A stretch of DNA of 18,809 nucleotides from Photorhabdus cinerea (GTDB lineage Bacteria > Pseudomonadota > Gammaproteobacteria > Enterobacterales > Enterobacteriaceae). The stretch spans positions 1 through 18,809 of the forward strand of contig NZ_PUJW01000039.1 in assembly GCF_011189575.1 (NCBI RefSeq), given 5' to 3'. Positions 1 through 18,809 of this stretch are shown here, piece by piece. The notes below the pieces were generated by a model. That model was not told the DNA's origin. It searched no databases and was given only the letters and a program-made list of their open reading frames with translations. A program made the translations under genes and the position numbers. Every line of letters starts with the position of its first letter. The first letter of the stretch is position 1.

Positions 1-170
1 GGTGAGAGTGAAATAATCCCTGATAGCGGGGTCTTCCAATCTGGGGCTGGCTGCATTAACCAAGCCGGAGGGGGAACCGGCTTCGCCCTGACTACAGGTT
101 GCCGCGATACGCAACCGGCGACGACCATTGACAACATCATTGCGAAGAACGTCGATTTCAGATTTGGCAT
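1..170 (-). CDS. Rz1: o-spanin Rz1 lipoprotein, nested in the +1 frame of Rz (3' end at or just beyond the window edge)
   Basis: The minus-strand ATG at 170 gives MPNLKSTFFAMMLSMVVAGCVSRQPVVRAKPVPPPAWLMQPAPDWKTPLSGIISLS. This is a signal peptide with lipobox VAGC followed by a Pro-rich mature part. PPPAW-MQP-PDW-TPL-GIIS matches lambda Rz1 as recalled. Confidence 0.75.
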   Translation of the reverse strand, partial: MPNLKSTFFAMMLSMVVAGCVSRQPVVRAKPVPPPAWLMQPAPDWKTPLSGIISLS

Positions 171-381
171 TGGCAAGTTCCTGTGTGTGCTTCACATCCA
201 ATTCGTTCAACATGGTAATGTGTGAGTTCTGATAGTCGATAGTGTCTGTGAGTTGCTGAATGTCTTCTTGCTGCTGCTTTGTAACATGACGTTCTCTCTG
301 TAACGCAGAGTGATAGTAATACGCTGTCAGTGAAATAACGATTAGTGCGAGTATCGTGTAGTAATGAGCATTGAATTTCAT
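1..381 (-). CDS. Rz: i-spanin Rz (5' complete, 3' end runs off the window)
   Basis: Not in the ORF track because no stop falls in the window. The minus-strand ATG at 381 overlaps the stop of the upstream gene (ATGA). My translation is MKFNAHYYTILALIVISLTAYYYHSALQRERHVTKQQQEDIQQLTDTIDYQNSHITMLNELDVKHTQELANAKSEIDVLRNDVVNGRRRLRIAATCSQGEAGSPSGLVNAASPRLEDPAIRDYFTLT. It has an N-terminal TM helix followed by a coiled coil. GRRRL, NAASPRL and RDYFTL match lambda Rz as I recall it. Confidence 0.85.
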   Translation of the reverse strand, partial: MKFNAHYYTILALIVISLTAYYYHSALQRERHVTKQQQEDIQQLTDTIDYQNSHITMLNELDVKHTQELANAKSEIDVLRNDVVNGRRRLRIAATCSQGEAGSPSGLVNAASPRLEDPAIRDYFTLT

Positions 382-602
382 GACCGTCTGCCAACAAATT
401 GATTGTATTTCTCGTTTAAAAAACCGAATCCAAAAACAATTGGCATCAAAATAACAAACAGCGGCCACATGAGTGACATAAACATAATTAACCCAAAACT
501 TTCCGGGTCATTAGATCGTTTTTCTATCAATGTAAAAATAATCAATGCCGCAATCACACCGAGAAAATAAATGACTGGAACCAGAATCTGAATAATGCTC
601 AT
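378..602 (-). CDS. Small hydrophobic membrane protein inside the lysis cassette (unknown role)
   Basis: This is track ORF 378..605. The likely ATG is at 602, 8 nt after an AAGGA SD (the track start is GTG at 605). The protein has two or three predicted TM stretches (IIQILVPVIYFLGVIAALIIFTL, LIMFMSLMWPLFVILMPIVFGFGF). Its stop overlaps the Rz start. Confidence 0.6.
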   Translation of the reverse strand: MSIIQILVPVIYFLGVIAALIIFTLIEKRSNDPESFGLIMFMSLMWPLFVILMPIVFGFGFLNEKYNQFVGRRS

Positions 603-613
603 CACTCAATTCC

Positions 614-1033
614 TTATAGCAACTCAAACGCCCGTTCGAACGTCTCCGGTGAATAGGGTTGCTGATTTGCGTTCTCCATCTTGATAATACCTTCAGCTAA
701 AGCGAACAAGGTTATCTTGTCTTGGGTAGATATACGCTCATCCGCAGAGACGCCCACCTTCTTAGCCGCAAACTGAATATAATTTTCCGTATTATTCTCG
801 TGGGGCGGTGCGTAACGATTGATAATCTCTCTGACTGTATTCAGTTTGTGCTTGCGTTGGTAGTTTTGCAGCAATTTGAACAACGCCCGGATACCATACT
901 CCGGCGACTCAAACCGGCAGAACCGAGGTTCAATCGTTGGATCAAGAGGTAATTGACCGAGCCAGTCGTTGAAACGGTTATAGTCAATATTGCCGGGATT
1001 ATTGTTTCGTATGCCCCTGCTTATTATACTCAT
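614..1033 (-). CDS. Probable endolysin (139 aa, GIRNNNPGNI motif family)
   Basis: It sits between the holin and the spanins, and its ATG overlaps the holin stop (ATGA). It is a soluble protein. I recall the RNNNPGNI motif from phage muralytic or virion-associated proteins, but the catalytic family is not established from the sequence alone. Confidence 0.6.
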   Translation of the reverse strand: MSIISRGIRNNNPGNIDYNRFNDWLGQLPLDPTIEPRFCRFESPEYGIRALFKLLQNYQRKHKLNTVREIINRYAPPHENNTENYIQFAAKKVGVSADERISTQDKITLFALAEGIIKMENANQQPYSPETFERAFELL

Positions 1034-1356
1034 TCTTTTATCCCCGCTTTATTACGCAAAGTCCCGCGCATTAATTGGCCGAAAAAATCCGTTCCCAGAT
1101 AGCCAATAATCACGCTGCCGATATAAGCCAGATCCGTACTCAGATTTAAGAAGACGAGCAAGTCACGAATAAACCATGCAATAAGTGCACACATCAGCGC
1201 GTCAATCATCGTCTTCCAGAACTTACCGCCGTTATATCGGCCTCTGAGGTAAGCCATTGTTGCAGCCAGTGCCGCCCCTAAACCTTGTTCTTTGACTGAT
1301 AACAGCCATAACCATAGCTGCATCCAGATGTCAGGCTGCTTGTCCATGAGTTTCAT
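1030..1356 (-). CDS. S: Class I holin, lambda S family, with a dual-start motif
   Basis: [69 protein letters not shown] aligns closely with lambda S ([23 protein letters not shown]...[12 protein letters not shown]...). A GGGGGTGG SD precedes M-K-L-M, with Met codons at 1356 and 1347. The track start at 1368 lies inside that SD. Confidence 0.9.
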   Translation of the reverse strand: [108 protein letters not shown]

Positions 1357-1476
1357 ATCCACCCCCATAAAATGGGCGTCCGTGGGGTGAACTATGTTAC
1401 CCCTGTGAGTTGTAGTTAATTAAAGACGCCAACCGCAACAAAGATTGGAGTGTTGAGACGTTGCGGCGGCGAAATG

Positions 1477-1496
1477 AAAAACCCGCCGAAGCGGGT
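1477..1496 (-). terminator. Rho-independent terminator after the P63C gene
   Basis: The minus strand reads ACCCGC-TTCG-GCGGGT followed by TTTTT. Confidence 0.75.
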
Positions 1497-1526
1497 CGTG
1501 ATGCTGATAAAGCGCCAAGGGCTAGG

Positions 1527-2480
1527 TTACTCTTTATTCATTCCATCATCTTGTTCTGTTTCTAAAATTAATTTCGGATGAACGGTGTCAACTAAGTCAT
1601 AAAATTGCTCAGGGGTTTTTGATATTTTAAGCAAAGTGACAATAGATGCTAAGTGCTCTCTGAGTTTTGGGTGCCCAATATCATCAGTTAGCCACTGGTG
1701 TAATTTTGCTTTTCTCTCTGATTGAGAAGCCGCTTTTTTTAATTCAGGTAATAAATCGGGGGCTAGTCGGCTATAAACAACGTTGTTTGTGACGGTGCCA
1801 ATGAAGCTTGGTCTCCAGTTCTTCTTTCCCGCAGGAGGGTAATCAAGACCGTAAATTCTGAAAAGCCCTTCGTAATAATCTACTGGGAAAGTGCTTACCC
1901 AAGGTTTCAGTTCCTTAGCTACAAATGCTTCTAAAATTTTAGCCAGAGCATCACGTTCTCGATCTCTTTGATAACCAGTAGCTTCATCAACAAGTGCTAT
2001 TGCTCCAACCCTTGCAAGCGCTTTATAAAGTGCATTGGCTTTTATAGCTGTATTAATATGATTTCTTTGTTTTAATACACCCGCTTTATCCGCCTCTATC
2101 CATACCTCACATATCGCAGGTAAAAGTGTGACATCAACACCGTAAGCAGCACCACCTCCCGTTCTATAAACAATTGGCTCTGCTAATTCTCTCCTTAAAT
2201 CATCTGGAATGAACTCATCTAATTCGCCAGCTTGAAGAACGTAAGGAAGTTGTCCGGGTCTTCCATTTGGAATCCATCTAGGCATTTTGGAGCCAATGGA
2301 AACACCAAACGTTTCAGCAAGTCCCCCAGTACCCTGCATAGAAATAACCCTTTTGCCATCGGGCAGTACGGCACATTGAACACCATTTGCTGCCATTACC
2401 CCAGTATGAGTGGCTTTTGGTGCTCCACGGATAATAGCGGACATAGCTGATGCTTTACGTGCTCTTTCTTTTGTGTTCAT
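1527..2480 (-). CDS. P63C-domain protein (moron between Q and the holin)
   Basis: This is a 317-aa ORF. The central and C-terminal region (ALVDEATGYQRDRERDALAKILEAFVAKELKPWVSTFPVDYYEGLFRIYG...WRPSFIGTVTNNVVYSRLAP) matches my recollection of the phage P63C domain family. It has its own AT-rich upstream region and its own terminator. Confidence 0.65.
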   Translation of the reverse strand: MNTKERARKASAMSAIIRGAPKATHTGVMAANGVQCAVLPDGKRVISMQGTGGLAETFGVSIGSKMPRWIPNGRPGQLPYVLQAGELDEFIPDDLRRELAEPIVYRTGGGAAYGVDVTLLPAICEVWIEADKAGVLKQRNHINTAIKANALYKALARVGAIALVDEATGYQRDRERDALAKILEAFVAKELKPWVSTFPVDYYEGLFRIYGLDYPPAGKKNWRPSFIGTVTNNVVYSRLAPDLLPELKKAASQSERKAKLHQWLTDDIGHPKLREHLASIVTLLKISKTPEQFYDLVDTVHPKLILETEQDDGMNKE

Positions 2481-2512
2481 AAAGCGACCTTTTTTTATTA
2501 GTTGAGGCCATA

Positions 2513-2674
2513 TTAGCTTAATGAAAAATAAACATCAAATTATAGCTAAAAATAAAATTAGCTATAAACAATATCATTTTATAAAAAAAATATTTAAATC
2601 ATATGGTTAAATTCATTTAACTCTTAGCAAAAATCTATTTTAGCTAAAAAGTACGCCAATGTTTTGTTTAGCTA
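2513..2674. promoter_or_regulatory. AT-rich control region with six TAGCTA-type palindromic boxes; probable promoter of the P63C gene
   Basis: TAGCT(A/T) boxes lie at 2514-2519, 2543-2548, 2559-2564, 2641-2646 and 2669-2674, with a TAGCAA variant at 2625-2630. A perfect minus-strand TATAAT at 2539-2544 overlaps box 2. Confidence 0.45.
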
Positions 2675-2811
2675 TATTATTGGATCTTTTGGTCATTTTT
2701 TTAATAAAAACACACCGATATGTAACGCAATCATCGCCGAGGTTGTGTCTAGTATTTTTCATCTTCATGTTCCACCCCCGTTGGGGATTAAGATCCCGTT
2801 CAACGGGCGTG

Positions 2812-2841
2812 AAAAGAAAAAGGCCACACCAAAGTGTGACC
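2812..2841 (-). terminator. Rho-independent terminator in the late leader
   Basis: The minus strand reads GGTCACAC-TTTG-GTGTGGCC (one G-U pair) followed by TTTTTCTTTT. Confidence 0.6.
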
Positions 2842-2934
2842 GTAAATTGATGCCAGAATAAGCGACTGGCGGCACATGCCCCTATCTGCTATCGTTAAAT
2901 CGCCAAAAGTAACCATGCAAACGAGGAAAATTAG

Positions 2935-3099
2935 ATGGGAAAAGTAATCAAAACAAATAAGTTTATAGGTGACAGTATGCCACCTGGACTTGCCAGAAAA
3001 ATATACGAGCAAGCCAAACAGCAACCACAACAATCACCAAATAAACCAAATGAACAATCTCCTGCTTCTTCGAGTGGAGGTTCTAGTAAAAACCAGTAA
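2935..3099 (+). CDS. Small hypothetical protein (54 aa), first gene of the antisense cassette
   Basis: It is below the track cutoff. A GAGGA SD lies about 8 nt upstream of the ATG at 2935. The translation is MGKVIKTNKFIGDSMPPGLARKIYEQAKQQPQQSPNKPNEQSPASSSGGSSKNQ, with a low-complexity Q/P/S tail. It ends 16 nt before the next gene. Confidence 0.4.
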   Translation: MGKVIKTNKFIGDSMPPGLARKIYEQAKQQPQQSPNKPNEQSPASSSGGSSKNQ

Positions 3100-3115
3100 A
3101 AAATAAGGATAATTT

Positions 3116-3562
3116 ATGAGCCGAGAAAACCTGCTATATCTAATCTACTATTCATACCAGCTTCACATGATGTTTAGTGTATTACTCGGTAGAATAGATA
3201 AAGTACTTTCATTTTTTCTACTCTTACTCGGCTCGTCCGTTATTGGTAACCTTGGGAATCAGGTCATTATCGGTATTGCAATAGCAGCCATTACTGCGCT
3301 TAGGATGGCATTTTCATTTGAGAAAACAGCCGAATCAGCCAGAAAACAATCTATACGCTATCTAAACCTATATACCATTCACGCTCTTACTGCTCCTGAA
3401 CAGGAGTTAGCAAACTATGTTTCCGACATGCAAAATGACGATCATATTGTTTGGAGTCCTTTAGTTAATCCGGCAGACATAATCACAAGAAAACATCTTG
3501 GTGAGCCAGTAGACATAAAACTTACCCGTTGGGAAAGATTTATGTCATGCATAGCCAGATAG
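3116..3562 (+). CDS. Two-TM membrane protein, SLATT-like architecture (148 aa)
   Basis: An AAGGA SD precedes the start. The layout is an N-terminal helix, two adjacent TM helices (VLSFFLLLLGSSVIGNL and VIIGIAIAAITALRMAF), then a helical cytoplasmic tail (FEKTAESARKQSIRYLNLY...). This resembles SLATT 2TM effector domains as I recall them, but the family assignment is unverified. Confidence 0.6.
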   Translation: MSRENLLYLIYYSYQLHMMFSVLLGRIDKVLSFFLLLLGSSVIGNLGNQVIIGIAIAAITALRMAFSFEKTAESARKQSIRYLNLYTIHALTAPEQELANYVSDMQNDDHIVWSPLVNPADIITRKHLGEPVDIKLTRWERFMSCIAR

Positions 3563-3588
3563 TGAATAAACCATTCTGTTTATTCAAA

Positions 3589-3613
3589 TAAAAAGGCTAC
3601 GCATTGCGTAGCC
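3589..3613 (-). terminator. tR'-like terminator of the short pR' transcript (hairpin also abuts the 3' end of the plus-strand cassette)
   Basis: There is a perfect 9-bp inverted repeat, GGCTACGCA-T-TGCGTAGCC. A U-tract (TTTTTATTT) follows it only on the minus strand. It lies about 160 nt downstream of the predicted pR' start. Confidence 0.7.
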
Positions 3614-3689
3614 CGGAATTGATGCCACATCAGCCATTAGACAGACTGAAACTTTTATCTGAGAACGGGGGATGTGGGCTTTATATATG

Positions 3690-3711
3690 AAAAAACCCCG
3701 AGGAAACGAGG
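3690..3711 (-). terminator. Candidate early terminator downstream of pR'
   Basis: The minus strand reads CCTCG-TTTCCT-CGGGG followed by TTTTTT. The stem needs a G-U pair, so it can form only in the minus-strand RNA. The stem is short. Confidence 0.4.
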
Positions 3712-3737
3712 CTTAGGATTCTTTTGCTTTCAACGAA

Positions 3738-3790
3738 GTGCAATAACCCATCGTTGGGATAACGATAGGCCATTTTTCCGAAATCGTCAA
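3738..3790 (-). promoter_or_regulatory. Late promoter pR' with a promoter-proximal pause / qut-like region
   Basis: The minus strand reads TTGACG (3790-3785), a 17-nt spacer, TATCGT (3767-3762), 6 nt, then AACGATGGGTTATTGCAC. Lambda pR', as I recall it, reads TAAATT, 6 nt, then AACGATGGGTTAATTCG, which is the same spacing and a near-identical initial transcribed sequence. The site lies 25 nt after the Q stop. Confidence 0.65.
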
Positions 3791-3814
3791 TATATATTTT
3801 TCACAAAATAACAA

Positions 3815-4630
3815 TTAAAAAGAAATAAATTCTCTCTTTGTTAATTCTGATAAAATATAATCAGCACATTCCTCCTCTTTAAAGCATTCACTTACTAACC
3901 GTTCAAACAATGGTTGATATTTGTCATAGCAGGTTGTTTTAGATATCCCTGTTAGTGGCTTTATTACTTCAAAGACTTCTGTAAATTTCAGTCTTGAATA
4001 TCCACGCCCTGAGCATTTAGGACATACTTTGTAAATCGGTACACTTTGCAACTTGGTCTGCTTTTCATCCAGAACTTGCCCACGTCCATTACAGCGACAA
4101 GAATGACTCACAGTACCCTTCCCTTTGCAAGACCTGCAAAGCACTCTACATGTTTCTTCTACCTCCCGAATTGAGGTAATAAAACGCTTAGGTTTTATGT
4201 TTAATGCCTTAGCAAGCATTCCTTCACTACTTCCGTATTTTGTAGTGAACTTACGAACGGAGATAAACCCACCTTCACAATCAGAACACGGCTTCTTGCT
4301 GGCGGCACTTCTCGCATAATCCTGAAATGCATAATTTGCGAGTAATTGCAGAACATTTTGCTTAACATTCTCATCAAGCTTATCAATGGCACTGTGTTTG
4401 TGAACCTGAGTCAGTGCATATTGATAGAGACTCTCCACCGCTTCATCTGAGCTATTGATCCCCTGTTTCGCCAAAAACAGTTCAATACCAAGCCTCGCTT
4501 TTGCGGACGCCAACCCTAGCGCGGCCATCACATCGGTAATTGAGAATGAATCAGTAGCAGTTGCGGCTGGAGAGTCACTAAACATGATCCCTTTGGGTGA
4601 AAAATACTTCGGTAGTAATTCAAGGTTCAT
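3815..4630 (-). CDS. Q: Late-gene antiterminator Q (long, zinc-finger type)
   Basis: The N-terminus MNLELLPKYFSPKG...ITDVMAA...LFLAK and ANYAFQDYARSAASK resemble phage-82-type Q proteins as recalled. It has four Cys pairs: CSDCEGG, CRSCKGKG, CRCNGRG and CPKCSGRG. The likely start is the ATG at 4630, after a GAGGTGG SD, because the track start at 4660 adds 10 implausible residues. Its position between the nin region and pR' is as expected. Confidence 0.85.
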   Translation of the reverse strand: MNLELLPKYFSPKGIMFSDSPAATATDSFSITDVMAALGLASAKARLGIELFLAKQGINSSDEAVESLYQYALTQVHKHSAIDKLDENVKQNVLQLLANYAFQDYARSAASKKPCSDCEGGFISVRKFTTKYGSSEGMLAKALNIKPKRFITSIREVEETCRVLCRSCKGKGTVSHSCRCNGRGQVLDEKQTKLQSVPIYKVCPKCSGRGYSRLKFTEVFEVIKPLTGISKTTCYDKYQPLFERLVSECFKEEECADYILSELTKREFISF

Positions 4631-4833
4631 TTTCCCACCTCTAATAAAACTGAATGACATTTGTCATACTTAGTTGAAAACATGACTGAGTGTTTTTTGC
4701 CCCTGACTCTCCGATCATGAATAACTTTCAGTGAACCATATTTGCATTGCAAAACAGCAAATGACCTGCCTGTGATTCCACTTCTGAAGCGAGCATCTTC
4801 TATCGCTGCTTCAATATCAGTGAAGATTGTCAT
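4627..4833 (-). CDS. Hypothetical nin-region protein (68 aa)
   Basis: An AGGAG SD lies 9 nt upstream. The stop overlaps the Q start (ATGA) and the start overlaps the ninG end, so it is packed within the operon. I recognise no family. Confidence 0.55.
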   Translation of the reverse strand: MTIFTDIEAAIEDARFRSGITGRSFAVLQCKYGSLKVIHDRRVRGKKHSVMFSTKYDKCHSVLLEVGK

Positions 4834-5416
4834 TGCTTAAGCTCCTGAGCTTCTCTTTGTAGTAATCGCGGATCTGCTCGTAATCATCACGTTTCCATTT
4901 CGGCAAAGCATGATGAGACATCAATCTGTTGAATCGCTCTTGCCCAATTTTCTCAATCAGACAAGGTTTATAATTAATTATATTTCCCGATAAGTGATTA
5001 TTACAGGGGGCGCATTGCTTATGAACATTATCTTCATCAAATCTCAATTCTGGATGAGCTTTAATTGTTAGATAATGCCCTGCGTGATATTGCCCATTAT
5101 GAAATCTCCCACAACTAATACATGGCTGGTACTTATCTCTTTCTCTGATAAATGCATTAAACGCCTGCTGTGCCTGATTTCTAAAATAAGAGAGTGGCTT
5201 TACTGCTAACTTGCGTGCTTTAAGTTTATCTTTTTTCTCTGCTAATTCTTGTTGCTGTTTCTTTTTAAGTTCCCGCTCTGCTTTATCTCTGTCTCTATTC
5301 CGCTTCTTAATTGCTAATTCCGCGCCATGTTCTGGATTACACCAATAAATATTCGAATACTTTGGCATAAACCATTCGCAACATATTTTACACTTTCTCC
5401 TCACCGGCTTTTTCAT
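4817..5416 (-). CDS. ninG: NinG/Rap recombination endonuclease
   Basis: [40 protein letters not shown]...AGHY...[20 protein letters not shown] closely parallels lambda NinG ([40 protein letters not shown]...). Confidence 0.9.
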   Translation of the reverse strand: [199 protein letters not shown]

Positions 5417-5427
5417 TATTCCAGCTC

Positions 5428-5526
5428 CTAGATTTCTTGAATTTCAGATAATCCTATAATTTCAGGCGTGGTGAATAGACCAACCTCTAAATCACCGTCT
5501 ATCATTCTGATTATCCAGTCTTTCAT
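5428..5526 (-). CDS. Possible small nin ORF (32 aa)
   Basis: MKDWIIRMIDGDLEVGLFTTPEIIGLSEIQEI. Its ATG overlaps the ninB stop (TAATG), and it fills the ninB-ninG gap. The support is positional only. Confidence 0.3.
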   Translation of the reverse strand: MKDWIIRMIDGDLEVGLFTTPEIIGLSEIQEI

Positions 5527-5969
5527 TATTTATCTTGCTCCTGTTTTAATTTCATATATTCGCTATTTGCCGGGATAGTCACGAAACAACCAATACTCAC
5601 AGCCCATTGCTCAACTCTTTCCATAAACTGAAACATATCCCCTGTGTCGAGTTTTGATGTCCGCTTAAGCGTCCTGACACGCTCTGTAAGCTGCGTAGTG
5701 ACATCCATTATCTCGATAACTTCATAGCCTAGGAATGTGTGTTTCAACATTTCCTTAACTTCTTCCAGTGAATATTTAGCGCCATTAGCACACAAATAAC
5801 GACTTATCTCACCAAACCACAAATGTGCCGTGGCATTTTGAGATAATGAGCGTTTATTTTTCCAAGGTTTAATGATAATTCGATGCGGTTGTTTCGTTTG
5901 AAGTGTTTCTTTCAATATTTCCCATGCCTGAGATTTATTTGATTCATGAAAACAAAAATCAGCTTCCAT
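5526..5969 (-). CDS. ninB: NinB/Orf-family recombination mediator
   Basis: The 147-aa length and KNKRSLSQNATAHLWFGEIS parallel lambda NinB (ERNRSLDQNRKLWACLGDVS). The nin-region position is as expected. Confidence 0.8.
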   Translation of the reverse strand: MEADFCFHESNKSQAWEILKETLQTKQPHRIIIKPWKNKRSLSQNATAHLWFGEISRYLCANGAKYSLEEVKEMLKHTFLGYEVIEIMDVTTQLTERVRTLKRTSKLDTGDMFQFMERVEQWAVSIGCFVTIPANSEYMKLKQEQDK

Positions 5970-6170
5970 TTATCCCCCATTATTTACTTTCTTATTCCAT
6001 GCGATCTCTGATTCTTCTAGCGTTGGATATGATTGGCTTTCATTTTGACAGCGACGGCATTTGTGATAATGCCACCTGCCTTTACTTTCATCGTTATAAT
6101 CACGCAGCACCCAGCAATTGATAGCTTTACCGCCACATTTACATGGTAGAAATGTTCTTTCTTCACTCAT
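5970..6170 (-). CDS. Lar-family-like small zinc-ribbon protein (divergent paralogue)
   Basis: It has LPCKCGGKA, then KCRRCQ, and the same WNK(K/R)VNN C-terminus as the upstream gene. The first Cys motif is degenerate relative to PCPFCG. Confidence 0.55.
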   Translation of the reverse strand: MSEERTFLPCKCGGKAINCWVLRDYNDESKGRWHYHKCRRCQNESQSYPTLEESEIAWNKKVNNGG

Positions 6171-6369
6171 CGTTATTTACTCTCTTATTCCAGGCTTTGA
6201 TTGCCATTTCATGCTGTCGACGGATATCATCATTAATAAACTGGGCTGTTTGTGCATCACAATTGAAGCATCTGACAATTGATGAACGATACGGACAGTC
6301 ATCTTCATATTGCCGAAATACTCCAACATCTTTGCTACCGCAAAACGGGCATGGCTTAATTTCCTTCAT
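6163..6369 (-). CDS. lar: Lar-family restriction-alleviation protein
   Basis: It shows the hallmarks of Lar-family proteins of Rac-type prophages: KPCPFCGSKDV, then CFNCDAQT, then AIKAWNKRVNN. Confidence 0.75.
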   Translation of the reverse strand: MKEIKPCPFCGSKDVGVFRQYEDDCPYRSSIVRCFNCDAQTAQFINDDIRRQHEMAIKAWNKRVNNDE

Positions 6370-6381
6370 ATCAAAAATCCT

Positions 6382-7338
6382 TCATCTCTGTAACTGCTCT
6401 TGAAATACTTTGGCACCATTGATCAGCATATCGTTGAAATCCCCGGCTTCGGGCCAACGAATGCTGACAAGTTCCACATCATTGTTACTCAGAATATTTT
6501 TATTACCACACTCAAACGCCGCAGCAAGCCCTGTCCCGTTACTGTCCCTGTCTGCGAAAATAATTAAGTGTTTCACTCCCTTGGGAGCGCGGAACTTCCG
6601 TAAAAATCCGGCATTCAGAGTTGACCAGGTGTTGCAGCCGTATATCTGTTTGCATGACAATGCTGTTTCTATCCCTTCTGCTATCCCCAAAGTTGAAGAG
6701 ACTGGAAACATGCGGATAGCAATGGAATTAGCAAAGTTCAGATAGTTATCTTCCTGCAATTTCAGCATCCGCTTATTACCGTCAAAATCCGCTTTTTTCT
6801 CTCCGTCTAGTACCGTTCTATGGAGATAACAGCCTGCCCCTTTATCATCCGTAGCAATTGACCAGATAGCCTGCTTATTCCCAAATGGCGTTTTTTCTTC
6901 CGTATTGAAACGAATATGGCCGGACGGTAATTCAAATATGCCGCGATTGAACAAGTAGTGTTGAGCGGCGGTATCGTTTAGCGGGGGTAGTGTTGAAAAT
7001 TTACTGATGACTTTTACACGGATTGTTTGAGTTTCTGGCTGTTGCTGCTTATCATGACCTCGTTTGTAGTTGTAACTGTTTCCTATTAGTGAATCAATTT
7101 CTCTTGCTAATGTCTTGAAATCTTTTCCTTGGGTTAGTTCTAGCAGCTTCCACCCATCACCGGCACCGCAACTACATATCCACGATCCGGTACCGTCCTT
7201 GTCATCGCATCGGTATTTTCCTTTTCGCTTACATGCTGGACACTCTCCTGCATAATGTTTCTTTCCTGTAACATTGGGTAAATCGTAGTATTCAAAAATT
7301 TCAGGCCACCGCCCTCTCACTGCTTCCACTGTTCGCAT
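6382..7338 (-). CDS. DNA primase (primase-helicase-type Zn ribbon plus Toprim domain)
   Basis: CPACKRKGKYRCDDKDGTGSWICSCGAGDGWKLLE matches the Prim_Zn_Ribbon pattern. The C-terminal IAEGIETALS and IIFADRDSNGTG are Toprim E and DxD motifs. The likely start is the ATG at 7338 (MRTVEAVRGRW), after an AGGAG SD. The track N-terminal extension is basic junk that overlaps the helicase gene. Confidence 0.85.
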   Translation of the reverse strand: MRTVEAVRGRWPEIFEYYDLPNVTGKKHYAGECPACKRKGKYRCDDKDGTGSWICSCGAGDGWKLLELTQGKDFKTLAREIDSLIGNSYNYKRGHDKQQQPETQTIRVKVISKFSTLPPLNDTAAQHYLFNRGIFELPSGHIRFNTEEKTPFGNKQAIWSIATDDKGAGCYLHRTVLDGEKKADFDGNKRMLKLQEDNYLNFANSIAIRMFPVSSTLGIAEGIETALSCKQIYGCNTWSTLNAGFLRKFRAPKGVKHLIIFADRDSNGTGLAAAFECGNKNILSNNDVELVSIRWPEAGDFNDMLINGAKVFQEQLQR

Positions 7339-8842
7339 TTTTCTGTTTCTCCTGCATCTTTGCCCACGCGATTTGTTTAGAACGAATGAAGTTGTAAACT
7401 TCCGGTGAGATTTCAATTAAGTGATCGCTTAAGCCGTGCGGCCAGACACCGAACTTTTTCTTGTATGTATGAGCGCACCAGCCATCGGAAATGGGTTTCC
7501 CCTGATTTTCCCGTTCACGCTGATAATATTTAATTTGTGACCACCAGCTTTGTTTCTCTTCCTTGCTGTAAATTCGCTCGTTCTTCCCTAATTTTTTCAG
7601 CCCGCGAGACTCATCAACATCAACGTTCTCACCAGCAAGCGGCTTGAAACCGCATTTCGGGCAAACATAGACGCCAGCCGGTTTCATGTAATGACAGCCA
7701 TGGCATTCTTTCGGGATTTTCTCTTGTTTGACTTTCTCGCTAAAACTTGATGAAGATTTCATGCCATCATTTTTGGATGGCAACTTGTCATACTCAATTT
7801 CATCAGGGAAGCCGAGAAGATGGACGCTGCCACTGTGATCGAATATCAAGCATTTATCTTTGCCCTTCGCTGTTCTCAACCCTCGCCCAAGGCATTGCAC
7901 CCATCTGATTTCTGATTTTGTAGGCCGGGCATAAATGATACAGCGCACGTCACTATCAAACCCGGCAACAAGTACACCGACATTGACGATGATTTTCGTC
8001 GCACCCTGTTCAAACCTGTTAATGATCAACTGCCGCTCATCATGTGGGGTTTCTGCTGTCATCACTTCGGTGTTAATACCAGACTTGTTAAACTCCATCG
8101 TGACATAGTTAGCGTGCTTAACATTCACACAAAAGCAGATTGTTGGCCGGTCCTCGCCGTTCTCCAGCCAGTTCCTGACGATATTGCCCACCAGCGTTGA
8201 ATCGCCCATGATCTGGGCTAGTTGCTCCTCGTTATAGTCATTACCAAAAGCCGCTAAACTTGTTGTTTTCACGCCGGTCAAATCGGGCCTGTCGGGCGCA
8301 TAGAACTCATATTTGCTCAGATCCCCAATGCTAATGAGTTCTTTCATCGTCGTTGGCTTAATCAACTTCTCGTAATATTTACCCATCCACGTCGCAAATG
8401 GCGTTCCTGATAAGCCAACAACTCGAATGTCGCTATCTCTGATAATTTCCAGTAACTTACGGCGCTTCATGTGGGCTTCATCAATGATCAGTAAGTCGAT
8501 GTTGTCTGGAAACTCACGACGAATAAGCGTGTCAGCCGAAGCAATTTGAATTAGTCGATCTGGGTCATGTAGTGGATGATTTCGCCAAACGTAGCTGATT
8601 TGATCTGCTGGCAGTCCGTATTCAACGAACCGGGTCGCAGTCTGATCGAGAAGTACTGTGTACGGGGCTACGAACATCACTCTCATACCATGACTGACAA
8701 ATCCGTCAGCAATAAACGCCGCTATTGCTGTTTTTCCAAAGCCTACACTGGCCGATAATAAAAACGTTCGATGTTTTTTCCAGTCATGACGAAGCATGTT
8801 AAGCGCGGTGACCTGCTTAACCTTCGGTGTTATATTTAACAT
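7301..8842 (-). CDS. SF2 DEAH-box helicase with a C-terminal zinc ribbon (replicative helicase of this module)
   Basis: It has Walker A SASVGFGKT, motif II IIDEAH, and helicase-C motifs (VGVLVAGFD, LGRGLR). It also has CHGCHYMKPAGVYVCPKCG. The likely start is the ATG at 8842 (MLNITPK), after an AAGGA SD. Confidence 0.9.
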   Translation of the reverse strand: MLNITPKVKQVTALNMLRHDWKKHRTFLLSASVGFGKTAIAAFIADGFVSHGMRVMFVAPYTVLLDQTATRFVEYGLPADQISYVWRNHPLHDPDRLIQIASADTLIRREFPDNIDLLIIDEAHMKRRKLLEIIRDSDIRVVGLSGTPFATWMGKYYEKLIKPTTMKELISIGDLSKYEFYAPDRPDLTGVKTTSLAAFGNDYNEEQLAQIMGDSTLVGNIVRNWLENGEDRPTICFCVNVKHANYVTMEFNKSGINTEVMTAETPHDERQLIINRFEQGATKIIVNVGVLVAGFDSDVRCIIYARPTKSEIRWVQCLGRGLRTAKGKDKCLIFDHSGSVHLLGFPDEIEYDKLPSKNDGMKSSSSFSEKVKQEKIPKECHGCHYMKPAGVYVCPKCGFKPLAGENVDVDESRGLKKLGKNERIYSKEEKQSWWSQIKYYQRERENQGKPISDGWCAHTYKKKFGVWPHGLSDHLIEISPEVYNFIRSKQIAWAKMQEKQKNANSGSSERAVA

Positions 8843-8913
8843 ATTGAATCCTTTGAAAGTCGGTTCGGGGTCGCTCGCCAAAGTTTCCGAATCGATTTTT
8901 ATTGATGATTTCG

Positions 8914-9384
8914 CTATGTTTCCTCTTCAAACGTAGCGGGAACAGTGAATGAATCTGTAGCAGCGCTGGCAGGGTTCAATCTGTATTTCACATTTCTTGC
9001 CCGGTTTGATTCAGCAAAAAACAACGCGGTATCTCGTAACTCCCGCTTGCCTTTCCAGAACCCATCCGGGTTTATCTCGTAAACTTTGCTGTACCTGCTG
9101 CGTATCATCCCTGACTCTTTCAGGGTTTTTATCGATCTGTACACCGCACTTTTTGACAAGCCGGTTTGTGATATGAGCGTTGATACATCGACCATCAGCG
9201 CCCCTGTCTCTTTGTCCATGTCCTTGATCATTTTTAAATACAAAATTATTGTTGCGTTATCTCTCTCTTGTGCACATTTAGTAATAAAATCAATACCTTT
9301 GTCGTATGCCTGAATGAATATATGGCCTTTAGTGTCATGATTGGGTATAATTTCAACATCGTGTATTTTTGACTGCTTAGTCAT
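8914..9384 (-). CDS. Winged-helix DNA-binding protein, probable replication initiator / origin-binding protein
   Basis: ISQTGLSKSAVYRSIKTLKESGMI is a clear wHTH. It is the first gene of the helicase-primase module and sits directly downstream of repeated 15-bp boxes. The function is inferred from position. The likely ATG is at 9384, because the track start is TTG. Confidence 0.5.
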   Translation of the reverse strand: MTKQSKIHDVEIIPNHDTKGHIFIQAYDKGIDFITKCAQERDNATIILYLKMIKDMDKETGALMVDVSTLISQTGLSKSAVYRSIKTLKESGMIRSRYSKVYEINPDGFWKGKRELRDTALFFAESNRARNVKYRLNPASAATDSFTVPATFEEET

Positions 9385-9430
9385 CACTTCACCCGCCAAA
9401 TTACTTATAACCCACTGTTTTTAAAGACTT

Positions 9431-9467
9431 TCCCATACTGTGGGACAAATTGTCCCATACTGTGGGA
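9431..9467. repeat. Two exact 15-bp boxes TCCCATACTGTGGGA, 22 bp centre to centre
   Basis: The boxes are at 9431-9445 and 9453-9467. Each is internally palindromic (TCCCA..TGGGA). They lie 47-83 bp upstream of the wHTH gene. Confidence 0.8.
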
Positions 9468-9608
9468 AAAACGCATTTTTAACCTATTGATTTTAAACAT
9501 ATTTTTAAGTCGTCCCTTCTATGATTCTATATGTCAGATTCTGTGACTCGATCCGCCGTTGACCTTGACCTTGTTTTCCGGGTTTTGGCCTTGTGCAAAC
9601 CTCGACTT

Positions 9609-9971
9609 TCAGCACTTACCAGAAAAGAACCCTCCACGGTGTTTAAGCGGCTCCGGTATGGGCTGGTTTTGCTGGATAGTGCCTGTTTTCAGCAACTCAG
9701 TGGGGGTTGTTACATACCCCTGACTGAACGCAGCATATTTCCTGACAAACTCCCTAAGCCGGATATTTGCATGACGCCGTGCGATGTTATCTTTCCGGTA
9801 CGATACCGGCTCTTCATCCCAAGCCGCTTCATACACTTCTGAATAACGCACCGTGATTTTTCCGCGAGTGGACGGATCGAGCTGCAACAGCATTTCTCGA
9901 ATCCATTTTTCATCATCACGAAAGAAATTCGCCGGCATCAAGACATTGACGTGATAGTCGAAACTGTCCAT
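9609..9971 (-). CDS. Hypothetical protein (120 aa) between cII and the replication module
   Basis: A GAGGTG SD precedes the ATG at 9971 (the track start is GTG at 9977). I recognise no family. The frame is open and the composition is protein-like. Confidence 0.6.
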   Translation of the reverse strand: MDSFDYHVNVLMPANFFRDDEKWIREMLLQLDPSTRGKITVRYSEVYEAAWDEEPVSYRKDNIARRHANIRLREFVRKYAAFSQGYVTTPTELLKTGTIQQNQPIPEPLKHRGGFFSGKC

Positions 9972-10016
9972 AATCACCTCGCTATGTTAGGGGAAAGTGA
10001 GAGCTCCCCTATTGAC

Positions 10017-10334
10017 TTATATTTGATTAGCCTCATCTGCTGTAACAGACGGGGCGCTTTCTCTTAAGTGAGATAGCATCTCTTGCAACGCTTTAGCTAT
10101 CTGTGCTGTTTCTTCTCCATGAATGATCACTTCGCTTACAGGGGTTTCAAACCCAATAGCAGCCAGTAACTTAGCGGCTTTAGTAACAAAGCCCGTCTCT
10201 TCTGCTTGCCAGCGGCTTATCTGTGATTGATGCACGCCAACCGCATCAGCAACATGCTTCGGACCGGTAACGATGATCCCCTTTCTTATTCGTGACTCGA
10301 TTTCTTTAGTTTTGCGTTCCATTGCGATATTCAT
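10017..10334 (-). CDS. cII: CII-like transcriptional activator
   Basis: HVADAVGVHQSQISRWQ parallels lambda CII TAEAVGVDKSQISRWK. The size and the position after cro/nutR are as expected. Confidence 0.8.
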   Translation of the reverse strand: MNIAMERKTKEIESRIRKGIIVTGPKHVADAVGVHQSQISRWQAEETGFVTKAAKLLAAIGFETPVSEVIIHGEETAQIAKALQEMLSHLRESAPSVTADEANQI

Positions 10335-10371
10335 TTGTCATACTTTCCTAAATTAATTAAAAAGTTAATAA

Positions 10372-10384
10372 CCCAATAATTGGG
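10372..10384 (-). terminator. Weak tR1-position hairpin
   Basis: The minus strand reads CCCAAT-T-ATTGGG followed by TTATTAACTTTTT, between nutR and cII. The stem is weak and the call is speculative. Confidence 0.3.
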
Positions 10385-10431
10385 CTACGCTCCCCGTTTG
10401 GCAGGGAATCCCTATTGCTTAAACAGGGAAT

Positions 10432-10470
10432 CTACACTTTGTAGCGTAGGACGCGGATTGTTAAAGAGCA
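10432..10470 (-). promoter_or_regulatory. nutR: boxA plus a downstream hairpin (boxB candidate)
   Basis: The minus strand reads TGCTCTTTAACAA (10470-10458), which is identical to the rrn/consensus boxA and starts 7 nt after the cro stop. After 13 nt there is a hairpin, CTACA-AAG-TGTAG (10444-10432). Confidence 0.7.
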
Positions 10471-10476
10471 TGCGAG

Positions 10477-10683
10477 CTATACCGGCTCGCGCGGTTTATT
10501 TACCTGGCTTGGAAACGGCTTAATTTCCTCAGCTTCAATTCGCCCATCACTGTGAACAATTACAGTGATCTTTCTCCCAATAGAGAGAGCTTTGCTAATT
10601 GCGCTTTGGTTAATTCCAAATAAAGCAGCTGTTTCTTCTTGACCATTTTTGGATACAAAATCTGATAACGGAATTCTGTCCAT
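10477..10683 (-). CDS. cro: Cro repressor
   Basis: FGINQSAISKALSIGRKITVIVHSDGRIEAEEIKPFPS closely matches lambda Cro ([38 protein letters not shown]). Confidence 0.9.
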   Translation of the reverse strand: MDRIPLSDFVSKNGQEETAALFGINQSAISKALSIGRKITVIVHSDGRIEAEEIKPFPSQVNKPREPV

Positions 10684-10710
10684 AGGATTCTCCTAAACAA
10701 TAACAACACA

Positions 10711-10786
10711 AGTATCACTCATAGTAATAAAATAGTCAACACTAACGGTGATTTGTAATTATGACTTTAAGTTATAAAATCTAACG
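10711..10786. promoter_or_regulatory. OR region: two lambda-like operators, pR (leftward) and a probable pRM (rightward, leaderless cI)
   Basis: The operators are TATCACTCATAGTAATA (10713-10729) and CAACACTAACGGTGATT (10737-10753). pR on the minus strand is TTGACT (10739-10734), 17 nt, then GATACT (10716-10711). A plus-strand TATAAA at 10773-10778 lies 8 nt before the cI ATG with no SD, which suggests a leaderless transcript as in lambda pRM. Confidence 0.8.
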
Positions 10787-11245
10787 ATGAAGAAGATTCC
10801 ATTGACAGATAGTCAAATTGATGACGCACAACGTCTCAAAGCGATTTATGAAGCGAAGAAAAAAACATTGGGGCTTTCCCAAGATATATTGGCTGAAAAA
10901 ATCGGAATGGGTCAAAGTGGTGTCACGCAATTATTAAATGCAAAAAATGCAATAAATGTATTCCATGCAGCAAAGTTCGCTAAAGTTCTTGAAATCAATA
11001 TTGATGACTTTAGCCCCTCTCTTGCTGCTGAAATCGCAGAATTGGCAAAATATATCGTTGATAAAAATGGAAAGAATGAGATATCTAAACGTTTAACTCA
11101 AGAACAAGAAGAATTGCTTAATATTTATCATGGACTGCCAAGCGAAGAAGCTCAAAAATTTCTACGCGAGATGAAAGCCAAGAAAGCACATTTTGATAAA
11201 ATTTTTGAAGAGATGCTTGCGAAGAGGGGCAGTAAAGCAGGTTAA
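10787..11245 (+). CDS. cI: CI-like repressor: lambda-CI-type HTH domain with a short helical tail and no S24 peptidase domain
   Basis: The first ~90 aa (PLTDSQIDDAQRLKAIYEAKKKTLGLSQDILAEKIGMGQSGVTQLLNAKNAINVFHAAKFAKVLEINIDDFSPSLAAEI) align with the lambda CI NTD. The protein ends at 152 aa, with no Ala-Gly site or Ser/Lys dyad region. Confidence 0.9.
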   Translation: MKKIPLTDSQIDDAQRLKAIYEAKKKTLGLSQDILAEKIGMGQSGVTQLLNAKNAINVFHAAKFAKVLEINIDDFSPSLAAEIAELAKYIVDKNGKNEISKRLTQEQEELLNIYHGLPSEEAQKFLREMKAKKAHFDKIFEEMLAKRGSKAG

Positions 11246-11442
11246 TGATATAAATTTCAAGTGCAAATATTAACGTGTGAAATTGTTACATTTGTCATGT
11301 TTTTAATAATCAAAGTGTTTCCCGTTCGCGGGGATAATGGCTGTCGAGACTATGCAGCCGCATAAATAGCCGCAAGGTATCCATTAACAAGAAACCAAGT
11401 GTGAGATAAAAACCAATTTATTCAATCCAATAGGAATACTTG

Positions 11443-12294
11443 ATGAAAATAAACTTTTATGCGATCTATTCTCAAAATCAGCGCACTAAAGACAAGTACA
11501 AGTTAGATCTGCTAGATTTACTGAATAAAAAAATTATTGAGCCAAAATCTCATGCTTTAGATTGTGAAACTCACCATCTTTATTTACATCGTATTGATGA
11601 CAAAACGTTTCTTTTTACAAAAACCAGTGATAGCGAGTTAATAAAAAAAATTAACAGATCAAATTCCTCTGTGAAAGACATCAGGGACAGCCTTACTGAA
11701 GACGAATCATTAGGGTTTCCCTCTTTTATCTTCATTGACGGGAATGTGATGGGGTTTGCCTCTTCAATGTACGGCCCTAGAACAAGGGAACTAGCTGAAT
11801 TCGTAAAAAATAAAAACCTTATTCAGCATAAACACCACTATATGGTAGCAGAGCCATTGATGAGAGATATGTCAAAAGATGATGCTCTTAAAATGGATTT
11901 CATTGGTAGGACCACACTAAGAGTTGAGACAGGTAACAGAATATGTAGTGAAATACTAAAAGGGTTAGGCTGCAAAAAAATAGAAGAAGAATTACTCGAC
12001 GGGTTGGAAATTATTATAAAACCCAAAAGAAACAAAGATATAAAAGGCATAACTAAAGATATTATAACCAATAAAAACAATTCATTCAGTGATGTTCATA
12101 TCAAAGCCAGAGAAGAGGCGGCAGATATACTAACTGAGTACTATCTCTCTGGCAAAGGACATCTAGGCGCCAACTTATACAAAGCATCCAATGCAGATGT
12201 TGCTGAAGAAATCCAGTATTGCTTCATTCGAATGAAGACATCTATAATAAAAAGTTTTGATCAAACGTTAGGTGATGAGCTGAAACAAACTTAA
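11443..12294 (+). CDS. rexA: RexA homologue
   Basis: The ATG is at 11443 (the track starts at a TTG). HLYLHRIDDKTFLFTKTSDSELIKKINRSNSSVKDIRDSLTEDESLGFPSFIF, FIGRTT, IKPK and DILTEYYLSGKGHL parallel lambda RexA as recalled (YLYIHKIDGKTFLFTKTNDKSLVQKINRSKASVEDIKNSLADDESLGFPSFLF...). It lies downstream of cI, as in lambda. Confidence 0.85.
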   Translation: MKINFYAIYSQNQRTKDKYKLDLLDLLNKKIIEPKSHALDCETHHLYLHRIDDKTFLFTKTSDSELIKKINRSNSSVKDIRDSLTEDESLGFPSFIFIDGNVMGFASSMYGPRTRELAEFVKNKNLIQHKHHYMVAEPLMRDMSKDDALKMDFIGRTTLRVETGNRICSEILKGLGCKKIEEELLDGLEIIIKPKRNKDIKGITKDIITNKNNSFSDVHIKAREEAADILTEYYLSGKGHLGANLYKASNADVAEEIQYCFIRMKTSIIKSFDQTLGDELKQT

Positions 12295-12306
12295 ATAGGG
12301 GGTTAC

Positions 12307-12744
12307 ATGAGTAGAAAACACAAGGTTAGACTAGCCTTTATCCTCATATTAGTACCCTACTTATTAGTGATCTTGGCTTGCTGCGTGTTTAAGCATTACC
12401 AGCCCGAGCTTTCATTCACAAAGAATAGAGAGGTGCTAGGCGCGGCAATGAGTTCTTATGCTGGAACTACAATAGCAATACTGATAGCAGCCCTGACGTT
12501 TGTTATTGGGCTAAGGGGAAGAAATATAGCTAAACTTGAACGCTATGGATACATGACATCTGTAATTATTATGTATTCACTTAGTTTTGTTGAGCTTGGT
12601 ATTCTTTTCTTTACAGGAGTGCTTTTGATGTCGAATCTGGAAGGGATACCTCTGTCATCGATAGCTATAATCATAGCCGCCTCATCCTTCATGCATATCT
12701 GCTTTCTACTAATTCAACTATTTAATTTCTCTAAAGAACAATAA
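12307..12744 (+). CDS. rexB: RexB homologue (4-TM membrane protein)
   Basis: SSYAGTTIAILIAALTFVIGLRGRNIAKLERYGYMTSVIIMYSLSFVELGILFF parallels lambda RexB (SSYAGTMIAILIAALTFLIGSRTRRLAKIREYGYMTSVVIVYALSFVELGALFF). It is 145 aa with four hydrophobic helices. Confidence 0.85.
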   Translation: MSRKHKVRLAFILILVPYLLVILACCVFKHYQPELSFTKNREVLGAAMSSYAGTTIAILIAALTFVIGLRGRNIAKLERYGYMTSVIIMYSLSFVELGILFFTGVLLMSNLEGIPLSSIAIIIAASSFMHICFLLIQLFNFSKEQ

Positions 12745-12752
12745 ATTCTAAT

Positions 12753-12777
12753 AAGCCACCCACCCGGTGGCTTTTTT
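12753..12777 (+). terminator. Rho-independent terminator of the cI-rexA-rexB operon
   Basis: AAGCCACC-CACCC-GGTGGCTT followed by TTTTT. Confidence 0.8.
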
Positions 12778-12857
12778 ATGCCCTCCCCCGCCAAATCAGC
12801 TCAAATCTCCCCATCCAGAAAAATTTTTTCAAAATAAATTGTCTGTAAAAACAAGGT

Positions 12858-12923
12858 TATCACTCATAGTAATAAAATATTATCACCGTTAGTGTTGACT
12901 ATTTTATTACTATGAGTGATACT
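12858..12923 (+). promoter_or_regulatory. OL region with three operators and pL (rightward)
   Basis: The operators are TATCACTCATAGTAATA (12858-12874), TATCACCGTTAGTGTTG (12881-12897, close to lambda OL1 TATCACCGCCAGTGGTA) and TATTACTATGAGTGATA (12905-12921). pL is TTGACT (12895-12900), 17 nt, then GATACT (12918-12923). GATACT is also the lambda pL -10. Confidence 0.85.
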
Positions 12924-13056
12924 TCAATCATCAAAGGCACACAAGATAGCGAACAGGCAAGGAAAGCCCACGAAGTAGCCGCTACCGGCGTATGAAAAGG
13001 TAGATGATTCGCAAGTGCTAAGAAACAGACGCAACGAACAATAGAGGATAGTCACG

Positions 13057-13368
13057 ATGAACGCATACAACAACGGCGCATACCACAACAACGCATACCA
13101 CAACGGCGCATACTACAGCTACACATACAACAACAAAGCATACTACAACAACACATACTACGACAACGCAACAATGTACGTAGATAAATTCACGGGTAAG
13201 CAATATCTCGTACAAAACCGCAACAGCGGAAGAGTTACACAGTATGCACCAAACGTACAGGTGTATCACGACTGGTCATGTGAAGATGGCGGCAAATTAT
13301 GCACTACAGTTTTCAAAAGCCGCAAAGAACTAAATAGCTGGCTTCGCATGATGGGATTCAAGAACTAA
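13057..13368 (+). CDS. Hypothetical protein with an N-terminal Asn/Tyr-rich pentapeptide repeat region (103 aa)
   Basis: A GAGGA SD lies 9 nt upstream. The N-terminus is MNAY-NNGAY-HNNAY-HNGAY-YSYTY-NNKAY-YNNTY-YDNATMY, followed by a non-repetitive 60-aa C-terminus (DKFTGKQYLVQNRNSGRVTQYAPNVQVYHDWSCEDGGKLCTTVFKSRKELNSWLRMMGFKN). It is the first ORF after pL. Confidence 0.55.
   Translation: MNAYNNGAYHNNAYHNGAYYSYTYNNKAYYNNTYYDNATMYVDKFTGKQYLVQNRNSGRVTQYAPNVQVYHDWSCEDGGKLCTTVFKSRKELNSWLRMMGFKN
13060..13179 (+). repeat. About eight tandem 15-bp degenerate repeats (GCATAC[C/T]ACAAC[A/G][A/G]C type)
   Basis: It can be read directly: aacgcatacaacaac ggcgcataccacaac aacgcataccacaac ggcgcatactacagc tacacatacaacaac aaagcatactacaac aacacatactacgac. 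The region is CA-rich and in frame with the CDS. Confidence 0.8.
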
Positions 13369-13382
13369 CTAAAAGGAAGTTC

Positions 13383-13430
13383 CGCTCTTTAACAATATGA
13401 CGATTAATCGCTCTGAATAAGTGTTAGAGC
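13383..13430 (+). promoter_or_regulatory. nutL: boxA plus a downstream hairpin (boxB candidate)
   Basis: CGCTCTTTAACAA lies at 13383-13395 (consensus boxA). After 14 nt there is a hairpin, GCTCTGA-ATAAGTG-TTAGAGC (13410-13430, 7 bp including one G-U pair). The spacing matches nutR. Confidence 0.7.
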
Positions 13431-13494
13431 AACCCCACGAGTAGGTTTTGGTGTGGAAGTCCACAACTAAAACTTACTGAGGAGGCAAAAAAAT

Positions 13495-13818
13495 ATGGCT
13501 ACTTCAAACCGTCCTGTTCTCACTCTTAAGAGTCTGGCAGACAGCGAAATTAAACCAACTGTCACTGTTAAGCCCAAAAAAGACAATGCAAAGTCTCGTC
13601 GCCTGGCAAAACAAATGGCTTTTTGGGATAAAAAACGCGCTGAGTATGAAGCAAAACCCAGAAGTCGTTCAGTTGATGAAATTATCGATTCAATTATTAA
13701 GCCAGTCGATGAAACTGATGTCATTGCAAATCTGATTATTGCTTTAAAGAGTAATGATAAGCCGGAAATTACGGGTAGTCGCTGTTTGCAAGATGCTTGG
13801 CTTTATTCAGTTAGATAA
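13495..13818 (+). CDS. N-like antitermination protein candidate (107 aa)
   Basis: It is the first gene after nutL, with a strong GAGGAGG SD, and is 107 aa like lambda N. The basic segment KPKKDNAKSRRLAKQMAFWDKKRAEYEAKPRSRS resembles arginine-rich motifs of P22 N (NAKTRRHERRRK), phi21 N (TAKSRYKARR) and lambda N (RRAEKQAQWK). Confidence 0.5.
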   Translation: MATSNRPVLTLKSLADSEIKPTVTVKPKKDNAKSRRLAKQMAFWDKKRAEYEAKPRSRSVDEIIDSIIKPVDETDVIANLIIALKSNDKPEITGSRCLQDAWLYSVR

Positions 13819-13833
13819 TATGAGGCATTAATT

Positions 13834-14007
13834 ATGAAAAAATCATTTTATGTTGTCGCTGGGAAATATGTAGAGTACGAAGGCGAACAAACTGAGGATA
13901 TCAAATTCGCTCATTCTTTCAACACAATGGAAGAAGCAGAGAAATGCGTTATTGAAAATGAATTAACAGTGTGCCAGATATGCCGAATTGAAGTTTATTT
14001 CAATTAA
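13834..14007 (+). CDS. Small hypothetical early protein (57 aa)
   Basis: It is below the track cutoff. A GAGG SD lies 8 nt upstream. The translation is MKKSFYVVAGKYVEYEGEQTEDIKFAHSFNTMEEAEKCVIENELTVCQICRIEVYFN. Confidence 0.5.
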   Translation: MKKSFYVVAGKYVEYEGEQTEDIKFAHSFNTMEEAEKCVIENELTVCQICRIEVYFN

Positions 14008-14068
14008 CTAATTACAGCTCATTTATAGATTGAGTGGGCTGTGGTGAGTTAATCATAGGAGAATAAAA

Positions 14069-14341
14069 GTGGAACTAACAGCAGAACATCAGAATTATAT
14101 GAAATGTATCGCAAATGATATTATCAATCTTTTCGAAGATAAAAATCAGTTGCTTGAAATAGTAAAAGAGAACGGAGATTTATATAACTCACTTTTCGAA
14201 GCTTGTACTAAAGACTTTTTCAAGCGTCAAAAAGATATGTGTGAAATTGCAATTACAGACATGTCAAAATGCTCAAATATAGTGCCACTTGCAATTCTAA
14301 AGCATATGCAAGATAACAATATGATTGCATTAAAAGTTTAA
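14069..14341 (+). CDS. Hypothetical early protein (90 aa)
   Basis: It has a GTG start 5 nt after an AGGAG SD. The product is a helical, acidic protein with no family I recognise. Confidence 0.6.
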   Translation: MELTAEHQNYMKCIANDIINLFEDKNQLLEIVKENGDLYNSLFEACTKDFFKRQKDMCEIAITDMSKCSNIVPLAILKHMQDNNMIALKV

Positions 14342-14408
14342 TTTCGCCACACCGGGAAAATAGGGAGTTACTGGCAGGGATGCTATTAATTAAATAGAGG
14401 ATTAAACA

Positions 14409-14726
14409 ATGTCAGACAATAAAAGACACGTGCACGCTGATTCAATGCTTGAATATGCGATTGATGCTTCGAAGACAGATAAGCCTTGGGAGCTGTGGGA
14501 ACAATTATGTTCTGATGAAACTGGAGGAAGTAACAGGCTTATTCCTGTAGAGGTCACTAGCACTGATGGTGTCATAGCATCAGAACTAGATCCAATTGGA
14601 GACGTTCAGGAGCTTAAAAAAGAACTAGCAGCGTTAGGTATGACAACTAATGAGGCAATAGAAATTTTACGTAAGTCTAGGTTGAGTAAGCAGGATCAAA
14701 GGAGAGCTGGGAGGCAGGCTTGCTGA
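14409..14726 (+). CDS. Hypothetical early protein (105 aa); possibly the 5' part of a frameshifted gene
   Basis: An AGAGGA SD precedes the start and the N-terminal two thirds are acidic. The last ~12 codons (SKQDQRRAGRQAC) look like out-of-frame sequence, and the +1 frame is open from 14686 to 14904. Confidence 0.55.
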   Translation: MSDNKRHVHADSMLEYAIDASKTDKPWELWEQLCSDETGGSNRLIPVEVTSTDGVIASELDPIGDVQELKKELAALGMTTNEAIEILRKSRLSKQDQRRAGRQAC

Positions 14727-14751
14727 AATACAACGTCAGAAAGACGAAGAA

Positions 14752-14904
14752 ATGCGACGGCAGGCTGACATTGAGCATCGTAAACGCATTAACAATGAAT
14801 CTCTGCAAGAGTTAATTAAAGCCGGAATCACGGAAGAATGTGCAAAAAATTGCATTAAAGTTATTGCTTCTGGAAATACGACTCACTTAAAAATCATCTA
14901 TTAA
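14752..14904 (+). CDS. Small ORF (50 aa), or the 3' part of the preceding gene
   Basis: MRRQADIEHRKRINNESLQELIKAGITEECAKNCIKVIASGNTTHLKIIY has protein-like composition. There is no convincing SD before the ATG at 14752. Confidence 0.3.
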   Translation: MRRQADIEHRKRINNESLQELIKAGITEECAKNCIKVIASGNTTHLKIIY

Positions 14905-15110
14905 TTATGAAAATAAACAAACATATTTTTAGTTTAGCTCAGTCTAAAGCCAGAATGGCACATAATATAGATAGCCAAATAATATGGAATATAGCAATGC
15001 AATATTTGAGATTAGCATATGAGTATGATTAAAGAGTGGCTCTTTGCTATGTTATATCCGTCTTGTTTGATTCTGTTTGCAACAATTATTTTAATCTTCG
15101 TGAGGTAATT

Positions 15111-15296
15111 ATGCTTATAGTCAATTGTGACTCTTTTAAAAGCTTTACAAAAAATAAAGGATTTGAGATTGAGGTTGAAGATGGATATTTCATAACAAAA
15201 GGAACTGCTGCGGAAATCATTGGAAACTCTAATCTTTGCTTCAATGAAATAAAGGAATATTTCGAGCAAAAGGGATACAAAATCGAGGCTTTATAA
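15111..15296 (+). CDS. Hypothetical early protein (61 aa)
   Basis: The ATG at 15111 follows a TGAGG SD. The track start at 15036 adds an implausible hydrophobic leader. The stop lies next to the following gene's start (TAATATG). Confidence 0.5.
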   Translation: MLIVNCDSFKSFTKNKGFEIEVEDGYFITKGTAAEIIGNSNLCFNEIKEYFEQKGYKIEAL

Positions 15297-15297
15297 T

Positions 15298-15555
15298 ATG
15301 AATCCATACGCTACTCAAGATGAACTTGAGGAAAAAAGATGGAATGATTTTCACACGGAATGTTTCAGGGAAGAAATTGAAGGCATGGATGCTGAAACCA
15401 TTTATAATAAACTCCCGCTCGAATCCACCAAGCTATTCTCAGATATAACAAATAAATATTTCGGCAGTATATTTGAAGACAATATCGAAGCAATGAATTT
15501 GCTCAATGACTTCTTATATGCAGCGTGTCTATTGGCAGTAAAACAAAAGGGGTAA
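15298..15555 (+). CDS. Hypothetical acidic early protein (85 aa)
   Basis: It is tightly packed between neighbouring genes and D/E-rich. I recognise no family. Confidence 0.6.
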   Translation: MNPYATQDELEEKRWNDFHTECFREEIEGMDAETIYNKLPLESTKLFSDITNKYFGSIFEDNIEAMNLLNDFLYAACLLAVKQKG

Positions 15556-15558
15556 ACA

Positions 15559-16377
15559 ATGAAACCCGGTATTTATTATGATATATCGAATGAAGATTAT
15601 CATTCCGGGGCTGGAATAAGTAAGTCACAGCTTGATGATATAGCAATAAACCCAGCCATTTTTCAATGGAGGAAAATGGCCCCAACTGATGAGGAAAAAA
15701 CAAAAGCTCTGGATATAGGAACGGCTCTTCATTGTTTATTATTAGAACCGAATGAATTTAGCAATCGATTTATTGAAGCGCCGGAGTTTAATAGACGAAC
15801 AAATGTAGGGAAAGAAGAGGAAAGGGAATTCCGTTCTCGATGCGCAAACTCAGGGAAAATAGTCATGGACTACGAACAACATCGGAAACTGAAAATTATG
15901 CGTGAGAGTGTCATGTCTCACGCAGGAGCCAGATATTTACTTGATGCAGAAGGACACTGCGAAGCATCAATTTATTGGAATGATACAGAAACAGGAGAGT
16001 TATGCAGGATTAGACCGGATAAGTTTTTAAAAGAAAGATCTTTGATTGTTGATGTGAAAAAAGTTGCTGACATGAGTAGATTTTCACGACACATCGAAGA
16101 GTTTAGATACCACGTTCAAGCAGCAATGTATTGTGAGGGATTTAAGCAGCATTTTGGGCAATCCCCGTCATTCGTCTTCATTGCTGTTAGTGAGTCAATA
16201 AATTGCGGTAGATACCCGGTTCGATTGTTTGTTCTTTGTGATGATGATCACGATGTTGGTTATTCATTATTTAGACGTGATATCGAAACATATCACACGT
16301 GCAAGGCATCAGATAATTGGGGCCTTGGTTTTGAAATAATTCAACGCCCGAAATGGGCAAGGAACAGAGATGAATAA
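15559..16377 (+). CDS. RecE-type PD-(D/E)XK exonuclease (exonuclease VIII C-terminal domain-like)
   Basis: The N-terminal GIYYDISNEDYHSGAGISKSQL signature, the RIRPD and IVDVKK catalytic-type D and D/E-x-K motifs, and QAAMY are typical of the RecE/PDDEXK_1 phage exonuclease family. Confidence 0.85.
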   Translation: MKPGIYYDISNEDYHSGAGISKSQLDDIAINPAIFQWRKMAPTDEEKTKALDIGTALHCLLLEPNEFSNRFIEAPEFNRRTNVGKEEEREFRSRCANSGKIVMDYEQHRKLKIMRESVMSHAGARYLLDAEGHCEASIYWNDTETGELCRIRPDKFLKERSLIVDVKKVADMSRFSRHIEEFRYHVQAAMYCEGFKQHFGQSPSFVFIAVSESINCGRYPVRLFVLCDDDHDVGYSLFRRDIETYHTCKASDNWGLGFEIIQRPKWARNRDE

Positions 16378-17209
16378 CGTAGTAGCAAACCCATTTGGCC
16401 CGGCAGGACAATCAGCTCAACAGGGAACCGGGATGATTGCCGTTGAACAACAAAGAGCCATACAGGAAGTCCAGGCGGCAATGATAATCGCCAAAAAATT
16501 CCCGCGCGACCCAATTGTCGCAATGGATAAAATTTTGCAAGCATGTACTCGTCCTACGCTGGCCGAGGGTGCGTTGTATTCATATAGCAAAGGAGGGGCA
16601 GCAGTAACAGGGCCTAGCATCCGTCTCGCTGAAGCGCTTGCTCAAAACTGGGGGAATATTCAATTTGGTATTAGAGAGCTGGAACAGAAAAACGGCGAAT
16701 CGTCTGTTGAAGCGTTCGCGTGGGATATTGAAACAAATACTCGTCAAGTTAAGACCTTTACTGTTCCACACGTCAGGTATACACGCAATGGCAAGAAAAA
16801 GCTGGAAGACCCGCGAGATATCTACGAAATGGTAGCAAACCAAGGTTCAAGACGTCTTCGCGCATGTATCCTCGGAGTCATACCGGGTGACGTTATTGAA
16901 GCCGCAGTGGGTCAGTGTGAGGTCACTTTGAACAGCCATGCTGACACGTCAGCAGAAGCTATTAAAAAGATGGTCGAGGTCTTTAAAAATGAATTTGGTG
17001 TTACAAGTGAACAAATTCAGAAACGTATACAGTGTCGTGTTGAAGCAATGCGTCCCGCCCAAATGGTCCAAATGAAAAAAATCTATGCGAGCTTGCGTGA
17101 TGGAATGTCAAGCATAGATGACTGGTTCGAGAAATCAGAAACAACTCAAAATAAAGTTGATGAGCTAAATAATATGGGGAATTCAACAAATGACAGAGGA
17201 ACAGAATAA
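16370..17209 (+). CDS. Probable single-strand annealing protein (divergent RecT/Red-beta superfamily), partner of the exonuclease
   Basis: It is translationally coupled, with an 8-nt overlap with the exonuclease gene. GSRRLRACILGVIP is reminiscent of the conserved RecT (AIRRLFKYLP) and Red-beta (RMLRHKAMIQCARL) segment. The assignment rests mainly on synteny. Confidence 0.55.
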   Translation: MNNVVANPFGPAGQSAQQGTGMIAVEQQRAIQEVQAAMIIAKKFPRDPIVAMDKILQACTRPTLAEGALYSYSKGGAAVTGPSIRLAEALAQNWGNIQFGIRELEQKNGESSVEAFAWDIETNTRQVKTFTVPHVRYTRNGKKKLEDPRDIYEMVANQGSRRLRACILGVIPGDVIEAAVGQCEVTLNSHADTSAEAIKKMVEVFKNEFGVTSEQIQKRIQCRVEAMRPAQMVQMKKIYASLRDGMSSIDDWFEKSETTQNKVDELNNMGNSTNDRGTE

Positions 17210-17289
17210 ATATATCGGCATACCTATTACCAATATCTAACCTTCCCTATCACTATATCACTACGCCGCATAAGCAGCGGAGGATTATT

Positions 17290-17535
17290 ATGACAGTCCA
17301 AAAAATGGAAGCTATCGTTTACTACTCTCACACAAGAAAAAGGAGATATTTCAGCAAAAATGCGGCAATTAAGGGTGAAGCCAATGCTCGAATATATAAA
17401 AAGTATCCACTAGAACAAATGGAATCCGAGAGCGGACGCGTTACTTATCCGGGTTATGACATAGCTGTAGATCATCCTGAATTTTACCGACGAGCAATTC
17501 GATATTTAACTTATTTACTCAAGAAAAATACATGA
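17290..17535 (+). CDS. Hypothetical basic protein (81 aa)
   Basis: A GGAGGA SD lies 6 nt upstream. I recognise no family. Confidence 0.6.
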   Translation: MTVQKMEAIVYYSHTRKRRYFSKNAAIKGEANARIYKKYPLEQMESESGRVTYPGYDIAVDHPEFYRRAIRYLTYLLKKNT

Positions 17536-17550
17536 TTCAGGAGACTTGTT

Positions 17551-18000
17551 ATGGAAAAAACACCGTGGAATCCAAGTGTTAAAGCAATCCAGCGGGTTAA
17601 AGACCCGTTACCAATTCCGACAGAATGCAGATATTGCAAAGGCGACGTAACAATAGCAAGTCACAAGGAAGTGTTCGGGAGGAATTATAGCAAGTGGCCG
17701 TGGTTATATATTTGTACTGAGTGTAGGGCTTATGTCGGCATGCATCAGTTTACTTGTATCCCACTCGGTACGCTGGCAAATAAAGCAACTCGGAACGCTA
17801 GAATGAATGGTCATTATCATTTTGAGGAAATGAGAGAAAAATGTAATTTAGGGCGAACGGACGCGTATAAATTTCTAGCAAGAAAATTAGGAATTAATTT
17901 CAGTGAATGTCACTTCGGCTGGTTCGATATTGACACGTGTTATCGAGCGAAAGAAATTTGTGAAAATATGATTATTAAAAAAGGTAATTATCATGACTAA
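17551..18000 (+). CDS. Zinc-ribbon phage protein (DUF3268-like)
   Basis: CRYCKG...W.YICTECRAYVGMH....IPLGTLA....RNAR...H fits my recollection of the DUF3268 zinc-finger family common in lambdoid early regions. Confidence 0.6.
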   Translation: MEKTPWNPSVKAIQRVKDPLPIPTECRYCKGDVTIASHKEVFGRNYSKWPWLYICTECRAYVGMHQFTCIPLGTLANKATRNARMNGHYHFEEMREKCNLGRTDAYKFLARKLGINFSECHFGWFDIDTCYRAKEICENMIIKKGNYHD

Positions 18001-18658
18001 AAATACAGAATCTTTAATATCCGCATGTCAAGAATTAGCAAGAACTGCGAATTGTGACGATTATTTAATTTTGAATGAGATTGCAGATAGATTGGAATTT
18101 CTTCGTAAAGAACACGATAGCTATAAAGAAATGTTTATTGAATCGTGCTTGGGCCTTGCTGCTATAGCTCGCGCTGCTGGAATTAAAGAAGAGAATGATT
18201 CGGGGTCGCCGGGCCAAGTAATAGAGAAAATTAACTCAATGCTTAATATAGATTGGAATTTCACAGAGCATCCAGATATTAAAGCTGGCGAAGAAATAAA
18301 ATGCTGGGCTTATGTGGAAAGAACTATTCGACAATTTGATTATTGTGATGTAGATGAGAATGGAAAGGCTCAATATCATTATCACCCAGTTGAATATAAA
18401 CGTTATGTTACTACTTTAACTTATCAAAACAAACCGAGCCCTACGGGAGAACATATTTTGTCGCGGCATGATGATATTCCAGAATGGGCAACACAAAATT
18501 ATGAATATGACTGGGTTCATAGTGTGGGTTGGTGTTTAGAATATAATCATCCTGATTACACTTATTACTATGAAGAATTAGATAAAAATCAAAAAGTTTT
18601 AGCGTGGGCAGAACTTAAATATCCATTGTCACCGGAACTAGATCTAGATAATGAATGA
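17993..18658 (+). CDS. Hypothetical early protein, Ea22-like N-terminus and DUF551-like C-terminus
   Basis: It overlaps the previous gene by 8 nt. The N-terminus is helical. The C-terminal ...KVLAWAELKYPLSPE resembles the W-x-PLP ending of DUF551 domains. The assignment is tentative. Confidence 0.5.
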   Translation: MTKNTESLISACQELARTANCDDYLILNEIADRLEFLRKEHDSYKEMFIESCLGLAAIARAAGIKEENDSGSPGQVIEKINSMLNIDWNFTEHPDIKAGEEIKCWAYVERTIRQFDYCDVDENGKAQYHYHPVEYKRYVTTLTYQNKPSPTGEHILSRHDDIPEWATQNYEYDWVHSVGWCLEYNHPDYTYYYEELDKNQKVLAWAELKYPLSPELDLDNE

Positions 18659-18809
18659 ATACTTATGTCATCACTTTTATTTTATCTGGAAACGAATGTT
18701 CAAGCGATACATGATAAATACTCTCGTGTATCGCGGCACTAATTTATCAGAAGCAAAAGACATTGCTGCATGTGAAATTGAAACATATTCTAAAAAGCGT
18801 GGATATTGG
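18651..18809 (+). CDS. Partial ORF running off the right edge (hypothetical)
   Basis: It is not in the track because it has no stop. The ATG at 18651 overlaps the previous stop (ATGAATGA). The translation MNEYLCHHFYFIWKRMFKRYMINTLVYRGTNLSEAKDIAACEIETYSKKRGYW stays open to the window end. Confidence 0.4.
   Translation, partial: MNEYLCHHFYFIWKRMFKRYMINTLVYRGTNLSEAKDIAACEIETYSKKRGYW

Follow-up and report, generated by a model that had tools for sequence, protein, structure and literature searches.

The DNA analysed here (the window) is an 18,809-nt stretch of Photorhabdus cinerea, contig NZ_PUJW01000039.1 of assembly GCF_011189575.1, and belongs to a lambda-like prophage. It contains a cassette of two plus-strand open reading frames separated by a gap of 16 nt, one encoding 54 aa at 2935–3099 and one encoding 148 aa at 3116–3562, and the positions, strand and tight spacing given for them in a first-pass annotation, made from the sequence alone, were recovered exactly. 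That annotation had also placed the pair antisense within the Q-dependent late transcription unit, and the flanking features agree with this: the Q late antiterminator (3815–4660; Pfam Antiterm, PF03589, 5.5e-52), a pR′-like late promoter just downstream of Q (3762–3790; TTGACG-17-TATCGT, matching at 9 of 12 positions) and a holin of the lambda S family (1030–1368; Pfam Phage_holin_3_1, 3.4e-31) are all on the minus strand. We infer from lambdoid phage organisation that the site at 3762–3790 is pR′. Among the lysis genes of the late unit the holin gene comes first, and transcription has to pass through the cassette to reach it. A minus-strand gene encoding a 317-aa P63C-domain protein (1527–2480) lies between the cassette and the holin; this gene and a further terminator in the same interval had been omitted from the first-pass annotation. 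Homologues of RexAB are encoded within the same window, as identified with PADLOC, and searches of the window against Rfam (at E ≤ 1) and for tRNAs gave nothing relevant.

Leftward terminators bracket the cassette, as had been proposed, in the form of minus-strand hairpins at 3714–3693, 3614–3594 and 2841–2822. The one at 3693–3714, supported by the terminator scan and by folding, is the first terminator-like hairpin downstream of pR′. The one at 3594–3614 abuts the 3′ end of the cassette, consistent with the earlier description of a cassette that ends at the tR′ hairpin; it has a 9-bp stem with six GC pairs followed by a T-run (z = −5.4 on the minus strand), and is probably the distal tR′. 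Its T-run is present on the minus strand only, and the plus-strand version has no U-tract. The scan placed another minus-strand terminator-like hairpin at 1480–1497, and in total found 11 terminator-like sites where 4.0 are expected, none of them a plus-strand terminator between 3562 and Q. The cassette does not have the coding-strand terminator of its own that is associated with morons, and the T-runs of the flanking hairpins are on the minus strand only.

Upstream of the cassette we identified a conserved leader whose core, TCTGCTATCGTTAAATCGCCAAAAGTAAC, lies at 2885–2913 on the plus strand and was defined by alignment of 15 loci. Positions 2885–2895 fit an extended −10 element (TnTGnTATnnT) with the −10 hexamer TATCGT at 2890–2895, and T.TG.TAT.GTTAA.TCG is invariant across the 15 loci even though these carry different cargo genes. 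The motif TnTGnTATnGT is 40 nt upstream of the first ATG, a spacing that fits the Shine-Dalgarno sequence and start codon, and the leader motif occurs once in the window, with 0.01 chance matches expected. The element at 2885–2895 is probably the cassette promoter, and the remainder of the core past 2895 would be the start of the 5′ UTR. The first-pass annotation had conceded as a weakness that it could find no convincing sigma70 promoter; the conserved extended −10 element largely removes this weakness, although the −35 region is poor and the site was missed by a simple consensus promoter scan.

The leader is found well beyond this locus. It is about 80% identical between relatives in which synonymous sites are saturated, and is better conserved than any cargo. 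It is present in 10 species-representative genomes, in 269 of 5426 complete Escherichia coli genomes (about 5%) and in at least 80 viral contigs, and in 58 of 75 viral contigs a holin gene on the opposite strand is located within 900 nt of it. The first ORF behind the leader, adjoining a holin, is of at least 10 unrelated kinds, so that the presence of the leader says nothing specific about the cargo described here. The holin-proximal promoter-leader marks a cargo slot that had not been annotated before. A membrane ORF of 189 aa that is convergent in the E. coli version of this slot was considered and found to be unrelated to the 148-aa protein. When the region was compared with phage records by blastn, we saw only two short matches, which led to the conserved leader and to phage EKP1.

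Two hairpins lie at the 5′ side of the leader core. Hairpin A (2852–2870; GCCAG-N9-CTGGC) overlaps the −35 region of the putative promoter, and its stem is maintained by compensatory variants (GCCAG/CTGGC versus GCCGC(C)/(G)GCGGC) with loops of 4–9 nt. Terminator B (GGTCACACTTTGGTGTGGCC followed by TTTTTC; 2822–2841, minus strand) is an intrinsic terminator located between the 5′ end of the cassette and the downstream late genes; its position is conserved, its stem pairs covary, and its U–G pairs are valid on the minus strand only. A regular-expression search of 80 viral contigs found, in 62 of them, a matching terminator-like motif (an A-run followed by the start of a G+C-rich stem) no more than 100 nt upstream of the leader. 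Several other interpretations of these elements were rejected. Inspection of the alignment showed that the −12 GC of a sigma-54 promoter is absent from the CTGGC palindrome and that its half-sites are wrong for LexA, and palindrome A is not consistent with an operator for a dimeric repressor because the spacer varies between 4 and 9 nt while the stem covaries. A cis-antisense RNA of the hok/sok type was also considered for the minus strand of the leader, which looks stable when folded as a single sequence (z = −3.35). This reading is not supported: terminator B, hairpin A and a weak 4-bp helix are all that the fold of the alignment bears out, and we saw no minus-strand promoter for an antisense RNA in the leader.

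The small ORF is preceded by a Shine-Dalgarno sequence (GAGGA, 2923–2927) 7 nt before its ATG, evident in both the sequence and the alignment. Its 54-aa product contains a conserved core, GDSMPPGLAxxIYEQAKQQ, followed by a tail rich in Q, P, S, N and G. The AF2 model (pLDDT 64) has one short helix at residues 19–28 and a low-confidence tail (about 50), in keeping with the earlier description of a disordered, Q/P/S-rich partner. The protein is conserved in Morganella, Providencia, Proteus, Sodalis, Yersinia, Enterobacter and phage EKP1, and searches of Pfam, PHROGs, PADLOC and NCBIfam assigned it to no family. The 148-aa ORF has its own Shine-Dalgarno sequence (AAGGA, 3105–3109) within the 16-nt gap, and in most relatives the stop codon of the small ORF overlaps the Shine-Dalgarno sequence of the large one (CAGTGAGGAnnnATG); translation of the large ORF is probably coupled to that of the small one. 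With saturated synonymous sites, dN/dS is 0.07–0.36 for the small ORF and 0.05–0.23 for the large one, and this purifying selection (0.05–0.36 overall) shows that both are genuine genes and not chance ORFs.

The 148-aa product is a predicted inner-membrane protein with an N-terminal helix, an invariant GRIDK motif, a two-transmembrane (2-TM) hairpin and a cytoplasmic helical tail of about 80 aa. The helix/TM/TM/helical-tail layout proposed earlier is corroborated by hydropathy, which gives two adjacent hydrophobic segments at about residues 30–47 and 49–67, and by an all-helical AF2 model (pLDDT 79) with helices at 3–39, 49–66, 68–89 and onward. The loop between the two segments is about 3–5 residues long and includes an invariant GN, and neither a signal peptide nor a surface-exposed domain is present. 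The protein matches phrog_6315 (2.5e-21), as do all 99 of the 99 family members compared, and the function of this PHROG is listed as unknown. The family is a stand-alone one of about 150 aa, with 161 clusters among 1.84 billion representatives. Its members are annotated everywhere solely as hypothetical proteins.

The first-pass annotation had suggested that the larger protein resembles SLATT-type membrane effectors, and it does have the 2-TM hairpin with flanking helices that characterises them. The resemblance is recurrent and remote. Neither the 148-aa protein, its relatives nor, at E ≤ 0.01, the 99 family members match SLATT or any other meaningful family in Pfam, and against NCBIfam the window protein is far below the cut-offs, with 14.8 bits for SLATT_4 (cut-off 55) and 13.8 bits for SLATT_1 (cut-off 41). 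Across the family, SLATT_4 is matched by 37 of the 99 members (best E 2.2e-5) and SLATT_1 by 12 (best E 4.5e-5), both modest values, and SLATT_fungal by three; the next NCBIfam family after the SLATT models is matched by six. With PADLOC the 148-aa protein matches only the RTasSLATT model (E = 0.035), the best match across the family (7.6e-5) is with a CBASS 2TM effector model, found for 8 of 99 members, and the only models matched by more than one member are those for CBASS 2TM effectors and RT-associated SLATT proteins. The four single-member matches are to three CBASS 2TM/4TM effector models and one Csn2, and neither cassette protein has a significant match to a component of a known anti-phage system in PADLOC-DB v2. 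Structural comparison gave a similar picture: nine of the best 36 Foldseek matches in BFVD are annotated as SLATT proteins, with probabilities up to 0.98–0.99, but these fold matches are not significant (best E 0.11, TM-score 0.35–0.53). Giant-virus SLATT proteins are among them at E of about 0.1–1, and nothing was found in the PDB by fold or by profile. A word-indexed search with the family profile reached no Pfam-annotated protein, SLATT included. The SLATT part of the earlier proposal therefore stands as a repeated weak similarity and an enrichment among weak fold matches, but not as a Pfam, NCBIfam or PDB assignment; the recurrence of these matches across the family argues for the 148-aa protein being a remote, sub-threshold relative of SLATT proteins rather than a member.

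A role as pore-forming toxins has been predicted for SLATT proteins (bioRxiv 10.64898/2026.04.29.721553). Like SLATT 2TM effectors, the 148-aa protein is small and helical and has flanking helices on either side of a central 2-TM hairpin, and both are carried on mobile elements and prophages. Those effectors are SMODS/SLOG-associated and belong to CBASS-type and reverse-transcriptase (RT) systems such as DRT10/UG17 and DRT3, whereas here there is no cyclase, SLOG, TIR or RT partner and no ncRNA, and the cassette is placed antisense within lytic operons. We saw no nucleotide-signalling or RT partner (SMODS, SLOG, TIR or RT) in 13 independent contexts, in which the sole constant neighbour is the small upstream ORF, a disordered partner of 26–54 aa.

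An earlier suggestion to look for conserved pairing of the two ORFs proved well placed, and the pair recurs in nine further Enterobacterales genera as well as in Vibrio and Cobetia. It is antisense within a lytic operon in 12 of 13 independent contexts, which include Q–holin gaps, where three different Q families occur, together with early operons of the P2/186 type and one operon resembling pL. The same slot and antisense orientation are used with Q families PF03589, PF06530 and PF06323 and with unrelated holin families (PF05106, PF16080 and PF04971), at loci in Morganella, Providencia, Sodalis, P. viridis, phage EKP1, Phytobacter, Proteus and Yersinia. Between these conserved flanks the Q–holin gap is filled either by the cassette or by unrelated genes, the presence/absence pattern of a moron. 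Distant members with 23–30% identity are located next to Q, in P2/186-like early operons and in the pL-like operon; these too are antisense, and each has a short upstream ORF that ends 6–16 nt before the start codon. The pair architecture is retained without the leader in Yersinia, at locus L028 and in P2-like and Cobetia prophages, and a search from the small-ORF side, with two lineages examined, returned paired loci only. On Arsenophonus plasmids the large gene is co-oriented with the holin and intact, while the ATG of the small ORF has been lost. Prophages of relatives also carry defence cargo (SIR2-STAND, AIPR, GmrSD and HEPN). The family is common in prophages of clinical Proteus, Morganella and Providencia. 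Literature searches on the leader sequence, on prophage SLATT proteins and on a defence hotspot between Q and holin in lambdoid phages gave nothing describing this module.

These observations suggest how the cassette might operate. From the holin-proximal leader, the extended −10 promoter would drive transcription rightward, away from the holin, and the transcript would run head-on into the Q-dependent late transcript. The small cytoplasmic protein would be made first, followed by the 2-TM inner-membrane protein, probably through translational coupling, with the latter predicted to adopt an N-in/C-in topology with a cytoplasmic helical domain. Because it is opposed to lytic operons almost everywhere it is found, the cassette is most likely expressed in the lysogen, and on prophage induction the convergent antiterminated transcription would shut it down. 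The small protein may restrain the membrane effector, sense for it or regulate it, and antisense placement would shield the phage's own lytic cycle from the effector. A defence or toxin function is plausible, and we tentatively favour, at somewhat short of even confidence, a self-contained lysogen-stage two-gene moron encoding a SLATT-related membrane effector and its small partner, most likely for superinfection exclusion or abortive infection.

An alternative explanation is that the pair is a toxin–antitoxin-like addiction or maintenance module, in which a labile small protein neutralises a membrane toxin and the pair serves the stable maintenance of the prophage or phage-plasmid, not the exclusion of other phages. 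The order of small gene first and membrane-protein gene second, together with the tight coupling, resembles toxin–antitoxin operons; moreover, the pair adjoins a ParE/HTH toxin–antitoxin pair in P. viridis, and is present on Arsenophonus phage-plasmids that also encode RelB/YafQ and partition genes. We nevertheless consider this unlikely. No DNA-binding or antitoxin domain can be recognised in the small protein, and the features of a type II system were not found, phrog_6315 being the sole family match and the small protein consisting of a single helix and a disordered tail; in Arsenophonus, moreover, the small ORF has lost its start codon beside an intact large ORF, which cells that depended on the small protein as an antitoxin would not survive. 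Roles in addiction and in abortive infection can, in addition, coexist. The cassette could instead encode a lysogenic-conversion factor that alters host membrane physiology (for example stress tolerance, symbiosis or virulence) and plays no part in conflict between phages. There is a precedent in lambda, where bor, the best-known antisense gene next to the lysis genes, is a conversion factor, and the hosts are mostly animal- or insect-associated Enterobacterales (Photorhabdus, Sodalis, Arsenophonus, Morganella, Providencia, Proteus and Yersinia). But marine Vibrio and Cobetia prophages also carry the family, its sole recurrent similarities are to immune 2TM effectors, and a membrane protein with so short an inter-TM loop and no signal peptide or surface-exposed domain offers little to support conversion, which we regard as having a rather low probability.

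It is also conceivable that the antisense promoter is itself what is selected, its outward transcription acting with terminator B to insulate the holin and late genes from leaky transcription, or interfering with pR′ and Q, with the ORFs as interchangeable passengers. The greater conservation of the leader than of any cargo, the opposite-strand holin nearby in most viral contigs, the variety of unrelated first ORFs behind the leader and the lack of a plus-strand terminator ahead of pR′ and Q would all fit such a role. The gene pair is nevertheless under strong purifying selection and persists at the leaderless loci, from which we conclude that the cargo has a function of its own, whatever else the promoter does, and that passenger status is improbable. 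Finally, the 2-TM topology recalls class II holins and antiholins, and in most enterobacterial loci the cassette adjoins the holin, as might be expected of an accessory lysis regulator such as an antiholin-like or lysis-timing factor. This we think very improbable, given that its antisense orientation means that it cannot be co-transcribed with the lysis genes, that the partner holins are from unrelated families, and that some members are in P2/186-like early and pL-like operons, far from any lysis gene.

The exclusion or abortive-infection moron that we favour has partial parallels among known systems. In lambda, bor reads opposite to Q-dependent transcription and is presumed to be expressed in the lysogen. 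Like bor and other Hendrix-type morons, the cassette would be an independently transcribed accessory element in the late region beside the lysis genes, and, as with bor, it is present or absent between conserved flanks. Unlike bor, which is a single lipoprotein gene downstream of Rz, it is a two-gene operon upstream of the holin, has no plus-strand terminator of its own, and shares its promoter-leader with many other cargo genes. Lambda RexAB and the prophage inner-membrane exclusion proteins P22 SieA and HK97 gp15 are made in the lysogen and are thought to depolarise the membrane or block injection, and each is, like the cassette, a prophage-encoded module with a membrane component; however, there is no sequence relationship to any of them, the genomic slot differs, and RexA is a 280-aa sensor whereas the partner here is tiny and disordered. 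As in hok/mok/sok, a membrane-toxin candidate may need a short upstream frame that ends at its ribosome-binding site, but here the short frame stops clear of the downstream gene and is itself conserved at the protein level. Neither a gene nor a promoter for an antisense RNA was identified, and Hok is one-third the size of the downstream protein.

A broader proposal, which we consider possible but doubtful, is that the micro-protein and the PHROG-6315 protein constitute a stand-alone SLATT-like system for abortive infection or exclusion, novel and widespread among temperate phages, with self-immunity arising from head-on placement in lytic operons: being always so embedded, it would be switched off by the antiterminated or early transcription of the resident phage. 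Separately, the same proposal takes the leader as a portable launch pad for rotating lysogen-stage cargo in lambdoid phages. The means by which SLATT effectors become activated has yet to be settled (bioRxiv 10.64898/2026.04.29.721553). If the cassette is a defence or toxin system, it would represent a minimal SLATT-type architecture, with a membrane effector and a micro-protein of about 50 aa and no enzyme partner. It would also provide a testable case of a prophage that shields its lytic cycle from its own immune cargo by convergent transcription, and the holin-proximal cargo slot could be mined for new lysogen-stage functions.

The window contains a lambdoid prophage in which NinB, NinG, Q (3815–4660; Pfam Antiterm, 5.5e-52), a P63C-domain gene (1527–2480), a lambda-S-type holin (1030–1368) and an endolysin (614–1033) are all encoded on the minus strand. 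A pR'-like promoter (3790–3762, minus) lies downstream of Q and is followed by terminator-like hairpins at 3714–3693 and 3614–3594, with further minus-strand terminators at 2841–2822 (terminator B) and 1497–1480; a terminator scan of the window gave 11 terminator-like sites where 4.0 were expected. Both ORFs of the cassette proposed in the first-pass annotation are present exactly where it placed them on the plus strand, the small ORF (54 aa; 2935–3099) and the large ORF (148 aa; 3116–3562) being separated by a 16-nt gap that includes an AAGGA ribosome-binding site. The 148-aa product is 100% identical to NCBI protein LGZ99_23570. The accompanying proposal, that the cassette is antisense to the Q-dependent late genes and flanked by leftward terminators, also holds: Q and the holin are on the minus strand, the hairpins bracketing the cassette have T-runs on that strand only, and the scan found no plus-strand terminator 3' of the cassette. 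The stem of terminator B covaries, with U-G pairs that are valid only on the minus strand.

The cassette is separated from the holin by the P63C-domain gene (phrog_2384, a PHROG of unknown function), which has its own promoter-like site (2568–2539, 10/12 match) in an AT-rich preceding stretch (GC 0.28), is bracketed by terminator B and the 1497–1480 terminator, and looks like a second, co-directional moron. Elsewhere in the window, homologues of RexA (11440–12294, plus; PADLOC 5e-106) and RexB (12307–12744, plus; 4e-51) lie downstream of a CI-like repressor gene (10787–11245); in this Photorhabdus prophage they form an abortive-infection pair of the classical lambda type. An ORF at 13057–13368 (plus) contains a tandem repeat (13060–13174, period 15/30, about 7.7 copies) encoding an N/Y/A-rich repeat (NAYNNGAYHN...).

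As judged from substitution patterns, both cassette ORFs are genes. Relative to the Morganella, Providencia, Sodalis and phage EKP1 orthologues, synonymous substitutions have reached saturation and dN is 0.09–0.67; wherever dS could be computed, dN/dS is 0.07–0.36 for the small ORF and 0.05–0.23 for the large ORF. Homologues of the small protein keep a core motif, GDSMPxGLxKxIYEQAKQQ, followed by a variable Q/P/S/T/N/G-rich tail ending in K-x-Q, and an AlphaFold prediction that drew on 19 homologues gives a single helix at residues 19–28 (pLDDT 75–81) and a tail of low confidence (pLDDT about 50).

The pairing of the two ORFs is itself conserved, as the first-pass annotation had suggested examining. 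The pair is opposite in strand to Q and holin in Morganella morganii, Providencia, Sodalis, Photorhabdus viridis, Phytobacter and the sequenced phage EKP1, and also in Proteus mirabilis and Yersinia enterocolitica, both of which were found from the small-ORF side. Three unrelated Q families (PF03589, PF06530, PF06323) and differing holin families are represented among these prophages, which argues that the cassette is a mobile unit that has repeatedly landed in, or been exchanged through, the gap between Q and holin. Family members with 23–30% identity are antisense too, one directly beside Q in a metagenomic phage, two in P2/186-like prophages of enterobacteria and Vibrio, within the early operon, and one in a pL-like operon of Cobetia. 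Of 13 independent contexts, 12 have the cassette head-on within a lytic operon, the sole exception being a rearranged Arsenophonus phage-plasmid in which the gene is co-oriented with the holin. In the Arsenophonus nasoniae phage-plasmids (L013/L014, 5800–6459) the small-ORF ATG has become ATA and a 152-aa ORF is intact, which may be a natural experiment on the need for the small protein. In P. viridis (L015, 6607–7292, plus) a ParE-family toxin gene and an HTH gene follow the cassette on the same strand, such that the Q-holin gap is occupied by two antisense modules in tandem.

In most loci the small-ORF stop codon overlaps the Shine-Dalgarno site (CAGTGAGGAnnnATG), and upstream of each distant family member a short ORF, hydrophilic and often rich in Pro, ends 6–16 nt before the start codon. 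Some of these micro-ORFs are strikingly Pro-rich (PRPAPAPKPEP, KPEPPKDEE, PPPPPPP, PTPTKPVEKPTSP), as at loci L029 (4911–4991), L035 (about 4916–4981, taken from an internal ATG of a listed ORF at 4883–4981), L036 (4868–4984) and L028 (4839–4991), and might make translation of the membrane protein encoded downstream sensitive to stalling (EF-P-type control).

No part of the locus is better conserved than the noncoding leader in front of the small ORF (2848–2934, about 85 nt), which is about 80% identical between Photorhabdus and E. coli while synonymous sites are saturated. Its invariant core, T-n-T-G-n-T-A-T-n-G-T-T-A-A-n-T-C-G at 2885–2902, fits an extended -10 element at the key positions (-15 T, -14 G, -12 T, -11 A, -10 T and -7 T), varies only at -16, -13 and -9, and occurs once in the window with 0.01 occurrences expected by chance. 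Transcription starting about 7 nt beyond the -10 would give a 5' UTR of about 33 nt that includes a GAGGA ribosome-binding site. The first-pass annotation reported no convincing sigma70 promoter upstream, and this is correct in that the -35 region is poor, which is why both it and a consensus scan missed the site; the conserved extended -10-type element, a putative promoter, largely answers this weakness. A hairpin or palindrome (2852–2870) overlies the putative -35 region, its stem kept by compensatory changes (GCCAG/CTGGC vs GCCGC/GCGGC) around loops of 4–9 nt. The leader also includes, beside the extended -10 (TnTGnTATnGT), a conserved stretch TAAATCGCCAAAAGTAAC, and the first 20 or so bases predicted to be transcribed are highly conserved.

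The leader is not confined to this cassette. It is present in 10 species-representative genomes, at least 80 viral contigs (IMG/VR) and, among complete E. coli genomes, 269 of 5426; its hosts are Enterobacterales prophages (the window; L016, 3999–4086; L018–L027, L033, L034 and L044–L123). At least 10 unrelated first ORFs follow it among the viral contigs listed, and in 58 of 75 viral contigs a holin homologue is encoded on the other strand no more than 900 nt upstream. The SLATT-like pair is thus one of several alternative cargoes, and from these comparisons we conclude that the leader is a portable, conserved, holin-proximal expression slot predicted to fire outward. The pair also occurs without the leader, in Yersinia, at L028, and in P2-like and Cobetia prophages.

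The E. coli version of the slot (L016, L017, L034) places the leader before a 53-aa Pro-rich ORF (L016, 4086–4247, plus) that ends in FVGDSADSVIEHIKKQPR, reminiscent of the GDS motif, and overlaps convergently at its 3' end with a late-strand ORF for a 189-aa multi-TM protein (L016, 4216–4785, minus). Both are annotated as hypothetical in RefSeq, and the 189-aa ORF, considered as a relative of the 148-aa protein, proved unrelated. In Proteus mirabilis (L124, 3210–3722, plus) a 170-aa gene without a Pfam match lies between the holin and the cassette's leader; by eye only, its product resembles that of the 165-aa ORF placed first behind the leader in viral contig L083, a singleton in blastp clustering. 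If the two are related, cargoes can stack in the holin-proximal slot.

In the 148-aa protein a GRIDK motif is invariant, a 3–5-residue loop with an invariant GN connects two hydrophobic helices, and about 80 C-terminal residues are helical in the predicted model (pLDDT 79); from the Arg/Lys distribution we infer that both termini are cytoplasmic. Its family profile matched 161 clusters among 1.84 billion cluster representatives, nearly all of 145–180 aa and over their full length, indicating a stand-alone family. All 99 aligned members fall in PHROG 6315 (function unknown), Pfam matches none of them, the window's protein included, and every source annotates the family as hypothetical. NCBIfam SLATT support is consistent, yet sub-threshold: SLATT_4 matches 37 of 99 members (best E 2.2e-5), SLATT_1 12 (best 4.5e-5) and SLATT_fungal 3, and the next most frequent family matches 6. 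The only PADLOC matches common to more than one member are to CBASS '2TM effector' models (PDLC00712 in 8 of 99, best 7.6e-5; PDLC00690 in 2) and RT-associated SLATT models (8 members in all); four single-member matches comprise three further CBASS 2TM/4TM effector models and Csn2. Foldseek against viral models gave nothing significant (best E 0.11), with 9 of the 36 top matches annotated as SLATT. The description as SLATT-like therefore survives as a recurrent resemblance and not as established membership, and the most probable reading is a remote relationship to SLATT proteins or, failing that, a shared build. Canonical SLATT partners (cyclase, SLOG, TIR, reverse transcriptase) are absent from all contexts examined.

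Several functions can be weighed. The cassette might be a toxin-antitoxin-like maintenance module, which we regard as unlikely, or a factor altering host physiology by lysogenic conversion, to which we assign the same low probability. That it is a passenger of an antisense promoter that is itself under functional selection is more doubtful than either. A lysis accessory would suit the position beside holins, but family members in non-lysis slots and the variety of holin families alongside the pair weaken this reading, which we consider the least probable. Our preferred but tentative interpretation, held at slightly under an even chance, is a lysogen-expressed exclusion or abortive-infection membrane module silenced by Q-driven antisense transcription.

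Antisense lysogen-stage accessory genes in lambdoid late regions, such as bor, are known, as are SLATT-type effectors. The 148-aa family with its obligatory micro-protein partner, the antisense-embedding rule and the shared holin-proximal promoter-leader were not found in Pfam, NCBIfam, PADLOC, PHROG annotations or the searchable literature. The comparisons show a real and conserved cassette, a predicted two-gene operon that evolves under purifying selection, with a conserved promoter-like element in front of it and, in the window, flanking terminators predicted to act only on lytic-strand polymerase; its proposed function we infer. As an exclusion module, the operon would be transcribed in the lysogen, where unmodified polymerase from pR' would halt at 3693–3714 and 3594–3614 and avoid collision. 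After induction, Q-modified polymerase would pass antisense through the cassette and then terminator B to reach the holin, silencing the cassette by collision or antisense RNA. The small protein would regulate the membrane protein through its conserved helix and translational coupling, and the membrane protein would act on the inner membrane, as proposed for SLATT-type effectors (bioRxiv 10.64898/2026.04.29.721553). A product harmful to the lytic cycle of its own carrier phage, as would be expected of an exclusion or abortive-infection effector, would account for the cassette being so consistently placed antisense.

Follow-up and report, generated by a model that had tools for sequence, protein, structure and literature searches.

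Two consecutive genes downstream of a cI-like repressor gene in Photorhabdus cinerea raise the question of whether they encode a counterpart of the lambda RexA/RexB pair, and of how far such a pair has departed from lambda. The window analyzed here is a whole contig of 18.8 kb from a 4.9-Mb genome of 42.3% GC. Its content is the early region of a lambdoid prophage, in an orientation reversed relative to the usual lambda map (Table 1). The positions and lengths of both open reading frames that were given in a preliminary description of this DNA were reproduced, and so was their place after the repressor gene, as in lambda. We consider it very probable that the pair is an intact orthologue of lambda rexA-rexB, carried as a cargo cassette of ~1.46 kb in a lambdoid immunity region and working by a mechanism like that of lambda and Pseudomonas putida RexAB.

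Table 1. Features of the 18.8-kb window. Positions are those of the forward strand of the contig; motifs are written as −35 hexamer, spacer length and −10 hexamer.
Feature	Position	Strand	Remarks and basis
Endolysin and holin genes	614-1368	−	
Q	3815-4660	−	
NinG and NinB genes		−	Listed between Q and primase
Primase gene	6382-7416	−	
Helicase gene	7301-8881	−	
O-like gene	8914-9399	−	
cII	10017-10334	−	
cro	10477-10683	−	
OR, three 17-bp lambda-like operators	10713-10729, 10737-10753, 10760-10776		Sequence reading
pR-like promoter	10739-10711	−	TTGACT-17-GATACT; consensus scan; overlaps the OR operators
pRM-like promoter	10753-10780	+	TTGTAA-16-TAAAAT; consensus scan only; ends 6 nt before the cI ATG
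cI	10787-11245	+	152 aa; PDB, BLASTP and NCBIfam comparisons
cI-distal flank	11246-11308	+	Holds the promoter-like TTGTTA-16-AATAAT (11283-11310)
Cassette-specific rexA leader	11309-11442	+	Small GC hairpin with UUCG loop (11321-11333); ribosome-binding site AGGAA (11428-11432)
rexA	11443-12294	+	283 aa; Pfam, PADLOC, PHROG and lambda alignment
Candidate pLIT-like promoter	12219-12248	+	TTGCTT-18-TATAAT; 3' end of rexA; alignment
rexB	12307-12744	+	145 aa; Pfam, PADLOC, PHROG and lambda alignment
Intrinsic terminator	12753-12779	+	8-bp stem with 5 GC pairs, then T-run; lambda tIMM equivalent
OL, three operators	12858-12874, 12881-12897, 12905-12921	+	
pL-like promoter	12895-12923	+	TTGACT-17-GATACT; hexamers identical to those of the pR-like promoter
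Extra open reading frame	13057-13368	+	
N-like gene	13495-13818	+	
Recombination genes		+	Listed after the N-like gene

The product of the first gene matched Pfam PF15969 with 204.7 bits (cut-off 25; E = 2e-60; profile positions 1-234 of 235), the PADLOC RexA model at 5e-106 over 267 of 267 positions, PHROG 12654 ("RexA-like exclusion protein") at 2e-110 and, by phmmer, lambda RexA in PDB entry 8TWQ at E = 2.7e-84 over residues 1-277. The product of the second gene matched Pfam PF15968 with 160.3 bits (cut-off 27; E = 5e-47), the PADLOC RexB model at 3.9e-51 and PHROG 14878 at 1.6e-55, and both PADLOC models were covered across nearly their full length. By BLASTP, the identity to lambda RexA (279 aa) was 49%, with 70% similarity (E = 5e-98), and that to lambda RexB (144 aa) was 53%, with 79% similarity over 142 residues (E = 2e-55); the alignments run the full length of the proteins, in which about half of the residues differ. 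The homology to lambda RexA and RexB proposed in the preliminary description was thus borne out by pairwise alignment and by Pfam and PADLOC scores far above chance, the PADLOC comparison being one that it had itself proposed as a check. The rexA frame starts at the ATG at 11443, and a TTG codon is present one codon upstream, at 11440.

The two-domain RexA fold, with a globular and a dimerization domain, was recognized both from the sequence match to 8TWQ and from an AlphaFold2 model, for which 8TWQ was the top PDB match (E = 6e-23, probability 1.00, TM 0.55) and RdgC (2owl) the 12th-ranked structural match; the protein was modelled as a monomer, and its dimerization domain (residues 150-236) had low confidence (pLDDT <50). 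In lambda RexA, the R219A/K221A substitutions abolish DNA binding and T4 rII exclusion, D215, which is hydrogen-bonded to R261, governs the closed-to-open transition, deletion of the swivel loop (239-244) impairs both DNA binding and exclusion, and the hinge substitutions G140A and G140P are neutral (PMC11077077). The interdomain contact is kept in the window protein as D217/R263. Lambda R219 and K221 correspond to K221 and R223, and the basic pair stays basic, these two columns being occupied only by K or R across 32 family members. The swivel loop is represented by residues 241-246 with equal length, and K143 and C258 of lambda, likewise among the tested residues, are matched by K145 and C260. 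At the hinge, G140 of lambda is replaced by D142, Asp being the majority residue at this position in the family. All 24 family-invariant columns are kept. RexA would be a cytoplasmic DNA-binding dimer and the sensor component of the pair, with DNA binding and dimerization expected to carry over from lambda.

The four transmembrane helices ascribed to RexB in the preliminary description were recovered by two approaches. Hydropathy analysis gave hydrophobic segments at residues 9-27, 51-69, 86-104 and 118-136, co-linear with those of lambda RexB, and the AlphaFold2 model (pLDDT 79) consisted of four long helices (3-31, 41-72, 82-108 and 116-142). When 28 homologues were compared, 30 of 30 invariant columns were kept, including E96 in the third helix and H130 and Q137 in the fourth. 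In lambda RexB, the third helix likewise has an acidic residue, for which a function as a proton sink has been proposed (bioRxiv 10.1101/2021.04.19.439022); E96 is its counterpart in the window protein. RexB is predicted to be an inner-membrane protein with four transmembrane helices, for which a role as the effector is proposed by analogy.

Many RexB homologues carry the NCBI name "biopolymer transporter ExbB". A relationship to ExbB, TolQ or MotA was considered and found to have neither sequence nor fold support: Pfam gave RexB alone, NCBIfam and a phmmer search against PDB sequences gave nothing, and the best Foldseek match of the RexB model had an E value of 0.55, with no ExbB, TolQ or MotA chain among the 50 matches listed.

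The pair had also been described as a distant natural variant, and this claim was overstated. A word-based search of a 5.8-billion-protein collection yielded 29 RexA and 34 RexB clusters, the window proteins being singletons, and the closest pair found was that of Xenorhabdus bovienii (GCA_000736555.1, HG427527.1, locus L037), with 60% identity in RexA and 69% in RexB. The host of this pair belongs to the sister genus, and its rexA-rexB lies in a prophage remnant, by an integrase fragment and a tail-fibre gene and away from a repressor. The nearest relatives of rexA and of rexB are both in Xenorhabdus. In a maximum-likelihood tree, window RexA was a lineage of its own, branching from the polytomy at the base of the lambda-type clade on a short terminal branch (0.28). 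When a RexA profile was run against 1.84 billion cluster representatives (50% clustering), 273 clusters were obtained at E ≤ 1e-3; about 4 of these are lambda-type, and the rest are proteins of ~310 aa with roughly ≤30% identity. Because the lambda-type clade is compact and some 270 far more divergent RexA-like clusters exist, the window pair is not a distant variant; judged by sequence, it is a mid-range member of a tight lambda-type clade.

RexA occurs sporadically: among 15 species genomes of the genus only the present one has it, and of 401 genomes sampled from the order, 3 gave a match above the cut-off. An apparently wide spread of RexA, through Shewanella, Kitasatospora, Capnocytophaga, Bacillaceae and others, was traced to laboratory lambda DNA contaminating the assemblies: at these loci RexA, RexB, Cro and N are 100% identical to lambda where covered and CI is 99.2% identical, and several of the contigs are ~48.4-48.5 kb long.

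Some copies elsewhere are decaying, with a frameshift in rexA of X. budapestensis (L020) and an interrupted rexA in Symbiopectobacterium (L022), and rexA and rexB of the window could likewise be non-functional remnants; the contig is also just 18.8 kb long, so that the prophage may be incomplete. The window genes, however, are intact and full length in both frames, each has a ribosome-binding site, all family-invariant columns are retained in both proteins and window RexA has a short terminal branch in its tree, which makes decay an extremely improbable explanation.

The surroundings of the pair follow the lambda map. The order is OR, cI, rexA, rexB, terminator, OL/pL, nutL (boxA) and N, with rexA before rexB on one strand, the repressor gene upstream, the terminator straight after rexB and the whole placed between OR and OL. 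The start-to-start spacing of the OR operators (24 and 23 bp) is that of lambda OR1-OR2-OR3, the OR and OL regions are linked by a 68-nt inverted repeat, and the product of cro gave a Pfam Cro match at 4e-24. Since the pRM-like promoter ends 6 nt before the start codon and no Shine-Dalgarno sequence is present, a leaderless mRNA is likely for cI, as in lambda. The nearest homologues of CI, RexA and RexB are all found in Photorhabdus and Xenorhabdus. The AT-richness of rexAB relative to the replication genes, which had been pointed out before, holds (34.5% GC for rexA and 38.4% for rexB, against 43.9% for the primase gene, 46.2% for the helicase gene and 42.3% for the genome), though it is not specific to rexAB: cI has 35.9% GC, and AT-richness of the same degree extends over most of the pL arm.

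The transcription of rexAB together with cI is suggested by their common strand, by a cI-rexA spacer of 197 nt in which no intrinsic terminator was predicted, and by a strong predicted terminator that begins 9 nt after rexB. The gap between rexA and rexB is 12 nt and contains a ribosome-binding site (GGGGG, 12296-12300). No structured RNA was matched in the window by Rfam, and the folding of the spacer was no better than that of shuffled sequences (z = −0.71). In lambda, a promoter named pLIT is reported to lie within the distal part of rexA (bioRxiv 10.1101/2021.04.19.439022). The candidate pLIT-like promoter of the window aligns with TTGCTA-18-TATACT in lambda and with TTGTTT-18-TATAAT in X. 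bovienii, a conservation that coding constraint could explain.

A counterpoint to co-transcription is provided by the length of the spacer, which is 112 nt in lambda, together with the promoter-like site at 11283-11310; a separate promoter is possible. The pair might then be an autonomously transcribed moron outside the cI operon, served by this site or by a promoter within the cassette. The site is located exactly at the conserved flank by the cargo slot, a prophage with other cargo has this flank at 95% identity, and a leader and a terminator come with the cassette. The site, however, scores only 9 of 12 consensus positions, and the scan that found 11 such sites here finds a mean of 10.7 in shuffled sequence; read-through from pRM would be expected anyway across the terminator-free interval, and the lambda homologues belong to the pRM operon (bioRxiv 10.1101/2021.04.19.439022). 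We regard autonomous transcription as a possibility, though a rather doubtful one, and expression of rexAB as the distal part of the cI operon is the reading followed below.

The limits of the cassette were defined by comparison with a prophage of Photorhabdus thracensis (L030), whose CI is 93% identical to that of the window and which has the same layout of Cro, CII, pL and N. The DNA of the two prophages is 95% identical for 63 nt beyond the cI stop codon; the identity stops at 11308 and resumes at ~12769, in the T-tract of the terminator. The cassette junctions accordingly lie at ~11308/11309 on the left and ~12768/12769 on the right, enclosing ~1.46 kb (~11309-12768) that comprises the rexA leader, rexA, rexB and the terminator stem. 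At the same slot the P. thracensis prophage carries a different terminator stem and two unrelated genes, which encode proteins of 133 and 158 aa; the products of these genes had no Pfam match on record and no convincing PADLOC match. An X. bovienii prophage whose CI is 71% identical has a third filling of the slot. Copies of rexAB elsewhere either follow repressors with HTH and S24 domains, as in Morganella, Izhakiella and Siccibacter, or are not near any CI gene, as in X. bovienii (L037) and Xenorhabdus TCT-1 (L018). Because related prophages fill the slot differently and rexAB also occurs elsewhere, rexAB behaves like mobile cargo of the cI-to-tIMM slot.

The host genome contains Cas6e and degenerate type I-E CRISPR arrays, and a solitary I-E repeat was considered at 11315-11337, in the leader. 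A hand-made regular expression matched only the array and the prophage site, but the candidate was set aside as unsupported, if not disproved: a profile derived solely from the nine array repeats scored 9.2 bits at the prophage site (E = 8.6 genome-wide), level with many chance matches. No such repeat-like unit was present in the other rex loci compared.

The repressor next to the cassette was likewise examined. Residues 2-88 of the window CI resemble the N-terminal domain of lambda CI (PDB 1lli, E = 1e-27), with ~56% identity over residues 2-86 by tblastn, and residues 97-148 match the C-terminus of DicA (NCBIfam PRK09706, positions 79-130, 1.6e-11), a match under the whole-protein cut-off. 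Neither a linker cleavage site nor an S24 peptidase domain was detected in the 152 residues by Pfam or by BLASTP against lambda CI. The gene is not a truncated pseudogene, since full-length homologues of 150-160 aa with 56-93% identity exist, all of them from Photorhabdus and Xenorhabdus in the search performed, and the C-terminal part has its DicA-like match. The different CI architecture noted in the preliminary description is therefore real: a lambda-like N-terminal domain is joined to a DicA-like C-terminal part in place of the S24 autocleavage domain of lambda CI.

This architecture bears on the question of what the pair does. RexA and RexB might mainly serve the lysogeny-lysis switch of the prophage, RexA stabilizing the lytic state and RexB antagonizing it or stabilizing the replication initiator, and exclusion would then be a by-product or would not occur in this host. 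In lambda, RexA has both CI and DNA as binding partners and can bias the switch without RexB, and CI and the O protein are partners of RexB (bioRxiv 10.1101/2021.04.19.439022; PMC11077077); lambda-like operators, Cro and the N-terminal domain of CI are all present in the window. Yet the immunity region with the 93%-identical CI exists without rexAB and with unrelated cargo in its place, so rexAB is dispensable for the switch, and other copies are found away from CI genes. Moreover, contact between lambda RexA and CI is proposed to be made by the C-terminal domains of both proteins (bioRxiv 10.1101/2021.04.19.439022), and it is this domain of CI that is replaced in the window. A primary role in the switch is consequently highly unlikely, and the lambda model may not hold here as regards modulation of the switch, because the linked CI is without the C-terminal domain proposed for RexA contact in lambda CI.

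A related but narrower proposal is that an orthologous RexA has become coupled to a CI with the DNA-binding domain and operator geometry of lambda and an unrelated, non-cleavable C-terminus, so that switch control is either rerouted or dispensed with in favour of defence. If RexA still modulates the switch, it would do so via the N-terminal domain of CI, via DNA or via a contact that has newly evolved; otherwise, the locus would be a natural separation of function, with defence but no switch control. We hold this proposal to be unlikely, and the sister prophage, which has the same immunity region minus rexAB, would offer a built-in control for it.

The mechanism favoured here, that of an intact lambda-type RexAB, is drawn from lambda and P. 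putida RexAB (PMC11077077, PMC12894663). In a lysogen, rexAB would be transcribed with cI from the pRM-like promoter, transcription ending at the tIMM-like terminator, and the pLIT-like promoter inside rexA may supply an extra rexB transcript. RexA would be a cytoplasmic dimer with an RdgC-like fold and sequence-nonspecific DNA binding, thought to sense a superinfection event and then to act on RexB. Activated RexB, with its invariant acidic residue in the third helix, would compromise membrane potential or permeability, and the infected cell would then stop supporting phage growth, that is, undergo abortive infection; RexA may also bias the CI/Cro switch, as in lambda. The exclusion phenotype, its trigger and the effect on the membrane are all expected by analogy. 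To our knowledge, a target phage of the T4 rII type has not been described for this host.

In comparison with lambda, the window thus shares gene order, protein lengths, the four helices of RexB with their acidic residue, and the equivalents of RexA D215, R261, R219 and K221. It differs in the hinge residue, in the length of the cI-rexA spacer, in the CI without autocleavage domain and in a Photorhabdus-like host of 42% GC. Truly distant Rex-like pairs, from actinophages and from P. putida, have already been characterized experimentally (PMC11077077, PMC12894663). They too consist of two genes, for a membrane effector with four helices and a DNA-binding dimer folded like RexA, are often near an immunity repressor and give protection of the abortive-infection type (PMC12894663, PMC11077077), whereas they are detectable by profile or structure only and are far more divergent from lambda than the window pair. 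Because these tested systems are so much more divergent, the window pair is not the informative distant variant that it had been taken for.

The locus adds one intact lambda-type RexAB, a singleton lineage, to the known family, and no new mechanism. The additional sequence helps to define the invariant residues of RexA and RexB, although its practical value is modest. Rex-like systems that diverge far more have already been examined by experiment. The sharply bounded cassette and the near-isogenic immunity region with other cargo illustrate the cI-to-tIMM interval as a site at which accessory or defence genes are swapped. Only the pairing of RexA with this CI could yield new insight: a RexA beside a non-cleavable, chimeric repressor would be a natural test of whether the interaction of RexA with CI depends on the C-terminal domain of CI.

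The CI repressor is a natural chimera joining a lambda-type N-terminal part to a DicA-like C-terminal part, and it lacks the S24 autocleavage domain. Among the homologues found (150-160 aa, 56-93% identical), all were from Photorhabdus and Xenorhabdus. The start-to-start spacing of the OR sites, 24 and 23 bp, is exactly that of lambda, although the cooperativity domain has been replaced in this CI. Prophage induction would presumably require an antirepressor or another route. The coordinates of the features are listed below.

Features in and around the rexAB cassette, in the host genome (G000; C, contig) and at loci in other assemblies (L)
Feature	Location	Description
Operator sites	window 10713-10776 (OR) and 12858-12921	lambda-like, TATCAC half-sites
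cI	window 10787-11245	lambda-type N-terminal DNA-binding domain, short DicA-like C-terminal part
Hairpin GTGTTTCCCGTTCGCGGGGATAA	window 11315-11337	left edge of rexAB cassette
103-aa ORF	window 13057-13368	between pL and boxA
boxA CGCTCTTTAACAA	window 13383-13395	
Degenerate type I-E CRISPR repeats	G000 C12:84400-85400, C2:86640-87010, C9:41810-41920	host
Cas6e	G000 C12:85603-86268	
Two genes (133 and 158 aa)	L030:4460-5380	Photorhabdus thracensis, GCA_020881405.1; occupy rexAB slot
Decayed rexA	L020:2004-2842	Xenorhabdus budapestensis; frameshifted
Decayed rexA	L022:4001-5940	Symbiopectobacterium; split by ~1.1 kb insertion

The 103-aa ORF opens with seven 15-nt tandem repeats encoding Asn/Tyr-rich pentapeptides and was matched by neither PHROG nor PADLOC. 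Copies of the pL-leader and nut-region segments, 80-92% identical, were present on host contigs C43, C52 and C60, and several related lambdoid prophages probably reside in this genome.

The hairpin at the cassette edge looks similar to the degenerate type I-E CRISPR repeats of the host. This likeness was not significant: when only the repeats of the arrays were used to make a profile, the hairpin scored just 9.2 bits (E 8.6 genome-wide), and its assignment as a type I-E repeat was rejected as unsupported. Type I-F arrays were also observed in the host, on contigs C11, C58 and C61.

The contig search also matched the lambda immunity region in assemblies of unrelated bacteria (L006-L017, L021 and L023-L029), including Shewanella, Chromatium, Kitasatospora, Capnocytophaga, Pseudomonas, Neobacillus, Bradyrhizobium and others. 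A natural distribution of rexAB was rejected for these loci on the grounds of their near-identity to lambda (RexA and RexB identical or near-identical, CI 99.2% identical) and of several contigs measuring ~48.4-48.5 kb; they are contaminating laboratory lambda DNA. Many RexB homologues (among P0232-P0255, from the protein search) carry the NCBI name 'biopolymer transporter ExbB', an identity unsupported by Pfam, NCBIfam, PDB sequence search or Foldseek.

The P. thracensis prophage encodes a CI 93% identical to that of the window, and its slot content differs from rexAB. The two slot genes, which finish with their own terminator, had no recorded Pfam hit and no convincing PADLOC match, and matched only PHROGs of unknown function. 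This gene pair is a candidate alternative exclusion cargo.

Follow-up and report, generated by a model that had tools for sequence, protein, structure and literature searches.

A rare family of small basic proteins at the head of phage early operons, with a repeat-bearing member between pL and nutL of a Photorhabdus prophage

The window, which is the whole of contig C39 (18,809 nucleotides) of a 4.9-Mb Photorhabdus cinerea genome, carries a lambdoid early region in which an additional open reading frame (ORF) lies ahead of the antitermination site; the closest homologues of this ORF are proteins whose source is named as Photorhabdus. On the + strand, a gene for a cI-like HTH protein (10787–11245) is followed by genes for homologues of RexA (11440–12294; Pfam E 2e-60) and RexB (12307–12744; Pfam E 5e-47), and a scan placed an intrinsic terminator that ends this cI–rexAB unit at 12753–12773. 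The RexA and RexB homologues occupy the slot between cI and pL (11440–12744), which in related prophages holds other two-gene morons (112 aa with 100–101 aa, or 109 aa with 158 aa). A promoter scan located a pL-like early promoter, TTGACT-17-GATACT (12895–12923, + strand), inside the OL operator block. The promoter–operator blocks of the pR side (10710–10752, − strand) and the pL side (12882–12924, + strand) are inverted with respect to each other and 100% identical over 43 bp.

The 5′ end of the pL transcript corresponds to a structured leader RNA, modelled as a three-way junction and termed R1 (12940–13021, + strand), which forms the upstream border of an insertion/deletion cassette composed of a Shine–Dalgarno (SD) sequence and the ORF (13035–13362, + strand; borders judged by eye from two compared sequences). 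The SD sequence, AGAGGA (13043–13048, + strand), ends 8 nt before the ATG. The ORF (13057–13368, + strand) runs from an ATG at 13057 to a TAA at 13366–13368 and encodes 103 residues, with an N-terminal Asn/Tyr repeat encoded by a 15-nt tandem array (13060–13174) followed by a conserved basic domain of 64 residues (M40–N103, 13174–13365). The boxA of nutL, CGCTCTTTAACAA (13383–13395, + strand), lies 14 nt past the stop codon, and related loci carry the same boxA at the same relative place. It is followed by the gene for an N-like antitermination protein (13495–13818, + strand; PHROG 271 E 4e-7, and Pfam N_peptide PF25694 at E 0.0086, below the cut-off), and further downstream by small early genes and an exonuclease VIII-like recombination gene. 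The first-pass annotation had placed an ORF with a good SD between pL and boxA, and all three elements were confirmed at the positions given here.

The order of boxA after pL, and then a protein whose N function is predicted, is that of a lambdoid pL–nutL–N module, and the window reads as the early-left layout of lambda with an extra element in the leader. The likeness to phage lambda extends to an operator-controlled pL with the lambda-like −10 element GATACT, a nut site containing boxA, an N-like basic protein as the first antitermination-dependent product and a cI–rexA–rexB unit upstream. The difference is that 82 nt of conserved RNA and a 312-nt ORF precede boxA here; to our knowledge, lambda has neither a gene nor a long structured RNA between pL and nutL. 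A literature search returned no description of a gene in this place, nor of this protein family. A preprint on the Pas sRNA and a paper on AgvB (PMC4104026) were considered as descriptions of the locus and set aside, as both concern other loci.

Selection on the encoded protein indicates that the ORF is a genuine protein-coding gene, as the first-pass annotation had proposed. Four independent alleles (72-aa Photorhabdus homologue loci from a search of 5.8 billion proteins, together with one from a genome search) differ mostly by synonymous changes in the core, with dN/dS of 0.09–0.18 (dS 0.6–1.2, dN 0.07–0.12). This purifying selection, together with homologues in the same position in other prophages, makes the ORF more than a chance reading frame. 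Moreover, the SD sequence and the ATG are kept in the L003, L025/L026, L032 and L040 alleles, and other members of the family start 0–10 residues ahead of the domain.

The location of the ORF inside a leader, with its stop codon 14 nt ahead of boxA, could also be read as a sign that it acts only in cis, its translation shielding the long leader from Rho and nucleases or placing ribosomes beside boxA, with the peptide irrelevant. However, the amino-acid sequence is under strong purifying selection, the domain is kept at 35–60% identity in Mu-like, Pantoea and metagenomic phages in which a regex scan detected no boxA, and the spacing to boxA varies, with about 90 extra nucleotides in other alleles. 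The selection on the protein and its conservation where no boxA was detected make a purely cis-acting leader ORF most improbable. The extra segment of approximately 90 nt, which lies between the stop codon and boxA/nutL in alleles of the 72-aa type (L003:1740–1830, L031 and L032), holds a GC-rich tetraloop hairpin, GCCCC-GCGA-GGGGC, that is not present in the window.

The gene is carried as a promoter-less cassette with its own SD sequence, set between the structured leader RNA and nutL. The nearest prophage, in genome G010, is 97% identical to the window up to 13033 and 92% identical from 13360 on, and the two blocks are adjacent (alignment to G010:C200, query 2–254 at 97% and 581–1061 at 92%, contiguous), with 17 unrelated bases joining the leader to nutL in place of window positions 13035–13362. 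The gene-less leader also occurs in several other Photorhabdus prophages. Among species representatives, the gene was found in two of 15 from Photorhabdus and in two of 401 from the Enterobacteriaceae, a frequency low enough to imply that phages thrive when the gene is missing.

It is the 64-aa basic domain, rather than the low-complexity part of the protein, that forms the conserved functional unit. A profile search of 1.84 billion representatives and a second, word-indexed search gathered its homologues into 49 clusters of 54–78 aa (profile E 1e-10 to 1e-31), none of which is named and none of which has a described function or relative. The window protein shares with them, in alignment A3, the D-x-x-x-G-K-x-Y hairpin and the W-L-R-M-M-G-F C-terminal helix of the core. 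Residues D43, G47, K48, Y50, Q62, W95, M98 and M99 (window numbering) are invariant, and the conserved core further includes D72, S74 and F101. The two cysteines noted in the first-pass annotation are both present in the C-terminal part, but they lie outside the conserved columns of the family alignments. The family is basic, with a median pI of 9.9 and a median net charge of +5.5, and 47 of 48 members have a pI above 8.5.

A first AlphaFold run, on the full-length protein with four sequences, was too poor for a fold search. The AlphaFold2 model of the 64-residue core, built from a 48-sequence alignment (pLDDT 91, pTM 0.73), predicts several β-strands arranged as a sheet and then the C-terminal helix. 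No credible match to this confident core model was found by Foldseek (best E 1.5 in the PDB and 0.18 in BFVD), and a sequence profile search of the PDB gave a best E of 0.51. Scans of the protein and 17 family members against Pfam, PHROGs, NCBIfam and PADLOC yielded nothing above cut-off, and tblastn of three diverse members against 50,697 GenBank phages gave no match. The sole signal in the profile scans was a short D-K-x-T-G-K-x-Y hairpin, which aligned weakly to two domains of unknown function; DUF7710 (17.6–18.2 bits against a gathering cut-off of 27) and DUF6440 (12.7 bits against 26.5) were both rejected, the aligned part being the hairpin alone. Assignment as an anti-phage defence protein was likewise rejected, with no PADLOC match at E ≤ 0.1. 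In an exact-pattern scan of viral contigs, two loci (L055 and L059) proved to be chance matches in unrelated tail-fibre-like DNA. The approximately 49 clusters constitute a new, rare family of small basic proteins whose genes lead the early operons of several unrelated phage backbones.

This position was common to every context read, whether in lambdoid, Mu-like or metagenomic phages: either no gene separates the family gene from an early promoter or ner alone does so, and the early operon is controlled by a repressor or placed at a genome end. The Photorhabdus prophages that carry it have at least five different repressors between them (134, 152, 156, 212–214 and 228 aa, with or without an S24 domain), and the order is always repressor, with morons in some cases, then early-left promoter, family gene, and nutL or N. 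The gene comes first after a cI-like repressor and its promoter in Pantoea, in Yersinia and in one IMG/VR prophage, and a Mu-like prophage of Serratia has it flanked by ner and the transposase gene. Where it occurs on metagenomic phage contigs, a long series of small early genes begins with it, beside a divergent intergenic region or the contig end. We infer that the family is an immediate-early gene across unrelated phage backbones.

In the window, a scan of the + strand detected no terminator-like site between pL and the ORF, and no second promoter-like or terminator-like site from pL to N. Since the ORF lies upstream of nutL with no terminator before it, its transcription needs no N and it would be the first product from pL. 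The first-pass annotation had held that the protein is made at once on derepression and independently of N; its position ahead of nutL bears out the independence, and immediate-early expression and its timing are what that position would predict.

The presence/absence polymorphism of this accessory cassette, and its location adjoining other morons, could suggest instead that the ORF is an exclusion or defence moron expressed in the lysogen, like the neighbouring RexAB, rather than a lytic early gene. However, it lies downstream of a repressed pL and behind the terminator (12753–12773) that closes the cI–rexAB unit, it has no promoter-like site of its own, and the PADLOC search described above gave no match. 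Such a role is quite improbable.

The Asn/Tyr repeat is of more restricted distribution than the domain. Tandem Repeats Finder reported a period of 15 nt with 7.7 copies at 13060–13174 (score 118), in agreement with the approximately eight 15-bp units counted previously at the front of the ORF, and also a better-matching super-unit of period 30 (3.3 copies, 84% matches). The in-frame units are NAYN, NGAYH, NNAYH, NGAYY, SYTYN, NKAYY, NNTYY and DNATM, and the tract of 39 residues contains 11 Asn (28%) and 11 Tyr (28%). The earlier label of a pentapeptide-repeat gene does not hold as a family assignment: hmmscan of the 103 residues at E ≤ 0.01 gave only the sub-threshold DUF7710 and no match to PF00805. 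A five-residue periodicity is common to both, but the motif of pentapeptide-repeat proteins is A(D/N)LXX, whereas here it is N-x-A-Y-x, in only eight units that precede an unrelated globular domain. The ORF is the only Asn/Tyr-repeat protein found in the genome.

The repeat is confined to one Photorhabdus subclade and is missing from most members of the family and most Photorhabdus alleles. A single unit, for example M-N-T-Y-N-N-A-T-M-Y-V-D, is found in the 72-aa Photorhabdus alleles and in the other members of the family, and the array is a subclade expansion of a single N-x-Y-N-N-A-T unit rather than a family feature. The emphasis previously placed on the low-complexity part should accordingly move to the conserved domain and its invariant early position.

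Within the subclade, the array is variable in length. A survey of related prophages found alleles of one unit (72 aa), eight units in two arrangements (103 aa) and ten units (113 aa), all in frame. The second eight-unit arrangement (NAYH, NNAYN, NGAYH, NGAYY...) comes from two IMG/VR contigs that end inside the gene, and the protein would have 103 aa if complete; the 113-aa allele differs by an exact 30-nt duplication. Alleles that bear the repeat come from several assemblies, and those compared show no difference over their last 195 nt, so the array changes faster than point substitutions accumulate, in the manner expected from slippage or unequal recombination. The earlier proposal that repeat length varies in frame is thus upheld. 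As the unit is 15 nt, each change of copy number stays in frame and alters length, and never acts as an off-switch; with alleles of 72, 103, 103 and 113 aa all in frame, the gene is not a phase-variable contingency locus. The array resembles VNTR-type in-frame polymorphisms of bacterial and phage genes, in which unit number differs between otherwise identical alleles, although a unit that is a multiple of three does not make a phase-variation switch. Two assemblies break at or beside the array (L040/L041 at contig ends and L027/L030 at a contig start, with an overlap of approximately 128 nt), which hints at a fork in the assembly graph whose source may be a shared segment or a culture that is heterogeneous in copy number.

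The nucleotide composition of the tract raises the question of whether it matters as RNA rather than as peptide. The tract is 46% A, 34% C, 10.5% G and 9.6% T (A+C 80%, C/G ratio 3.25). Its codons are TAC for 11 of 11 tyrosines and AAC for 11 of 11 asparagines, unlike the core, where TAT is used in three of four Tyr codons. Such exclusive codon use, combined with the strong CA-richness, makes nucleotide-level selection on the repeat possible. The tract might serve as a translational enhancer through ACA/CA motifs, as a segment paired by the GU-rich seed of GcvB with Hfq, whether as target or as decoy, or, when untranslated, as a rut-like Rho-loading segment that would link the translation of the leader ORF with whether transcription gets as far as nutL and N. 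The genome's own GcvB was located (Rfam RF00022, 154.9 bits), and the duplex predicted between its GU-rich region (the R1 region of GcvB) and window positions 13031–13180 has an energy of −32.8 kcal/mol, compared with −27.6 for a one-unit allele. Against a background of 19,994 random 150-nt windows of the genome (mean −21.2, s.d. 3.6), 0.23% score as well. Precedents exist for both elements, in that PMC3879156 describes ACA motifs as enhancers that GcvB silences, and AgvB of EHEC is a prophage RNA that mimics GcvB targets (PMC4104026).

Several observations weigh against an RNA-level role. The predicted GcvB pairing, while suggestive and compatible with GcvB/Hfq pairing, is explained by composition, and in a genome of 4.9 Mb a duplex score of this size is not extreme. 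ARN triplets are seen by inspection in runs of no more than two or three, a well-translated ORF would be shielded from Rho, and the lack of synonymous differences between units, with approximately 10 independent changes, is not significant (hand estimate, P ~0.2). Known anti-sRNAs lie downstream of PR′ and not at pL (PMC4104026). AgvB and the tract are alike as phage-borne RNA segments with predicted GcvB pairing, but AgvB is a 51–60-nt Hfq-bound sRNA downstream of PR′, whereas the tract lies inside a coding sequence at pL and its pairing is a prediction (PMC4104026). Since the tract is missing from most alleles and from all other family members, any such role would be an add-on, and we consider it unlikely that the repeat matters chiefly as RNA.

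At the peptide level, the tract could be taken for a prion-like or amyloid module whose self-assembly would give a threshold or memory effect at the top of the lytic cascade. With 11 Asn and 11 Tyr in 39 residues, short degenerate repeats and a variable copy number, it recalls Asn/Tyr- or Gln/Asn-rich prion-like domains such as the yeast oligopeptide repeats and that of Clostridium botulinum Rho; known oligopeptide-repeat prion domains also vary in copy number. The full-length AlphaFold model draws short β-hairpins through the repeats, but at a pLDDT of 35–68. Typical prion domains are longer than the 39–49 residues of the tract, which is absent from nearly all relatives, and the likeness is one of composition only (28% N and 28% Y in 39 residues). 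A prion-like function is decidedly improbable.

The reading that we favour, and consider probable, is that the ORF is a protein-coding accessory gene of a temperate lambdoid phage, expressed immediately and without N, in which the basic domain is the working part and the repeat tail is dispensable. After infection or derepression, its product would be the first from pL. The 64-residue domain, with its predicted β-sheet, D-x-x-x-G-K-x-Y hairpin and C-terminal helix, would act in trans, perhaps binding nucleic acid or an acidic host protein very early, either to take over the host or to protect the phage on its entry or induction. The Asn/Tyr tract would be a recent in-frame expansion of a few residues ahead of the first strand, its 15- and 30-nt units made and reshuffled by slippage or unequal recombination. 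As a length-variable appendage that is probably disordered or β-prone, it may tune self-association, stability or expression, and it would not be needed for the core function of the family.

First-expressed phage genes are where host-takeover and counter-defence functions are kept. As very small single-domain proteins encoded at the head of the first transcription unit, family members are comparable to T7 Gp2 and the T7 gene 0.3 product (Ocr), which are first-expressed small phage proteins, although there is no similarity of sequence or fold. The family described here is basic, unlike T7 Ocr and many anti-restriction proteins, which mimic DNA and are acidic; its charge argues against a classic DNA-mimic early anti-restriction protein and leaves position as the basis of the counter-defence reading. 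A new family with a confidently predicted but unmatched fold, always in the first-expressed slot, is a well-defined candidate for a takeover or counter-defence function, and the protein is small enough for quick testing. Taken alone, as a single uncharacterized phage gene, the ORF is of moderate interest. Its repeat alleles, however, form a natural series of one, eight and ten units in which the effect of a low-complexity tail on an early phage protein can be studied, and this series, together with the adjacent RNA motif, makes the locus a good experimental entry point. A more elaborate possibility, which we regard as a long shot, is a two-layer immediate-early device in which a pre-N effector, directed at the host or binding nucleic acid, is combined with the lineage-specific CA-rich repeat as a tunable element, acting as an RNA that titrates GcvB or Hfq, as a setter of translation or Rho access at nutL, or as a self-assembling threshold peptide. 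Were this so, repeat copy number would adjust the readiness of the prophage for lytic commitment.

The leader RNA upstream of the gene may be of broader interest than the gene itself. The 82-nt segment at 12940–13021 has short matches in unrelated phages, namely Pectobacterium phage ZF40, Escherichia phage Eeyore and the T5-like Providencia phages PR1 and PSTCR5, and it matches many prophages. In the R1 fold, the three-way junction is composed of P1 (GCGAA/UUCGC), P2, an invariant GGC/GCC hairpin, and P3, a hypervariable stem of 5 bp, with highly conserved joining strands and loops. An alignment of 35 distinct copies has 95.6% of its cells paired, with compensatory changes at 10 of the 15 pairs. 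Its covariation score is 0.542, a value that none of 500 shuffles attains; shuffling gives 0.143, and sliding the partners gives at most 0.10. A covariance model finds four copies in this genome (the window copy and G000 C43:5513–5594, C52:7033–7112 and C60:5316–5397) and copies in 17 of 150 other Enterobacteriaceae genera, or roughly one in nine. Rfam scans of the window and of 12900–13500 at E ≤ 10 gave nothing real, and R1 has no Rfam match. Identity with the put-type antiterminator RNA of HK022 was considered and rejected: with filters off, the best hit of the R1 model over the whole HK022 genome scores 11.3 bits (E 0.53) and lies inside IS903.

Almost every R1 copy read lies approximately 10–20 nt downstream of a σ70-type promoter, often amid operator-like repeats. 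In many cases what comes next is a boxA- or boxB-like element or a second conserved leader module. R1 comes after cI in ZF40 and Eeyore, and the PR1 copy is found in the terminal repeat, upstream of the DNA-transfer gene A2. R1 is a widespread, strongly covarying structured RNA at the 5′ end of phage early transcripts. Candidate roles include stabilization of the 5′ end, binding of RNA polymerase or another factor upstream of nut, and ligand sensing by the leader.

A five-codon mini-ORF (ATG ATT CGC AAG TGC TAA, 13004–13021) overlaps the 3′ strand of P1 in the window; with no SD sequence, and with an ATGA whose conservation belongs to the junction, it is probably untranslated. In the terminal repeat of PR1, R1 is directly followed by a boxA-like CGCTCTTTAAAAA (L043:1573–1585), which suggests Nus-factor-type control of the first transcripts of this T5-like virulent phage. 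The second leader module, of the type ACGTTCCGCC-AGCC-GGCG-A-AA-GGCA with a hairpin, recurs just ahead of the first early gene at L072, L075–L077, L082, L084, L088 and L028/L035, about 10–100 nt downstream of R1 or of the early promoter. A related GTTCTGAC with a CCGG-GAAAG-CCGG hairpin is present in ZF40, in Yersinia and at L079 and L086, and looks like a boxA/boxB variant.
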